Positions 1 to 64,000 of a DNA stretch of 64,000 nucleotides are shown here, piece by piece (position 1 is the first letter of the stretch; every line of letters begins with the position of its first letter). The stretch lies in NCBI GenBank assembly GCA_024277435.1, contig JAJRVJ010000024.1, positions 276 to 64,275 on the forward strand, read 5' to 3'. The notes beneath the pieces were generated by a model, which saw only the letters and a program-made list of their open reading frames with translations, had not been told where the DNA came from and ran no database searches. The stretch comes from Patescibacteria group bacterium (GTDB lineage: Bacteria > Patescibacteriota > Patescibacteriia > UBA9570). A program made the translations under genes and the position numbers.

Positions 1-6
1 TGGCCA

Positions 7-699
7 TTATTGAGGAACTATGAGAGTTTGTAACATCTCACCCATCAAGCCACTAGTTTCAAAATCATCCCATGTATCAATATCAGACAATTCTGCATCG
101 GCTTGCATAATAAGAATCAAGCCATCATCTTCACCTAGTTGTTGTGGTGGGAATCCCACAACTAACAATATTGACGAAGCTTCTGTTGAATCCTCAGTTA
201 CCGGATACGCATTAAGCTCCAGAGCATATACATCTTGTCCTAAAAATTGACGTCTTCCAGACTGTACGACTTCACCGGCATAATCATAATCTTGCAAAAC
301 AGCATCTGCGGCAATAATCATAGCGTTATCCATACTCTTATCTAGTATTGCCTCAGCTCCATCATAACCAGGGATTAAAATACTCGTTAACAAGATACGT
401 TCAACAGGCTGATGGTCTTGCAAACTCGTAACATCAAGAAAGTACGTGAGCCCGGTAGAGCGTTGCTGGAATACTTTGGAAACTATCACTCCATCTTCCT
501 GCGCTGGGTATTCAATCGAAAAATTACGTGGGTGCGAAGCTGGTGATTGATATATTTCATGATTCTCATCAACTACCAGAATTTCTGAAAATATTTCAGG
601 CTGAGGAGTTACTTCTTCAACCGTCTTAGATTGTACGCAGCCGGTTAGAAAAAGTGCGCTAATAATAACGCTTGATAATACTATTTTTGATATATTCAT
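7..699 (-). CDS. hypothetical lipoprotein
   Basis: 230-aa ORF. N-terminus MNISKIVLSSVIISALFLTGC has a hydrophobic signal followed by an L-T-G-C lipobox. No recognisable catalytic motif. Confidence 0.5.
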   Translation of the reverse strand: MNISKIVLSSVIISALFLTGCVQSKTVEEVTPQPEIFSEILVVDENHEIYQSPASHPRNFSIEYPAQEDGVIVSKVFQQRSTGLTYFLDVTSLQDHQPVERILLTSILIPGYDGAEAILDKSMDNAMIIAADAVLQDYDYAGEVVQSGRRQFLGQDVYALELNAYPVTEDSTEASSILLVVGFPPQQLGEDDGLILIMQADAELSDIDTWDDFETSGLMGEMLQTLIVPQ

Positions 700-725
700 A
701 GACTAATCATAGCATAAAACTACCC

Positions 726-757
726 TTGACAAAAACAATACCATGCAGATGGATATA
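726..757 (+). promoter_or_regulatory. candidate sigma70-type promoter driving the GC-rich mini-gene
   Basis: Perfect TTGACA at 726-731 in AT-rich DNA immediately before the GC-rich block. The -10 is poor (GATATA/TGGATA about 17-20 nt downstream). An AGGAG motif lies upstream of the ATG at 780. Confidence 0.3.
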
Positions 758-779
758 CCACCCCAAGAGGAGATCTCCA

Positions 780-1053
780 ATGACCCCGATCGAGCAGATC
801 ACCGCCGAGAACGGCCACGACCGCGCCACCAGCGCGGAGCAGTGCTCCAGCGAAGAGATCAGTCAGCCCCAACACGGGCATCACCCTGGTCACCGATGGC
901 AATATCTCCGAAAATGGCAAGTTCATCACCGGAACCACCTACGTGGTGGCCTGGTGGAGCGGTGTGTGCGTGCACATCAGCTTCACACGCAACGCCGACA
1001 CCAAGGCCGTACTGGCCATCATCAAGGCCGGCGAGCCGAAGATGGCGGCCTAG
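780..1053 (+). pseudogene. GC-rich small foreign-like gene, apparently frameshifted near 866-880
   Basis: AGGAG plus ATG at 780 gives a protein-like MTPIEQITAENGHDRATSAEQCSSEEISQPQ. At the CCCC/GGG run (about 866-880) the protein-like reading moves to the +1 frame: ...NTGITLVTDGNISENGKFITGTTYVVAWWSGVCVHISFTRNADTKAVLAIIKAGEPKMAA, stopping at TAG 1051-1053. The other frames read His/Arg-rich junk typical of off-frame GC-rich DNA. Confidence 0.35.
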
Positions 1054-1079
1054 AGGCTGATCGAGTCTTACCTTCGACG

Positions 1080-1102
1080 CTACCAAATGAGGTAGTTTTT
1101 TT
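1080..1102 (+). terminator. candidate intrinsic terminator after the GC-rich mini-gene
   Basis: A ctacc-aaatga-ggtag hairpin followed by seven T. The stem is weak (5 bp). Confidence 0.35.
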
Positions 1103-1115
1103 ATTACCTATGCCA

Positions 1116-1691
1116 CTAACGCTGATACACAGCCATTAACTCGGCTTTGTCTAATACATGCCTTGCCATCGCCTCTTCAACTTCACTTATCGAGCTTCCA
1201 GATACATCTTCCACATCCAGCGCATATAGTTCGAAATAATATCGATGCTCTCCATCTGGCGGGCACGGACCACCCCAGGCTACTCTTCCAAAATCGTTCA
1301 TTACTTCAACGCCATTTTCTGGCACGCTATTCTCCTCCACTCCAGTAACAGAATCTGGGATATTTTTTACCACCCAATGTACCCACTCTTTATTTGGCGC
1401 ATCTGGATCGCGCATCACTAATACAAAACTTTGCGTACCTTCAGGAACATTACTCCAGTCCAGTTGCGGCGATACATCATTGCCATCACATGTAAATTGT
1501 TTCGGAATACTTTGCTCCGCTTGTATCGTTGGGCTGGTGAGTTGCATAGATGGTTGATAGTTATTACTTATCTCAAAAGCTTGGCGCCGAGCCAACGCAA
1601 CAAATACGGCCAATACCACTAACCCTAAAACACTGCCTATAGCCCTAGACGATACGGCTGGTCGCTGCTCAGCATTAGTATCATTACTCAT
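1116..1691 (-). CDS. YbhB/YbcL-type phosphatidylethanolamine-binding protein (PEBP) family protein
   Basis: The conserved core ...FVLVMRDPDAPN...WVHWVV...GGPCPPDGEHRYYFELYALD is typical of the bacterial PEBP/Raf-kinase-inhibitor-like family. The start is placed at the internal ATG (MSNDT...) so that it forms an ATGA overlap with the upstream gene's stop. Confidence 0.7.
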   Translation of the reverse strand: MSNDTNAEQRPAVSSRAIGSVLGLVVLAVFVALARRQAFEISNNYQPSMQLTSPTIQAEQSIPKQFTCDGNDVSPQLDWSNVPEGTQSFVLVMRDPDAPNKEWVHWVVKNIPDSVTGVEENSVPENGVEVMNDFGRVAWGGPCPPDGEHRYYFELYALDVEDVSGSSISEVEEAMARHVLDKAELMAVYQR

Positions 1692-2419
1692 ATTCCAACA
1701 ATTAAGTGCAGTACATACCCAATTATATACGATAGCCCTGCAGCTACACCTCCAATACCCGCCGTACCTAAGCCAGATAATAGCCAATGACTATCCGTAA
1801 AGCGGGATTTTACAGCCCCTACCGCAAACATAGCCAGCAATGTAAGTACAGACGCTACGTAAAATGTATTTACTTCCATAGTATCTAGAGATGATTGAAA
1901 TAGATAGGCTATCATTGGAATAAACCCAACAATATTAAAAGCCAAAAATGTTACTACAGCACTCTTCGTTGGAAAAATCGCTTCATCAAATACACCATGC
2001 TTATGCTTCATCATCATTTCCACCCATACATCATTATCGCTAGTAATTATCTTAGTAGCGCATTGTAAACACTCATCTTTAAAACCATTCCTTTTTAGAA
2101 TGTGCTCAATCGCATCCCGCTCCTTTTCTGGTGTAGCAGCAATGCTTTCATACTCCAGTCTACGCACTTTATCAATCCGTTCTAATTCCGCCTTATCACT
2201 AGAATATTTACCAGCGGCCATTGAAAAGCCATCGGCTATTAAATTCGCAAAGCCGAGAATAAGCACTACTGTTGTGGATAATTGTGCCCCCTGCACACCC
2301 GCAACAACAGCAAATGTAGTAACAGCGCCATCAATTCCTCCGTACACAAAATCACTTAACCCAACATAAACTGTTGCAATTACGTGCTTGTGATATGAAT
2401 TATCAGATGATTTTTTCAT
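1688..2419 (-). CDS. VIT1/CCC1-family (DUF125) iron/manganese transporter
   Basis: N-terminal YVGLSDFVYGGIDGAVTTFAVVAGV and the C-terminal TM bundle match the VIT1/CCC1 fold, with a central charged loop. The TGA stop overlaps the next gene's ATG (ATGA). Confidence 0.65.
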   Translation of the reverse strand: MKKSSDNSYHKHVIATVYVGLSDFVYGGIDGAVTTFAVVAGVQGAQLSTTVVLILGFANLIADGFSMAAGKYSSDKAELERIDKVRRLEYESIAATPEKERDAIEHILKRNGFKDECLQCATKIITSDNDVWVEMMMKHKHGVFDEAIFPTKSAVVTFLAFNIVGFIPMIAYLFQSSLDTMEVNTFYVASVLTLLAMFAVGAVKSRFTDSHWLLSGLGTAGIGGVAAGLSYIIGYVLHLIVGI

Positions 2420-2496
2420 AACTACCTATAGTATACAGAATAATTACATTTTGTTGAATTATACTCCGATCTGATGTACGCTGTATTATAGATATT

Positions 2497-3501
2497 ATGA
2501 AAGATATACTCAAACAAATTCCACTCATTAGCTCATTCGAGCGTCCATCCAGCGAGGAGCGAGAGCGCATTGAAGATAATATTCGTCAGCAATCGAAAGC
2601 AAACTTTAACTATTTTGTACTACTTATCATTTCAGCCGTTATTGTTGCACTTGGCTTAATTATCGATTCTGAAGCCACTATTATTGGTGGCATGTTAATT
2701 GCGCCACTATTCTGGCCAATTATTGCTCTTGCCCTAGGCATGATGGAAGGTAAAAAGATGATGCTAACTAACTCACTATCGGCCTTGGCTCGCTCGTTTA
2801 TAGTTATTTTCCTTATTGGTGCCTTAGTTGGATTAATTAGTCCATTCTCTAGCCTTAGTTCTGAAATTCTTGTACGCACAGAACCAACCATTTTTGAATT
2901 ACTTATTGCCATAGCTGCTGGATTAGGTGGTGGATTCACTACAATTTACTCCAAAAAATCTGGTGCTATATTTGGCGTAGCTGTAGCGGTAGCCTTAGTT
3001 CCACCAATTGCTGTAGCTGGCATTCTCATTAGTGATGGTGAAATGGAAAAAGCTATCGGAGCGTTATTGTTGTTTCTTACTAACTTCCTAGCCATTTTAC
3101 TAACATCAAGCTTCGTATTTTTAATAGGAAAATTCACTCGGGTAAACACAAAAACCGGTGAGGAGCGACGCAAAAAGGCCTTTAGTTGGGCTATTGGATC
3201 CTTTGTTATTATTCTTATCCCCATTCTTGCTCTATCATGGAATGCTATTAGCACAACTATTCGCCAAGAAAAAACCCAGGCCCTATTTGTTAAATCTTTC
3301 CCAGACAAAACCTTGAGCCAATTAGAAATTAATGAAGATCAATTTGATTATTCCATTAATGGAATCGTTCATCAAAGTGAAAATTTTGATTCTGATGAGC
3401 TTACCGCATTTACTCATCGCCTAAAGAAACTATTCAACAAGCCTGTGAAAGTAAATTTCAAGGTAATTGAATATGATATTGAAACAGTCTACGTCGATTA
3501 A
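2497..3501 (+). CDS. DUF389-family integral membrane protein
   Basis: Two internal repeats containing ...GGMLIAPLFWPIIALALG... and ...VAVALVPPIAVAGILIS..., as in the DUF389/TIGR00341 hydrophobic domain. Multiple TM helices. Confidence 0.55.
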   Translation: MKDILKQIPLISSFERPSSEERERIEDNIRQQSKANFNYFVLLIISAVIVALGLIIDSEATIIGGMLIAPLFWPIIALALGMMEGKKMMLTNSLSALARSFIVIFLIGALVGLISPFSSLSSEILVRTEPTIFELLIAIAAGLGGGFTTIYSKKSGAIFGVAVAVALVPPIAVAGILISDGEMEKAIGALLLFLTNFLAILLTSSFVFLIGKFTRVNTKTGEERRKKAFSWAIGSFVIILIPILALSWNAISTTIRQEKTQALFVKSFPDKTLSQLEINEDQFDYSINGIVHQSENFDSDELTAFTHRLKKLFNKPVKVNFKVIEYDIETVYVD

Positions 3502-3513
3502 CCTTTAGTGATT

Positions 3514-4473
3514 TTAGCCACGGTAAAATAGATGCCCTAGATAAATTACATACATAACAAGGAAGCCCACTCCTTGCCATCGTTCGATATGATGACGCTT
3601 CCCTATAAATAGGGTAGCAAATAAAAGAACTGAGGCACCAAAAATTAACAATAAATCTATATTCAACGCCGGGTCATACGCCAAAGAGCCTACCGCTGCA
3701 CTTGCGCCAAGAATTAAGAAAATATTAAAGATATTAGAACCAATTACACCACCAACGGCCATGTCCACATTTTTCTTACGGGCCGCAATAACGGTAGCAG
3801 CTAGCTCTGGAAGCGAGGTACCTGGACCAGTAACAATTAAACCAATCAACGTTTGGCTCACGCCCAATTGAGCAGCAATTACTGTTGCGCTATCAACGAT
3901 CCATTTACCACCAAGGAATAAGGCTCCTATCCCTAACACAATATAGACAATTGATCGACTATTCGATAAATCTTTAACTTCTTCCGGAACAGTATCATCA
4001 GCCTTTGCTTTACTGATACCAAATGTGTAATACATGAAAATACCAAAAAAAGATAGCAGCGCTATACCATCTGTCCATGATAATTGCGGAATTCCACCAC
4101 CTATTACCCATTGATCATTTGCTAATATGATAAGCACCATAATAGCCAACAAGCTCAAAGGAATTTCTTTCCATACCGTACCGCGACGCACACTTAACGG
4201 ATAAATTATTGCCGCAATACCGAGGCCTAGTAATATATTGGTAACTACCGAACCCACAATATTAGCGATTGCTAAATCAGACGCACCGCCTATAGACGCG
4301 AACAATGTAACAATAAATTCAGGAGCCGATGTACCAAAAGCAACAATTGTTAAACCAATAACTAAATTGCTTACATTAAAGCGTTTTGCTACAGCTGCTC
4401 CACCTTCAACTAGGAAATTAGCACCGCCGATAAGGATGATAAAACCGAGGACAAGAAAAATATATACAGACAT
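3514..4473 (-). CDS. Na+/Ca2+ exchanger (CaCA family, YrbG-like)
   Basis: Two alpha-repeat signatures GTSAPE (N-terminal half) and GTSLPELA (C-terminal half), with about 10 TM helices. Confidence 0.85.
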   Translation of the reverse strand: MSVYIFLVLGFIILIGGANFLVEGGAAVAKRFNVSNLVIGLTIVAFGTSAPEFIVTLFASIGGASDLAIANIVGSVVTNILLGLGIAAIIYPLSVRRGTVWKEIPLSLLAIMVLIILANDQWVIGGGIPQLSWTDGIALLSFFGIFMYYTFGISKAKADDTVPEEVKDLSNSRSIVYIVLGIGALFLGGKWIVDSATVIAAQLGVSQTLIGLIVTGPGTSLPELAATVIAARKKNVDMAVGGVIGSNIFNIFLILGASAAVGSLAYDPALNIDLLLIFGASVLLFATLFIGKRHHIERWQGVGFLVMYVIYLGHLFYRG

Positions 4474-4527
4474 ACAGGCAAGTATAGCACACTATTATTT
4501 AAGATCAACACTATAATCGCAAATGGT

Positions 4528-4556
4528 TTGCAATTTACCATACTCCCCTATATACT
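4528..4556 (+). promoter_or_regulatory. candidate sigma70 promoter for the metal ABC importer
   Basis: TTGCAA (4528-4533), a 17-nt spacer, then TATACT (4551-4556). The ATG at 4563 lies about 7 nt after the -10, so the transcript may be leaderless or start further upstream. Confidence 0.4.
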
Positions 4557-4562
4557 ACAGCC

Positions 4563-5303
4563 ATGCCAAAACACAAGGATAATCACTCAAATGAAGAAGC
4601 TCTAGTACATACCGATCATCTCAGTTTACGATATGGAGAGGTAGAAGTATTTTCAGACCTTTGCTTTACTATTAAACGGGGTTCGTTCACTAGTATTGTG
4701 GGCCCGAATGGAGCTGGAAAAACTCAATTAATGAAAACCATGCTTGGCTTAGTAGATGCATCGGAAGGTGTAATTATACGAAAATATGAACGCAGCGAAG
4801 TGGGTTACGTTCCACAAAAAATATTCATCGACCCAACCTTCCCTATAACGGTACGAGAATTTATGCAAGTATATTTACAACCAAAGAGCTTTTGGACTAA
4901 TACTTCATTGCCAGAATTTGATAACCAACTATCAATCGAACCGCTATTGCAAAAACAACTTGGCCGTTTATCAGGCGGACAATTGCAACGCGTGATATTA
5001 GCTGCAATATTAAGCACTAAACCATCAGTGTTATTTCTTGACGAGTTTTCAAGCGGCATTGATCCGCGTGGACAGGCCGAATTATATGGATATTTACATC
5101 GCTTGAACGAACGAGATGGGGTTACAATCATCATGATTTCACACGATATTGATATCACTACTCAATACGCCAACAGTGTACTGTGTTTGAATAAGCAAAT
5201 GGTATGCCAAGGGCAACCACATGATGTATTCACCGCAGAAAACTTTGAAAAAATGTACGGTATACCACTAACTAAGCTACAACGCCACAAACACCATGAT
5301 TGA
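4563..5303 (+). CDS. metal (Zn/Mn-type) ABC transporter ATP-binding protein, ZnuC-like
   Basis: Walker A GPNGAGKT, ABC signature LSGGQLQRV, Walker B LFLDEF. The small size and the ABC-3-type permease downstream indicate a ZnuC/MntA-like family. Confidence 0.85.
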   Translation: MPKHKDNHSNEEALVHTDHLSLRYGEVEVFSDLCFTIKRGSFTSIVGPNGAGKTQLMKTMLGLVDASEGVIIRKYERSEVGYVPQKIFIDPTFPITVREFMQVYLQPKSFWTNTSLPEFDNQLSIEPLLQKQLGRLSGGQLQRVILAAILSTKPSVLFLDEFSSGIDPRGQAELYGYLHRLNERDGVTIIMISHDIDITTQYANSVLCLNKQMVCQGQPHDVFTAENFEKMYGIPLTKLQRHKHHD

Positions 5304-6105
5304 TAACATCTTCACAGTTCTACAATTCCCCTTTATTCAAAGGGCATTATTGATTGGTTGTATTATTGGTGTTACCACCGCATTCCTTGGGTTATTTGTA
5401 ACCCTCCGCAACATGTCATTTTATTCCGATGCGATATCACATGCCGCTTTAGCTGGTATTGCAATTGGCCTACTACTTAATGTTGAACCATTTATTGCGG
5501 CAGTAGTATTTTGTTTACTTATTGGTTTAGGAACGGCCTTTGTAAAACAAAGGTCCAAAGTTTCCATTGATACATTAATGGGTGTGTTATTTGCTTCTGG
5601 CATATCACTAGGTATTGCCCTCATTAGTAAACAGCAGGGTTATCAAGGAGATTTATTCTCATTCCTATTCGGAGATATTCTGGCTACTAACTGGAATGAT
5701 ATTAGCATCGCCTTTGTGCTTGGATTAATTATTATTGTCTACCTACTGGGTAGTAGCAAACGACTACTCCTTACAACCTTCTCGCCAGACTTCAGCTTTG
5801 TACGTGGCGTATCTGCTCGCTTAACCGATTATATGTTCTTTGGTGCAACGGCGCTTACTATTGCATTGAGCATTAAGGTTATTGGAATTGTATTAGTAAC
5901 TGGTTTATTGATTATTCCTGCCGCCATTGGAAAAAATATGGCTCACTCATTCAAGCAAGCTGTATTATGGAGTATTCTCGCAAGTGTCTTCACTACAATC
6001 ATTGGAATTATCGCATCATACTATATCGATATTCCATCTGGTCCAGCTATCATTCTGTTAGGAACAATACTATTTGTTCTTACGTCACTATTCCAGCGTC
6101 GATAA
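5296..6105 (+). CDS. metal ABC transporter permease (ABC-3 family, ZnuB/MntB-like)
   Basis: About 8 TM helices with a typical ABC-3 permease profile. Overlaps the ATPase gene by 8 bp. No cognate substrate-binding protein gene is adjacent. Confidence 0.8.
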   Translation: MIDNIFTVLQFPFIQRALLIGCIIGVTTAFLGLFVTLRNMSFYSDAISHAALAGIAIGLLLNVEPFIAAVVFCLLIGLGTAFVKQRSKVSIDTLMGVLFASGISLGIALISKQQGYQGDLFSFLFGDILATNWNDISIAFVLGLIIIVYLLGSSKRLLLTTFSPDFSFVRGVSARLTDYMFFGATALTIALSIKVIGIVLVTGLLIIPAAIGKNMAHSFKQAVLWSILASVFTTIIGIIASYYIDIPSGPAIILLGTILFVLTSLFQRR

Positions 6106-6751
6106 GCGTTTGTGGAGTAACATCACCTAACTGCAAGGCGTCTTCTACTGAATAGTCGCCTATTTTAGTTCTGCGCAGTGCCGATAAATACGCACCGCAA
6201 CCAAGTACTTGACCAATATCATGCACTAATGAACGAATATACGTACCCTTACCACAATGCACGCGTATTGTAGCAATAGCATCTTTCACTGATAGTATTT
6301 CGATTTCATAAATAGAAACCACCCTATTAGGTAGCTTGATATCACCTACCCTACCTTCCCGTGCCAACTTATACAAACGCTGACCATTCACTTTAATTGC
6401 AGAGTATGCCGGAACGGTTTGTTCAATATCACCTGTAAACTGTGGCAATACTTCTTCGAGTTGTTCTTTGGTGATATTTGCAGGAAGTGCAGAAGTAGAA
6501 AGTTCACCCTCTGCATCATATGTAGTACTAGTAGCGCCAAATGTTATTTCCGCTATATATTCTTTATCCATTCCCATGAAGGAATCCTGTTGCCTTGTTT
6601 CACTTCTACCAACCAATATAATTAATAATCCAGTAGCTAATGGATCTAGTGTTCCTGAATGCCCTATTTTTTTGATGTTCAATTTTTTCCGCAATACAGC
6701 GATAACATCAAATGAAGTGTAATCAGTGGGCTTATCGATAAGTAACGGCAT
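6080..6751 (-). CDS. truB: tRNA pseudouridine(55) synthase
   Basis: N-terminal LIDKPTDYTSFDVIAVLRKKL...GHSGTLDPLATGLLI contains the catalytic-Asp motif of TruB. The length fits a TruB without a PUA extension. Confidence 0.9.
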   Translation of the reverse strand: MPLLIDKPTDYTSFDVIAVLRKKLNIKKIGHSGTLDPLATGLLIILVGRSETRQQDSFMGMDKEYIAEITFGATSTTYDAEGELSTSALPANITKEQLEEVLPQFTGDIEQTVPAYSAIKVNGQRLYKLAREGRVGDIKLPNRVVSIYEIEILSVKDAIATIRVHCGKGTYIRSLVHDIGQVLGCGAYLSALRRTKIGDYSVEDALQLGDVTPQTLIDAGIVT

Positions 6752-6758
6752 ACACTAA

Positions 6759-7178
6759 CTAGGCTGAAGTATAACCATGCTTAATTAACCACTCCCGAGC
6801 CTGTTTTTCTGTGGTAAAAGCCTTAAGTTTATTCTTAGCGTAAAACTGAAATAATTTAATATAAAGATCCCAACCTTTAGCCCATCCAAATATTGCAATT
6901 TTTTTAATGCGCTTCTCTTTTATCATTTGCACATATAACATCTTCGATTCATCACTAATATGTTCAGCATCGCCTACTTTTGATAAATCAAGCATGATAT
7001 ATACATCACCCTCTAGCTCACTAAGCATTAAGCGCAACGTATCATCAATCCATTGCGTCTCTATCGTATTCTCTTCTACGTCCAATGTAGCCCTACCAAA
7101 ACGTACAAGTAACAAATTATGTTCAAGTACATGTAAGGTAGTATCAGTTGGTTCATAATAATATTCTTTCTCAAGCAT
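6759..7178 (-). CDS. hypothetical protein (paralog A of a divergent pair; SpoIIAA/STAS-like fold suspected)
   Basis: Start placed at the internal MLEKEY. The stretch ...MLDLSKVGDAEHISDESKMLYVQMIKEKRIKKIAIFGWAKGW...KAFTTEKQAREWL aligns with paralog B (...LVELVEDDGLVSKEARNIYKEIMNDTRIMRMAIFGG...IKVFTT). Confidence 0.4.
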   Translation of the reverse strand: MLEKEYYYEPTDTTLHVLEHNLLLVRFGRATLDVEENTIETQWIDDTLRLMLSELEGDVYIMLDLSKVGDAEHISDESKMLYVQMIKEKRIKKIAIFGWAKGWDLYIKLFQFYAKNKLKAFTTEKQAREWLIKHGYTSA

Positions 7179-7244
7179 ACCGATACTATAACACATATCA
7201 TGGGGTACTTGAAAAAGTCCTAAAATTATGGTAAACTGTTCGTT

Positions 7245-7607
7245 ATGGATAAAGATTATCAAAAAGGATTCTTCCTTACGGAAGAAGAGGGAGGGGTGTT
7301 GCGCTTTGAATTTACACGTGGATCAAAAACCAAAGAAGATAGCTCGTTAGTAGCACAACATGCCCAAAAAGAAATTGAAGCCTTGCTTGAAAAATATGGT
7401 GATCATGAAGCGTTATTACTGGTTGAATTAGTTGAAGATGATGGCTTGGTAAGTAAAGAAGCTCGCAATATTTATAAAGAAATTATGAACGATACACGCA
7501 TTATGCGTATGGCAATTTTTGGAGGACTTAAAAAATATCGTATAATTGCTAAGGCATTATTGCCTACTATGATGAGGCATCCAATTAAGGTGTTTACCAC
7601 TAACTAA
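7245..7607 (+). CDS. hypothetical protein (paralog B of the divergent pair)
   Basis: 120 aa, sharing a core with the divergently transcribed upstream gene. The two are separated by about 66 bp of AT-rich DNA. Confidence 0.4.
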   Translation: MDKDYQKGFFLTEEEGGVLRFEFTRGSKTKEDSSLVAQHAQKEIEALLEKYGDHEALLLVELVEDDGLVSKEARNIYKEIMNDTRIMRMAIFGGLKKYRIIAKALLPTMMRHPIKVFTTN

Positions 7608-7644
7608 AGCTCAAGCCATGCAATGGCTAGCGCATTCATAAATT

Positions 7645-8283
7645 ATGACCACTATTGCAATCGTTGGAAATGGCACTCCGGTACCCAACGGCCAACAACT
7701 TGCAGAATATAATTACATCATTGCGGCGGACGGCGGTGCCAATTTTTGTGTTATGCATAATATTGTTCCACATTGGATTATTGGCGATGGTGATTCATTG
7801 GATCCTGAAATCGATACCATACTACAAGATATTCCTCATCATATCGATAAAGATCAAACAACAACCGATTTACAAAAAGCGCTCCATTATACTCGTACGC
7901 TAACAAATGATGCAGATGCAAGTATTGATTTATGGTGCGTAACTAGTGAGCACAGGGCCGATCATACCCAAGCTGCTTTTCACGCTCTGCGCTTTGATGC
8001 ACGCGTCCGGGCTATGTATACACCCGATATGATTATTTGGCACTGTAAAGAATCTTGGTCTATCAAAGTCACCGTAGGAACAGCCCTATCAATTATTCCC
8101 TGCACTAAAGAAGCAGTAGTAAATGTTGATGGATGTCAATGGTCTGGCGGCGCAATCACCCTAAACGAAGATTATTCTGGAGTTTCAAATATAACAACCG
8201 AGCCATCAGTTTCTGTATCCGTTGAAAGTGGTGAAGTGTATATTTGTATGGACCGTAACATTGAACATACTGATGGAAACTAG
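7645..8283 (+). CDS. thiamine pyrophosphokinase (thiamine diphosphokinase)
   Basis: IIAADGGAN...IIGDGDSL (the GDxDS motif) and HHIDKDQTTTDLQKAL (the DQDxTD motif) are both characteristic of TPK. Confidence 0.7.
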   Translation: MTTIAIVGNGTPVPNGQQLAEYNYIIAADGGANFCVMHNIVPHWIIGDGDSLDPEIDTILQDIPHHIDKDQTTTDLQKALHYTRTLTNDADASIDLWCVTSEHRADHTQAAFHALRFDARVRAMYTPDMIIWHCKESWSIKVTVGTALSIIPCTKEAVVNVDGCQWSGGAITLNEDYSGVSNITTEPSVSVSVESGEVYICMDRNIEHTDGN

Positions 8284-8328
8284 CTTTTCGAATCAGAAAA
8301 AGATTAATGTACCACGCACCTTGCGCGA

Positions 8329-8596
8329 TATGGGGTATCATCCAATTTTTGATAGACGCTCGGAAAAAGAAAGCTGGGTGCGCAATCTTGGTCGCGGGCA
8401 CTACCCCCGCTTCCATTTATATATTAAAGGAACCTCAAATAACGTAACGTTAAGTTTGCATATGGATCAAAAAAAATCTGCGATAGAAATAAAAGGGGTT
8501 AAACGTCATGCAGGAGAATATGATGGCCTAGTTGTTGAAGAAGAAATGGAACGCATCAAGCGCTGGATTTATTACGCTTATACAAAAGCTCGTTAG
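8329..8596 (+). CDS. hypothetical small protein
   Basis: ORF following TPK, with the start placed at the internal ATG 8329 (MGYHPIFDRR...). No recognised motif. Confidence 0.3.
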
Positions 8597-8671
8597 GAAA
8601 ATTGTCTAAACAACCCGCCTACTATATACTGTAGCGATAAGAAATATACATAAATATAAACAAGTATACCT

Positions 8672-9319
8672 ATGAAACTATTTCTCGACACCGCCGAAGT
8701 AGAAGAAATCAAATTAGCCGCCGCTACCGGACTTATTGATGGCATTACTACTAACCCATCACTTATTGCAAAATCAGGACGTAATTTTGAAGAAGTTGTT
8801 AAAGAAATCACTACTATTGTTGATGGGCCAATCTCCGCAGAAGTAATTAGCACCGAAACTGATGCTATGTTGAAAGAGGGTCGTGCACTTGCCAAGATTC
8901 ATGAAAATATCACCGTAAAACTTCCAATGATAGAAGCTTCTATGCCGGTAGTTAAGCAACTTACAGCTGAAGGTATTAAAACGAACGTTACTCTAGTATT
9001 CTCTGTAAATCAGGCATTACTGGCTGCCAAAGCTGGTGCTACATTTGTTTCACCATTTGTAGGACGTTTAGACGACATCGGTGAAAATGGCATGAACTTA
9101 GTTGGTGACATTGTTCACCTATTTAACAACTATGGTTTCAAAACACAAATCTTGGCAGCATCAATTCGCCATCCGCATCATATTTATCAAGCAGCCGAAG
9201 CTGGCTCTCATATAGCCACTCTGCCGTATGGTATTTTTGAGAAACTCTTCAATCACCCACTTACCGATAAGGGGTTAGCGCAATTCCTTGAAGATTGGAA
9301 ATCTGTACCTAAAACGTAA
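8672..9319 (+). CDS. fructose-6-phosphate aldolase / Fsa-TalC-type transaldolase
   Basis: 215 aa: [14 protein letters not shown]...[11 protein letters not shown]...VKLP...TNVTLVFS...[13 protein letters not shown]. This is the canonical short transaldolase/Fsa family. Confidence 0.9.
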
Positions 9320-9328
9320 GCTATCGCC

Positions 9329-12300
9329 CTAAACTTCACCGCCAAGCTTATTTCCTGATACAATATATTCTTTAGCAGCTACTGAAGGATCCTGCTCTTC
9401 AACGACACTTCTCACAAGACGAGAGTTATCCTCAATAGCATTTAGTGCGCCACCACGATTCGCAAGATAGGCATAATTTGCATACGATACATCACTTAGG
9501 CTTAAACGATCCATATTTGGCAATAAGGTAAACTGCGTCCCACGCATATCAGCGTACGCTCCTTTAAATTGCTGCATAGTTTCGCTGCGTAAAAACGCTA
9601 TGGTATTTCCCTCTAACAGCAACGCGTCAGCCATTATTTCATCTTCGGTTCTTTCAATTCTCCCCTCCTTGGCTAACTGTAAACAAATCTGCACAAATGC
9701 ACCTTGGGTTTCTAGCTTTCCACGACCAGTTGCATTTTGTACAGCTAAATTATCAACATCTAACTCAACCGCCATATCCATCAAACCAACTTGCACTGCA
9801 CCAACCATGGTTTTTTCTGGACCACCATTATATGAGTTAGCAACCGCTAATATTTTAGCATCTTCACTATCCGCCAACGGATCACCAAAAGCACTTAAAT
9901 ACGTATCGATCACCACGCGATTTTCATGTAAGATGTGTGCTGCCACTTCCGTGTTTAACACTGGATCGGCTCGCAATTCAGTTTCCAGTTCATCAAACGA
10001 CATGCGACGTCCCAGCACCTCCTCCGTACTATTACGCTCACCATTTTCTTCAATTAAGTTAAAAGCGCGCACCTGAAATAATCCAGCTGAAGAAATACCC
10101 TCAACGGTTTCTAATTTACCTACAACCTTACCTAAGGCCTCATCGATTGGTGCAGCTACTACATCATTATATGTATCAATAATATCAGCCCCTAAACCTA
10201 CTTGATGCATAGCATCCGTAGCGCGGTGACTTTGAATACCTAATTCACCAAGTGCAATTGCCTTATCTAGTGCAGCAGCGGCCATTGGAGAATCATGAAT
10301 AGCCCAGGCAATATCTTTAGCCATTTGCCGACTAAACCATAAGTACTCCACTGTTTCAATTGTTATATCCATTGCCGCCACTAAACCAATATCACCAGCC
10401 TGTACATCTATACCAGCTTTATCTATAATCATCTGTGCTACGTGCTCACTCATATTCTCATATGGTTCAGCTACATTATCACGTACCCAAGCAATTGCCT
10501 GGCTACCATAGGTTTTATCAGCAACTTCACGCATACCCTCGTTGGCATATACTAAGGCAAGTGCTGCGCGTTCTGCTTCTCCGTACTCAGGATTACGATC
10601 AATTGCTCCATCAATTAACCAGCGCACTTCCGCATCAAGGGTTTCTTCAACCACACCATCTGCAGTGCGAATTGGCATAGTATCCGGCAAGTACACCCGG
10701 GCTTCCAAACGCTGATCTGTAATAACTCTATCAATGCTCGCTAAATCATCATTTGTATACTCAAGTACATCATCAGCTCGCAAACTATATTCAGTTGTTG
10801 TATATGGTGGCACATATTCACTGCCAGGCATCTGCACTTCCCGTGTAGTAACCAGCGGCGTACGCTCGGCTAACATACCACGAATTTGCCCCCACTCTTC
10901 CGTTGAATACCGAGAACGATCAAAGTATCTGGCAGATACTTCATTCATCGTTTCACCGGGTCGCACTAAATGCAGGTCGGGATTATCTGTAGCCACAGCC
11001 ATCTTCCGCTCTTCTAGAGCATAAATATCTTCAATGTTGGCCCGTAACGTTTCTGCATCATATATATGCACCAACTCACCTGGCCGAATGTGATCGGGAT
11101 CTACATAACCATCAGCGCGCATAGCATATACAGCTGCCATCCATAAATCACGTGGAAAATTCTGTTGTTCAAAAATCTTAGCCATTGTATCCCCTGCCTC
11201 TACTACATGAAATGTATCAACGGCATAATCACCACCTTCACCATGAAAGGCTAACGATTCATTCACAACTCCTGCGTTACCCTCCACGATTTCCACTGGA
11301 GTATACGTTCCTTTACGCACCATCATCGTTACTAAGCTATCGGCTACATTTCCACCATATCTGTGGTTAATCGCAATGTCATGCACTACTACTTCATCAC
11401 CTTGCTGCAGAGTCATAGTCTCCCAATCCTCTTGATTAGTAACCACGTTACCATTCACCTCAATGCCTAACTCTTCAAACAACCAACCACGTTGTGATAA
11501 ATCATCTCCATATACATCATACTCACGAGCTAAGTGCCGAGCCAATGTTGTATCTCGCACTACATCACTTACTAAATCCTTATCTCCATATAAATTAATC
11601 ACATGGTAATTCTCCGATCCACCCAAATCTTCATTGCGATCGATATACCCACGAATCTTCGTGTATTCATATTGAGCTGTGGCTTGCCGTAATGGCACGC
11701 GCGCTTCTTTGATCCATTCACCAACAGATTCACGATACTCGGCATCGCCATTCTCCAAACGCATGATTGGTCGTGTATCAGATCTATCATGATCGAAATA
11801 CTCACTTAGTGAAGCATATGATCTACCTCCAACCGATTCAGCGCCAGCTTCCCACATCGGAGCATGTACAACCACGCCAGATATATCACCTTTAGCATCA
11901 CGCAATGAAAAACCAAGGCTTGCCGCTAATTCCGAATCAAAATAATTTAATTGGCCAGCCGCAAATTTAGAACAATATTCGCCAGCCTTCACATTACTTA
12001 CAGGATTCTCCTGCATAAATCTCGCTAACGCTTGGTTGCGTTGCGACCACTGTTCTGGCTCAAAAGTTTCAGTCTCTACCTGAACTGGATCACCCTCTAC
12101 TTGAAAGACGCGTATAATTGGCCGCTGTTCACGAGCCATAAATTCATCTAAATCCATCGTAGAAATGCGCGAATCTTTCACGTTAAGCACAGTTGCAAAA
12201 CCATCAGCATCAACCTCTAACCGAACAACGTTCGAGTAATATACCGGCATTCTACCATCAGCCTTACCATGGCGCTCACCAAATACTAAACGGTACGTAC

Positions 12301-14056
12301 CTTGTGGTAAATCATGTAGATCTCCACGATCCACTAATGGTAAATACCCTTCAGGTCGTTCGCCTCTATCCACAGAACGCGCATCGCTACGCAATTCTTG
12401 AGCATCTTCTTCATCTATATCAAAGGGATCAACTTCAGCTTCATCTATGTACTCACCTGTTAACCCTGGAATACTCAATACTGTCTCACCCGGTATTATC
12501 AGTGTAGAATTACTCATGTCATTATCACGCTGAATTAATGCAACGGCTCCCGGAATAGAAAGTGTGAAATCTTGCTCTCGTATCTGATACATCGACAAAT
12601 TATCCCGAGCAATTCCCCATAATGTATCTCCACCTTGCACAATATATTCAACTGTTGCAACTCCTTGTGCATTCTCAACAAATCCTAATGTTGGATCTAC
12701 ATCCACTTGCGACTCCTCAGGAATTTCGTCTAGTTCAGCAAACTCTATTTCAATTTCATCTACCGGTACAGATACGGCCGCCTCAATTGCTACTTGCGTT
12801 TCGGCGCGCGCTCCACCAATAACATCAAGTAGTGCTCGGCTACTATGCATGGCTAATGCTACTTGCGGCTCGGTTGGCAATTGTTCGAATAGATCTTGAT
12901 CTACCGTTACCACTGATGGATCAATTCTACCACCAGAAGCATGCTCCAATACTACGCCAATACTACTACGCACCCGAGTAACTTCCTCAATAGCCATATC
13001 CACATTACCTAAAATACTCAACGCCGTAATATTTACATTATATTGATTATATAAATGTCCAGCTTGTTGAGCGACGCTACGAATTTGTTTTTTATGTAAA
13101 TCTAAAATGCGCGTTTTTAATAAATATGCCACTTCCTTACGCCTGCTTAATAACTCTCGCTCCGCGATTGTTTCTACTTGATCATATAACCACGCCTCAT
13201 CTAAACCTTTCGCTGTTAATTCAGATTGATATTTTTCTAATAATGAGGCAGTTAGACCATCTACATCGAATAGTTCATTTGTTGCAGATTCTTGATCTTC
13301 AGAAATTAATGTCTCTACCAAAATATCTACATTCGCAACAGCAGCACGAGTTTCACGAAAATTATCTGTCATCAACATCGAAGCCATCGCCTCTTTTACT
13401 CCACGCCCGAATGCACGCATGCGCTCTACTCCCGTGCGTTGTTCAGCAGAAAGTTCAGTAAGTTGTTGTGTGTAATTTGATTCCAACGATGCCTTGGCCG
13501 ACATCGCTCGAGATACAACATACGATTCCAAACCAAAGGTACTAAGGCTAGCAACCGATCGAATCAACGAATGATTGCGGGCCTTACGTTTTTGATACAC
13601 ATCAACATGCTTTTTAATCATACCGCGCACGGCTGGAGCATATCCTCTTCCTAAACGATCCCACTTGCGCATCATACTAGGCCGTGATGGATCGTATACT
13701 GTTGTATCTAAATATGTTTCTAAGTCACCTAAAATCTTTTCTTTAGCCTGCTCTGATAAATTTGTTGCACCAATTAAATTACTAGCATATACAACTCCCT
13801 CTCTAATTTTTTTCTGTCTAAACTCCTCTCGTGCCTCAGCAGTTTCACCTGGTAAGTCATTTTCCATAGTATCACCCAATGCTTCAAAATGCGTGCGTAC
13901 CTGATCTGCAAAATTCATGGCCTGTCGCTCAATACGACGAACTCCACCATGAGCGTTATAGCTTTTTTCTAGCTCCGCATACTCAATAGCTTTTACCGCA
14001 AAATCTGCAAACGTATAACGAGCCGCCATGGCTGCACTAAATTCAAGTGGTCGCAA
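9329..14056 (-). CDS. giant (1575 aa) LysM-domain protein with a C-terminal lytic-transglycosylase-like region
   Basis: LysM-like segments (ATVEYIVQGGDTLWGIARDNLSMY and DTFHVVEAGDTMAKIFEQQNFP). C-terminal ...ILAVANSYNGGPEKTMVGAVQVGLMDM resembles an SLT-domain AYNAG motif. No signal peptide. The first codon is TTG. Confidence 0.65.
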   Translation of the reverse strand: MRPLEFSAAMAARYTFADFAVKAIEYAELEKSYNAHGGVRRIERQAMNFADQVRTHFEALGDTMENDLPGETAEAREEFRQKKIREGVVYASNLIGATNLSEQAKEKILGDLETYLDTTVYDPSRPSMMRKWDRLGRGYAPAVRGMIKKHVDVYQKRKARNHSLIRSVASLSTFGLESYVVSRAMSAKASLESNYTQQLTELSAEQRTGVERMRAFGRGVKEAMASMLMTDNFRETRAAVANVDILVETLISEDQESATNELFDVDGLTASLLEKYQSELTAKGLDEAWLYDQVETIAERELLSRRKEVAYLLKTRILDLHKKQIRSVAQQAGHLYNQYNVNITALSILGNVDMAIEEVTRVRSSIGVVLEHASGGRIDPSVVTVDQDLFEQLPTEPQVALAMHSSRALLDVIGGARAETQVAIEAAVSVPVDEIEIEFAELDEIPEESQVDVDPTLGFVENAQGVATVEYIVQGGDTLWGIARDNLSMYQIREQDFTLSIPGAVALIQRDNDMSNSTLIIPGETVLSIPGLTGEYIDEAEVDPFDIDEEDAQELRSDARSVDRGERPEGYLPLVDRGDLHDLPQGTYRLVFGERHGKADGRMPVYYSNVVRLEVDADGFATVLNVKDSRISTMDLDEFMAREQRPIIRVFQVEGDPVQVETETFEPEQWSQRNQALARFMQENPVSNVKAGEYCSKFAAGQLNYFDSELAASLGFSLRDAKGDISGVVVHAPMWEAGAESVGGRSYASLSEYFDHDRSDTRPIMRLENGDAEYRESVGEWIKEARVPLRQATAQYEYTKIRGYIDRNEDLGGSENYHVINLYGDKDLVSDVVRDTTLARHLAREYDVYGDDLSQRGWLFEELGIEVNGNVVTNQEDWETMTLQQGDEVVVHDIAINHRYGGNVADSLVTMMVRKGTYTPVEIVEGNAGVVNESLAFHGEGGDYAVDTFHVVEAGDTMAKIFEQQNFPRDLWMAAVYAMRADGYVDPDHIRPGELVHIYDAETLRANIEDIYALEERKMAVATDNPDLHLVRPGETMNEVSARYFDRSRYSTEEWGQIRGMLAERTPLVTTREVQMPGSEYVPPYTTTEYSLRADDVLEYTNDDLASIDRVITDQRLEARVYLPDTMPIRTADGVVEETLDAEVRWLIDGAIDRNPEYGEAERAALALVYANEGMREVADKTYGSQAIAWVRDNVAEPYENMSEHVAQMIIDKAGIDVQAGDIGLVAAMDITIETVEYLWFSRQMAKDIAWAIHDSPMAAAALDKAIALGELGIQSHRATDAMHQVGLGADIIDTYNDVVAAPIDEALGKVVGKLETVEGISSAGLFQVRAFNLIEENGERNSTEEVLGRRMSFDELETELRADPVLNTEVAAHILHENRVVIDTYLSAFGDPLADSEDAKILAVANSYNGGPEKTMVGAVQVGLMDMAVELDVDNLAVQNATGRGKLETQGAFVQICLQLAKEGRIERTEDEIMADALLLEGNTIAFLRSETMQQFKGAYADMRGTQFTLLPNMDRLSLSDVSYANYAYLANRGGALNAIEDNSRLVRSVVEEQDPSVAAKEYIVSGNKLGGEV

Positions 14057-14065
14057 CGCTGCTCG

Positions 14066-14578
14066 CTAACCTAAGTCCACTGCAGCACCTACTGTTACTG
14101 AAGATCGCACCGATTGCATAGCTCTATCAATTCGAGCGAAATATGTACTTGGCACTTCTCCAGTACGTGGATCACGCGCTCCTTCATAACGCTCTACATA
14201 TTCATCTGCTACAGCCTCTAGTGTTGCATCAGTTCTCTCGAGTAGCGATTTCTTAAACCTACTATAACGCTTCTTAACACCTAAAATCATAGAAGCAAAT
14301 CTATTCCTCTCTTGCTTTGCCTGCTCCCTTTGTTGCTCTTGCTCTACAACTTGTGTTGGAATTTCAACTTGCGCATCAACAGTCTCTGTAGCAATTTCAG
14401 CTTGTGCATCCATAAGTTCAGTAGCACCTTCCGCCATGGCATCTAAAGCTTGTTGAGCACGTATGAGTTCATCACCAGTTAAATGCTCAGCGCCCTCTCG
14501 CTGTATAGGAGTAGCATCAGCGCTACCACGACCTGGACGGCGCGGTGCTGGAGAATTGGTTGTTGGTTCTACTCTCAT
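14066..14578 (-). CDS. acidic hypothetical protein, in frame with the giant gene and separated from it by a single TAG
   Basis: Same reading frame as 9329-14056. A TAG at 14066-14068, then three sense codons (RAA), then the TTG start of the giant ORF. This is either an N-terminal extension or a separate upstream gene. Confidence 0.45.
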   Translation of the reverse strand: MRVEPTTNSPAPRRPGRGSADATPIQREGAEHLTGDELIRAQQALDAMAEGATELMDAQAEIATETVDAQVEIPTQVVEQEQQREQAKQERNRFASMILGVKKRYSRFKKSLLERTDATLEAVADEYVERYEGARDPRTGEVPSTYFARIDRAMQSVRSSVTVGAAVDLG

Positions 14579-14604
14579 GTATATAATTTATATTACCAAT
14601 CGCA

Positions 14605-14955
14605 TTAATCCTCTTTTGCGTACTTTTCAATAGCCTGCTTTACATAAGCTTCAATTAACTGCTTTTCTTCCTGCTTTAATGATTCAACTTGTTTTGTTAA
14701 TTCACCCTCAAGCCGTTTAAGATCATCCAAGAATGTTTTACTAGATTCAATGTAGCCAGCATGCTCTTTCTCGAGAATTTCCATTAATACATCAACCTGA
14801 CTTGATTCCATAACTGGTAATAAGTGAATCCAAGCTTCTTTTTGTTCCTGCGGCATTACCGACTGTGTAAGTAGAAATGCTAAACGCCGAGCTTTAGCAG
14901 CATCACTAGCTTGTTGCGGATTGTTTGATTGCGTTTCAGCTGTCATAAGAGTCAA
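14605..14955 (-). CDS. hypothetical coiled-coil protein
   Basis: 116 aa, Glu/Lys-rich C-terminal half. First gene of the minus-strand block leading into the giant gene. Confidence 0.4.
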   Translation of the reverse strand: MTLMTAETQSNNPQQASDAAKARRLAFLLTQSVMPQEQKEAWIHLLPVMESSQVDVLMEILEKEHAGYIESSKTFLDDLKRLEGELTKQVESLKQEEKQLIEAYVKQAIEKYAKED

Positions 14956-15057
14956 AAAAATAAATGACTAAATACTGTAATATATAATAACATTTTTGTC
15001 AAGGGTTTTCAAGTAGATCCAATTCATAAATTAAATCTACTTGAAATAAAAAACCTA

Positions 15058-15087
15058 TTGGTTAATGCTCAAAAAAAATGGTATATT
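15058..15087 (+). promoter_or_regulatory. candidate extended -10 promoter for the HlyD/ABC operon
   Basis: TTGGTT (15058-15063), an 18-nt spacer, then TGgTATATT (15079-15087). Lies in the 165-bp divergent intergenic region. Confidence 0.35.
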
Positions 15088-15120
15088 TAACTTCTGAAGA
15101 ATCATTATCCATAAACATTT

Positions 15121-16107
15121 ATGTCTTTACCAAAACCAAAAAAAAAACAATTTTATAAACGCTGGTGGTTCTGGACACTACTAGTACTAGGTACCATTAT
15201 TGTAGTAGCTGTTGTTGCCGGCCTTAGCGCTTATCAAGAATCTCAACGCGAAGCCTACGCCTATTTAGAAGAAACTGTTTCTGTAGAAAAACGCGTCCTG
15301 AATAAAACAATTAGCACGGATGGCGAAATTACTCCTGAACAACACACTCAACTATATACAAGCCTACCTAATAGCAAAATTACCGAAGTAAATGTAACTG
15401 TTGGTGATGAAGTAACTGTTGGTGATGTTCTTATAAAGACCGATGGTGGCCCTGCGCCAGATGAAGAAATTGAAGCACCGTTCGATGGCAGAGTTCTAGC
15501 GGTACACACATTTGTTGGTGATGTGCCTTCGCTTGCAATTCCGGTAATAGAAATTGGCTATCGCACAAACCATATTGAATTTCTTGCATCAGAATCTGAA
15601 GTAATCGACCTCAATGAAGGTCAGCACGTTACAATCACTATTCCATCATATGAAAATGGTGATGATGAGTACGATGGGAAAGTAACATTTGTGGATGTAC
15701 AAAAACAAACTATAGCATCTTCAGCTGCAAGTGGTGCGGTTGCAGAATCTGGTTACGTTATACATGTAAATGCAGATGATCTTCCAGAAGCTGTGCGTAA
15801 TATTATTGGTATTAGCGTTGATGTAGTGGTAGATATTTACGAAACCGAATCCGTGTTATCTATTGAGCCAAGCGCTATTCAGTATGATGATAACGATGAA
15901 GCCTTTGTGTATATACCGCCAGTAGTGGATGATACATTTATTGCTGAGGCAACTGTCGCAGAAGATGTAACCGATGTATTACAACAAAAAGAGGTAGAGG
16001 TTGGATTTAAAGGTGATGAATACTATGAAATCACTGACGGCCTACGAGATAACGAAAATGTACTACTATATATTCCGTCAAATAGTGGGGCTGGAGGATT
16101 ATTCTAG
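15121..16107 (+). CDS. HlyD-family periplasmic adaptor (membrane fusion) protein, MacA/YknX-like
   Basis: N-terminal TM anchor, then lipoyl/barrel-sandwich-like repeats (VTVGDEVTVGDVL...APFDGRVLAV). Upstream of the ABC ATPase and FtsX-type permease. Confidence 0.75.
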   Translation: MSLPKPKKKQFYKRWWFWTLLVLGTIIVVAVVAGLSAYQESQREAYAYLEETVSVEKRVLNKTISTDGEITPEQHTQLYTSLPNSKITEVNVTVGDEVTVGDVLIKTDGGPAPDEEIEAPFDGRVLAVHTFVGDVPSLAIPVIEIGYRTNHIEFLASESEVIDLNEGQHVTITIPSYENGDDEYDGKVTFVDVQKQTIASSAASGAVAESGYVIHVNADDLPEAVRNIIGISVDVVVDIYETESVLSIEPSAIQYDDNDEAFVYIPPVVDDTFIAEATVAEDVTDVLQQKEVEVGFKGDEYYEITDGLRDNENVLLYIPSNSGAGGLF

Positions 16108-16114
16108 AAACACT

Positions 16115-16816
16115 ATGACTAAACACACAACAAAGGAACAAGACGATCCATTAATTGAAGTGCATAAACTTACTAAAACCTACTGGAATGGTGATATACC
16201 AATCCGTGCGGTGCGCGGTGTAAACCTCACTATTAAAGAAGGTGATTTTATAGCCTTGATGGGGCCATCAGGTTCAGGCAAATCCACATTTATGAATTTG
16301 TTAGCCTTTTTAGATGCGCCAAGTTCTGGGCGCTATATATTTAGTGGTAGCGACATTAAAGATTTTGATGATGACTATCTAGCTGAACTGCGTAATGCGG
16401 TAATAGGATTTGTATTTCAGCAATTTCATTTACTACCACGTACTAGCGCTCTAGATAATGTTGCTCTACCTATGCTGTATGCTGGTATTCGTAAACGTAG
16501 AGCTCGTGAACATGCTTACGAGATGTTAAAGAAAGTAGGCTTAGAAGATCGTATTTATCATAAGCCAAACGAACTATCTGGCGGTCAGCAACAGCGTGTT
16601 TCCATTGCTCGCGCCTTAATAAATGAACCAAAAGTGATTTTCTGTGATGAACCAACTGGAAACCTTGATTCAAAAACATCTATTGAAATTATGGATATCT
16701 TAAAAAAGCTTCATAAAGAAGGTAAAACGCTTATTATGGTTACACATGAACCTCACATAGCTAAATACGCCAGCCGCACCATTTATATGAAAGACGGTAG
16801 CATATCACAATCATGA
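16115..16816 (+). CDS. ABC transporter ATP-binding protein, MacB/LolD/YknY-like
   Basis: Walker A GPSGSGKST, Q-loop, signature LSGGQQQRVSIARAL, Walker B VIFCDEPTGNLD. Start placed at the internal ATG 16115. Confidence 0.9.
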   Translation: MTKHTTKEQDDPLIEVHKLTKTYWNGDIPIRAVRGVNLTIKEGDFIALMGPSGSGKSTFMNLLAFLDAPSSGRYIFSGSDIKDFDDDYLAELRNAVIGFVFQQFHLLPRTSALDNVALPMLYAGIRKRRAREHAYEMLKKVGLEDRIYHKPNELSGGQQQRVSIARALINEPKVIFCDEPTGNLDSKTSIEIMDILKKLHKEGKTLIMVTHEPHIAKYASRTIYMKDGSISQS

Positions 16817-18054
16817 TGCTCGTAACACACTTTCAAACCGCTATTAAACAATTACTTGCCAATAAGGGTAAAGCCGCCCTTACTATGCTTGGCGTTGTTA
16901 TTGGGATTGGTTCCGTAATTTATATTATGACACTTGGTGAGGTTGCAAAAAAGTTCTTGCTCGATCAAATTAGTCAATTTGGAACAAATGTTATTGAAGT
17001 AGCCGTAGCCGGCGAATTTGGGCCATTTGGCGGCAGCGAAGATGTAACACTTACCGTAAGTGATGTTGACGAACTAAAATCCTCTACTCTACTGCCGGAA
17101 CTTACTAAAATATCCGCTGGCTATTCGGTAACAAAAAATATTGAAATTGATGGTAAAAAATTTACAACGAGTATTCTTGGTGACACGATTGACGTTTTTG
17201 AACTTAATCATCTTAACCTGATGGGCGGACGATTCTATACTGAGAGTGAAGAAAAAAACGCTGAACGTGTTGTTGTTATTGGTGATGTATTTGCAGAAGA
17301 TCAATTTGGATCAATTAAAGACGCGATTAACGAACATATAACCATTGATGGAACTAAATTTGCAATCATAGGGGTAGTTGAAGATATTTCTGGCGCTAGT
17401 CCATTCGCCCAAAATATTAGCTACGCTCCACGCAATACCATTCATCGCTTATTTGCTCCTGCTGAAGAAATGAATGACGTAGGTTACATGCTTATCGAAT
17501 TCGAACAAGGTACAAATTCTACAAGTTTTGAACAGCGCCTTAAATATGAATTAAACCGAATTAAAGGTATTGATGAAGACGAAGGTGATGCATTCCTTAT
17601 CGTGAGTAGGCAGCAATTTTTAGAAATCTTCGATACCATCCTACTCGGCATTCAAGCTTTTGTTTCCGCTATTGCCGGCATCTCCTTAGTAGTTGGTGGC
17701 ATTGGCATTATGAACATCATGCTTGTAACAGTAAAAGAACGTACGAAAGAAATAGGCTTACGTAAAGCCGTTGGTGCAAAAAACAGCTCTGTACTCATTC
17801 AGTTCCTCATTGAATCTATTGCCCTTACTACATTAGGCGGACTCATTGGTATTGCCGCCGGACTAGGGCTATCATATTTATCTGTATTCGCTGCAAATAC
17901 ACTGCAACCAGGCTGGGGTATTCAATTTGTATTTGTACCATCTTCCATCGCTCTTGCATGTGGTGTTGCGATAACTACCGGAATCATCTTTGGTCTCTAC
18001 CCGGCCATCAAAGCCTCGCGCTTACATCCCATTGAATCATTGCGTTACGAATAA
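16813..18054 (+). CDS. ABC transporter permease, FtsX/MacB-type (YknZ-like)
   Basis: N-terminal TM helix, a large extracytoplasmic domain, and three C-terminal TM helices with the FtsX-like profile. ATGA overlap with the ATPase gene. Confidence 0.85.
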   Translation: MMLVTHFQTAIKQLLANKGKAALTMLGVVIGIGSVIYIMTLGEVAKKFLLDQISQFGTNVIEVAVAGEFGPFGGSEDVTLTVSDVDELKSSTLLPELTKISAGYSVTKNIEIDGKKFTTSILGDTIDVFELNHLNLMGGRFYTESEEKNAERVVVIGDVFAEDQFGSIKDAINEHITIDGTKFAIIGVVEDISGASPFAQNISYAPRNTIHRLFAPAEEMNDVGYMLIEFEQGTNSTSFEQRLKYELNRIKGIDEDEGDAFLIVSRQQFLEIFDTILLGIQAFVSAIAGISLVVGGIGIMNIMLVTVKERTKEIGLRKAVGAKNSSVLIQFLIESIALTTLGGLIGIAAGLGLSYLSVFAANTLQPGWGIQFVFVPSSIALACGVAITTGIIFGLYPAIKASRLHPIESLRYE

Positions 18055-18075
18055 TACATATGTAAGTTTATTATT

Positions 18076-18636
18076 ATGAAAATTTATACAAGAAAAGGTG
18101 ATAAAGGAAAAACCTGCCTCTACGGTGGTAAAGAATTCCCCAAACACAACTTACGCATTGAAGCGTACGGCACCATTGATGAACTCAATGCTATGCTAGG
18201 TACTGCCCACGCAGCTCTACCAGTAGATCTCAAGCTACCTCTCGAGGTAGGCCCTATGTTTGAAATAATTCAAAAAGATTTATTTGATGTCGGTTCACAT
18301 CTAGCCACTCCCTACGAAAAAGATGCCGCGCCAAAAAGCTTACCAAAGATTCGACCAGACGCCGTTACCTGGATGGAAAATACTATTGATCGGATGGATG
18401 ATAAACTTCCAGAGTTGAAAACATTTATTATCCCTGGTGGCAGCCAGACTGGTAGCTTAGTTCATGTTGCCCGAACAATTTGTCGCCGCGCTGAACGCCG
18501 CACTTCTGAACTAGCCGACTCTGTCTATGTAGATCCGTACATCATAAAATACCTGAATCGCCTATCAGACTTCCTATTTAATCTAGCAAGAATTTTGAAT
18601 CAGGCTGAGAGTAAGCCAGAATTACATTGGAAGTAG
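18076..18636 (+). CDS. ATP:cob(I)alamin adenosyltransferase, PduO-type
   Basis: MKIYTRKGDKGKTCLYGG... is the N-terminal signature of the PduO/MMAB family. 186 aa. Confidence 0.8.
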   Translation: MKIYTRKGDKGKTCLYGGKEFPKHNLRIEAYGTIDELNAMLGTAHAALPVDLKLPLEVGPMFEIIQKDLFDVGSHLATPYEKDAAPKSLPKIRPDAVTWMENTIDRMDDKLPELKTFIIPGGSQTGSLVHVARTICRRAERRTSELADSVYVDPYIIKYLNRLSDFLFNLARILNQAESKPELHWK

Positions 18637-18680
18637 AGACGCCCCGTCGGGACGTCTCTACTTCTTACGATTATTTTTTC
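18633..18680. terminator. GC-rich hairpin terminator between convergent genes
   Basis: gtagagacgc-cccgtcggg-acgtctctac (9 + 3 bp stem) starts at the TAG of the upstream gene and is followed by a T-rich tract (...ttattttttcttt). Confidence 0.5.
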
Positions 18681-19579
18681 TTTACTGCGTGACCACCCCA
18701 TTGATTGCGAAGCGCAGCCACAACTTTAGCGGCAAATGATTCGTTACCACGTGTACGATACCGCATAGCTAGCGCCATATATATTGATGGTAGTGGAACC
18801 TCGTGTTCAATACCGGCTTGTATTGTCCATTCTCCAGTAGAGCCGCCGCCAACCTCGTCACCTATTTTTTGAAGTTTAGGATCTTCACTAAACGCAGCGC
18901 GAGCCCATTCCATAAGTTGCGAACGAATAATGCTACCGTGATTCCATAAATCTGCTACCTCTTCTAAATTCACATCAAAATCGGATTTATCGAGCAAGTC
19001 AAAACCTTCACCCATTGATTGTACAAACGCATATTCAATACCATTGTGTACCATCTTTACAAAATGGCCAGCCCCAACTTCTCCTACACGTTTATAACCA
19101 TCCTCCATGGCTAACTCTTTAAAGATTGGTTCAATATAATTGAATACCTCTTGATCTGCTCCAGCCATAATACATGCACCAGTCTCAGCACCTTCAATTC
19201 CACCACTCGTTCCAACATCTGCAAAATCAATTCCTAACTCTTTAAGCTTAGCGGCATTCTCTAAACTTTCTTTATAGTGAGAATTTCCACCATCAACTAC
19301 AATATCACCCTTAGAAAGCAACGTAGCTAAACCAGGCTCATTAAATAGTGTTTCCGTAACCGGATCACCATGAGGAATCATTAACCACGCTACTTTGCGA
19401 TCGGCCTCTAACTTCTGAACAAACTCTTCTAATGAGTACGCACCCACTAAACCATCAGCCTCTAATTCTTTTGTAGCCCCCTCTGAGTGGTTATACCCTA
19501 CAACGCGATGCCCTTTATCCAACAGGAGCTTCGCCATCGCCGCACCCATGCGACCTAAACCAATAAATCCTACTTCCAT
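18671..19579 (-). CDS. gnd: 6-phosphogluconate dehydrogenase (decarboxylating), short YqeC/Gnd-like form
   Basis: MEVGFIGLGRMGAAMAKLL (Rossmann GxGxxG) plus the 6PGDH C-terminal domain. Start set at MEVGFIGLG rather than the upstream extension. Confidence 0.85.
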   Translation of the reverse strand: MEVGFIGLGRMGAAMAKLLLDKGHRVVGYNHSEGATKELEADGLVGAYSLEEFVQKLEADRKVAWLMIPHGDPVTETLFNEPGLATLLSKGDIVVDGGNSHYKESLENAAKLKELGIDFADVGTSGGIEGAETGACIMAGADQEVFNYIEPIFKELAMEDGYKRVGEVGAGHFVKMVHNGIEYAFVQSMGEGFDLLDKSDFDVNLEEVADLWNHGSIIRSQLMEWARAAFSEDPKLQKIGDEVGGGSTGEWTIQAGIEHEVPLPSIYMALAMRYRTRGNESFAAKVVAALRNQWGGHAVKKK

Positions 19580-19648
19580 AATTCGTTGCGAATTAATAAT
19601 AAATACTATAAGCTGTAGTAAGTATAGCAAGTAATAATTATTCTGTGT

Positions 19649-20302
19649 ATGAACACATTTTTTGATATCAGTATGCCGCTAGTTCCTAACATGGTTACAT
19701 GGCCTGGAGAACCCAGTCCTACTCGTGTTGTAAATGGAACCGTGATCACAGATGGTAATGGCTCAGAAACCTCTACGCTAACTATAGGATCACATACAGG
19801 AACGCACATTGATGCTCCTCGTCATTTTGTAGCTGATATGGAAGATGGGGTTGATAGTATTTCCTTAGAACATCTTAATGGCATGTGTCATGTGGTAGAA
19901 ATTCTAGGACCAGAACAACGCGACGAACACGTGATTACCGTTGAAGATCTAAAAAAGATCACTATTACACATCCTAAAATTATTTTTAAAACAGCTAATA
20001 GTAAGAGAAAACTACTAGATACCACTGAATTTGATGAATCATATGTCTGCCTAGGTACTAAGGCAGCTGAATATTTAGTTGAACAAGGCGTACATTTTGT
20101 TGGTGTAGATTATTTATCGGTTGAACGCAAAGGTAGCCCTGGACATCCAGTACATGTAACGCTATTAAAAAATCGCACCGTAATTTTAGAAGGTGCATAT
20201 GTGCAAGATGTACCACCTGGCGACTATTGGCTCACCGCCCTACCATTACGTTTAATTGGTAGCGATGGATCTCCAACTCGTGCTATACTACGATCTGTAT
20301 AA
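19649..20302 (+). CDS. cyclase-family protein / kynurenine formamidase-like hydrolase
   Basis: ...IGSHTGTHIDAPRHF... is the metal-binding motif of the putative-cyclase/arylformamidase family. Confidence 0.7.
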   Translation: MNTFFDISMPLVPNMVTWPGEPSPTRVVNGTVITDGNGSETSTLTIGSHTGTHIDAPRHFVADMEDGVDSISLEHLNGMCHVVEILGPEQRDEHVITVEDLKKITITHPKIIFKTANSKRKLLDTTEFDESYVCLGTKAAEYLVEQGVHFVGVDYLSVERKGSPGHPVHVTLLKNRTVILEGAYVQDVPPGDYWLTALPLRLIGSDGSPTRAILRSV

Positions 20303-20330
20303 TAGTAACTCTGTCTAATGAAAAACTGAT

Positions 20331-21314
20331 ATGACGCCAAAGAAATCAACTCAAGAATATGTACTGGGAATAGACTCAGGAGGCACAAAAACAGCGGCTG
20401 CCGTAGCTGATGCTAATGATGTACTTGGTCAAGGCGAAAACGGCCCTGGTAATATTGCCACAACCCCACCGGCCGACTTAATAAAACACCTACAGAAAGC
20501 TGTTGAAAAAGCCCTTCATCAGGCTAAGCTTCCGGCAACTACTAAATTCAAGTATATTGCCGTAGGAATGGCCGGAATAGACGATGAAAAAAACCAGCGT
20601 AAAGCTGAGCAAACGGTAAGCACTGCGCTGCGTAAATGGAAAACAAGTCGCACTACCCTAGCTGTACTGAACGATATTCACGTAGTGCGTCGTAGTGGAA
20701 CCGATTATCCATATGGAATTGCATTAATTGCTGGAACCGGATCTCATGGCCTAGGTATTAATCCGCAAGGTGAGGTAGCCCGAGTATCTGGAGTAGAATA
20801 CTTATTAGGTGATGAAGGTAGTGGATATGAGATGGGTGTAAAAGCATTGCGCGCAGCTATACGTAGCGCGGATGGTCGAATTCGAAAAACACATTTAGAA
20901 GAAGCTGTACTAGAATACTATACCGTAGATTCAGTGCGCGAACTTATTCCAGTAGTCTATAAAAATCCTGGTCGCAATAAAGCCCTTATCGCAGAACTCG
21001 CTAAGGTAGTAGAAGATGTAGCTGCCGATCATAATGATTGGCGCGCCAAACAAATTATTCAAGAAGGGCTTGATGAACTAGTGCTAGATGTTGCTACTTT
21101 AGTAAAACGACTAAAATTAAAAAATCTACCGTTCGATATAGTAGTGGCCGGTGGCATCTTTAAAATGAAACGCCTACCATTTCTACTTCGCTTTAAAAGA
21201 AATGTTAAACGCATAGCTCCAAAAGCTACCGTGGTAATGCCAAAGCGAGCTCCTGTGTGGGGTGCGGTTCGATTAGCGCAAGATCAGCTCCGTAAAAGTG
21301 ATGGGGCTCAATAA
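20331..21314 (+). CDS. BadF/BadG/BcrA/BcrD-type ATPase, N-acetylglucosamine kinase-like
   Basis: YVLGIDSGGTKTAAAV is the N-terminal phosphate-1 motif of the BadF/ROK-like sugar kinase fold, followed by LIAGTGS. Confidence 0.7.
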   Translation: MTPKKSTQEYVLGIDSGGTKTAAAVADANDVLGQGENGPGNIATTPPADLIKHLQKAVEKALHQAKLPATTKFKYIAVGMAGIDDEKNQRKAEQTVSTALRKWKTSRTTLAVLNDIHVVRRSGTDYPYGIALIAGTGSHGLGINPQGEVARVSGVEYLLGDEGSGYEMGVKALRAAIRSADGRIRKTHLEEAVLEYYTVDSVRELIPVVYKNPGRNKALIAELAKVVEDVAADHNDWRAKQIIQEGLDELVLDVATLVKRLKLKNLPFDIVVAGGIFKMKRLPFLLRFKRNVKRIAPKATVVMPKRAPVWGAVRLAQDQLRKSDGAQ

Positions 21315-22644
21315 TGCTATGAAATACATCCTAAATCTCACCTACCTCACTATTGTTCTTCTGCCAGCTGTGTTCTGGTGGGAAAATAAAAAAGAACTTT
21401 TTCAACTAGACCTTACTGTAGAAGTATACTTAAATTTATTTGGACAACTCGCTGGGCTCATTGGATTATCCATGATGTTTATGCAAATGGTAATTGCCGC
21501 CCGCAAGCACTGGATTGAGCGTTGGTATGGGCAAGATCGCCTCATGCGTTATCATCGCACCGCTGGACTAGTAACACTTCTTCTACTTCTCATTCATCCT
21601 AGTAGCTTCTATATTGCCTATTGGCTAGATAGCTATGAAGCATTCATGTCATTTCTATTACCATCGTTAGATTGGAAATCACTAGGAGTTGTATCATTAA
21701 ATTTACTTATTCTTACCATCATTCTTGCGTTATGGAGTGCTAAATTCAAAATAAAATATCACTGGTGGAAACGCATTCATTACATTACTTACCTCGCAAT
21801 GCTAGGCGGATATCTACATTCACTATTTCTGGGTTCAGATCTATTAATGGCTGGAAACATGCGTAATTATTGGTACTTCCTAGGAGGTATTGTAGTTCTG
21901 TCATTCCTCCATCTACGAATATGGAAACCATTGCTGGCAAAAATGCGTCCATATTCTATAGAATCAATTCGTAAAGAAGCAAATGGTGTACGCACTTTTA
22001 TCATTAATAAAAGTAACACGCATTCACTTAATTATGCGCCAGGCCAGTTTCTGTATATTAAATTTATCTCAAAAGATGTAACAACCGAATGGCATCCGTT
22101 CACTATTTCCAGCTCACCTACCGATGATACTCTTATGGTATCTATTAAAGCATCCGGTGATTGGACAAGCACTCTAGACTCAGTGATGCCTGGCGATCGA
22201 GTGCAACTCATGGCTCCATACGGAACATTCAATTTTGAACGACGCACAAGTAATACCGATATTGTATTTATCGCTGGCGGTATTGGTATCACCCCATTCC
22301 GTAGCATGCTACGCTATATTGCCGATAAAAAATTACCACATACCATACACTTACTGTATGGTAACCAAACGCGAGACGATATCGCTTTTCACGATGAACT
22401 TGATGCGCTAGACAAACAATTTGATGCTATTACTGTTACGCACGTACTTTCTAAGGATAAAACCTGGGATGGTGCAAAGGGACGCATTGATACACAGTGC
22501 CTAGAAAAATATGTGAGTGATATAGATAAAAAAGATTATTTTATCTGTGGACCCCCTGCAATGATGAAGGCTGTTAAACAAAGTTTGCGAGATTTAGGTG
22601 TTTCAAAAAATCAAATTCATACTGAAGAATTTTCTCTAAAATAA
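21298..22644 (+). CDS. ferric reductase / NADPH-oxidase (NOX/FRE) family flavocytochrome
   Basis: Six TM helices with paired His residues (heme ligands). The FAD motif HPFTISS and the NAD(P) motif GGIGITP (GxGxxP) follow. 448 aa. Confidence 0.75.
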   Translation: MMGLNNAMKYILNLTYLTIVLLPAVFWWENKKELFQLDLTVEVYLNLFGQLAGLIGLSMMFMQMVIAARKHWIERWYGQDRLMRYHRTAGLVTLLLLLIHPSSFYIAYWLDSYEAFMSFLLPSLDWKSLGVVSLNLLILTIILALWSAKFKIKYHWWKRIHYITYLAMLGGYLHSLFLGSDLLMAGNMRNYWYFLGGIVVLSFLHLRIWKPLLAKMRPYSIESIRKEANGVRTFIINKSNTHSLNYAPGQFLYIKFISKDVTTEWHPFTISSSPTDDTLMVSIKASGDWTSTLDSVMPGDRVQLMAPYGTFNFERRTSNTDIVFIAGGIGITPFRSMLRYIADKKLPHTIHLLYGNQTRDDIAFHDELDALDKQFDAITVTHVLSKDKTWDGAKGRIDTQCLEKYVSDIDKKDYFICGPPAMMKAVKQSLRDLGVSKNQIHTEEFSLK

Positions 22645-23048
22645 TGGGCAAACATCACGACCAACACGGCATCATTAAACTACTAAAAGAACGCGGTGAA
22701 CGCATCACACAGCCACGCGTACAGGTGATTGAATATTTATGCGATCATGATACTCCGGTAAGTGTGAAAAACCTGGAAAAAGCTTTGCCAAAAATTAACA
22801 TGGTAACGCTCTATCGTATTCTTGAGTATCTTGTTGAACACGACGTAGTAAAAGAACTTACACATGATCCCAAAGAAAAGTATTTTGAAATTGCTGACCC
22901 CTACCACGACCATCATCATCATATGATTTGTCGACGCTGTAACAAAATTCGCGATATTGACTGCAAAGTAGAAGTGCCCATTGTAAGAGACTTTATACCA
23001 GAAATGCATGTTGTTACCATATATGGACATTGCAAAAAATGTACGTAA
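22644..23048 (+). CDS. fur: Fur-family metal-responsive transcriptional regulator
   Basis: Winged-helix N-terminal part (ITQPRVQVIEYL), an HHHH box, and a CRRC...CKKC structural zinc site. Start overlaps the upstream stop (TAATG). Confidence 0.85.
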   Translation: MGKHHDQHGIIKLLKERGERITQPRVQVIEYLCDHDTPVSVKNLEKALPKINMVTLYRILEYLVEHDVVKELTHDPKEKYFEIADPYHDHHHHMICRRCNKIRDIDCKVEVPIVRDFIPEMHVVTIYGHCKKCT

Positions 23049-23450
23049 TTGATACAGTCAATACATACTATTCATTATCATATCTTTATGACAGAACGCG
23101 AACATAACATAGATCCGGAAGCTCAGCAGGTCAAAACTACACCTACTACACCCACAGCAACAGTAGTGCCAAAATCTGAAGGAGAACTAAGTAGCGGAGC
23201 AACCGCTGGTATCGCTACTGGAATTGGTGTTGGTAACGTATGTTGTGGTCCAATGTGCTACTGCATGCCATCGTTAGCATCAACTATTGTTGGTGTAATA
23301 CTCTATTTTGTATGGAAAGATAAAAAGCCTAAAACAGCTAAAACCATCCTAATAGTAACACTGATTACTGCTGGAATAGCTTTATTTAGCATGGGCGTAC
23401 TCTTCATGCTTGGCATGGCTGGCGCAATACTTGATAGCACTAATTACTAG
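23049..23450 (+). CDS. small Cys-cluster membrane protein (hypothetical)
   Basis: GNVCCGPMCYCMPSL Cys cluster followed by two TM helices. Abuts the fur stop. An alternative start MTEREHN exists at about 23091. Confidence 0.4.
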   Translation: MIQSIHTIHYHIFMTEREHNIDPEAQQVKTTPTTPTATVVPKSEGELSSGATAGIATGIGVGNVCCGPMCYCMPSLASTIVGVILYFVWKDKKPKTAKTILIVTLITAGIALFSMGVLFMLGMAGAILDSTNY

Positions 23451-23456
23451 TACAGC

Positions 23457-23807
23457 GTGAAGCCATTACATCATTACGTATGGATCTGTCATCGCAGACC
23501 AGATCGTTCATTTTTTTACCATGGAACCCAATACCCAGTATGCTCACGTTGCACAGGAACATGGCTTGGATATGGTATTGGAGTACTTATCATACTATTC
23601 TGGATAGCACCTATATGGATGGGATTACTATTAAGTATCCCTGCGGTAATTGATGGCGGTACACAATTTTTTCGTTGGCGATCTAGTAATAATCGCTTAC
23701 GATTAATCACCGGAACACTCCTTGGCGTATCTGAAGTAATACTATTTACACACATAGCCATCTGGGCAACACAAGCCGGATATTATATTGGCACCCTAGT
23801 GCGGTAA
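23457..23807 (+). CDS. DUF2085-like membrane protein (hypothetical)
   Basis: CHRRPDRSF...PVCSRCTGTWLGY followed by TM helices resembles the conserved CxRCTG motif of the DUF2085 family. Confidence 0.4.
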   Translation: MKPLHHYVWICHRRPDRSFFYHGTQYPVCSRCTGTWLGYGIGVLIILFWIAPIWMGLLLSIPAVIDGGTQFFRWRSSNNRLRLITGTLLGVSEVILFTHIAIWATQAGYYIGTLVR

Positions 23808-24578
23808 TGAACCTCCAAAAATTTCCCAGGTCGTAAGACAAATATCAATAAATAGTGCGAAAAATACAAGTAGTAATTCAATATGCAATCCCTCTCGCTC
23901 AGTAATAAGCGATAATACAAATTGCATCTCTTCTGTTGCAGTATCCCATTTTGAATTAACAAGTTTTATTCTACTACTCACCTCAAGATCCTCGTGAAGA
24001 TCCTTATATAGTCGCTCTATACGATCATTTTCCCAAACATCATCTGGAGTTTCTTCAAATCCAAATTCATAAAATGAATGAGCGCGATCACGTAATACTT
24101 GCCCCAATTGCATCATTAAACGCTTGCGCTTCATTTTTAGCTTCCCCGTTTTCTCAATTGGACGCAATATTCGATTAAGATCATATAACTGAACATCCAC
24201 CTCACCTTCCATACGCTCCAATACAACTGATTGTGCAAATGGATACGATAATGATACAACATCTCCAATAGAGATTTCTTCTAAACTGACATAATCGTAA
24301 CGAATTTTATCCTCTTTTCCCATCTCTAATCGAGCCTCTTGAGTAATTTGAGAATCAAACGGGCTTTTTACATACTTTTCTATACTCTTTAAAAATGCTC
24401 CTTGCTTTACTAATGGCACATTCCAAAATACAACAACCCCAAACCTAAAGACTACCGCATAACTTGCGCTACCATATTTATATACCAATACACTACCGTC
24501 GCGCTCAGCATCCGGCAGCATTGTATCGCGCAATTCTCGTGTATAGATTCGTAATGATATGGCTCGTGCGTAAATCAT
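23796..24578 (-). CDS. RMD1/DUF155-family protein
   Basis: ...YAVVFRFGVVVFWNV... matches the conserved F-x-Y/F-G-x-V-V-F-W-N core of the DUF155 (Rmd1/Sif2) family. C-terminal TM helix. Confidence 0.6.
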   Translation of the reverse strand: MIYARAISLRIYTRELRDTMLPDAERDGSVLVYKYGSASYAVVFRFGVVVFWNVPLVKQGAFLKSIEKYVKSPFDSQITQEARLEMGKEDKIRYDYVSLEEISIGDVVSLSYPFAQSVVLERMEGEVDVQLYDLNRILRPIEKTGKLKMKRKRLMMQLGQVLRDRAHSFYEFGFEETPDDVWENDRIERLYKDLHEDLEVSSRIKLVNSKWDTATEEMQFVLSLITEREGLHIELLLVFFALFIDICLTTWEIFGGSLPH

Positions 24579-24681
24579 ATACCTCCTTATAAATATTCAA
24601 AGCCTATTACTAGGTGCTTAAGTATACAAATCACTATTTAATTATGCAAGCCTTGTTGAACACATATGATGTTCATGGCAT

Positions 24682-25758
24682 TTAGCACTGACGCAGAGCC
24701 CATTTTGCATGATCACGAATAAGCTCGTCATCATCACTTGCCAATAACTCTAAGCTTGGCACAGCCTCTCTACTTCCCCAGTTACCTAGCGCAACTGCTA
24801 CGTTACGTAATAAGCCACGTCGTTTCGATCGCATAATTGGAGTACCTTTAAATCGCTCAAAAAAATCCTCTTCTGTAAGTTGCGCTAAATCAATTAGCTT
24901 TGGCGCCTGTCGTTCAAGATCTGCCTCAAGAAAATCTGATTGATGTGATTTTGATTTTTTCGTACTATTCCACGGACATACTTCCTGACAAATATCACAA
25001 CCGTAAATACGATTTTTCATTAACGGGCGAATCTCTTCTGGAATGGATGATTTATTTTCAATAGTTAAATACGAAATACATTTCCTCGCATCAATAACAT
25101 AAGGTTGTATAATTGCCTTTGTTGGACACATATCAATACATTTAGTGCATGTACGACATCCACCCGAACTAGTTACACCATCTGGTGTTGTACGCATTCG
25201 TCCAGCATATATTGGTTCACACTCTTGATCTATTACTATTTCCGATAAAAACAGATACGATCCTAATGCAGAATTAATAAGCATAGAGTTCTTCCCAATA
25301 AATCCTAAACCAGCACGCTGTGCTAATGTGCGCTCTAATATAGGACCAGTATCAACATACGCTTTTGCTTCAATAGAATAACCCATTTCTTCTTCAATAC
25401 GTTTAATAATGCCGATTAATTTCTTTTTAATAATCTTATGATAATCACGACCCCATGCATAACGTGCAAAAATACCCCTTGATGAGTCATTAAGTACGCC
25501 TTCAGGTAAATCCTCTGTATAATATGAATACGCTAATGTAATAACGCTTTTTGCAGACGGCATAATAGTACGTACATCCATACGCTTCTCTTTTCGCCCG
25601 TCACTATGTATCCACTCCATAGACCCATAATACTCATGCTCCACCCAATCGGCATAATGATTAAATGTAAGAGTTGGCTCGGCTAACATAATGCCAACCA
25701 AACTAAAGCCAAATTCCTGTTTAGCGATAGTAGAAATTGTTTGTGATAGAGAAGACAT
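24682..25758 (-). CDS. queG: epoxyqueuosine reductase
   Basis: GLGFIGKNSMLI, two 4Fe-4S ferredoxin motifs (CRTCTKCIDMCP and CDICQEVCP) and a C-terminal HEAT-like tail, as in QueG. Confidence 0.88.
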   Translation of the reverse strand: MSSLSQTISTIAKQEFGFSLVGIMLAEPTLTFNHYADWVEHEYYGSMEWIHSDGRKEKRMDVRTIMPSAKSVITLAYSYYTEDLPEGVLNDSSRGIFARYAWGRDYHKIIKKKLIGIIKRIEEEMGYSIEAKAYVDTGPILERTLAQRAGLGFIGKNSMLINSALGSYLFLSEIVIDQECEPIYAGRMRTTPDGVTSSGGCRTCTKCIDMCPTKAIIQPYVIDARKCISYLTIENKSSIPEEIRPLMKNRIYGCDICQEVCPWNSTKKSKSHQSDFLEADLERQAPKLIDLAQLTEEDFFERFKGTPIMRSKRRGLLRNVAVALGNWGSREAVPSLELLASDDDELIRDHAKWALRQC

Positions 25759-25779
25759 TATTTGTTATAATACCACAAG

Positions 25780-26727
25780 ATGAAATCTTTTACGTTACAA
25801 TCTACACACATTACAACATTCCGTAGAAAACTTTTATTGTGGTATAGAACTAATGGCCGAGATTTACCTTGGCGAAAAACCCATGATCCGTATAAAATAC
25901 TCGTCTCAGAAATTATGTTACAACAAACCCAGGTAGATCGAGTTAAAGAAAAATACCACTCATGGCTTACACGCTTCCCCACTGTGCAAGATCTTGCAAA
26001 AACCTCCCCTAAGGCTGTATTGCTAGAGTGGTCTGGCTTAGGATATAACCGCAGAGCGTTATCGCTTCATACAGCAGCACAACAAATAGTGAATGACTAT
26101 AATGGTATATTCCCAAATACTGTAGAAGAACTGATGAAACTGAAGGGTGTGGGGCGCTATACTGCCAGCGCAATAGCATCTTTCGCTTTTCACAAACCAA
26201 CACCAATCGTAGATACTAATGTAAAACGAGTACTTGGGAGAATGTTCCTTGGTTATAAAACTCTAGCTCGTTACATTGATACCGATGAACCATTTTGGGT
26301 GCTGAAGGAACGCATACTGCCGAAGAGTAAAAACGCCTACGACTTCAATCAAGGCATCATGGATTTTGGCGCGATGACCTGTACCGCTCGTCAACCAAAG
26401 TGCGGTGAGTGCCCAATGCAAAAAATATGCAAATCATATCCAGGCATTCTGAAGGCAGATAATGAACTACTTCGGGTAAAGAAAAAACGCAAAGAACCAC
26501 TATATTATGGCAAACCTCGCAGAATATGGCGCGGTAATATTCTTACGCTCCTAAAAGGAGTTAATACATCACTTACTGTATTATATATTGGAAAACATAT
26601 TCAAGCGGATTGGGATGCAACAAGAACAAAGTGGCTAAAAGAAATACTTAACACTCTTGAGAAAGACAATATGATTGATATTCAGAAAAAAACTGACGAT
26701 AACTGGCTAGTAAGGCTTCCGAAATAA
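25780..26727 (+). CDS. mutY: A/G-specific adenine DNA glycosylase (HhH-GPD, 4Fe-4S), MutY-like
   Basis: LLLWYRTNGRDLPWRKTHDPYKILVSEIMLQQTQVDRV, the HhH motif LKGVGRYTASAI, and the Cys cluster C..ARQPKCGECPMQKIC. Short for MutY, so the NUDIX-like C-terminal domain may be reduced. Confidence 0.8.
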   Translation: MKSFTLQSTHITTFRRKLLLWYRTNGRDLPWRKTHDPYKILVSEIMLQQTQVDRVKEKYHSWLTRFPTVQDLAKTSPKAVLLEWSGLGYNRRALSLHTAAQQIVNDYNGIFPNTVEELMKLKGVGRYTASAIASFAFHKPTPIVDTNVKRVLGRMFLGYKTLARYIDTDEPFWVLKERILPKSKNAYDFNQGIMDFGAMTCTARQPKCGECPMQKICKSYPGILKADNELLRVKKKRKEPLYYGKPRRIWRGNILTLLKGVNTSLTVLYIGKHIQADWDATRTKWLKEILNTLEKDNMIDIQKKTDDNWLVRLPK

Positions 26728-26734
26728 AAGCCAA

Positions 26735-29206
26735 TTAATCGCAACTTGCCCAATGATCGGTTAGGGGCACATTTCCATCATTATCAGAAACGGAATAAGC
26801 ACGTTGTGTACAACCACTTTGACCATCAATACCTTCAACTCTTACTTGATAGTATCCTGGGCTCATTAAGCCAAATGGAATTTCAACACTAATTTCTGTA
26901 CTGGAATTTACATACGTAGCATTAGCTTTGTACGATCCAAAATATGCCACTGCACCGTACTCAAAGTTTTTACCAAAAATCTGTAAGGCTTTCGTATCAC
27001 TGCTGCTACCAGCTACTTTATTACTAGCTGGGCTCACACTACTTACTTCAGGGCCAGGCTCTGTATATGGAATAGCGTCTTTCTTTGTGAGATTAATCTT
27101 ACGGATTAAATCGTTTTGACTATCTGATACCAGTAACCGATTCCCTTTACGTACAATACCAACTGGTTGATCAAATTGTGCGTTATCACGATCTCCATTT
27201 ACATATCCACGATTACCTTCACCAGCTACAAGCTTCACTGCCTCATCACTCATATCCACTACACGTACACGATGCGTTCCAGATTCTGAAAAGAATATAT
27301 TTCCTTTATTATAATATACCTCAACCGGAAGATTAAGAATTGCATCCTCTAAACGACCATCTAAATACCCTGCACGGTTATCGCTACCTACTACTGTGGT
27401 CACCTTACCATCTCGAATACGAACCTTACGAATTGCGTGATTATTACGATCAGCTACATAAAGAAACTTACTATTCTTATCGATATCGATAGAAATAGGA
27501 ACGTTAAACTTAGCTGACTTTCTTTTACCATTGCTAAATCCTTTACTGCCCGGCTTACCAGCAATTAACTTTGTTTTACCTTTATTACTACCCTTTAACT
27601 TAACGCGCCGGATAACCTGATTACCGGTATCAGCCACATACGCATACTTACCTTTTTTATCTACAGTAATTCCCGCTGGCCTACTAAAGTAGGCGCAACC
27701 ACTTACATTAAAATCAAACTGACTTTTACAAGCCTTACCCTCTCTATAACCATTATCCGCGCCACCGCCAGCATTTACACCACCAGAACCTGTAAGATAA
27801 TATACTTTTTTATTCTTAATATCTATCTCACGAATACGATGATTATTACGATCCACTACATATAATTTTTTTTCATTTGGAGACAAATCAAGTTCCATCG
27901 GATCAGAAAATCTTCCGTCTTTACCCTTCCACCCTTTTTCATCATGCTTCTGATAATTATCCACGGTATTACCAACAATATCTTTCACGCGCTTTTTGCC
28001 TGTAGCAATCATACGTACCCGATTATTTTCGGTTAGGTAGATTTTGCTTTTATTTTTTGTGATAACTAAATCCTTTGGTCGACCGGGTAAACCACCTATG
28101 CCGCTCGTGCTATGAAAACGATCTTTACCAGCCCATTTTGTATAATCAGTTGCATCATTAATATTTACCTTATAAATCTTACTAATGCCTGTAACCAGCA
28201 AATAGAGATGATTGCCATAACGCGTTACTGCCCGAGGAAATGGAATATCTAATCCGTCTCCACTGCTAATAAATAAATACACTTCGCAGCCAGACACAGC
28301 AATAGCACCTTCTTCGGTAGTCTCTGGTACATTAGAGCCATCTAAATCTACTACACGAATTTTACCGTTATCGGCTGTATTCGTGATATAGGTATCTGGA
28401 TTTTCATCATTACCTGGGTCACCAGTTGCATCGGTAATATACAAATCATCCTCGCTTAAACTACTTCCCTCAACTACCGTAATACCCCACGGGCGATTAA
28501 GGCGAGCGGAAGAGCACGATCCATTATTTTTACCTTGATCTCCAGCCATACCTGCTACAACCGTTTTTGCTCCATTACTAAGTTTAACGCGAACAATAGT
28601 ATAACTACCTGCATTTACAACATAGGCATATTCACCATCTGTTCGTACATACAATTTCTTTGGTCCATTCAAACTTGATGTAATTTTAATCTTATTACTA
28701 CCATCTCTATTTACACGATATAAATCCCCAGCTCCGGAATCGGTAAAATATACTTTATTATCTCGCACAAACACACCCTCTGGTCGTTCAAGATCACTTA
28801 CTAACGTAGTTGTTTTACTACCATTGTATTTCTTAATTTTTCCATTAGCTGCATCAGCTATATATACATTTCCATCGCTATCGGTAGCAACATCTGTAGG
28901 ATGTCCTAAACGCGTATTCGATCCCTTACCATTAAGATCACCAAAGCTACCATTGCCTACAACAGTAGATACCTTGCCGTTTGAATTAATTTTACGAATA
29001 ACATTATTAAAGGTATCGGCAATATAAAAATTACCTTTTCCATCGGAATGTAATCCTTGTGGAAAATCAAAAAACGCCTCGGTTCTAGTACCACCATCAC
29101 CAGCGCGTTGTTTACCTACATAATTAGATGTGTCTCCAAAGGCCGCGAATACTGCAGCTGGAATAAATAGCGCCAAAATGGCTAGTAGAATATAGTTTTT
29201 TTTCAT
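26735..29206 (-). CDS. secreted NHL-repeat beta-propeller protein with a C-terminal Ig-like (IPT/TIG-like) domain
   Basis: Signal peptide MKKNYILLAILALFIPAAVFA. Many repeats of ...G.F..P.G...D..GN.YVAD..N..IR (the NHL pattern). 823 aa. Confidence 0.7.
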   Translation of the reverse strand: MKKNYILLAILALFIPAAVFAAFGDTSNYVGKQRAGDGGTRTEAFFDFPQGLHSDGKGNFYIADTFNNVIRKINSNGKVSTVVGNGSFGDLNGKGSNTRLGHPTDVATDSDGNVYIADAANGKIKKYNGSKTTTLVSDLERPEGVFVRDNKVYFTDSGAGDLYRVNRDGSNKIKITSSLNGPKKLYVRTDGEYAYVVNAGSYTIVRVKLSNGAKTVVAGMAGDQGKNNGSCSSARLNRPWGITVVEGSSLSEDDLYITDATGDPGNDENPDTYITNTADNGKIRVVDLDGSNVPETTEEGAIAVSGCEVYLFISSGDGLDIPFPRAVTRYGNHLYLLVTGISKIYKVNINDATDYTKWAGKDRFHSTSGIGGLPGRPKDLVITKNKSKIYLTENNRVRMIATGKKRVKDIVGNTVDNYQKHDEKGWKGKDGRFSDPMELDLSPNEKKLYVVDRNNHRIREIDIKNKKVYYLTGSGGVNAGGGADNGYREGKACKSQFDFNVSGCAYFSRPAGITVDKKGKYAYVADTGNQVIRRVKLKGSNKGKTKLIAGKPGSKGFSNGKRKSAKFNVPISIDIDKNSKFLYVADRNNHAIRKVRIRDGKVTTVVGSDNRAGYLDGRLEDAILNLPVEVYYNKGNIFFSESGTHRVRVVDMSDEAVKLVAGEGNRGYVNGDRDNAQFDQPVGIVRKGNRLLVSDSQNDLIRKINLTKKDAIPYTEPGPEVSSVSPASNKVAGSSSDTKALQIFGKNFEYGAVAYFGSYKANATYVNSSTEISVEIPFGLMSPGYYQVRVEGIDGQSGCTQRAYSVSDNDGNVPLTDHWASCD

Positions 29207-29355
29207 AGATATGCATTATAGCATATTCTAAGACCTCACCCATAATCTCGACCCATCCCCTTACAGGAGAGGGATTATTGACGCATATTCCCCGTCTCCT
29301 GAAAGGAGAAGGGGTTAGGGGAAAAGGTCGAGACTAGGGATTGGGTGAGGTTTTT

Positions 29356-29411
29356 TTAGAAAAGCAAAAGGCCCGTGAACCTTAATGGTGGAATACACCA
29401 GTTCACGGGCC
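29356..29411 (-). terminator. intrinsic terminator for the GC-rich island transcript (minus strand)
   Basis: Perfect 11-bp stem ggcccgtgaac / gttcacgggcc (29370-29380 / 29401-29411) with a 20-nt loop. An A-run lies on the plus strand just before it, so a U-run follows the hairpin on the minus-strand RNA. Confidence 0.5.
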
Positions 29412-29561
29412 AGATTGTTTGCCGCCGACTCCCGCTGCAAGAGCAAGGCCGGTCAGGCTGGGACCGCGTTTACGCGACCCCACGGGGTTTGGGTTGGGAG
29501 CTCTACTCAGCTCAACCAACCGATGTGCGTTTTACTTCCGGGAGGTAGCCGGAAGGGGGCT

Positions 29562-30116
29562 CTAGAACAACCAGAGGAGGAAGTCCTTGAACTCCTCCCC
29601 CATCGACACCGTGCTCTCCGCGTGCCAGAAGCCCGCGGGGTAGCCGAACGTGAGGTAGAACCCGAGGATGACGCCGCACGTCATGACGACGTACCAGAAC
29701 CGGCGCATGCCGATCCCGTTCACGAGCTTCACGTTCTGCAAGAACACGAAGCTCAGCGACAGGCCGATGACGACCACCGTGAAGCGGGCGTCCATCAGCC
29801 GGGCCGGAGCGTTCGGCGCGATCCAGTCCACCGGGCCAGACATAACGTCCAGCCCCCAGGCGAACAGGAACCACAGCACCGAAAAGATCGGCGCTGCGAT
29901 AATCACCGAGATCACCGCCCAGGCCAGCCGCTTGCCGAATCCCGGCAACTTCGCCTTGGGGTTGTACTTGGCCAGGAGCGACTGCTCCTCAGGACTCGTC
30001 TCCAGCTTCTGGCCGGTGACGACCCTCACCACCACCATGGTGGCGATGAGGCCAAGAGCCAGGAGCGCAGCGATGAAGCTACCGGCGATGATCCAGTTCA
30101 GGGTTGTGGTAGGCAT
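29562..30116 (-). CDS. GC-rich island gene: polytopic membrane protein (hypothetical)
   Basis: GGAG plus ATG at 30116 (MPTTTLNWIIAG...). About 5 TM helices, Trp-rich. Visibly much higher GC than the surrounding genes. Confidence 0.5.
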   Translation of the reverse strand: MPTTTLNWIIAGSFIAALLALGLIATMVVVRVVTGQKLETSPEEQSLLAKYNPKAKLPGFGKRLAWAVISVIIAAPIFSVLWFLFAWGLDVMSGPVDWIAPNAPARLMDARFTVVVIGLSLSFVFLQNVKLVNGIGMRRFWYVVMTCGVILGFYLTFGYPAGFWHAESTVSMGEEFKDFLLWLF

Positions 30117-30274
30117 TTTAAGCTCCGGTGAGTGATTGAGAGAAGAACAGAAAGTTAGTAGAGATGACCTCAATCCGCTGGCTCGTTGCCGTGCGGAGAA
30201 ATCTTTCTCTTTCATAAAGCGATGGGTCGCGGCGAGAGGAACGAATCCATCCTCGCCGCGACCCGGATTGGTGA

Positions 30275-31981
30275 CTACGGCCCACCGAAGGGACCGCCGC
30301 CACCGAAGCCAGCGCCAGCCGCCGCGCTAGCGATGGCAGGGTTGAGACCCATGCCACCAAGCGCGGTGATGACGTTGTCGATGCCGGCGTCACCCATGGC
30401 TAGCAACGTCGTAACGTTGGCCACCGCGCGAGCGATGGTAGCCTCGTCGATGTTGGCATCTCGGAGGCTCTGCACCATGTTGTGGATGTGGAACCGTCGG
30501 CTCAAGACATTCTTGTCCGCCTCGGAGGACGGCTCGGGGTCCTTCAGCCGGTTCTCGTCCCGCGGCACGTAGAGCCCGCAGCTCTCCGTCAACTGCGCCT
30601 CGAAGGCATTCAGCAACGGGAGAACACGAGCTTCCGCACGACGCGCCTGCATTTTCGGATGGCGCGAAGTGGCCGCCCGAAACTGACCAGGCTGAGCCAG
30701 CTCTGCGATCGGCATCATGGCCCCGACGAGGTCGAAGCCGACCACATGGCACAGGCCACCGGCCAATGCGTCCAACGCGTCGTCGAGGACTCGCACCCAG
30801 GATGGGTTGTTCCACATGAGGAACACGTTGATGACGCGCCAGTTGAATCCACCCTTGACGGTGACGTCAACCGTGCCGGCCATGTACGGCCCCTTCTCGT
30901 AGTCCCAGTCCGTGATGGGCTGGAGCAAGAAGTACTCGATGCCGAGGGCAGCGAGCGTGGGGCTGTGAGCCGCGAAGAACTCGAACATGGAGTCGTTCAA
31001 CGTCATGATCCGCGTGTAGAACGGGATGCCGGGGAAGGCGAACCCGGGGCCAACCCAGAGGTTCCGGTTAAGGAAGGGCCGGGGGTCAGCCCGGTTCTCC
31101 AGATCCACCTGCATCCAGGTCCAGACCTCCTCGAGGTTTCCGGTGATCGTCCACCACAGCCCAGGCCACAACGGCAAGGGCTCGTTAGGCAGCGGAACGC
31201 CGGTGAGGTTCGCGATGGCGTGGGAGGGGTTACCACCCGCGCCGAACATCTTGGCGACGCCGGGCTTGTCCACCGCGGCGTACCAGACGTTGCGATCCGC
31301 CATCCACATGTTGATCGAGATCCAGGTGAGGAGCACGACCAAGACGATTCCGACGGTAACGATGACCACTACGCCCTGCATCACCACGCTGAACCAGCCA
31401 CTGAGGCTGGTCTGTGCCCAACCAACACCCTGCAATCCCCACCAAAGGAGAACGCCCGCCACAGCGGAGCGCAAGCCCCAGTAGAAGGCGCCGGGCCGCA
31501 CCACGAAGTGGACGAACCGGCTGGCGAGGATGTAGCCGAACATGATGGCGGCCAGGATGAGCCACGTCTTCCCAGCCATGGCCGGGTCGTAGATGGCTCC
31601 AGCCTTCACGGGCAGCACGTGGATGAGCTTCATCATCCAGTGGTCCGCGCCCCAAGGAAGCGTCTTCGGCTTCACGAAGGGGAGGAAGTAGATGAAGGTG
31701 ATCGCCATGCCCTGCAAGAGGGCGACGGGGCTCCACGGCTGGCCGACGACGAGCGTGTTATCACGCCGGCGGGTGAAGTAACCGGTGAGCGCCCAAACAG
31801 CCGCGGCCATGAGGGCCGGGACGAAATGATCCATGTTGATGGGGTTGGGGTTGGGGTTAGAAAAGTTGAGGCTGTCGATCACGTCCTTGGCGAAGAACGC
31901 CAGGACGAAGATCCAGATAAGATTGAGGAAGGACATGAAACGCCGGAAGTTTCCGAAGTGCATTAGAATCTCCTGATGCAC
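30275..31981 (-). CDS. GC-rich island gene: 568-aa polytopic membrane protein with a soluble C-terminal domain and Gly-rich tail (hypothetical)
   Basis: A 1.7-kb open frame in GC-rich DNA. Seven or more N-terminal TM helices, a Trp-rich soluble region, and a tail ending ...AGAGFGGGGPFGGP. No family recognised. Confidence 0.55.
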   Translation of the reverse strand: MHQEILMHFGNFRRFMSFLNLIWIFVLAFFAKDVIDSLNFSNPNPNPINMDHFVPALMAAAVWALTGYFTRRRDNTLVVGQPWSPVALLQGMAITFIYFLPFVKPKTLPWGADHWMMKLIHVLPVKAGAIYDPAMAGKTWLILAAIMFGYILASRFVHFVVRPGAFYWGLRSAVAGVLLWWGLQGVGWAQTSLSGWFSVVMQGVVVIVTVGIVLVVLLTWISINMWMADRNVWYAAVDKPGVAKMFGAGGNPSHAIANLTGVPLPNEPLPLWPGLWWTITGNLEEVWTWMQVDLENRADPRPFLNRNLWVGPGFAFPGIPFYTRIMTLNDSMFEFFAAHSPTLAALGIEYFLLQPITDWDYEKGPYMAGTVDVTVKGGFNWRVINVFLMWNNPSWVRVLDDALDALAGGLCHVVGFDLVGAMMPIAELAQPGQFRAATSRHPKMQARRAEARVLPLLNAFEAQLTESCGLYVPRDENRLKDPEPSSEADKNVLSRRFHIHNMVQSLRDANIDEATIARAVANVTTLLAMGDAGIDNVITALGGMGLNPAIASAAAGAGFGGGGPFGGP

Positions 31982-32602
31982 GAGAACTTTTTGGGTAAAC
32001 CCAGGATAGTAAATTTCCCCGAACCAACGCTTCCGCGCCAGCCCGGTTAACTACCCCTCGATCTTGTTGACCTACCCACCACTGGGCAAGAGTCATAATT
32101 TTCCATTGCACCCTTGCGGATGGTAGGCAGATCGATGTATGGGGCCTAATAAAACCACATGCATCGATCTGCCTGTTATAGGTAACAGATCTATTGTTAT
32201 TTCGTATGTAAGTTGTCAAAGATCACCCGTACTACAATTCCGTCCATTACTGCGCGTCCCCCGTAGGGGATCAATTGCTTGTAGAGGTACAAACGTTTTG
32301 CGCCTCTACTTCAATTGATACATTAATTATACGCTGGCTATTTGGTACTATATATATGTGTTTGGTGTATATTTGAAAGAGTGCATTCCTTCAAATAACA
32401 CCTGTTGATTATACGCCGCTCTGTTATTACCTTCGATAGCTATACAGTGCATAACGTATATATTGCATCATCAATAAGATGACTAATCAGTTTAGACCTA
32501 GTAGCTCAAACCCACAATATATAAAAGGTGCACAACTGAAAAGTAAAACATTATAATTAAAAAATAACTATTTGTCAATAATCTCTATCACAATCAATAT
32601 TA

Positions 32603-32640
32603 CAAAACTCCCTAGATTTTATACCTAGGGAGTTTTGCGC
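32603..32640 (-). terminator. candidate intrinsic terminator downstream of lgt
   Basis: Perfect 12-bp inverted repeat aaaactccctag / ctagggagtttt with a 9-nt loop, 18 bp after the lgt stop. The U-tract is partly inside the stem. Confidence 0.45.
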
Positions 32641-32657
32641 CAAAGATTATGCTAAAA

Positions 32658-33428
32658 TCAGCTCTTTTTCAGCAATTTACGAATATTCGAGCGCTGACCA
32701 AATAATACAATACTACCAATAATCATCAATATTGCAGACCATTGCGCTGCCGTTAACCCATAAAACGTAGCATCTAATATACGAGAAAAATCAGCTATTA
32801 AGCGAAAAATACCATACCACAGCAAAAATATAATGCTAAAAAATGGTGGCTTTGGCGTATATTTTTTCTTTAAAAACATGAATACTGAAAACATCGCCAA
32901 GCCATTAAGCGATAAATACAAGCCATGATTATGGCGAATTAATCCATCTAAATGATACTCTTCACCAAGTATAAAATCAGTTTCTATTCCAGGATGATCA
33001 AATATAAAGAAACATCCTAAGCGGCCAATAAATAATCCCAACGGCAAGTACATTACAATTACTTCTGCATAGCGCCAGAATGACAAACCTTTTTTCTTCA
33101 AATAAATATACGCTGCTAATACAGCGCCAATAAACCCACCAGTAATAGACATGCCACCCTCCCAAACACGAAGCACTCCTAGCCAGTCACCAATATATAA
33201 TTGCAACTCGGTAATCACAAAATACAATCGTGCACCAATTAATGCTCCTAAGATAATCCAAAACGCAACATCAAATACTACCTCTCCATTCAACTTTTGA
33301 CGGACTGCTTCTTTTTTAGAAAACACTAATGCCGTAACAATTCCTGCTGCCACGAATAACCCCCACACCTGCAGCGTAACAAAACCTAATGGAATTTCAG
33401 ACCAATAAATATCTGGGATCATACTCAA
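32658..33428 (-). CDS. lgt: prolipoprotein diacylglyceryl transferase
   Basis: Seven-TM Lgt profile: ...GLFVAAGIV..., GARLYFV and the FIGRLGCF region. ATGA-type overlap with the upstream DsbA-like gene. Confidence 0.8.
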   Translation of the reverse strand: MSMIPDIYWSEIPLGFVTLQVWGLFVAAGIVTALVFSKKEAVRQKLNGEVVFDVAFWIILGALIGARLYFVITELQLYIGDWLGVLRVWEGGMSITGGFIGAVLAAYIYLKKKGLSFWRYAEVIVMYLPLGLFIGRLGCFFIFDHPGIETDFILGEEYHLDGLIRHNHGLYLSLNGLAMFSVFMFLKKKYTPKPPFFSIIFLLWYGIFRLIADFSRILDATFYGLTAAQWSAILMIIGSIVLFGQRSNIRKLLKKS

Positions 33429-34195
33429 TTAACAATTATACTTTCTAAATATTCAGTGTTTACATAACCATCAATCAATTCAAGTTCTTCGCCTTCGCGC
33501 CAAATAACTAAGTTCGGTTGGCTCGTAATTCCCAACTCTAACGCTTCAGCTACATCATTCTCAACGCGCTGTTCTATTGTTGGATTATCTAAACAAGCAC
33601 CAAACACATCTATGTCTAACTCTAGTTCCGTTGCGATATCTAAATATACTGCTGTACTTAACTCTGATTGTTTTTCAAATAGTTTATCGCTATATTCCAA
33701 GAACGTATCTTGCTCCCCCGCACACTCGGCAGCAATAGCCGCTGATTTTGCTTGCGGATGAATTTGTGTAAGTGGATAATGTTTAACAATATAACGCACT
33801 GTATCATTGCGCGTAGCTACAAACTCTCGCAATGTAGGAAAAAATTTCTTACAGAATAAACATTCATAATCAACATAGCGCACTAACGTTACAGAATAGT
33901 CTTCAACTGCTCCTGAAATATGTGTATCATCTGTAATGGTAATATCCCCTTCCGTTGTTTGCGTAAGTGTACTTCTTGGTTCTTCCAATAAATCGTGTGA
34001 GCTTTCTAATGGCGTTACTTCAAGTGGTTGAATATCTGCACCAGATAATGTATATGAAAAAAATGCTATTCCACTCATCGTCATGATACTAATTCCGGCA
34101 ACCACACCTATCACAAATGTAAGTCGTGGATTTGTATGCTCTGAAAAATACAGTTCTTCCACGCCATCCTGTATATTATCCTTATTCCTATCCAT
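33425..34195 (-). CDS. membrane-anchored DsbA/BdbD-like thiol:disulfide oxidoreductase (paralog 1)
   Basis: N-terminal TM helix, then a thioredoxin fold with active site YECLFCKKF (CxxC) and a DsbA-like helical insert. Confidence 0.75.
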   Translation of the reverse strand: MDRNKDNIQDGVEELYFSEHTNPRLTFVIGVVAGISIMTMSGIAFFSYTLSGADIQPLEVTPLESSHDLLEEPRSTLTQTTEGDITITDDTHISGAVEDYSVTLVRYVDYECLFCKKFFPTLREFVATRNDTVRYIVKHYPLTQIHPQAKSAAIAAECAGEQDTFLEYSDKLFEKQSELSTAVYLDIATELELDIDVFGACLDNPTIEQRVENDVAEALELGITSQPNLVIWREGEELELIDGYVNTEYLESIIVN

Positions 34196-34201
34196 GATGC
34201 A

Positions 34202-34558
34202 CTAACGTAACTTATCTCTATCTAGTGGGCGTAAACGAATAAGTTCACGATTTAAGAAATAACTTAACACCGTTCGGATAACAACCAACATACCTAATAA
34301 ACCAATTTCATAATAATCTGGAACAACAATGGTTTGAATAAGATCAGCTGCGATAAAAAATTCTAAACCAAGCACAATATTTCTACCAAATTCTAAACGA
34401 ATATGATCAACGTTTAAGCCGCGCCCTTTATGGGCTTTACCAAACATCTCTAATACAAAATGAAAGGTTGAAAATGTAGCGCCATATATAACAATGGCTG
34501 CACCAATAAAGCCGAGTATTAAGGCCATTACATCAATAAGTTGGGCTAAAATTTGCAT
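34202..34558 (-). CDS. DUF1622-family small membrane protein
   Basis: 118 aa with 3 TM helices. RLEFGRNIVLGLEFFIAADLIQTI matches the conserved DUF1622 core. Confidence 0.5.
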   Translation of the reverse strand: MQILAQLIDVMALILGFIGAAIVIYGATFSTFHFVLEMFGKAHKGRGLNVDHIRLEFGRNIVLGLEFFIAADLIQTIVVPDYYEIGLLGMLVVIRTVLSYFLNRELIRLRPLDRDKLR

Positions 34559-34594
34559 ATACTGAGTATATAGGAAATATCCTATTGATTCAAC

Positions 34595-35779
34595 CTAATT
34601 ATTCAATAGCTCAGGCCACACCTTTTCTAAACGCTCAATTGCCTCTTCAATACGATCGACCGGATTATTGGCAAATGATAATCGAATATATCCCTCACCA
34701 AATCTACCAAATGACGTACCAGGTAATACAGCAATATTCGCTTTATCAAAGCAAAAATCATATATTTCCTGACTACTACGTCCGGTGCCAGTAATATCTG
34801 GGAATAAATAAATTGCTGCCGATGGTAAATGACACGCTACTCCATCTAAATTTTCTAATCCTGCATACAATACATCCCGGCGCTTTTTAAACTCTTCGCG
34901 CATCTTCGCCACTTCTTCATCTACCGCTGGATTATTAATTGCTTCTAAGGCCCCCCACTGCGTAAAGTTTGGTGCGCACGATACAGAATTATTCATAAGG
35001 TTCGCTATCACATCTGCCATCTCTGTATTAGGGCATAAGCCATACCCCACACGCCACCCACTCATTGAATAGGTTTTGGTATAGGCATCAAGTACGATGG
35101 TACGCTCCCGAGCATCGGGAATAGATAAAATACTTTCAAACTCACCTTCAAATACTAAGTCAGAATATACTTCGTCAGAAAAAATCCACGCATCATGTTT
35201 CTTAGCTACCTCCGTAATAGCCTCCAACGACTCATGCGTAAGTACGCCGCCAGTTGGATTTTGTGGTGAATTTACAATAATCAGTTTTGTTTTATCATTT
35301 GCAAGCTGCTTGAGTTCTTCAATATCAAAATTAAAGCCGCTCTCCCCTTTCATTTCCAATGGCACAGCCTTAGCACCAACAAATTCAATAACAGATTCAT
35401 AGGTTGGAAAACCTGGATTCGGATAAATCACCTCATCACCAGGATTCACTGTTGCGAGAATTGTGTAAAAAATCATTGGCTTACCACCCGGTGTAATAAC
35501 CATCTCTTCGGGTTTAGCATCAACATTACGAGATTTCGACATTTTCTCTGCCAAAGCTTCGCGTAATTCCCGTAAACCAGCTGATGGCAAATACTTGGTT
35601 TTATTTTCACGTAACGCCTTAATAGCTCCCTCTGTAATAGCTTGCGGCGTAGAAAAATCGGTATCACCAATTTCCATGTGAATCATGTCACGTCCGGCAC
35701 GTTCAGCTTCTTTAGCACGAGCTAATACGTGAAAAGCTTGTTCGGTACCTAGGCGAGAAATGCGATCTGCAAATTTCAT
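34595..35779 (-). CDS. class I/II pyridoxal-phosphate aminotransferase (aspartate aminotransferase-like)
   Basis: NPQNPTG, the PLP-lysine region YTKTYSMSGWRVGY, and LPGTSFG, as in AspAT-family enzymes. Confidence 0.85.
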   Translation of the reverse strand: MKFADRISRLGTEQAFHVLARAKEAERAGRDMIHMEIGDTDFSTPQAITEGAIKALRENKTKYLPSAGLRELREALAEKMSKSRNVDAKPEEMVITPGGKPMIFYTILATVNPGDEVIYPNPGFPTYESVIEFVGAKAVPLEMKGESGFNFDIEELKQLANDKTKLIIVNSPQNPTGGVLTHESLEAITEVAKKHDAWIFSDEVYSDLVFEGEFESILSIPDARERTIVLDAYTKTYSMSGWRVGYGLCPNTEMADVIANLMNNSVSCAPNFTQWGALEAINNPAVDEEVAKMREEFKKRRDVLYAGLENLDGVACHLPSAAIYLFPDITGTGRSSQEIYDFCFDKANIAVLPGTSFGRFGEGYIRLSFANNPVDRIEEAIERLEKVWPELLNN

Positions 35780-35828
35780 AATGTAAATAAATGATGTCTA
35801 TTAAAACTGGATATATTATAGCACTTCA

Positions 35829-37148
35829 TTAACGTACTAACAACATTATTATGTCCCCAACATTTGTGCCAGTTGGCCCTGTGTATAATAAGCAACCTAA
35901 TTGCTGTAAACAATGATATGAATTGTTAGAATATAAATATTCATGATAATTAATTCCATCAACAACACACTGTTCCGCTACACCACCATCTGCTATAGCA
36001 CCCGCTACTGGCGTAGGGGTAACGCCATCAACACCATCTGTGGCTAGAGATAATATAGTCATTCGCTTATTCAATAATGGAACCGCTGCTAATACAAGCT
36101 CCTGATTACGTCCGCCAGATCCATTACCTAATACCGTAACGGTAGTTTCTCCTCCAGCAATAATAATGGCCGGTTTTTTAACTGGACGGTTATGATCATA
36201 CACCTCCTGCGCAATCGACGTTAACACTTGCGCAACATCCTTAGCTTCCCCACGAATGGTTGATGTAAGCAATAATGGATTCAATTTATGCTGCTTGGCA
36301 GCATAAGAAATTTCTTCCAATGCAATATGATTATTCCCTACAATATAATTATGAACTTGCTTAGAATCTAACCGCTTTGGTGTCTCATGCTCGCTAATAA
36401 TTTTCTTAATTTTCTTTGAACCAACCTTATACCGCTCCAACACTTCTAATGCATCAGCTCGGGCAGAAGAATCCATCACAGTAGGCCCCGATGCTATTAC
36501 ATCTAGCGCATCACCTAGCACATCGGACATAATTAAGCTTACCACAGTAGCTGGAGCAGCCGCCTCAGCCAATCGACCACCTTTGATGGCAGAAATATGC
36601 TTGCGTACAGCATTAAGTTCAAAAATATCAGCTGACCGTTTCATTAAGCGCTCGGTAAGACTCGCCTTCTCTTGTAACGTAATGCCTTGTATTGGTAATG
36701 GTAATAAACTCGATCCACCGCCACTCATAAGGCAAATTACTAAATCATCGCTCGTTGCAGTTTGTACAAGCTCTACTATATTATTCGCTCCACGTACACC
36801 GGAGGCATTCGGATACGGATGACTAGCTTTATTTACAATAATACTACCGATCTTTTTTTTCGGAACAGCGGGCACATTAATATAGCCAGCAGTAATTCGG
36901 CTACCCAATAACTCATGCAACGCCACTGCCATTCCGTAGCTGGCCTTACCCGCGCCAACAACATAGATGTTTTTATAATTACTCAAATTATATGCATCAC
37001 CTTGTACGGTAAGGACATTACGCTTTAATTGAACAGCCTTCTTAATAAGTTGATCTGGCTGAATGCACTTCAATACAGATTCAGCAATGTCGATAAGAAT
37101 ACGACCATGTGTAAACTGCTTATATAAATTGGCCTTATTTTTTAACAC
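35829..37148 (-). CDS. glycerate 2-kinase (MOFRL family)
   Basis: ...YVVGAGKASYGMA..., ...CLMSGGGSSLL... and the C-terminal MOFRL domain, typical of GckA/TtuD-type glycerate kinases. Confidence 0.75.
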   Translation of the reverse strand: MLKNKANLYKQFTHGRILIDIAESVLKCIQPDQLIKKAVQLKRNVLTVQGDAYNLSNYKNIYVVGAGKASYGMAVALHELLGSRITAGYINVPAVPKKKIGSIIVNKASHPYPNASGVRGANNIVELVQTATSDDLVICLMSGGGSSLLPLPIQGITLQEKASLTERLMKRSADIFELNAVRKHISAIKGGRLAEAAAPATVVSLIMSDVLGDALDVIASGPTVMDSSARADALEVLERYKVGSKKIKKIISEHETPKRLDSKQVHNYIVGNNHIALEEISYAAKQHKLNPLLLTSTIRGEAKDVAQVLTSIAQEVYDHNRPVKKPAIIIAGGETTVTVLGNGSGGRNQELVLAAVPLLNKRMTILSLATDGVDGVTPTPVAGAIADGGVAEQCVVDGINYHEYLYSNNSYHCLQQLGCLLYTGPTGTNVGDIIMLLVR

Positions 37149-38142
37149 GATCTAATACATCAGGATTAACTAATGTTGGAAGTTCTTTATTTTGAATATA
37201 TGCCAGTACATTACCACCAGATAACTTTGCCATAGCTGTTCGCGTTTCTTTAGTGGCGGAACCAATATGCGGAACCAACACAGCGTTGTTAAGCTTTGCT
37301 AGACCTGGGGCCATCTTTGGTTCATTTTCATACACATCAAGAGCCGCTCCTGCAATGGACTTCTTACGCAATGCTACTACGAGAGCTTTTTCATCAATAA
37401 CAGGTCCTCGAGAAGTATTGATAAGAAACGCATCTTTATTCATCATGTTCAATTCCTTCTTACCAATCATATGATGTGTACTATCATTAAGTGGTACATG
37501 TAAGGTTACAAAATCTGCTTGCTGTAATAGTGTTGGTAAAGATACCCTTCGGGCATGTAATGAACTTTCTAATTCCCTTACAACCTGATGTGTATAATAA
37601 ATCACATTCATACCAAATCCATGATAGGCAATTTCTGCCACACGCGAACCAATATGTCCTAAACCAATCACACCAAGGGTTTTGCCAGTAACCTGACTTC
37701 CTATGTACATCATTGGTCCCCAGCCAGGATATTTACCTGCACGCATAATACCTTCCGTTTCTACAACTCGGCGTGCAATCGTAAGAATCAGCGTCATGGC
37801 TAATTCCGCTGTTGTATCAGTGAGAACACCAGGGGTATTGGTAACCATAATCCCCCGCTCGGTTGCAGCATCTATATCAATATTATTAAAACCAGCTCCA
37901 TAGTTGGCAATTAATTTGAGCTTAGGAGCAGCATCCATTACCTTGGCATCAATTTTATCAGTAAGAATTGGTAATAGTATTTCAGCGTCCTTTACTCCTG
38001 CTAATAATTCCTTGCGCGTAATCCAAGAATCGGTTTTGCGCAAACGCACATTTGCCAACGCTTTAAACATATCAATACCTTCCTGTGGTATCGGGCGGGT
38101 GATAAATACTTTTGGTTTAATGCGCTTAATCTTCTTGGCCAT
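37135..38142 (-). CDS. D-isomer-specific 2-hydroxyacid dehydrogenase (glyoxylate/hydroxypyruvate reductase-like)
   Basis: NAD-binding GVIGLGHIGSRVA, plus the catalytic Arg/Glu/His region (...TSRGPVIDE...HIGSAT). Confidence 0.85.
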   Translation of the reverse strand: MAKKIKRIKPKVFITRPIPQEGIDMFKALANVRLRKTDSWITRKELLAGVKDAEILLPILTDKIDAKVMDAAPKLKLIANYGAGFNNIDIDAATERGIMVTNTPGVLTDTTAELAMTLILTIARRVVETEGIMRAGKYPGWGPMMYIGSQVTGKTLGVIGLGHIGSRVAEIAYHGFGMNVIYYTHQVVRELESSLHARRVSLPTLLQQADFVTLHVPLNDSTHHMIGKKELNMMNKDAFLINTSRGPVIDEKALVVALRKKSIAGAALDVYENEPKMAPGLAKLNNAVLVPHIGSATKETRTAMAKLSGGNVLAYIQNKELPTLVNPDVLDRVKK

Positions 38143-39382
38143 AGTGCTTGCTAATTAATAATTGTAAATTAATGGTTTTGTCTGCAAAATTATGAATAAT
38201 TGCCTCCTCAAGTATCGTTTCCGAAAAATAGGCATTAAAGATGCTATTCCATAAATCTTCTTTATAATGATACACTAAATTAATCTCTCGAGATAGGATA
38301 TTATCAGCAAAATTTAATGTTACCAACTCATCACCTACAAAGCTTGCAACATCTGTACTATTATTCCAAAAAGTGAACTGACTATAATCTGGGTGTTGTT
38401 GCAATAATGCAAAAAACGTTTTGCGGGCCTTATGCCAGTGCAGCACTTCCGGCATAACATGTGGCTGAAATACGCAAGGATTAGGATTAGGCTTCTTTAA
38501 ATGATACTGCTGCACAATCGGTAATACATCAACATTAGTAGAACATATATTTATATCCCCCCTTAATATTTCTATAAACACATTACCAAAATCATCATAG
38601 CGATGAATATTTCTCTGAAAAAATTCTGCATAGAATTTTACTTCATAGATATAATGTAAAATCATCATTACAAACACATGAAGATATTCCGAATGATTTA
38701 TTTGGTCTGGCGCTGGATAAGAAAACACCACGCCAACTTCCTTAAGATGACTAAAATGATGTTTTTTCTTCTTAGCAAATGGCTCCGCTAATTTCCACCA
38801 CTTAGATGGATTAAGCATAAGGAATTTTACCTGGCGAATTTCAAATGAATCAGCTGTGAGCGAACCATAATTCCGTAAATACCGCTCCATCCACTCTTCT
38901 GTTTCTGCAAAACGCAGTGCCGCCATAATTTCAAATACCGATTCTTTCTCCAAGCACTCATCTATTGATGCGTATCCAAGATGCTGCAACACAGTAGTTG
39001 GAGGAATAGCCCGCAAAAATGTATGTAGCACTTCTGGTTTTAAAAAATAACCGGTAGTAGTATCAGGAGGCACAATTTGCATTAACATGTGCGTGAGCGA
39101 CTGCCAACCCTCAGTAGTACCTAGACTAATACCAGTCAACAAATCGTTCGTAGCAATATTTAATTGCTGCACACAACGTTGTATTGCAGACTCCACTGCC
39201 TGCACTGTAAGATCCTTCGGCTTTAAGCTCTGTAAAGCTACATCCCACCGTTGAACATGTGATTCTACTAATTTTTCAAGCGTTCCCTTGTGCCCTGGAA
39301 TAGATTCAAGTCGTTCAATATACTCATCAAAATGCGTTGCGTCTAATTGAGCGCGTAATGTTTCAATGGCAGACAATGACAT
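38126..39382 (-). CDS. hypothetical soluble protein (418 aa)
   Basis: Long ORF in the operon context, with no motif I can assign. Confidence 0.4.
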   Translation of the reverse strand: MSLSAIETLRAQLDATHFDEYIERLESIPGHKGTLEKLVESHVQRWDVALQSLKPKDLTVQAVESAIQRCVQQLNIATNDLLTGISLGTTEGWQSLTHMLMQIVPPDTTTGYFLKPEVLHTFLRAIPPTTVLQHLGYASIDECLEKESVFEIMAALRFAETEEWMERYLRNYGSLTADSFEIRQVKFLMLNPSKWWKLAEPFAKKKKHHFSHLKEVGVVFSYPAPDQINHSEYLHVFVMMILHYIYEVKFYAEFFQRNIHRYDDFGNVFIEILRGDINICSTNVDVLPIVQQYHLKKPNPNPCVFQPHVMPEVLHWHKARKTFFALLQQHPDYSQFTFWNNSTDVASFVGDELVTLNFADNILSREINLVYHYKEDLWNSIFNAYFSETILEEAIIHNFADKTINLQLLISKHYGQED

Positions 39383-39384
39383 AA

Positions 39385-40167
39385 CTACTGCAATAGTAAA
39401 TTAGTAATTTTCTTGTGCAACTTTGGATTAGCCATAATGACCTTCTGATTCATTTGCCGCCATGACCAGCGTTTGCCATAGATATCAGTAATTTTTCCAC
39501 CAGCCTCTCGATAAATAAGTCCACCAGCAGCAATGTCCCACGGATACGCACCGCTAATAATATAGGCGTCAATTTTTCCAGTAGCCAAGGCTAAAATATT
39601 CTGAGCCGCCGATCCAAACAATTTATAATATGTAGTATAGAGAGCTAGCAATGAGCGCCAATGAGCAAATTTTTCCACCATACTACGGGCTCGAATATTG
39701 CTAATTGCTATTACCATTTCTTCCAGTGAGGTTTCTGTACTAGCATGTACACGCTTTCCATTTAGATATGCGCCTTGTCCTCGTCGCGCATACAAAAATT
39801 GATCATGTAATGGATCATAAATTGCTCCCCGCTCAATAACATTTCCCTTGGCTAACGCTACAATTACTCCAAATAATGGAATTTGTTTCGCAAAATTATT
39901 TGTTCCATCCAGTGGATCAATAATCCATGTGTATGGACTACTCCCCTTGAGCTCACCCGCTTCCTCACTGAGGATATTGTGATAAGGAAATTTTTTACGA
40001 ATAGCGGATATCAGTATTTCTTCTGCTTGAAAATCTGCCTCAGTAACAATATCGTGCTGAGAGGTTTTAGGGGTACCGGTTTTAATTACACCAAAATTAT
40101 CCCGCAAACTACTGCCGGCATCGCGAACAATTTTTTCTATGAAATGGTCGAGCGCAGCTTTGCGCAT
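39385..40167 (-). CDS. inositol monophosphatase / FBPase-family phosphatase (SuhB-like)
   Basis: WIIDPLDGTNNF is the hallmark IMPase metal-binding motif. ...EEAGE... lies upstream of it. Confidence 0.85.
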   Translation of the reverse strand: MRKAALDHFIEKIVRDAGSSLRDNFGVIKTGTPKTSQHDIVTEADFQAEEILISAIRKKFPYHNILSEEAGELKGSSPYTWIIDPLDGTNNFAKQIPLFGVIVALAKGNVIERGAIYDPLHDQFLYARRGQGAYLNGKRVHASTETSLEEMVIAISNIRARSMVEKFAHWRSLLALYTTYYKLFGSAAQNILALATGKIDAYIISGAYPWDIAAGGLIYREAGGKITDIYGKRWSWRQMNQKVIMANPKLHKKITNLLLQ

Positions 40168-40179
40168 GTAATTACGATG

Positions 40180-41169
40180 TTACGATTTACGTTTCAACAC
40201 TTTGCGAATAGCCTCTACAACATCAGCAGACTTCATATTATATTTTGTAAGAATTTCATCAGCTGTTCCAGATTCACCATAGGTATCTTGCATGCCTACA
40301 AATTCCATTGGCACAGGATATTCTCGAGCTAATCCTTCAGCCACTGCACCACCAAGACCACCAATTACAGTAGCTTCTTCAGCGGTAACAACTGCTCCAG
40401 TTTTACGTGCCGAAGTAGCAATAGTGTTAATATCAAGTGGCTTAATTGTAGAAGAGTCAATAACCTCCACGCTAATTTCACCCTCTAATGCTTTGGCGGC
40501 CTGTAGAGATTCATATACTAATGGACCACATGCTACAACCGTAACATCTGTTCCTTCATAATACACTTCAGCTTTACCAATTTCAAATGGAGTTTCGTCT
40601 GTTGTAAACGAAGGATACTTATCACGACCAAACCGAATATACACAAGTTGTGGGGTATCAAGAGTTGCGATCGTAGCTTTGAATGCACCGCGTGTATCGG
40701 ATGGTACTAATACTGTACAACCAGCAATTGTGCGCATGGTTGCGATATCTTCAACCGCTTGGTGAGTTGCTCCATCAGGACCCACGGAAACACCGGCATG
40801 AGCACCCGCTACAACTCCATGAAGTGCGTTATAGCCAAAGGTTGTGCGAATCTGCTCCCAACACCGTCCTGGTGAAAAGGCAGCATATGAAGCCATATAA
40901 GGAACCTTTCCGGCGGCAGCCAACCCAGCACCCACAGTAATAAGATTTTGTTCAGCTACGCCAACTTGCACGAAGCGCTCTGGAAATTCGTCACGAAAAT
41001 AATTTGATCGAGTAGATTCTGTTAAATCAGCGCACAGCACAACTACGCGCTCATCACGCTTTCCCAACTCAACAAGACCTTTGCCGTACCCATCACGGGT
41101 TCCAGACAATTCAAGGCTATCACGATCGAATAAATTATCTACTAAATTTGCGGATTGAACGAGAGACAT
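40180..41169 (-). CDS. transketolase, C-terminal subunit (split transketolase)
   Basis: Pyrimidine-binding and C-terminal transketolase domains as a separate 329-aa gene. Adjacent to the N-terminal subunit gene. Confidence 0.9.
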   Translation of the reverse strand: MSLVQSANLVDNLFDRDSLELSGTRDGYGKGLVELGKRDERVVVLCADLTESTRSNYFRDEFPERFVQVGVAEQNLITVGAGLAAAGKVPYMASYAAFSPGRCWEQIRTTFGYNALHGVVAGAHAGVSVGPDGATHQAVEDIATMRTIAGCTVLVPSDTRGAFKATIATLDTPQLVYIRFGRDKYPSFTTDETPFEIGKAEVYYEGTDVTVVACGPLVYESLQAAKALEGEISVEVIDSSTIKPLDINTIATSARKTGAVVTAEEATVIGGLGGAVAEGLAREYPVPMEFVGMQDTYGESGTADEILTKYNMKSADVVEAIRKVLKRKS

Positions 41170-41189
41170 AATTATTACTATTTGATGAG

Positions 41190-42050
41190 TTAGGTCATTT
41201 GGTCAGCTTCGATCTGTTTACGCACTTCCGCAAGATCAGCTAAGGCTTGAGAAAGTTCTTCTTCGGTTTTTGGTGGTTTTCCATGCCATTCATATTCATT
41301 TTCCATATACTTCACACCCTTACCTGGAACTACGTCAGCCAAAATTAATGTTGGACGATCATGTTGATTTTTTGACCGCTCCATTGCATCCACAATCGCT
41401 TCCATATTGTGACCATCCACTTCAATAACATGCCAATTGAATTGGCGATATTTATCGCCCAATGGTTCAAGTGGAAGAATATCTTCAGTATTTCCATCAA
41501 TTTGAATGTAATTACGATCCATAATCACTGTAAGATTGTCCAGTTTTTTGGCAGCGGCAAACATTACACCTTCCCATGTATTACCTTCTTGTTGCTCACC
41601 ATCACTTGTAAGACACCAGACATGTTGATTGGTACCGTCCATTTTTAATGCTAATGCCATACCCGCAGCTTGCGATGTTCCAGAACCAAGTGGACCACTA
41701 GTATTTTCTAATCCAGGCAATGCTGTACGATGCGGATGCCCTTGTAAGCGGCTACCTAATTTACGCAATGTCATCAACTCTTCAACTGGAAAATATCCAG
41801 TCCGAGCCATGCACGAATATAGAACAGGACAAATATGTCCATTCGAAAGCACAATGCGATCACGTTCAGCCCATTCTGGATTATCCGGTTGAATATTAGC
41901 TACATTAAAATAGAGTGCTGTAAAAATATCAGCCATGCCAAGTGGACCGGCTGAATGACCAGATTCTGCTTCATGCAACATCTTCACAATATCCTCTCGG
42001 ACATCAGTTGCTTTTAAGCGTAATTCTTTAACGTTGGTAATCTTGTCCAT
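41190..42050 (-). CDS. transketolase, N-terminal (TPP-binding) subunit
   Basis: ...GHSAGPLGMADI...SNGH... TPP-binding motifs in a 286-aa protein. A split tkt of this kind is common in archaea and in reduced bacterial genomes. Confidence 0.9.
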   Translation of the reverse strand: MDKITNVKELRLKATDVREDIVKMLHEAESGHSAGPLGMADIFTALYFNVANIQPDNPEWAERDRIVLSNGHICPVLYSCMARTGYFPVEELMTLRKLGSRLQGHPHRTALPGLENTSGPLGSGTSQAAGMALALKMDGTNQHVWCLTSDGEQQEGNTWEGVMFAAAKKLDNLTVIMDRNYIQIDGNTEDILPLEPLGDKYRQFNWHVIEVDGHNMEAIVDAMERSKNQHDRPTLILADVVPGKGVKYMENEYEWHGKPPKTEEELSQALADLAEVRKQIEADQMT

Positions 42051-42055
42051 TAGTA

Positions 42056-42682
42056 TTATTGTAGGGATTTAATTGCCTCTTCAAGGTTATCGGCTTTAAA
42101 TAAATAACTATTAGCACATACTGTACTTGCACCAGCCTCTTTAATTGTTTCGATTGTTTTACCATTTACACCACCATCTACCATAATATCTAATTCCGGT
42201 TTTAATTCACGTAGATATTTAATTTTTTCAAGGACGTCTGAATTAAATGCCTGAGCAGCAAATCCTGGTTCAACCCCCATGATAAGAACGCTATCAAGAT
42301 CATCTAACACCTCTTTTACATCATATGTTGGGGTATGAGGATTAATGGCAATGCCCACTTTTTTACCCATACCTTTAATAAGCTTTATAATTTGCTCCAA
42401 ATTTTCAGCTGCCTCGCGATGCACATACATTAATGTTACCTGAGGAAGATCCCATTTCTTCAAATACAACTGCGGCCGTGCAATCATAAGATGTAACGAC
42501 ATTGTTAAATCTCCTAAATCAAGCTTTGAAATTGCTTCGGGATCGTTAATTGTTGTATTAGGAACGAACTCCCCGTCCATTACGTCTAAGCTCACTTCTC
42601 GAACCAATCCCTTTACGAGATCAATCTTACGTTGGAGCTCATTGATATCTTGCTCTAGTAAAGCTGGTTGAACTTCTATCAT
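42056..42682 (-). CDS. rpe: ribulose-phosphate 3-epimerase
   Basis: DVMDGEFVPN, IMGVEPGFAAQAF and MVDGGVN match the Rpe TIM-barrel signatures. Confidence 0.85.
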   Translation of the reverse strand: MIEVQPALLEQDINELQRKIDLVKGLVREVSLDVMDGEFVPNTTINDPEAISKLDLGDLTMSLHLMIARPQLYLKKWDLPQVTLMYVHREAAENLEQIIKLIKGMGKKVGIAINPHTPTYDVKEVLDDLDSVLIMGVEPGFAAQAFNSDVLEKIKYLRELKPELDIMVDGGVNGKTIETIKEAGASTVCANSYLFKADNLEEAIKSLQ

Positions 42683-42687
42683 ATATA

Positions 42688-43128
42688 TTATTCTTTGCCT
42701 CTTATTTTATCTAATCTACGAGCATGGCGTTCTTCTCCAGAAAATTCTGTTGTAAGCCAAGTGTATAGTATTGTTTTTGCATCTTCTGCTGTCATCCAAT
42801 CACCGGATAATCCTACTACGTTTGCATCATTATGTTCACGAGAATGCTTTGCAGATTCTTCATTATGAACAGCCACCGCTAGAACACCCGTTACTTTATT
42901 TGCAGCGATAATAACACCTGCGGCCGATCGACAGGCTAATACACCTTTATGTTCAGTTGGATTTTCAGCAACCTTCTCAGCCACTGAAAAGGCAAAATCT
43001 GGATAATCATCAGCTGGATCCATTTTATGTGCCCCAAGATCCTCGTATGGCATTTTCCACTCCTCGAGCCATGTGATAATTTGTTGCTTAAGTTCAAATC
43101 CCCCGTGATCTGCTCCTAAATAAATCAT
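42688..43128 (-). CDS. rpiB: ribose-5-phosphate isomerase B (RpiB/LacAB family)
   Basis: MIYLGADHGGFELK...ACRSAAGV...HN... in 146 aa is typical of RpiB. Confidence 0.85.
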   Translation of the reverse strand: MIYLGADHGGFELKQQIITWLEEWKMPYEDLGAHKMDPADDYPDFAFSVAEKVAENPTEHKGVLACRSAAGVIIAANKVTGVLAVAVHNEESAKHSREHNDANVVGLSGDWMTAEDAKTILYTWLTTEFSGEERHARRLDKIRGKE

Positions 43129-43133
43129 GCGTG

Positions 43134-43400
43134 TTATTCGATAGAATCTATATCAGTTTCATCAACGGTGGTTGTATTTGATTCCTCGAGGCTCTCGCTT
43201 GCATCTACTTGCTGATCTATCTGGCAATCATTCTCGTAGCAGTATGCCAGGGCGGATTCATAAAATCGAATCTGCTGACTAGACAACTGAACTTGAACGA
43301 TTAATCCAGACATAAGCAGACAAACACAGAGCGTCAATATGACCAATATGATCTTATTGCCAACTGAGTGATGAGCATACGAAGAAACCGACCGTCTCAT
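43134..43400 (-). CDS. small membrane-anchored hypothetical protein
   Basis: 88 aa with one TM helix and an acidic C-terminus. Sits between rpiB and the DsbA paralog. Confidence 0.3.
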   Translation of the reverse strand: MRRSVSSYAHHSVGNKIILVILTLCVCLLMSGLIVQVQLSSQQIRFYESALAYCYENDCQIDQQVDASESLEESNTTTVDETDIDSIE

Positions 43401-43452
43401 AAGACCAGTATATCACACTCATATCTGGCCGACAAGAGATTTTTAGCTAATT

Positions 43453-44145
43453 TTAGTAGGATTCCAAGGCAGCCTCTATGATAGTTCCCCAACTATCCAC
43501 AGTAAGTAGCCCTTCAACCTTCTGACCATTTATAAAATAGGTAGGAGTTGATGTAACACCACTTAATAAGCCTTCGTTATAGTCTTGCTCAACCTCATCA
43601 GCAAATTGCTCACTATCCAGGCAAGTTTCGAAACGCGTAGTATCCAAGCCAGCTTCAGCTGCTAATGATGAAAATATACCAAATTGCGATAATTGATTTT
43701 GATTTTCGAATAATAAATCATGGTATTCCCAAAACGATCCTTGCTCATCAGCACATTCAGCAGCCATAGCTGCCGGACGAGCATACGGATGAATGGAATC
43801 TAATGGAAAATCACGGTACACAAATAGTATTTTGTTGGGATACTTCAATAATACCTGATTCATAATTGGAGCGGCTTGCTGACAAAATGGACATTGAAAA
43901 TCTTCAAATGCAATAATTTCTACCGGAGCCCCAGGAATACCAATGTACGGATCATCATTGCGTCCAGGAGTAAACCCTGTAACACTATCATTTGCTGTAT
44001 AATTAGATGTTTCGCCAGTACGAATTTTCTGAACTTCGCTATACACCATAGCAAGAAAGGCTACACCAATTAACAAGACCCCTAACACAACAATTAGAGC
44101 AAGTATTTTCCAAAAACTTTTGTACCACGGTCTATAAATACTCAT
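43453..44145 (-). CDS. membrane-anchored DsbA/BdbD-like thiol:disulfide oxidoreductase (paralog 2)
   Basis: TM anchor plus FEDFQCPFCQQAAP, a CPFC active site in a thioredoxin fold. ATGA overlap with paralog 3. Confidence 0.75.
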   Translation of the reverse strand: MSIYRPWYKSFWKILALIVVLGVLLIGVAFLAMVYSEVQKIRTGETSNYTANDSVTGFTPGRNDDPYIGIPGAPVEIIAFEDFQCPFCQQAAPIMNQVLLKYPNKILFVYRDFPLDSIHPYARPAAMAAECADEQGSFWEYHDLLFENQNQLSQFGIFSSLAAEAGLDTTRFETCLDSEQFADEVEQDYNEGLLSGVTSTPTYFINGQKVEGLLTVDSWGTIIEAALESY

Positions 44146-44969
44146 TCTTCTAATACGCTATCAATTAACTTCATCATACCATTAATTGGTACAGCACCGG
44201 AAAATGTAATCTGCTGACCATCTGGAGCAATTAATATACTGGTTGGTGTACCACTTACGCCAACCCGTAAACCATCTTCAAATTGGCTATCTACCAATTC
44301 AATATACTTTTCACTATCTAAACATTCACGAAACGCCACTGTATCAACATCATGTTCAGCCGCTAAATCCTGCAAAGCATCAGCTGTATCATGCGAATCT
44401 TGTTCAAATAGATCGCTGAGATACGCCCAAAAGGCATCATTACCAGCTACCTCAGCTACACATTCTGCTCCCTGCGCCCTAAGCACGGCATTTGGATGAC
44501 TACCCTTGAGAGGAAAATGACGATACACCCAACTTACCTTTCCATTATATTGCTCTACAACAGCTTCCATAATTGGATGAAAACTTTTACAAAACGGACA
44601 TTCTAAATCTGAGTACTCAACAATTGTTACAGGCGCATTAGACGGCCCTAGACGATGATCGGTATCCGTTAACTCAACAGGAGCCTTTGGAGCTTTCGTA
44701 GGTAAATCTACATCAACATCTGTATCAGTATCATCCACAGCGTTTAATTGCGTAGGATCTTGTACAACAGCTAGCGCATCAAGTGTAATATCGGTTTTCA
44801 CTATGCGATAACCAGTAAACAACATCGATACGGTTACAAAAAACATAATGCTAATAGTAAACAAAAAACCACCGGCAAATCCGATGCGAACTGCTGTGGT
44901 TAGTGTCATTTTTGGTGATTGGGAATTCTGCGTGCTATTCATAATATATATCAATAGACATAATACCAT
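44142..44969 (-). CDS. membrane-anchored DsbA/BdbD-like thiol:disulfide oxidoreductase (paralog 3)
   Basis: TM anchor plus YSDLECPFCKSFHP. The true start is probably an internal ATG (MNSTQ... or MTLTT...), which would remove the 35-bp overlap with the M56 gene. Confidence 0.7.
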   Translation of the reverse strand: MVLCLLIYIMNSTQNSQSPKMTLTTAVRIGFAGGFLFTISIMFFVTVSMLFTGYRIVKTDITLDALAVVQDPTQLNAVDDTDTDVDVDLPTKAPKAPVELTDTDHRLGPSNAPVTIVEYSDLECPFCKSFHPIMEAVVEQYNGKVSWVYRHFPLKGSHPNAVLRAQGAECVAEVAGNDAFWAYLSDLFEQDSHDTADALQDLAAEHDVDTVAFRECLDSEKYIELVDSQFEDGLRVGVSGTPTSILIAPDGQQITFSGAVPINGMMKLIDSVLEE

Positions 44970-45921
44970 GTTCTGTACTAGGAATGGAAATAGTTGTCAT
45001 ATTTATCTCTGTAGATTGCATAGTGGGCGGCATACTTATTACATCAACACACATTGGCTGCTCTTGAATACATGTTGATAATACCTCTTGAGAGTTATCA
45101 CTTTGAGCAGCCGCTGTATAGGTTGCTCCCAATACTAAGGCAAGAGTAATTACCACTCCTAGTAAAGGGGTAAATCGTGGCCGCGGCACCGACTCCCCTA
45201 TTAATCGATTTATTCTCAACTGGGTTGGTGAAAAAAATGTAGCGGCCAACCCTGCGCTATTTTGTGAAAACTCCAGCACCTTACCTAGCGCTCGACTAAG
45301 CATAGCATCATCACCAACGGATTCATCTGCGGCAATTTCTGCCAACGACTCGATATGATTCACTATTGTTTTCGTTCCAGGAAATAACGGCTGAATACTC
45401 CGTAATAATAATCTATGAATTGGATCAAAGCCTTTGGCATGAGCCAATTCATGACGTAACACTGCCCATAACTCAAATCCAGATAATACCTCTTCTAATG
45501 TTGTACTTACATAAATACGCGGCTTCCATATACCAATGCATACCGCTATGGGTTTATCGAACTGTGTGCGATGAATTTGAATTCCACCAATAACCGTTGT
45601 GCGAATACTATTTGAACGAAGTTCTTTCTCCAAACGACGAGTAACTAACAGTGCTCGAATAATTCTACCAAGAATAATTATTACAACAGCGAGTATTGCC
45701 AATACCGTTAACCCTATCATTATAAACGTCGCCGGATTAATTGTGGTAAGTGATTGCGAGCACCCACACGTATCCACCACATGCCCAACCGCTGCTGTAG
45801 TTGCCCTATTAAATACTATGCCAAGCATTTCAAATGCAACGCTAAATACTGCAGTTACAGTAAGCACAACAACTGCTACGCTAGAATACACAAAGGTAAT
45901 AAATTTACCCCGATTCGACAT
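44935..45921 (-). CDS. BlaR1/MecR1-type M56 peptidase-family membrane signal transducer, lacking a penicillin-binding sensor domain
   Basis: Four TM helices plus the M56 zinc motif HELAHAKGFDP (HExxH) in the cytoplasmic loop. The C-terminal extracytoplasmic part is short and contains Cys pairs (CIQEQPMC). An N-terminal CGC is also present. Confidence 0.7.
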   Translation of the reverse strand: MSNRGKFITFVYSSVAVVVLTVTAVFSVAFEMLGIVFNRATTAAVGHVVDTCGCSQSLTTINPATFIMIGLTVLAILAVVIIILGRIIRALLVTRRLEKELRSNSIRTTVIGGIQIHRTQFDKPIAVCIGIWKPRIYVSTTLEEVLSGFELWAVLRHELAHAKGFDPIHRLLLRSIQPLFPGTKTIVNHIESLAEIAADESVGDDAMLSRALGKVLEFSQNSAGLAATFFSPTQLRINRLIGESVPRPRFTPLLGVVITLALVLGATYTAAAQSDNSQEVLSTCIQEQPMCVDVISMPPTMQSTEINMTTISIPSTEHGIMSIDIYYE

Positions 45922-45925
45922 GAGT

Positions 45926-46309
45926 TTATTTACAATCGCTTAATCGTTTCTTAAGCTGATCAATTGCCGAAGGATCAATATCCTCAACAATATCAACAAA
46001 TTGCGCCACAGCTAAATCGCCATAGTTTTTAATCAATTGTTCAATAATTGATTTTGATGTTTGTAATTTTAATTGATCCTCGCTATTTACTGGCGAATAC
46101 TCGTATGCCTTTCCAATCTTCTTGCGCTTCAATACCCCCTTCTTGGCCAAACGATCCATAGTGGTCATTACTGTTGTGTAAGCAATTTTTCCACCCCTCT
46201 TCTCCAGCACCTCATTAAAAACACACCGCACAGTAGCACAACCGCGGTGCCACACTACGTCCATTACCATTTGTTCAAGTTGCCCTAGTGGTTTAAGAGA
46301 TTTTCGCAT
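45926..46309 (-). CDS. BlaI/MecI/CopY-family winged-helix transcriptional repressor
   Basis: 127 aa: ...LGQLEQMVMDVVWHRGCATVRCVFNEVLEKRGGKIAYTTVMTTMDRLAKKGVL... is the penicillinase-repressor fold. Immediately upstream of the M56 gene. Confidence 0.8.
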   Translation of the reverse strand: MRKSLKPLGQLEQMVMDVVWHRGCATVRCVFNEVLEKRGGKIAYTTVMTTMDRLAKKGVLKRKKIGKAYEYSPVNSEDQLKLQTSKSIIEQLIKNYGDLAVAQFVDIVEDIDPSAIDQLKKRLSDCK

Positions 46310-46344
46310 AAATAAAAATACTTTCTACTACAAAGTGTAGTATA

Positions 46345-47265
46345 CTATTCCATTTCCGTCAAAAGCTGTTGAGCCGTTATAAGCAACTGTTTTACTTTTG
46401 CACGTTTTAAACCTGTGATACGAACTACTTTTTCTAGCGGTATTTCCGCCAATTGCTGTACCAATATAATATTTTTATCAAACAAGCTTTTTTTGGCGGA
46501 TTTATTTAAGCCAGACAGAACGGTGATAGGATACAATCCCTTAGCTTCAACATGTTCATTTAAGCCCTTCCCTCTTGGATGATGCCAAGCTAATACTTTC
46601 ATACCCATACAATCTGCGTAACTTATTGCATCGACCGTAATTTTAGTATTTGTTACTAGCCATGGAACATGGTTCTTATGTGATATACTCTCTTGTTTAT
46701 TCCATGTATGTTGGACATCTAAGAAACGAGCGTACACATAGAGTGCTACTCGAATATTCGTTTTTGCTCCTGAATAGTGATGATGCTTGCACTCAATCAT
46801 GTAGTGAGAATTTCCACGCTCTGCTACTACATCTATCTCATGACGCACACATTTACCATTCACAAACTGGTTGGTTTTTGTTTTATATCCATACGCGTTA
46901 AACACGTGGGCGATATATTGCTCGAATGGAAATCCACTAGGACCGAGATCAACGATCGCGCGCTTCAAATTATAACGAGCGGCTGCAACCAGATCATTTT
47001 TTTTAACCAATGCGCTTTCAGTAGCCGCATGCAGCTTATCGGTTGAAACAAGATTATTTTCATCATGCGTAACCATGCGTAATACCTCTTGAGCCAAACT
47101 ATGCTCGATACCGGCCAACCGCATCGACTGCAAATACTTTTTCCTCACAAATACCTCTGTATCACCAGTAGTTTTTTTAATACGATGTTTTTTACCACTC
47201 TTACGACCACCTTTTTTATGATGCTTTTTATGGCTGCGCTTTTTCGTCATGTATTCAGTATACAC
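46345..47265 (-). CDS. Mrr-like restriction endonuclease-fold protein with a basic N-terminal tail
   Basis: GFPFEQYIAHVFNAYGYKTKTNQ...RHEIDVVAE resembles the Mrr_cat (PD-(D/E)xK) N-terminal core. Lys/His-rich N-terminus. Confidence 0.45.
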   Translation of the reverse strand: MYTEYMTKKRSHKKHHKKGGRKSGKKHRIKKTTGDTEVFVRKKYLQSMRLAGIEHSLAQEVLRMVTHDENNLVSTDKLHAATESALVKKNDLVAAARYNLKRAIVDLGPSGFPFEQYIAHVFNAYGYKTKTNQFVNGKCVRHEIDVVAERGNSHYMIECKHHHYSGAKTNIRVALYVYARFLDVQHTWNKQESISHKNHVPWLVTNTKITVDAISYADCMGMKVLAWHHPRGKGLNEHVEAKGLYPITVLSGLNKSAKKSLFDKNIILVQQLAEIPLEKVVRITGLKRAKVKQLLITAQQLLTEME

Positions 47266-47272
47266 AAAAAAT

Positions 47273-47296
47273 AACGGCAGCCCTAGAGCTGCCGTT
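47273..47296 (-). terminator. candidate intrinsic terminator (minus strand) upstream of the Mrr-like gene
   Basis: Perfect 9-bp stem aacggcagc / gctgccgtt with a 6-nt loop. An A7 run on the plus strand just before it gives a U-run on the minus-strand RNA. Confidence 0.4.
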
Positions 47297-47533
47297 CATA
47301 TATAGTTGGGCGCTTAACAAGCGCAACCGTCTCCACCTAATACCATAAGTGTATAAATTATTTATTAGTAAAGAGAATATGCAAGGAGTACTAACAAGCG
47401 CACTCTCCGCCTTCGCAACAACCACCTTCTCCGCCTACATAAGCATTGTAAAGTTTAATAGTAATATTGTACGTTAATTTATTAAGTACTACGCAATGTA
47501 GTATAACAGATTTTATTACTTTGTCAATAACTT

Positions 47534-48028
47534 TTATTGAGAATTAAGTAAGTTTTTGGACTTACTAAACCATCCATCCACAGAGAGCCATTTTTGCGAA
47601 GTAATAATCAATACAATAGCCAAAGCCAGCAGCACTAGGTCTCTCCAGAGTAACTGACCAAACGTATCTCCAAAATGCAAGGCATCTCCAAAACATCCGC
47701 AATCCTCTAATGTACGTCCTCTAGTCATGTTCACAACAATTCCGATAATGAAACTAACCGTAGATAAACTAATTACTACAGAACTAAACCGCACAAATGC
47801 ACCAATAATGAGTAGTAAGCCAAATATCACCTCTACCCATGGTAATGCTGTCATGTACCATGTTAATAGTGGATCGGGAATAATATCCCAACTACGTCCA
47901 ATGGCAATGAAATCAGCAATTGGCTCCATGAGCTTGGCGCCACCAGCTAGCACAAATACCCCGCCAAGCACTACTCGGGATACAAGTACAAAATATTTGT
48001 TATTAATTAACTTCTTCAATGCTTCCAT
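47534..48028 (-). CDS. DoxX/MauE-family membrane protein with a CGCFG motif
   Basis: Four TM helices and the DoxX-like profile (VSRVVLGGVFVLAGGAKL...). A conserved Cys pair EDCGCFG lies in the last loop. Overlaps the end of the upstream DsbA paralog. Confidence 0.65.
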   Translation of the reverse strand: MEALKKLINNKYFVLVSRVVLGGVFVLAGGAKLMEPIADFIAIGRSWDIIPDPLLTWYMTALPWVEVIFGLLLIIGAFVRFSSVVISLSTVSFIIGIVVNMTRGRTLEDCGCFGDALHFGDTFGQLLWRDLVLLALAIVLIITSQKWLSVDGWFSKSKNLLNSQ

Positions 48029-48821
48029 CTTCTTTTATCTCTTCAGTAAGATTAGTATCCTCTTCAACTCCATTAACACCATCAATTCCAGATTGCTCAC
48101 GAGCTTTTTTAAGCTGATCTTTAATTTCCTTCTGCAAGCTACTGTACGCTCCTACACCAGCATAGCGCTCTCCATTAATAAATAACGTTGACGTGGATTG
48201 CACCTCAGCTGCATCACCCTCATTCACATCTTCTTGTACTATTGCTCGCTGCTCGTGCTTATCTAAGCATGCTTCAAATGCATCGGTATCATATTCTAAC
48301 TCTGCCACATATCCCTTAAACAAGTCTTCAGTCTGCTTTGATGTCGCCTGGCTAGCCCATACATCCTGTTCTTCAAATAATTTATCATGATATGTCCAGA
48401 ACGCATCGTTACCTTCATTAGCGAATACACATTGCCCTGCTTCTGCAGCAATAAATGCATATTTGTGTATATTCACTGGTAATGGAAAATCGTTATATAC
48501 CACTGAAATATCATCGCCAAACTCTTCAACAGCTTGCCTTAACTGCGGGGCCATTTTTAAACAAGCTGGACATTCAAAATCGCTGTATTCTTCAATAACA
48601 ACTAATGGATCACTACCGCCTTTTGTAGGATCATCACTTACACCTTGTGTAGGAGTACCATCTGGGCTTACCGCCGCTTTAATAACCCACACCAATACAA
48701 TAACTACTATAATAACAATACCTACCACGACAGCTTTTTGAGTACTTTCAGTAGTATCAGTTTTTTTAGGCTTGTTCGTAGCTTGCTTACCACCTTTTTT
48801 ACTTAGTGATTTTTCTCCCAT
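48003..48821 (-). CDS. membrane-anchored DsbA/BdbD-like thiol:disulfide oxidoreductase (paralog 4)
   Basis: Basic N-terminus, a TM helix, then YSDFECPACLKMAP (CPAC) in a DsbA-like thioredoxin fold. Confidence 0.7.
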   Translation of the reverse strand: MGEKSLSKKGGKQATNKPKKTDTTESTQKAVVVGIVIIVVIVLVWVIKAAVSPDGTPTQGVSDDPTKGGSDPLVVIEEYSDFECPACLKMAPQLRQAVEEFGDDISVVYNDFPLPVNIHKYAFIAAEAGQCVFANEGNDAFWTYHDKLFEEQDVWASQATSKQTEDLFKGYVAELEYDTDAFEACLDKHEQRAIVQEDVNEGDAAEVQSTSTLFINGERYAGVGAYSSLQKEIKDQLKKAREQSGIDGVNGVEEDTNLTEEIKEDGSIEEVN

Positions 48822-48833
48822 AGGTAAAATAAT

Positions 48834-49823
48834 TTATGAATAGAATTTTTTAGCTTCCTCTAATGTAATTTGTGTAATTGCTGGTGCTTGTCCGGCGCAG
48901 CCAAAAGCAATCATACGTGCTTTCACAACCTCCATAAGTGCATCACGGGCTGGACCAAGATACTTGCGTGGATCAAACTCTTCAGGCTTTTCCTTTAATA
49001 CCTTGCGAATAGCGCCGGTCATAGCTATACGACCATCTGTATCAACATTAATTTTGGTAACACCATGTCCACACGTCTGCTGCAACTGCTCGATATCAAC
49101 ACCCTTAGCACCCGGCATGTTGCCGCCATTCTCATTCACTATCGCTACTAATTCTTCTGGCACCGAAGATGAACCGTGCATTACTAATGGTGTATTGGGT
49201 AATTTTTGATGAATCTCTTCTAATAAATCATGACGTAACTCACATTCGCCTTCAAATTTATTGGCTCCATGAGAAGTTCCAATAGCAATAGCTAACGAAT
49301 CTGCATTCGTTTCTTGTATAAACTGCACTGCCTGATCTGGATCGGTATAATGAATTTCATTAATACCTGCATCATCCTCTACTCCGCCAATAGTTCCTAA
49401 TTCGGCTTCCACAGAAACACCAAATGGATGCGCATATTCTACAACCGATTTGGTAACGGCTACGTTTTCTTCGTATGATAATGCACGCGTACCCTCTGGA
49501 TTTAATGATCCATCTATCATTACAGAAGTAAACCCAAGATCGATGGCATTTTTTACAACATCTAAATCACTTCCATGATCTAAATGCAATACAATAGGAA
49601 TTTCTGGATATTCTTCCACTGCAGCATGAACGATATTACGTAGATACGTCATACGAGAATACTTAAGAGCACCTCGTGATACTTGAATAAATACGGGAGA
49701 TTTCGTATCGGCGGCCGCGTCTACGATAGCCTGCACTTGTTCCATGTTATTTGCATTAAAAGCGCCAATGGCATATCCATTAGCGAAGGCGTGTTCGAGA
49801 AGAGGTTTTGCGGGTACGAGCAT
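48834..49823 (-). CDS. fba: class II fructose-bisphosphate aldolase
   Basis: ...NGYAIGAFNANNMEQVQAIVDAA...PVFIQVSRGALKY...HLDHG... are the canonical FbaA class II motifs. Confidence 0.9.
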   Translation of the reverse strand: MLVPAKPLLEHAFANGYAIGAFNANNMEQVQAIVDAAADTKSPVFIQVSRGALKYSRMTYLRNIVHAAVEEYPEIPIVLHLDHGSDLDVVKNAIDLGFTSVMIDGSLNPEGTRALSYEENVAVTKSVVEYAHPFGVSVEAELGTIGGVEDDAGINEIHYTDPDQAVQFIQETNADSLAIAIGTSHGANKFEGECELRHDLLEEIHQKLPNTPLVMHGSSSVPEELVAIVNENGGNMPGAKGVDIEQLQQTCGHGVTKINVDTDGRIAMTGAIRKVLKEKPEEFDPRKYLGPARDALMEVVKARMIAFGCAGQAPAITQITLEEAKKFYS

Positions 49824-49993
49824 ATAATATTATTTAAAACAATAATTACTACGGAAGATAGTATACCGCAATGTTAATAATGATGTCTACTAGCTTCTGT
49901 TTACTACATACCAGGCTTATGATTATACACTGAGCAGGTGGAAATAGTGAAGAATAAGCATAGTATTATAACCGCAACGATTGCGACCAATAT

Positions 49994-50902
49994 TTATTCC
50001 TGTATTTCATACCCTTCATTATCAATACGCAACGATATAGTGCCTAAATAATCATTACGTATCACCTGAGTGTGTGCAGACAACATCTCCAGCACCTCTT
50101 CATGAGGATGACCGTATCGATTATCTTCTGCCACCTGAATCACTGCTAGCTCTGGCTGTGCGGCAGAAATAAATTTCGGCAGCGAAGATGACTTACTGCC
50201 ATGATGCGCAACTTTCAGAATATCAATATCCGAAATGACATCAGCATCTAGCAACTCTTGTTCAATGTCGGACCCTATATCTCCTGTTAACAAAATGGTA
50301 GTTTCTTTAATACCGCTATATGTATATTCCATCACAAGCGAAGTATCATTGCGTGGTAATTTCTCAACCCGAGTATCTATAAACGGATACAACACCTGTA
50401 GTGATTCTGTTTAGCTAAGCGCGATCACATCACCCGAGCGTAAATCATGAACCTGCACCTCTTGCTCAGAAAGCTGATCGATAAAATGTTGATGCACAGC
50501 GCTTTGTACAGACAAATCTACCAATCCAACATTCTCAACCTGGTAGTATGCAAATATATTTGCGAGACCCGTGATGTGATCGGCGTCGGGATGGCTCACA
50601 AATACAAATTCCAACGTACGATCCCAAAACGGCATCACCTCACCCAATCTACGAATCACTTGATCATCCGGTCCACCATCAATCAAGATATCGGTTCCAT
50701 CTTGGGTACGAATATATATTGCATCGCCCTGACCAACGTCTAAAAAATGTACTTCCGCATATGAAGTAGGTGTATTCAACCATCGGTAGTGCGCAAAAAG
50801 CGCAGCACCAATTATTACTACTGAAAGAAATATGTATTTTTTAAATGAATACTCCATATAATATATACGCCAATTAATCCGTACGCGCCCAGCGTGAACC
50901 AT
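49994..50902 (-). pseudogene. comEC: ComEC C-terminal metallo-beta-lactamase-fold domain, split by an in-frame TAA and out of frame with the ComEC membrane ORF
   Basis: 50411-50902 (…HFLDVGQGDAIYIRTQDGTDILIDGG…HPDADH…) and 49994-50395 (…VAHHGSKSS…) are the two halves of a lactamase_B domain. They share one frame and are separated by TAA at 50411-50413 plus five codons. The upstream piece overlaps the ComEC membrane ORF by 85 bp in a different frame. Confidence 0.5.
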
Positions 50903-52260
50903 GCCGGAACAACTAGGTCGTTAAATACACTAAATTCAAAACTCCCAAACAACTCAATAAGCATAAGCATAATATGTATGGGAAAATTAATGATAAATGC
51001 AATGTACACCCCTAGTGGCGGCAATGCTTGAGATAACAATACAGCAAACGTTCCACCAAATAGCATAAGGTTAGACACTGGCACAACCACTAAATTTGCC
51101 AGCGGACTTACCGCCGAGAACATCCCAAATGTAGCAATCACTAGTGGCGTAGTAGGAATGCTGGCTGCTAATGTTGTGCTTAATGTTTCTCGTAAGGTAA
51201 ACGCTTTAGGAATCCACCAGCATATCTTGTCGCACATTGGTTGAAAATACACCAAGCCAATCGTTGCTAAAAACGACAACTGAAATCCAGCATCATACAA
51301 CACAATATACGGATTATGCATTGTCATAGCCGCCGCCACAATAATGAGGCTGTAGTGCATCACCGGTTTTCGCCCCAATGACTTTGCCAGCAACGGTAAG
51401 CACCCCATTATACTGGCTCGCACAACTGAAGCCGCTAACCCAGTAATGATACAAAACCCTGCGAGCACAAGCCCTACAATAATTACTAACTGGCGCTGAT
51501 TCCACCAGCGCTGCCCAACACTAGCTAGCAACTGCGCAATGATCATTACGTGCATACCAGATACTACTAGCACATGAATAGTTCCCGTATCTCGAAACTG
51601 CGCTACGATATCTTCAGGGATATCATCTTGAATGCCAAGAATAACACCTAGCAATAAACTGGCAATTGGCTCCGGCCACAACACCCTAATCTCGGCTCGT
51701 ACCCAGTCGCGCAATTGATAAAGTTTTGTATACACCGCATTACCACTTCCCTTCCCGATAACTTTCAATCTGGCTTGCTGACAAATGGTGAATACTCCAT
51801 GGCGCGCCAAATATTTATCATACGCAAATGTATCAAAGGGTTCAGGCTGTAGTAGCGTACACGAAACATCAACTTCGTCCCCGTATTGATATATAGGATA
51901 CCGACTAGTTTTTACATACACCTTTCCAGCCAGCGCATCGGTTTCAATATACAATTTCTGCGCATCTGCTGTGGTAATTGGAGGTTTACTTACTAGGCCG
52001 GTAAATTGAATGGTTTCATTGTACGGTATTGTTGAAGTATCTGGCGCAAACGTGTGAAAGCGTAATACGCCCAACCACCACGCACCGCACATGAATATAA
52101 TAAATACAGTTCCTACGATTACCGAAATGCGCATTTTAAAAAAGCGATACGTAGCAATAGTTATTATTCCAATAACAACAATACTATAGAATGGAGCCTG
52201 AGCGGTTCCAGCAATAAATGAAATGAGTGCCCACAGGACAATTTGAGATTTATGCAACAC
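50818..52260 (-). CDS. comEC: ComEC/Rec2 competence membrane channel (N-terminal DUF4131 and competence domain)
   Basis: 480 aa, polytopic. The conserved competence-domain region ...IHVLVVSGMHVMII...LSFLAT... is present. Confidence 0.8.
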   Translation of the reverse strand: MLHKSQIVLWALISFIAGTAQAPFYSIVVIGIITIATYRFFKMRISVIVGTVFIIFMCGAWWLGVLRFHTFAPDTSTIPYNETIQFTGLVSKPPITTADAQKLYIETDALAGKVYVKTSRYPIYQYGDEVDVSCTLLQPEPFDTFAYDKYLARHGVFTICQQARLKVIGKGSGNAVYTKLYQLRDWVRAEIRVLWPEPIASLLLGVILGIQDDIPEDIVAQFRDTGTIHVLVVSGMHVMIIAQLLASVGQRWWNQRQLVIIVGLVLAGFCIITGLAASVVRASIMGCLPLLAKSLGRKPVMHYSLIIVAAAMTMHNPYIVLYDAGFQLSFLATIGLVYFQPMCDKICWWIPKAFTLRETLSTTLAASIPTTPLVIATFGMFSAVSPLANLVVVPVSNLMLFGGTFAVLLSQALPPLGVYIAFIINFPIHIMLMLIELFGSFEFSVFNDLVVPAWFTLGAYGLIGVYIIWSIHLKNTYFFQ

Positions 52261-52321
52261 AAAAACGCTTCCATCTGTATAACGGCCATCGGCCTAAAGG
52301 GAAGCGCTCAATAGCTGTATA

Positions 52322-54154
52322 TTACTCTACTGTAACCGATTTTGCAAGGTTACGTGGCTGATCAATATCACGATCTAATTTAGCAGCAACATAATAAGCA
52401 AACAGCTGCATTGGAATAACACTTAATATTGGAGTAAGCATTTCAAGGGTTTTTGGAATATAGATAACATCGTCGGCAATAGAATCTATTGCTGTATCAC
52501 CCTCTGTGGCTACAGCAATAATTTTACCGCTCCGCGCCTTAAGTTCTTGAATGCTGCTTAAGGTTTTTTCATACACGCTATCCTGCGGAACTAATGCAAC
52601 CGTTGGAAAATCCTCATCAATTAATGCAATCGGACCATGTTTCATATCACCAGCTCCATAGCCTTCGGCATGAATGTACGAAATCTCTTTTAGTTTAAGC
52701 GCCCCTTCCATAGCAATAGGATAATTATATTTGCGACCAATAAAGAAAAAGTCTCGACTGTCAGCATAGCGCTCCGCGATTTCTTTAATAGCATCAGTCT
52801 GTTTGAGAATTGTTTCAATTTTTTCTGGGAGCTCCATCAATTCTTTAGCAATGCGTTGACCAGTAACTACGCTCATACCACGTTGCCGTCCCATAAATAA
52901 TGTAATAAGCGCTAATACTGTAACTTGAGAAATAAACGCCTTGGTTGAAGCTACGCCAATTTCTGGACCAGCATGAGAATACGCACCCGCATCCACATCG
53001 CGTGCAATAGTACTACCAACTACATTTACCACGCCTAATACTAAAGCACCTTTTAACTTAGCTTCACGTACTGCCGCGATGGTATCGGCAGTTTCTCCAC
53101 TTTGCGAAATTGCTAATACCGCTGTGCGCTCATCAATTACTGGTTTACGATAACGAAACTCTGTAGCCGACTCTACTTCCACCGGAATACCAGCATATTC
53201 TTCCAACATGTATTCACCAACCATACCTGCGTACATCGCTGTACCCATAGCAACAATAATCAGGCGATCAATATTTTTTAAGCGATCGGCGTGTTCAATG
53301 AAACCACGTAAATGTGCTAAACCTTCTTCTGGACGAAGTCGGCCACGGATGGCGTCGTGTACTACATCACCCTGCTCCATAATTTCTTTCAACATGAAAT
53401 GCGGATAACCTTGCTTCTGTACCTTACTTACATCCCAATCAACTTGCTCAATTGTATGATCCACTTCTTCCAACGTTAAATTCGTAATTGTGTAGCCCTC
53501 TGGGGTAAGTGTACAAATTTCTCCATCTTGTAAATACACTACCTCACGTGTGTGCGGCATAATTGCAGAAACATCCGACGCAACAATATATTCTCCATCA
53601 TTCACAATACCTAATACAAGTGGGCTACCTAAACGAGCAGCCACAATTTTCTTTGGCTCTTTTGTTGATACTACTGCAATGCCGTACGCCCCAACTACAT
53701 CCTTTAATGCGGCTGCTACAGCTTTTTCTAGATTCACCTCCTTATGATACTCCTCTATTAAGTGCGCTAATACTTCTGTATCGGTTTCAGAATAAAATTC
53801 ATGACCCTTCTCTTCGAGAGCTTTTTTAAGGGTGAGATAATTTTCAATAATACCATTATGGTTAATATAAATCTCTTCAGCGCTATCGGTATGCGGATGA
53901 GCATTTTCATCGGTTGGCGCCCCATGAGTTGCCCAACGAATATGACCAATACCAACCGAACCAGCTAAATCTTTATCAGTAATTTCATTTTGTAAATTCA
54001 CCAACTTACCAGCCTTCTTGTGCATTTTAACGGATTTACCATTCAGTATAGCCAAACCAGCCGAGTCGTATCCACGGTATTCCATACGCTTAAGGCCATC
54101 CATAATAATGGGTTTAGCGTCTTTTTGGCCGATATATCCAATAATTCCACACAT
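52322..54154 (-). CDS. glmS: glutamine--fructose-6-phosphate aminotransferase (isomerizing)
   Basis: N-terminal MCGIIGYIG (Ntn Cys), a glutaminase domain and two SIS domains. 610 aa. Confidence 0.95.
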   Translation of the reverse strand: MCGIIGYIGQKDAKPIIMDGLKRMEYRGYDSAGLAILNGKSVKMHKKAGKLVNLQNEITDKDLAGSVGIGHIRWATHGAPTDENAHPHTDSAEEIYINHNGIIENYLTLKKALEEKGHEFYSETDTEVLAHLIEEYHKEVNLEKAVAAALKDVVGAYGIAVVSTKEPKKIVAARLGSPLVLGIVNDGEYIVASDVSAIMPHTREVVYLQDGEICTLTPEGYTITNLTLEEVDHTIEQVDWDVSKVQKQGYPHFMLKEIMEQGDVVHDAIRGRLRPEEGLAHLRGFIEHADRLKNIDRLIIVAMGTAMYAGMVGEYMLEEYAGIPVEVESATEFRYRKPVIDERTAVLAISQSGETADTIAAVREAKLKGALVLGVVNVVGSTIARDVDAGAYSHAGPEIGVASTKAFISQVTVLALITLFMGRQRGMSVVTGQRIAKELMELPEKIETILKQTDAIKEIAERYADSRDFFFIGRKYNYPIAMEGALKLKEISYIHAEGYGAGDMKHGPIALIDEDFPTVALVPQDSVYEKTLSSIQELKARSGKIIAVATEGDTAIDSIADDVIYIPKTLEMLTPILSVIPMQLFAYYVAAKLDRDIDQPRNLAKSVTVE

Positions 54155-54184
54155 AGGATCCTAATAATAGTGAGCTATCGGTAA

Positions 54185-55309
54185 CTAGTCAACCTCGTTA
54201 CTTACCTTCGCATCAATAGTGTTCTTCAAATAGCTTTCTACAAACCCATCAAGCTTGCCATCCAGTACAGCATCGGGGTCGGATTCTTCATAATTCGTGC
54301 GATGGTCCTTCACCATTTTGTAGGGATGCAACACATAAGAACGAATTTGATTCCCCCATTCGGCTGATGTAAATTCGCCACGTAATCCCTCTTTTTTGGC
54401 AGCTTGTTCTTCCAGATATTTTTGATGTAAACGCGCTTTTAAAATTTTCATAGCTGACGCCTTATTTTGATGTTGCGATTTTTCATTTTGACAAGTTACC
54501 GTAATGTTGGTTGGGAGATGTACAATTCGTACCGCTGAATCGGTAGTATTTACACTTTGCCCACCATGACCACCAGATCGAAATACATCAATGCGTAAAT
54601 CCTCTTGCTTAATTTCTACTGGACTGGCTTCACCTAAATCTGGTAACACCTCCATAAGCGCGAACGATGTTTGCCGTAATGCGTCGGAATTAAACGGCGA
54701 TTGCCGAACCAACCGATGCACACCATGTTCGGATTTTAAATATCCATAAGCATAACGGCCATCAATTTCTAATACGGCCGATTTAATCCCAGCTTCTTGA
54801 CCGCGTGAGATATCAACTGTGCGCGCAGTAAACCCCTTGCGCTCTGCATACCGCAACACCATCCGTAAGAGCATTTCTGCCCAATCTTGCGCATCAACTC
54901 CTCCAGCTCCAGCATGAATTGCTAAAATCACCGAAGCTGTATCGTATTCGCCGCCTAATAATATATGAAATTCTAACTCACTAAATTGTTCTTTTATGTC
55001 TGCTAATTTAGTTTTTAATTCTACAGCTAAATCGGCATCATGATCTTGCGCATTTAATTCTGCCAACTCTTTTGTGGATACTAAATCTTGCTGCAACCCA
55101 TTCCACGTATCTAGTTCACTCTGCAAACTACTCACCTCTTTACTCACAAGTTGAGCATGTTCTTGGTTATTCCAAAAATCTGGCCCTTGCATCTCCACTT
55201 CAAGCGCATGAACCTTAGCTTGCATACCAGATACATTAAGCTGCTTTCCTATGTGTTCGATTTGTTTCTGTAACGAATCAATTTCCTGAATCATTTCTTG
55301 CATATACAT
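54185..55309 (-). CDS. prfB: peptide chain release factor 2
   Basis: SPF tripeptide (RQSPFNSDALRQTSF) and GGQ (SGGHGGQSVNTT). A single uninterrupted 374-aa ORF with no programmed +1 frameshift site. Confidence 0.9.
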   Translation of the reverse strand: MYMQEMIQEIDSLQKQIEHIGKQLNVSGMQAKVHALEVEMQGPDFWNNQEHAQLVSKEVSSLQSELDTWNGLQQDLVSTKELAELNAQDHDADLAVELKTKLADIKEQFSELEFHILLGGEYDTASVILAIHAGAGGVDAQDWAEMLLRMVLRYAERKGFTARTVDISRGQEAGIKSAVLEIDGRYAYGYLKSEHGVHRLVRQSPFNSDALRQTSFALMEVLPDLGEASPVEIKQEDLRIDVFRSGGHGGQSVNTTDSAVRIVHLPTNITVTCQNEKSQHQNKASAMKILKARLHQKYLEEQAAKKEGLRGEFTSAEWGNQIRSYVLHPYKMVKDHRTNYEESDPDAVLDGKLDGFVESYLKNTIDAKVSNEVD

Positions 55310-55363
55310 AACGATAGCATAGGTTGAAAAAATCGAAAAATGTGCTATAATTAATGCCTTGAT

Positions 55364-57370
55364 ATGAGCCGAACACCTCGCATTATCCTTATCATTATAG
55401 GTACTCTCGTAGTTGGGACATTTATTGTATTTGGCATAATGCGCTTCTCTAGTCCAACTGACGATGAAGAGCTCACCGAAGCAGAAATTAATCAGTTAAA
55501 AATCGACAGCATCGTACATAGCGCCTATGAACGGCTGTTATTTTACCGCATTCCAAGCGGTAATAACGTACAACACACCGAACTCTATATTAGTGATTTT
55601 CTTACCGCTGACACAGCCAGCATTGATGAGCAATTTAGTGAACTCTATAGTAACTTCGTACCAGAACATGATACATGGTTTAGCGTTCAAGATTCTAAAC
55701 TGTATAAGCACAATTTATCTACCGTGACAGAAATCAAAACTCTTGAGAATACTGTAGCTGCTACAAATGATAGTAATCGTCAATCTAGCTTAGCTGTTGA
55801 TGCAGCTATACAGCAATTAGCATGGGCAACCGGTAGCGAAACAAACCAAGAAATTGTGGTAATGGATATTGTCACCGGCAATGAAACAATAGTATATGGT
55901 CAAGATGACGTGGATACCTATAGCAATATTACCTGGTCGGAAAATGGTGAAGAAATTGCATTTATCAATGAGATCGGCAATGTTGTAACTATAACCACAA
56001 TTGGCGCGCAATTAGAGAATCCATTTACAATTCCGTTCTCAGAAATAAATCACCTCACATGGCTGGATGCAAATACATTTGGTGCTGTACTTACGAGTAG
56101 TGAAACGAACCTTAACCCCTTCAACCCGAAGGTAGTGGTATTCGATCGCACAGGAATCATTATTGAAGAACATGACGTACTTGAAAACGCTGGCCTGCCA
56201 CGATTAATCTGGTCTCCTGATGATCAATACTTTATGTTTTACCATCCATGGAAAAACCAGTTCCTTATATATGATCGATTTGATGAATTACGACAAATTG
56301 TACTCACCGAAGAAAGTGGCAAACTTATACCATTAGGCTGGACCAACGGCCTCCCCAGCAACACTGAACCAATAAGCATTAATACCATCGATCTCAATTC
56401 TCTCAATATTAATGCCCTTATTGCAGGCACTGAAAAATTTGAGGTGTCCGCCGAGGAATGGGAAGTATATAATGAAACCACACGCGGTATTATTAATCGG
56501 TTTGATGTGAGTTATGAAACCTATCGCTTCTCCACCGATGACGATGGCATACATATTAGCTATGCTCTTCCAAATGATGCGGAAAACCCTGAATACAAAT
56601 TCATTCGCACAATCATACAAAGCTTAGCCATGATGCCAACAGTTCCAGCAGTTACTGTGGAGATGGTATACAACGAAAACGCCAATACACTAAAAGCTGA
56701 AAAAGTAACGAGAGAAACAGTTGCTACCCTCATTGAAGAATTTACAGACGTTACACTTGATGAAGTGTTCATCACAAATAAAGATAATCCATATGGAAAA
56801 TTAACAAACAAACCAGATAATAAATATTTTACCCATCTTGGCGACGTAGTATATGGCACAGGAAAAGGATATAATCCGGTACCAGCTCTGGCTGCTCTTA
56901 GTGCAACCATGAACGGTGATCCGATAATTCGCTATGAAAATTTCGCTTTCATCTATCCAGCTCTTTGGGAATTTAAAGATCGCTCAGATACCATTGGTGA
57001 CCCCTATTCCATTGGTGACCTCCTATTTTATAATACGAGCACCATCTTTTTATCTCAATCCGCTTGGCAGGGCTTTAGCGTAACTCTACAACAATATCGT
57101 ATTCCAGAAGGCATTACGATAGATAACTGGATAGAGATTAATCGAGCCGACCGCACAAGTGAAGATATACCATTCCCTACGCAACCGGAGATAAACGGAA
57201 AACATCTTGTTGCTGAAAATGAATACACCGAAGAGTATGTACTCACTGGAAATGGTAAAATCTACACAATAATCATGGAACACCTGCCAAGTCTATCTGA
57301 AGAAGAGCGCGCTCAACTACAAATGCTCGTAACTACATTTAGTGATGCCGGCCAATTCATTAGAGATTAA
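55364..57370 (+). CDS. membrane-anchored large hypothetical protein, possibly a beta-propeller (TolB/PD40-like) ectodomain
   Basis: N-terminal TM helix (IILIIIGTLVVGTFIVFGI). Repeated ...W(S/T)..G..I.F... segments suggest propeller blades. No catalytic motif. Confidence 0.45.
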   Translation: MSRTPRIILIIIGTLVVGTFIVFGIMRFSSPTDDEELTEAEINQLKIDSIVHSAYERLLFYRIPSGNNVQHTELYISDFLTADTASIDEQFSELYSNFVPEHDTWFSVQDSKLYKHNLSTVTEIKTLENTVAATNDSNRQSSLAVDAAIQQLAWATGSETNQEIVVMDIVTGNETIVYGQDDVDTYSNITWSENGEEIAFINEIGNVVTITTIGAQLENPFTIPFSEINHLTWLDANTFGAVLTSSETNLNPFNPKVVVFDRTGIIIEEHDVLENAGLPRLIWSPDDQYFMFYHPWKNQFLIYDRFDELRQIVLTEESGKLIPLGWTNGLPSNTEPISINTIDLNSLNINALIAGTEKFEVSAEEWEVYNETTRGIINRFDVSYETYRFSTDDDGIHISYALPNDAENPEYKFIRTIIQSLAMMPTVPAVTVEMVYNENANTLKAEKVTRETVATLIEEFTDVTLDEVFITNKDNPYGKLTNKPDNKYFTHLGDVVYGTGKGYNPVPALAALSATMNGDPIIRYENFAFIYPALWEFKDRSDTIGDPYSIGDLLFYNTSTIFLSQSAWQGFSVTLQQYRIPEGITIDNWIEINRADRTSEDIPFPTQPEINGKHLVAENEYTEEYVLTGNGKIYTIIMEHLPSLSEEERAQLQMLVTTFSDAGQFIRD

Positions 57371-57384
57371 TAACGTATAATGTA

Positions 57385-57729
57385 ATGTACAGTATAGTTA
57401 AAGAATTTGATTTCGCAGCCGCACACTTCCTTACAAAATATAAAGGAAAGTGCGAAAACCTCCACGGCCATACCTATAAATTACTTGTAACCATTACCGG
57501 TGAACTTAATGAGGATGATATGGTAATGGATTTTGGCGACATTAAATATATTGTAAAACAGCACGTACTTAGTAAACTTGATCATTCCAGTTTAAATGAT
57601 CACTTCGAAAATCCATCCTGCGAACTTGTAGCAAAATGGATTTATAAAACATTACAACCACACCTTCCCGTAACAGAAGTGCAGTTATGGGAGACTCCTA
57701 CATCATCAGTTATTTATAATGAAGCATAA
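57385..57729 (+). CDS. queD: 6-pyruvoyl-tetrahydropterin synthase family protein (QueD/PTPS)
   Basis: 114 aa with the CENLHGHTY (CxxxHGH) zinc motif. Sits in a folate cluster that has no folB, so a PTPS-III-like dihydroneopterin-aldolase-bypass role is possible. Confidence 0.75.
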   Translation: MYSIVKEFDFAAAHFLTKYKGKCENLHGHTYKLLVTITGELNEDDMVMDFGDIKYIVKQHVLSKLDHSSLNDHFENPSCELVAKWIYKTLQPHLPVTEVQLWETPTSSVIYNEA

Positions 57730-58147
57730 TTATTACCTAAGCCTAGGTAGCAATCTAGGAGATCGAGCAGACTATTTTAAGCAGGCCCACCAAGGCCTAG
57801 CTAAACTTGGTGTTATAGATCAAGAATCTACGGTAGTGGAAACTGAGCCATTTGGTGTTGCTGATCATGTATTCTTGAATCAAGTGATTAAGCTCACTAG
57901 CGAGCTTGAACCAACTATACTATTAGACGCTATTAAGGACTTAGAGAAAGCTATCGGTAGGCAGCCGCGCGAGCATTGGGGTAACCGGGAAATTGATATC
58001 GATATTATCTTGTGGGATAAAAAAAAACTTGATACAGTAACGCCGCAAGGTAACCAATTAAGAATTCCTCATCCAGGATTACTCAGCCGACAATTCTTAT
58101 TAGATGCCTTAAAAGAACTGGGTGTGGAACTAAATGAAATATTATGA
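57719..58147 (+). CDS. folK: 2-amino-4-hydroxy-6-hydroxymethyldihydropteridine pyrophosphokinase (HPPK)
   Basis: ...YLSLGSNLGDR...EPFGV...WGNREIDIDIILWD... are conserved HPPK motifs. Confidence 0.85.
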   Translation: MKHNYYLSLGSNLGDRADYFKQAHQGLAKLGVIDQESTVVETEPFGVADHVFLNQVIKLTSELEPTILLDAIKDLEKAIGRQPREHWGNREIDIDIILWDKKKLDTVTPQGNQLRIPHPGLLSRQFLLDALKELGVELNEIL

Positions 58148-58725
58148 ACCAAGATACCAAGCACAACGAAATCAAAAAAAGGATCCAACAACTCATTCAA
58201 CAGATTGATCCCAATCCAGAACGAGAGGGCTTACAAGATACTCCAGATCGCGTAGCCCGCAGCTACGAAACTCTGTTTGGTGGCTATACCATGAACCCAG
58301 AAGAGCAGCTCACATTCTTTGATAGCGAACAGTATGATGAAATGATTACCTGTAGGGATATTGATTTTTATTCAACGTGCGAGCATCATATGCTACCATT
58401 TCATGGCAAGGCCCATATTGGCTATATTCCTAATGAAAAAATAGTTGGCTTATCAAAACTACCGCGTATGGTGGAAGTATTTGCTCGGCGTTTACAAAAC
58501 CAAGAACGGCTAACATCACAAATCACCGACTTCTTACAAACCGCTTTAGATGCTCGTGGTATTGGTGTAGTTATTGAGGCAACTCACCTCTGCATGCAAG
58601 CTCGTGGGGTAGAAAAACAAAATACCATTGTTACTACTTCAGCATTTCGAGGATTGTTTAAGAAAAATTCAAATACGCGCAGCGAATTCTTGTCGATCAT
58701 TCATGGCAAGACAATCAATCAATAA
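58144..58725 (+). CDS. folE: GTP cyclohydrolase I
   Basis: ...DTPDRVARSYETLFGGY...FYSTCEHHMLPFHGKAHIGYIP... is the FolE type I active site (the CEHH motif). Confidence 0.9.
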   Translation: MNQDTKHNEIKKRIQQLIQQIDPNPEREGLQDTPDRVARSYETLFGGYTMNPEEQLTFFDSEQYDEMITCRDIDFYSTCEHHMLPFHGKAHIGYIPNEKIVGLSKLPRMVEVFARRLQNQERLTSQITDFLQTALDARGIGVVIEATHLCMQARGVEKQNTIVTTSAFRGLFKKNSNTRSEFLSIIHGKTINQ

Positions 58726-59848
58726 TCCAATCCAGCCCACGTTCGATCTATCAACGCTTGATGGACAACAGTATGCGCATATCATCCGTACACCACACGG
58801 ATATATTATTGGTATAGAGCCAGAAGTTACTGTGGGCTCTTGGCAAGCAGCACAAAAATATATTGGAAAACGCTGGTTACTTGGTTATATAGGTTATGAA
58901 CAAGGCTATCGCTTTATGCAGCCGCCACGCGCATCGGTGCTACATTCTACTAAACATGATGCCGTGCGGTTACCAAACGTACATTTTGGAGTATATAAAA
59001 AAGTTATTCAAGCCAAAGCATTACTGCTACCAAAAACAATCGCTGCGCCAAAGCTACAATGGAAATCCTCCATAACACCTACTCAGTACAACGCTGCCTT
59101 CAAGAACATTATGAAGCACATTAAGCTTGGCAACATCTATCAAGCTAATCTCAGCTATCGAATGTCTACTAACTATACTGAAAGACCATTGGATATATTT
59201 ACCTATTTACATGCACAACAGGCCGCTCCCTACTCTGCGTACATCCAAACTCCATCATTCAATATTATGAGCAGTTCCCCGGAATTATTATTTAGCGTGA
59301 AAAATACCACCGTTGAAAGCCATCCTATGAAGGGTACCCTAGCCCGAACAACACCTGTAAACAGGGTGCGAGAAAAAAATCTACTACGAGATAGTGTGAA
59401 AGAAAAATCGGAGTTGGATATGATTATTGATGTACACCGTAATGATTTAGCGCGCATTGCCAAGCCTGGTTCGGTTAAAGTAAAAAACCGCCGCCGGATA
59501 CGTGGCTTGAAATCTGTATGGCAAGCCGATGCAGTTATTCAAGCCAAACTTGTTTCACAGTACTCTGTAAGCAATGTAGTAGAAACAATGGTGCCAGGCG
59601 GGTCCATTACTGGTGCACCAAAATTACGAGCCATGGAGATACTGCACGAACTAGAGCCAGTACGAAGAAATGTATACTGCGGTTCGATTGGATATATTGC
59701 ACCAAATGGTGATGCGCAATTTAACGTGGCTATTCGCACAGCCTATCAAAAAAATAAGCAACTCCACTATCATGTTGGTGGAGGAATTGTATTTGATTCC
59801 AATGTAAAAAATGAATTTGCTGAAACACAGAATAAAGCCTATCTATAA
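58703..59848 (+). CDS. pabB: aminodeoxychorismate synthase component I (chorismate-binding enzyme)
   Basis: The C-terminal chorismate-binding domain ...PGGSITGAPKLRAMEILHELEPVRRNVYCGSIGYI.... Start placed at the internal ATG 58703. No glutamine amidotransferase partner in the window. Confidence 0.75.
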   Translation: MARQSINNPIQPTFDLSTLDGQQYAHIIRTPHGYIIGIEPEVTVGSWQAAQKYIGKRWLLGYIGYEQGYRFMQPPRASVLHSTKHDAVRLPNVHFGVYKKVIQAKALLLPKTIAAPKLQWKSSITPTQYNAAFKNIMKHIKLGNIYQANLSYRMSTNYTERPLDIFTYLHAQQAAPYSAYIQTPSFNIMSSSPELLFSVKNTTVESHPMKGTLARTTPVNRVREKNLLRDSVKEKSELDMIIDVHRNDLARIAKPGSVKVKNRRRIRGLKSVWQADAVIQAKLVSQYSVSNVVETMVPGGSITGAPKLRAMEILHELEPVRRNVYCGSIGYIAPNGDAQFNVAIRTAYQKNKQLHYHVGGGIVFDSNVKNEFAETQNKAYL

Positions 59849-59872
59849 ATAGCCGTATGCTATACTCTCTCT

Positions 59873-60652
59873 ATGACAATATCTATTAATGGAACATTTG
59901 TTGATTCAATACAGCTCACTGGTAATGAGCCAGAATTTGCTGCCGGCTACGGTGTATTTGAAACACTGCGCACGTACGCAGAAAAACCATTCGAACTTCC
60001 AGCTCACCTACGTCGTCTATACAGCTCTGCGGATGATATAAAACTTGCTATTAACTCTTCAAATGAAGATATCACGCAATGGGTAGAACAACATTGTGAA
60101 ACGCAAGTTGATAAAAAAATAAAAATCATTGCTGCTCCTGAAAAAATATATGTACTCTCAGAACCTCTTGCTATTGATGAAGCTGTGTATACAAACGGAG
60201 TTGGCGTACGGCTCTATCATTTAGAACGGCGGTCACCATCGATAAAAAGTTTATCATATCGGGAAGAATACTTAGCAAATCACATTGCTAAAACCGAAGG
60301 TTATCACGATGCCTTATTAATTGATGAAAAAAAAGAAGTGCGTGAAGGAGCGCACTCCAATTTCTTTTTTGTGAGGGATAATGTGATTCATACCAGCAAA
60401 CATAGAATCCTCCAGGGTATCACCCGGCGTGTTACGTTGGCCATTGCCGAACCCCACTATCAACTAGAACTCAACCGGATGTTTTTAGACACCGTAATGT
60501 TAGCCGATGAATGCTTTCTTACGCAATCTACCTACGGCGTTGTACCAGTAACCCGCATAGATAATCATACAATTGGCAATGGTGCGCCAGGAAGCATTAC
60601 ACAAAACGTGATGGACTTATTTAACGACTATGTCGCACAAAGCAATAATTAA
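59873..60652 (+). CDS. pabC: aminodeoxychorismate lyase / class IV aminotransferase-fold protein
   Basis: Fold-type IV PLP enzyme (...GYGVFETLRTY...). Called PabC because it lies between pabB and folP. Confidence 0.7.
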   Translation: MTISINGTFVDSIQLTGNEPEFAAGYGVFETLRTYAEKPFELPAHLRRLYSSADDIKLAINSSNEDITQWVEQHCETQVDKKIKIIAAPEKIYVLSEPLAIDEAVYTNGVGVRLYHLERRSPSIKSLSYREEYLANHIAKTEGYHDALLIDEKKEVREGAHSNFFFVRDNVIHTSKHRILQGITRRVTLAIAEPHYQLELNRMFLDTVMLADECFLTQSTYGVVPVTRIDNHTIGNGAPGSITQNVMDLFNDYVAQSNN

Positions 60653-61481
60653 CACCATCAAGCGCAATTCCCCTGTTCTTATGGGTGTGTTGAATGTTAC
60701 ACCCGATTCATTTTCGGATGGTGGAAAATATACTTCTACCAAAGCGGCTGTGCAGCAAGCTATATCCATGACAGAATCTGGCGCATACATTATTGATATT
60801 GGTGGTGAATCTTCCCGGCCTGGTGCTAAGCCGGTTTCGGAAGAAGAGGAAATGAAACGAGCACTTCCGGTGATTAAAGCGTTGATTAATCGTAGAGACG
60901 CGATTAATCGCGTCTCTACGTCGAAACAATGGTATATTTCTATAGATACATACAAGCCAGCCGTGGCTGAAGCTGCTCTGCTGGCTGGTGCGAATATCGT
61001 AAACGATATTACTGGTTTACAGAATGCACAAATGCGTAGCGTAGTTGCTAAATACAATTGCCCGGTTGTGTTAATGCATATGTTAGGTACACCACAAACT
61101 ATGCAAAAACAACCAAGGTACACTAACGTTGTTCAAGATATAACCAACTTCTTTAAACAACAAATACTATTAGCAAAGCAAGCTGGCATCAAGCGCGAAC
61201 AAATTATTCTTGATCCAGGAATTGGCTTTGGAAAAACCCTGAATCATAATTTAAAAATTCTACGTAACATCTCTCAATTCGAGAAACTCAAACTTCCGAT
61301 ATTAATTGGTGCCTCGCGTAAATCGATGATTGAAAAAATCACTGGTGCAAAAACTGAAGATCGCCTACCTGGAACACTGGCGCTTCATTTATGGGCTACC
61401 CAACAAGGCGCTGATATATTACGTGTACATGATGTAGCCGAACATACCCAGGCGCTAAAGATTCAGGAAAAATTACATTAA
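60630..61481 (+). CDS. folP: dihydropteroate synthase
   Basis: VLMGVLNVTPDSFSDGG...IIDIGGESSRPGA...DTYK... are the canonical DHPS motifs. Confidence 0.9.
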   Translation: MSHKAIINTIKRNSPVLMGVLNVTPDSFSDGGKYTSTKAAVQQAISMTESGAYIIDIGGESSRPGAKPVSEEEEMKRALPVIKALINRRDAINRVSTSKQWYISIDTYKPAVAEAALLAGANIVNDITGLQNAQMRSVVAKYNCPVVLMHMLGTPQTMQKQPRYTNVVQDITNFFKQQILLAKQAGIKREQIILDPGIGFGKTLNHNLKILRNISQFEKLKLPILIGASRKSMIEKITGAKTEDRLPGTLALHLWATQQGADILRVHDVAEHTQALKIQEKLH

Positions 61482-61550
61482 GTTCTTCGACCTCCTCCCT
61501 CAAGCCTTCTCCTGTAAGGAGAGGAAGGAGCGTAGCGGAGGGAGAGGTTA

Positions 61551-62405
61551 CTACTTATCAACCGTAGACCTTTTCATAATCCACATAAATACCTGATGTG
61601 GCAATACTTTGGATAATAGTATTGTCATCATTGCATCAGTACCAGCAGCATAGCGCATTTTTGAACTTGAACTTATAGCAGCATTATAAATAGCCTTCGC
61701 TACTACGTTGGACTGGCTACCATTCTTGCCTGCTACTACGTATTGCTTCCACATTTTTTCTAATATACTTTTATACACGCTCATAAACTTCTCACGTGTA
61801 CCGGTTTTCATAGAACGGCCGTAAAAATCTGTATCAATTGCTCCAGGCTCAACCACTTTTACTTTTATGTTGAATGGTTGCAGTTCATAAAATAATCCTT
61901 CCGAAAAACCTTCCACCGCAAACTTAGTGCTGTTATACACGCTATAATATGGAACAGTAAATTTTCCTCCCATAGAAGAAATATTTACAATCGTTCCCCC
62001 ACCCTGTTCGCGCATAAGTGGTGCTACTTCTCGGCAGGTGTGCATTACACCAAATACGTTTACATCATATTGTTGACGTACTTCTTCTGGTGTGAAAATT
62101 TCAAATGCGCCATACAAGCCGTAGCCTGCATTATTAATAAGTACATCAATGCGGCCAAATCTTTCCTGCACGTCTTTTACGGCGGCGGCGATAGTTTCGG
62201 GTTTAGTAACATCTAAACTTACAAGATAGAATTTATCAGCATCGAATTGATCGCGATATTTATCTGGATTGCGCATAGTGGCTACTACTTGCCAACCTCT
62301 AGACGTAAATAACTCTGCGGTAACTTTACCAATACCAGTTCCTGCGCCAGTGATTAACACAACTTTTTTCTTCTCTGTACTTTCTACGGTAGTCTCATTC
62401 TCCAT
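61551..62405 (-). CDS. short-chain dehydrogenase/reductase (SDR) family oxidoreductase
   Basis: VVLITGAGTGIGK (TGxxxGxG), NNAG, and the catalytic S...YxxxK (SSMGG...YNSTKFAV). Confidence 0.85.
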   Translation of the reverse strand: MENETTVESTEKKKVVLITGAGTGIGKVTAELFTSRGWQVVATMRNPDKYRDQFDADKFYLVSLDVTKPETIAAAVKDVQERFGRIDVLINNAGYGLYGAFEIFTPEEVRQQYDVNVFGVMHTCREVAPLMREQGGGTIVNISSMGGKFTVPYYSVYNSTKFAVEGFSEGLFYELQPFNIKVKVVEPGAIDTDFYGRSMKTGTREKFMSVYKSILEKMWKQYVVAGKNGSQSNVVAKAIYNAAISSSSKMRYAAGTDAMMTILLSKVLPHQVFMWIMKRSTVDK

Positions 62406-62472
62406 AGGTATTTTTATATATATTTGATGAATATTAATTACCTAAATACTATATCACAAAATATATTTTACC

Positions 62473-62501
62473 TTGACTAGTTATCAATAATTCCTTAATG
62501 T
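62473..62501 (+). promoter_or_regulatory. candidate sigma70 promoter reading into GC-rich cassette 1
   Basis: TTGACT (62473-62478), a 17-nt spacer, then TAATGT (62496-62501). The module cttgacta...aatgtt recurs at 62905-62936. Confidence 0.4.
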
Positions 62502-62741
62502 TTCATCACACTATTCTAGTGCAGAACCACAGCTAGAGGTGGACATGAACTCTAAAGTCAACACTTCCTCCAACCGGCGCGGCTCCAAGGGCTGGCGCCG
62601 GCGAGCAAGAGCTGTGCAAGTGCACTGAGTGCGGCAAGCACTTCAAGCCCTACGTCGGCTCCAGCAGACAGGGAGGCTGGGGACTCTAGGAGCCTGGAAG
62701 TTCTGCACTAAAACAAGCTCACGTACAAACCATCGCACGTG

Positions 62742-62824
62742 AGCAGGAGGAACAACGACCCCAACGACATCAGCCCATTCAAGCTGATGTCGTTGGGGTC
62801 GTGTTTCATTTACACGATTTTTTA
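62742..62824. repeat. 83-bp direct repeat copy 1 (AGGAGG + perfect 18-bp hairpin + T-run)
   Basis: agcaggaggaacaacGACCCCAACGACATCAGCccattcaaGCTGATGTCGTTGGGGTCgtgtttcatttacacgatttttta. Identical to 63372-63454 except for 3 nt inside the 3' stem arm. Confidence 0.85.
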
Positions 62825-62906
62825 TGCCTTTATCTAAGAATAAATCAATGATCTATCCTTACAATATATAATTACCGAATAATAAATAATACAACAACTA
62901 TATTTC

Positions 62907-62934
62907 TTGACTAAGTACAATATTGCATTACAAT
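62907..62934 (+). promoter_or_regulatory. candidate sigma70 promoter reading into GC-rich cassette 2
   Basis: TTGACT (62907-62912), a 16-nt spacer, then TACAAT (62929-62934). A similar module lies upstream of cassette 1. Confidence 0.35.
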
Positions 62935-62974
62935 GTTCTCACCCAATCATTGGGAGTAACCCAGGAGACATCGT

Positions 62975-63365
62975 GCAACGACCACCTATCACCCTGTCCA
63001 ACGTTCCGCTGATTACCGGGCACTCCTGCCCCAGCTGCCAGCGGACCACGAACGAGACGCTCAGCCTGTTCGGTACCGCAGACGACAAGCTCGCCGAACT
63101 GTTCACCTGCAACCACTGCGGCGCTCTCTACCGGCATACCATGCCGGCGAACTGGAAACCGCGCGTGGACACGATGCCCACGGCGCCGGACGACCGCACC
63201 TGCGGCCACACCAACTGCGGCGTACGACCACGGTCTCGGTACATCATCGGGCGTCATACCACCATGGGCTTCAAGGCGCTGATGTGCTGCAGTGCGTGCC
63301 AGCGGTACTCGATCCTGCCGCGCAAGCTACCGGACACCATGCCGCTGCTGGAACCTCGGCGCTGA
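62975..63365 (+). CDS. GC-rich small protein with two CxxC pairs (zinc-ribbon-like), hypothetical
   Basis: GGAG then GTG at 62975 (the ORF track gives an ATG at 62907 in AT-rich DNA). CPSC...x24...CNHC, and a second cluster CGHTNC...CCSAC. Visibly GC-rich. Followed 7 bp later by 83-bp repeat copy 2. Confidence 0.4.
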
Positions 63366-63371
63366 TCTCCC

Positions 63372-63454
63372 AGCAGGAGGAACAACGACCCCAACGACAT
63401 CAGCCCATTCAAGCTGATGTCCGCGGGGTCGTGTTTCATTTACACGATTTTTTA
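63372..63454. repeat. 83-bp direct repeat copy 2
   Basis: Same sequence as 62742-62824 with cgtt changed to ccgc in the 3' stem arm, which weakens the hairpin in this copy. Confidence 0.85.
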
Positions 63455-63501
63455 CTTAATACAATCCAAACAATGGTTCAAATTCGGGTTTCAAAAACAA
63501 G

Positions 63502-63529
63502 TTGACAAACTCTACTAGATAAGTAATAT
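63502..63529 (+). promoter_or_regulatory. candidate sigma70 promoter for the response-regulator gene
   Basis: TTGACA (63502-63507), a 16-nt spacer, then TAATAT (63524-63529), about 10 nt before the ATG at 63539. Confidence 0.4.
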
Positions 63530-63538
63530 GGATTCAAT

Positions 63539-63919
63539 ATGAACAATGATAACGAGCCAAAAACCATCGTCCTCATTGAGGATGATCAATTCCTAGCTAA
63601 GGTGTGTAACGACTACCTCCTCGAAACAGGTTATCACGTTGTCATGGCTAATCACGGAGATGATGCTGTAGACATAGTTGAAGAACATCAGCCAGATATG
63701 ATCCTATTAGATTTAATACTGCCCGGAAGAAATGGATTTGAAATACTAGAAGAAATTCGCCTACACGAAGAAATTTACGATACGAATGTAATTATTTTAT
63801 CGAACCTATCTCAGCCGGAAGATATTTCACGCGCTAAAAAACTTGGCGTAATTGAATTTTTTATAAAAGCTAATACACAACTCCGTACGGTTGTGGAGCA
63901 TGTAAATAAGGTACTCTAA
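63539..63919 (+). CDS. stand-alone response-regulator receiver domain protein (CheY-like)
   Basis: IVLIEDDQFL (acidic pocket), the phospho-acceptor Asp in MILLDLILPG, and the conserved T/S and K (KANTQ). No output domain. Confidence 0.85.
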   Translation: MNNDNEPKTIVLIEDDQFLAKVCNDYLLETGYHVVMANHGDDAVDIVEEHQPDMILLDLILPGRNGFEILEEIRLHEEIYDTNVIILSNLSQPEDISRAKKLGVIEFFIKANTQLRTVVEHVNKVL

Positions 63920-64000
63920 GACGATTGTACTTTATAGCGTAGTAAGCGTTTCTTTTTCGATTTATTACCAGCCTTATCTTTTACAATCATGTACAACTTG

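Follow-up and report, generated by a model that had tools for sequence, protein, structure and literature searches.

The window, i.e. the whole 64,000-nucleotide stretch analysed here, contains two tandem, self-contained units, each made of a promoter, a GC-rich body and a common 3' hairpin/terminator, as the original prediction had described them (Table 1). They lie between an SDR-family oxidoreductase gene on the opposite strand, which unit 1 adjoins, and a response-regulator gene, which forms the right-hand edge of the two-unit locus. The suggestion that both GC-rich stretches are compositionally alien is borne out by the measured contrast: GC content is 56-70% at 62550-62800 and 62950-63400, 20-30% in the spacers and ~40% in the window as a whole. 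The two promoter modules had been called near-identical; they are indeed similar, sharing CTTGACTA and AATGTT at equal spacing, but only 16 of 33 ungapped positions agree by manual count. There is no prophage context around the units, which are flanked by SDR, by folate genes in a conserved operon and by the response regulator. A scan found no tRNA or tmRNA gene, which leaves the locus without a tRNA-linked integration site. The window also encodes a ComEC gene.

Table 1. Features of the two-unit locus and its flanking genes (window coordinates)
Feature	Position	Strand	Details
SDR-family oxidoreductase gene	61551..62405	-	Pfam adh_short E 4e-53; divergent neighbour of the zinc-ribbon unit
Unit 1 promoter, TTGACT-N17-TAATGT	62473..62501	+	Motif search and alignments
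Unit 1 5' leader with GAGGTGG ribosome-binding remnant (62536-62542)	62502..62544	+	Alignment to family
Unit 1 N-terminal remnant (MNSKVNTSSNRRGSKGWRRRAR...), 27 codons and stop	62545..62628	+	ORF list
Unit 1 remnant, last zinc knuckle and tail (ELCKCTECGKHFKPYVGSS..GGWGL, stop)	62609..62689	+	Translation
Unit 1 3'UTR hairpin (GCTCACGT...ACGTGAGC)	62717..62744	+	Occupies the place of the family's second 3'UTR hairpin
83-nt element, copy 1	62742..62824	+	Stem extension AGGAGGAAC; GACCCC...GGGGTC hairpin 62757-62800; small hairpin 62799-62817; T6 62818-62823
Unit 2 promoter, TTGACT-N16-TACAAT	62907..62934	+	Promoter scan, 10/12 matches; aligns with family promoter
Unit 2 leader	62935..62972	+	Homologous to family leader (CACCxAATCA...GGGAG) by alignment
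Unit 2 gene (ORF130), 130 aa, GTG start	62973..63365	+	GC1/2/3 0.56/0.55/0.83, this frame only
83-nt element, copy 2 (predicted unit 2 terminator)	63372..63454	+	Hairpin 63387-63430 with 3-nt internal mismatch
Response-regulator receiver gene	63539..63919	+	Pfam Response_reg E 1e-21; native AT-rich, GC3 0.34

Units of the same kind are found in relatives, and we coin the name ZnR for the family. Its members are recognised by a site divergent from the SDR gene, by the family promoter and leader and by a GACCCC...GGGGTC terminator and, as a second criterion, by a basic N-terminal domain (RRHPTSRGMRKHVR..KRLG..EN) together with at least two zinc ribbons in one frame. A ZnR unit occupies the SDR-divergent site in nine other assemblies (L001-L003 and L006-L011), the divergent SDR/zinc-ribbon pairing being seen in L001, L007, L008, L009, L010 and L011; L007 is syntenic with 52-62 kb of the window (glmS, prfB, folate genes, folP, SDR). 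Beside the SDR gene of L004 and L005, ZnR is absent. Both the promoter (TTGACT-N17-TAAGGT) and the short leader (~30 nt, with a GGAGG ribosome-binding site) are conserved across members, the protein of 190-250 aa consists of a basic N-terminus followed by two to three zinc ribbons, and the hairpin-rich 3'UTR closes with the GACCCC...GGGGTC hairpin terminator. A palindromic operator over the -10 box (CCTTAAGG) was considered and dropped, as it is not kept across alleles. The GC content at third codon positions (GC3) reaches 0.82-0.91 in the ZnR coding frame only, compared with 0.33 in native genes; ZnR of L010, a more AT-rich genome, is less GC-rich (GC3 0.63 vs 0.22 for the host). Both window units possess the ZnR promoter, leader and terminator. 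In neither of them are the N-terminal domain and at least two ribbons found in one frame, and we therefore regard both as derived or degenerate members of the family.

Family members have four to six Cys pairs (four in ORF130, the product of unit 2), all of them invariant. In the AlphaFold2 model of the protein (pLDDT 63), two N-terminal helices are followed by beta-hairpin ribbons, and the Cys pairs are predicted to sit on these beta-hairpins in a zinc-ribbon fold (pLDDT 70-82), a fold defined by two CxxC-type knuckles on beta-hairpins that are 15-30 residues apart. The top Foldseek matches, the subunits Rpb9/A12/C11, are non-significant. No match was returned by phmmer with ORF130 against 1.84 billion representatives or by a word-indexed protein search, the family profile retrieved only three proteins of the same lineage, and no confirmed relative turned up when GTDB genomes, viral contigs and JGI metagenomes were scanned with back-translated sequence. 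Pfam, PHROGs, PADLOC, and PDB sequence and fold searches likewise gave nothing significant for ZnR; tblastn against phage and plasmid records found nothing for either the family or the 568-aa island protein, and neither did viral scans with the 568-aa island protein and ORF130. Having no homologue outside its lineage in these searches, ZnR appears to be a lineage-restricted orphan family. Gene callers choose the wrong strand or frame in the GC-rich islets of L001 and L006, and we attribute the invisibility of ZnR in protein databases to such choices by callers trained on an AT-rich genome.

The 83-nt direct repeat that had been reported at the unit ends was recovered with the same 80/83 identity. 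The perfect 18-bp stem with an 8-nt loop attributed to it is present in copy 1 (62757-62774 / 62783-62800) but not in copy 2, where the 3' arm carries three adjacent mismatches (GTT to CGC). The stem 18-mer occurs four times in the window vs 0.04 expected by chance. With stems of 18-20 bp, copy 1 folds at -45.7 kcal/mol (z -9.5) and copy 2 at -36.1 kcal/mol (z -6.6). The stems lie 7-60 nt past the stop codons, and a terminator scan flags 62755-62802. As for the T-run after the stem, T6 is there, but it does not directly adjoin the stem, since the small hairpin TCGTGT/ACACGA (62799-62817) intervenes: in relatives we find GGGGTC-(C/A)(G/A)TTCTTTTAT straight after the stem, whereas the window copies have GTGTTTCATTT, the 6-bp hairpin and then T6. 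According to RNAalifold, the AGGAGG before the hairpin lengthens the stem by pairing with the T-rich 3' flank; a role of this AGGAGG as a ribosome-binding site was ruled out, there being no start codon downstream. Applied to the family alignment, RNAalifold gives 22 pairs, eight of them with compensatory changes, at the limited power of seven sequences; the upper stem differs among relatives by compensatory changes, while GACCCC/GGGGTC and the T-run are constant. An antisense small ORF in the hairpin (MKHDPNDISLNG...) was set aside as a by-product of the palindrome and, in a by-eye reading, is not conserved in the terminators of relatives. The covariance model scores copies 1 and 2 at 75.5 and 66.5 bits and matches only seven ZnR 3' ends in the 122 kb searched, and exact hairpin-core DNA scans of viral, GTDB-genome and JGI metagenome collections returned no matches. 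We predict that the 83-nt element is the conserved intrinsic terminator of the ZnR gene. The idea of a dispersed repeat (REP/MITE-like) finds no support, as the element is confined to the 3' ends of the ZnR family in the 122 kb and the three collections; that it is neither CRISPR nor a canonical attC was correctly foreseen.

The promoter of unit 1 is, by alignment, orthologous to the family promoter TTGACTT-N11-AATTCYTTAAGGT, and its AATTCCTTAA core is the same in L007 and L009. An insert in the leader (62514-62527) is complementary to 62700-62713 by inverted-repeat search and folding; this 14-nt pairing between the 5' and 3' UTRs is missing from relatives. The expected 27-codon Arg-rich ORF exists and, in a by-eye reading of a stretch that MAFFT aligned poorly, matches the family start M.S..STSPTPA.KK.RRH. 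All that unit 1 retains is ~25 codons of the N-terminus and, out of frame with them, the last knuckle; in DNA alignments with L001, L007, L008 and L009 a gap lies in its interior, and its C-terminal part forms a block that aligns well. Since the two remnants occupy different frames, ~430 nt of coding sequence must be missing between them, and unit 1 is the ortholog with a coding deletion of this size, which together with the frame shift makes it a pseudogene. The decay suspected earlier is thus evident both from the internal gap relative to family members and from frame-wise composition, which gives no codon periodicity. Unit 1 may still be transcribed.

Unit 2, by comparison, keeps an intact frame, all eight Cys ligands and the family codon bias. 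Its leader carries the ribosome-binding site AGGAGA at 62963-62968, and the ancestral ATG is now ACG. The ORF of ~130 aa had been anticipated, as had its zinc-ribbon character, but two CxxC pairs proved to be an undercount: there are four Cys pairs (C19/C22, C46/C49, C77/C82 and C106/C109), equal to two zinc ribbons. ORF130 is connected to the ZnR family by pairwise BLASTP (E 0.002) and by hhalign (E 1.1e-4, probability 56%, 102 colinear columns). On these sequence comparisons we consider, with moderate confidence, that unit 2 is a diverged ZnR paralog without the basic N-terminal domain. The structural model of ORF130 is unusable (pLDDT 46.5). An intact frame of 130 codons in DNA of 65% GC is weak evidence of function; the chance of meeting no stop codon is an estimated few percent.

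ZnR alleles evolve fast, with dN/dS of 0.35-0.58 and all Cys ligands invariant. Among the close genomes L006, L007 and L008, third-position identity is 71-79% for SDR and 55-60% for ZnR (saturation corresponds to 56%); in the distant pair L001 and L008, third-position identity is down to the saturation level for SDR (53%) but stands at 71% for ZnR. In other words, ZnR divergence is discordant with that of SDR in both directions, which indicates that the unit has been exchanged between lineages at a fixed locus. Of the cassette label used in the original prediction, exchange between lineages therefore holds, but a small mobile cassette with a dispersed repeat is not supported. Nor is there support for independent insertions; both units appear to descend from one gene found at the same site in distant relatives. 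The two element copies are 96% identical, and the remainder of the units is far more diverged. We infer that the 3' ends were homogenised by gene conversion or by recombination with the terminator as its anchor; in the single assembly concerned, tandem duplication would have come before this homogenisation.

We consider it probable, at roughly 0.7, that the locus arose when one complete monocistronic transcription unit of the orphan family ZnR was duplicated in tandem. Such a unit would start at a sigma-70-like promoter (TTGACT, 17 nt, TAAGGT/TAATGT) followed by a ~30-nt leader with a strong Shine-Dalgarno site, continue through GC-rich coding DNA whose small protein product has a basic, helical N-terminus ahead of two or three zinc ribbons, and, past a hairpin-rich 3'UTR, terminate at the GACCCC...GGGGTC stem and T-run. 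Copy 1 would be the ortholog turned pseudogene, and copy 2 would have lost the basic N-terminal domain and diverged strongly. ZnR resides at the fixed SDR-divergent site in several deep lineages, its alleles probably being swapped by homologous recombination and not by mobility machinery of its own. What seemed to be a mobile cassette would then resolve into a duplicated gene that brings along its own promoter and terminator.

The units might instead be recent imports from a high-GC donor, such as a GC-rich bacterium, plasmid or virus (an episymbiont's host would be one example), captured behind native promoters at an insertion hot spot. Such an origin would account for a ZnR GC3 of 0.83-0.87 vs 0.33 in native genes, and for the strong AGGAG ribosome-binding sites of island genes, which are found in 4/62 native genes, the latter looking leaderless. 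It is also in line with the patchy distribution and discordant divergence, with the existence of several unrelated GC-rich orphan islands (741-1080 and 29360-32230 in the window, 18641-19800 in L007 and 1421-1940 in L005), and with the ComEC gene, which is compatible with DNA uptake. Nonetheless, we find import unlikely. Protein, GTDB, JGI, viral and tblastn searches revealed no homologue in a high-GC organism, phage or plasmid, and each of the eleven known copies belongs to a single clade of AT-rich genomes, within which site and orientation are constant and the AT-rich promoters homologous. Furthermore, the GC boundary coincides with transcript ends and not with arbitrary insertion ends, and the lower GC3 of ZnR in the more AT-rich L010 points to long residence. 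Phage morons or integron-like cassettes, with the 83-bp hairpin as a recombination site, are very improbable, even though each unit has its own promoter, terminator and atypical composition, the units stand in tandem, each ending in a conserved imperfect palindrome, and CCCCAAC/GTTGGGG, as read from the sequence, loosely resembles the attC core RYYYAAC/GTTRRRY. Among the genes called in 20 kb around the L007 unit, Pfam lists neither an integrase nor a transposase, and the neighbours scanned in the window are SDR, folP and a response regulator; the flanks are housekeeping genes in conserved synteny. The stem of copy 1 is perfect, lacks extrahelical bases and has a T-run downstream, all of which is terminator-like; its upper part covaries in relatives, and the element is absent elsewhere in the 122 kb and the three collections. 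PHROG, phage tblastn and viral-contig searches were all empty, and with no prophage context the moron proposal of the original prediction is not supported.

GC-rich islands in AT-rich genomes are also a classic signature of structured ncRNAs, and the GC-rich zone here coincides with the transcribed zone; unit 1 in particular, with its private 14-nt UTR pairing and a fold z of -8.3 when the terminator is included, could be taken for a small RNA. We give this little credence: without the terminator z is -1.9 for unit 1, +0.4 for the body of unit 2 and -2.1 for L007, and the strong periodicity of GC at third positions, the conservation of Cys codons and a dN/dS below 1 show that protein is encoded. 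Rfam 15 gave no match on the whole window at gathering thresholds, and E-value mode at the locus (E < 1) returned sub-threshold miRNA-hairpin noise only. A sharp switch of composition, and an 83-nt repeat that could mislead an assembler, might further be blamed on GC-rich reads mis-joined into an AT-rich contig by chimeric assembly or contamination. This is hardly credible: independent assemblies from at least nine read sets or MAGs place the layout of AT-rich promoter, GC-rich gene and terminator at this site, L001, L002 and L003, which stem from separate read sets, agree at 100% identity through the AT/GC junctions, and the junctions lie inside conserved promoter and terminator sequence. To ORF130 as a decayed fragment of a TnpB/OrfB-type or IS1595-type transposase zinc finger we assign next to no probability. 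The earlier TnpB/OrfB proposal was not upheld by the Pfam search, which gave no OrfB_Zn_ribbon match and only generic CxxC matches; the nearest hits, Zn_ribbon_IS1595 (E 0.022, 15.2 bits vs a cut-off of 25.4) and the Cas12 C-terminal region in PADLOC (E 0.03-0.1), are all sub-threshold and limited to one CxxC...CxxC stretch. The flanks hold no RuvC or transposase remnant, and ORF130 is colinear over both ribbons with ZnR, whose full-length members lack such matches.

If the locus is indeed a duplicated ZnR unit, the ribbons and the Arg/Lys-rich N-terminus tentatively suggest that the protein most likely binds a nucleic acid or protein partner, and its rapid turnover hints at a role in conflict or regulation rather than in housekeeping; no defence, surface or restriction function was identified for ZnR, including by the PADLOC search. 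ZnR would be a new protein family, and similar genes are probably missed systematically. Its base composition poses a problem of its own. Long vertical residence should erode GC content, yet it has not, so that either the residence model or the assumption of neutral amelioration is incomplete: ZnR keeps a GC3 of ~0.85 vs ~0.3 in its neighbours across lineages with SDR proteins ~60-65% identical, and amelioration thus appears to fail. Speculatively, and with more doubt than conviction, one may imagine that the clade carries a whole class of compositionally alien transcription units that outlast speciation at fixed loci without ameliorating. Such units would have a GC3 ~0.4-0.5 above that of residents, would be Shine-Dalgarno-led in an otherwise leaderless genome and would encode orphan proteins, their GC-richness beginning at the transcription start and ending at the terminator. 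Non-amelioration would require an active force. Selection might act on the transcript, for instance for resistance to an AU-directed RNase or through a translation regime of its own; GC-biased gene conversion might be very strong at recombination hot spots; or the units might be re-seeded continually from a GC-rich gene pool so far unseen, for example that of an episymbiont's host or virus. If the class is real, ZnR would be its first traceable family, and leaderless native genes next to Shine-Dalgarno-led island genes might offer a handle on translation-initiation regimes in an uncultured lineage. A literature search on the phenomenon found nothing relevant.

Several known systems resemble parts of this locus. 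The 83-nt element shares with intrinsic terminators that have an extended A-tract/U-tract stem the GC-rich stem-loop and T-run, the covarying stem and an upstream purine tract (AGGAGGAAC) pairing with the T-rich tail. Unlike in typical intrinsic terminators, T6 of the window is displaced 17 nt by a small hairpin, the stem of 18-20 bp is unusually long, and the entire element, including its flanks, is conserved within a longer hairpin-rich 3'UTR. Phage morons likewise have an autonomous promoter and terminator and deviant composition, but ZnR lies outside any prophage, lacks phage homology and occupies a chromosomal site conserved across species. Integron cassettes with attC similarly present an ORF followed by an imperfect palindrome in tandem repetition; most of them are promoterless, whereas every ZnR unit brings a promoter, its stem is perfect and terminator-like, the element belongs to a single gene family, and no integrase was found among the genes scanned. 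With respect to the predicted protein, the tandem zinc-ribbon RNA-polymerase subunits Rpb9/A12/C11 (TFIIS-like) show the same two consecutive four-Cys beta-hairpin ribbons. Replaceable accessory genes at recombination hot spots, whose alleles pass between genomes by homologous recombination in conserved flanks, also combine a fixed site and conserved flanks with discordant allele divergence, and the ZnR locus shares with them presence/absence, duplication and pseudogenes; it differs from them in being a single small gene of extreme and persistent compositional contrast.

The GC-rich stretch between the SDR gene and the response regulator is best explained as a lineage-specific zinc-ribbon gene, equipped with a predicted promoter and terminator of its own, whose tandem copies have degenerated. 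The finding of the original prediction is real. Its 83-nt direct repeat was recovered at 80/83 identity, as were the GC-rich bodies of both units (56-70% GC, with spacers at 20-30% and a window mean of about 40%), and the 18-mer hairpin arm is present four times in the window, where 0.04 occurrences would be expected. Other details had to be revised. The 18-bp inverted repeat (8-nt loop) is perfect in copy 1 of the element, but in copy 2 three neighbouring positions of the 3' arm are mismatched; the hairpin and T-run are both present, but a second small hairpin intervenes. The supposedly near-identical promoter modules have CTTGACTA and AATGTT in common at equal spacing but match at only 16 of 33 positions overall (manual count), and the 130-aa zinc-ribbon ORF of unit 2 (ORF130) exists with four rather than two Cys pairs. 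Three adjacent substitutions in the copy 2 hairpin (GTT -> CGC) yield a SacII-type palindrome, CCGCGG, and open an internal loop within the stem; the change looks like a single multi-nucleotide event.

Contigs carrying relatives of the neighbouring SDR protein (61-67% identity) were retrieved for comparison. In one of them (L001, GCA_040960375.1), a 63-74% GC islet lies immediately upstream of the SDR gene in divergent orientation and encodes a 209-aa product whose N-terminus is basic and which carries two zinc ribbons; the Logan assemblies L002 and L003 match this contig at 100% identity over 1.9-4.7 kb. A profile built on L001 and L006 retrieved the proteins P0121-P0123 (contigs L007-L009), and L010 and L011 came from the remaining SDR-relative contigs. 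In L006-L011 the gene of this lineage-restricted orphan family, ZnR, occupies the same SDR-side site as in L001, and it is missing beside SDR in L004 and L005. Synteny between L007 and the window extends from glmS across the folate genes as far as SDR. In the L006 member an internal module insertion has raised the number of zinc-ribbon modules from two to three, and an extra 328-aa gene lies between this member and SDR; therefore, both module number and exact gene context vary between members. A distant member (RRYHRNLKMYRR..., CPHC...CLRCDSHY), with an N-run within the gene, is divergently oriented from SDR in the more AT-rich genome of L010 (GCA_964345015.1). Since public gene calls in the islets of L001 and L006 have the wrong strand (as in L001) or frame, the true proteins are missing from protein databases, and only three correctly called members are present among 5.8 billion clusters.

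All ZnR members have a common anatomy: a promoter (TTGACTT-N11-AATTCYTTAAGGT), roughly 30 nt of leader with GGAGGTGCA-ATG at its end, a coding region whose GC3 is 0.82-0.91 (host 0.33; in L010, 0.62-0.65 vs 0.22), and a 3'UTR with conserved hairpins, then CAGGAGGAAC-N-GACCCC[stem]GGGGTC and TTCTTTTAT. The GC-rich zone starts just past the -10 box and extends as far as the terminator. RNAalifold applied to seven 3' ends gave 22 pairs, eight of them with compensatory double changes, and in this model AGGAGGAAC and the T-rich tail base-pair. A covariance model from these ends matched only the same seven sites in 122 kb (window and loci). The covarying stem and the restriction of matches to ZnR 3' ends argue that the 83-bp element is the predicted terminator of the family, not a dispersed or recombination element.

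The promoter and leader of unit 1 can be aligned to the family, and about 25 N-terminal codons (MNSKVNTSSNRRGSKGWRRR...) match the family start M.S..STSPTPA.KK.RRH; this is a by-eye reading, since the MAFFT placement of so short a stretch was poor. Beyond an internal gap of about 430 nt, alignment resumes with the last knuckle and tail, in a different frame (LCKCTECGKHFKPYV vs LCTCGRCGKVYKPYV), and the 3'UTR and terminator come next. Unit 1 is the orthologous copy, decayed into a pseudogene, and its GC content is still about 60%. An insertion in the unit 1 leader pairs with the 3'UTR by way of a 14-nt inverted repeat, 93% complementary and absent from relatives, which closes the entire remnant into a single multi-stem structure; the pairing may be due to chance, or the pseudogene transcript may have gained an RNA-level role.

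The leader of unit 2 is also alignable to that of ZnR, with ACG replacing the ancestral ATG and a GTG five bases upstream preceded by a new AGGAGA. Its protein is without the basic domain (about 75 residues) and colinear with both family ribbons (pairwise BLASTP E 0.002; hhalign against the family E 1.1e-4, probability 56%, 102 columns). GC by codon position in ORF130 is 0.56/0.55/0.83, a pattern that is missing from the other frames and marks a real gene that evolved under high-GC codon usage; in unit 1, periodicity is absent in all frames. The predicted RNA of the unit 2 body folds with no more structure than expected (z +0.4), the excess in unit 1 minus the terminator is only marginal (z -1.9), and an Rfam search returned no match. 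The 3' ends of the two units are 96% identical and the remainder is far more diverged, which suggests that the ends were homogenised by conversion or recombination with the terminator as its anchor.

Among L001, L006, L007 and L008, protein identity is 85-94% for SDR and only 52-81% for ZnR, with a different rank order. Nei-Gojobori estimates of dN/dS are 0.35-0.58 in ZnR against 0.03-0.08 in SDR, and the Cys ligands of ZnR are all invariant. In the close genomes L006, L007 and L008, third-position identity is 71-79% for SDR and 55-60% for ZnR, for which 56% is expected at saturation under its own codon usage; for L001 and L008, a distant pair, SDR identity has fallen to saturation (53%) and ZnR stands at 71%. 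Such discordance in both directions is beyond any rate difference alone, and by these comparisons ZnR alleles must have been exchanged between lineages at the locus. The originally proposed mobile-element or moron origin is mostly unsupported, although this exchange at the locus is supported. No integrase or transposase Pfam matches are listed among the called genes in 20 kb of L007 around the ZnR unit; a ComEC gene is present in the window.

The GC-richness of ZnR wherever it is found might reflect either foreign origin with re-seeding or an active maintaining force; none of the searches turned up a high-GC donor. The main interest of the finding lies in this persistent compositional anomaly and in the blind spot exposed in gene calling.

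Unrelated orphan GC islets occur as well. The 2.9-kb island of the window (~61% GC) carries two orphan membrane-protein genes (GC3 ~0.84), the longer with a Gly-rich C-terminal tail, and neither protein has a Pfam, PHROG, PADLOC, phage or plasmid match. A smaller island resembles ZnR units in layout (AT-rich promoter, GC-rich body), and its midway frame switch suggests either a small gene with a frameshift or an error in sequencing. The L007 islet encodes a 314-aa highly acidic orphan protein (GC3 0.87) with no Pfam or PADLOC match. AGGAG-type ribosome-binding sites are found at every island gene read so far; a Shine-Dalgarno core precedes the first ATG in 4/62 native ORFs of the whole window. 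Together with this rarity, TATAAT-like hexamers 4-10 nt upstream of native ATGs (14/46 vs 1 in the internal control) suggest that native mRNAs are mostly leaderless. Small intergenic hairpins, CCYTCTCCT-loop-AGGAGARGG (two in the window, 0.02 expected), found among other places in the gap where folP and SDR converge, probably represent either bidirectional terminators native to the genome or a REP-like element.

Coordinates of features in the window and in contigs of relatives (L)
Feature	Location	Strand
83-nt element, copies 1 and 2	window 62742-62824, 63372-63454	
GC-rich bodies, units 1 and 2	window 62550-62800, 62950-63400	
ORF130, GTG to stop	window 62973-63365	
GTT -> CGC substitutions in copy 2 hairpin	window 63413-63430	
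Unit 1 14-nt inverted repeat	window 62514-62527 / 62700-62713	
Small GC-rich island	window 741-1080	
AGAGGAG-N8-ATG of small island	window 781	
Small hairpin and T7 of small island	window ~1080-1105	
2.9-kb island	window 29360-32230	
217-aa orphan membrane protein	window 29562-30215	-
568-aa orphan membrane protein	window 30275-31981	-
Predicted hairpin terminator, 2.9-kb island	window ~29370-29415	
Predicted TTGACA-type promoter and long structured leader, 2.9-kb island	window ~32000-32230	
Orphan GC islet	L007 18641-19800	-
Orphan GC islet	L005 1421-1940	
CCYTCTCCT-loop-AGGAGARGG hairpins	window 29295-29309, 61508-61522; L001 3465-3481; L007 20031-20047, 20071-20087	
Three-module ZnR member	L006 728-1471	-
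Distant ZnR member	L010 1-500	
Miscalled GC-rich islet	L001 5437-5907	+
Miscalled GC-rich islet	L006 567-1499	-

Our best guess is that the ZnR product is a small nucleic-acid-binding or protein-binding protein under fast turnover; the best fold matches, two-ribbon RNA-polymerase subunits, were non-significant (E 0.36). As to known systems, at least one defining feature is lacking for each of attC, moron, REP/MITE and TnpB/OrfB, and the 83-bp element largely fits an intrinsic terminator.
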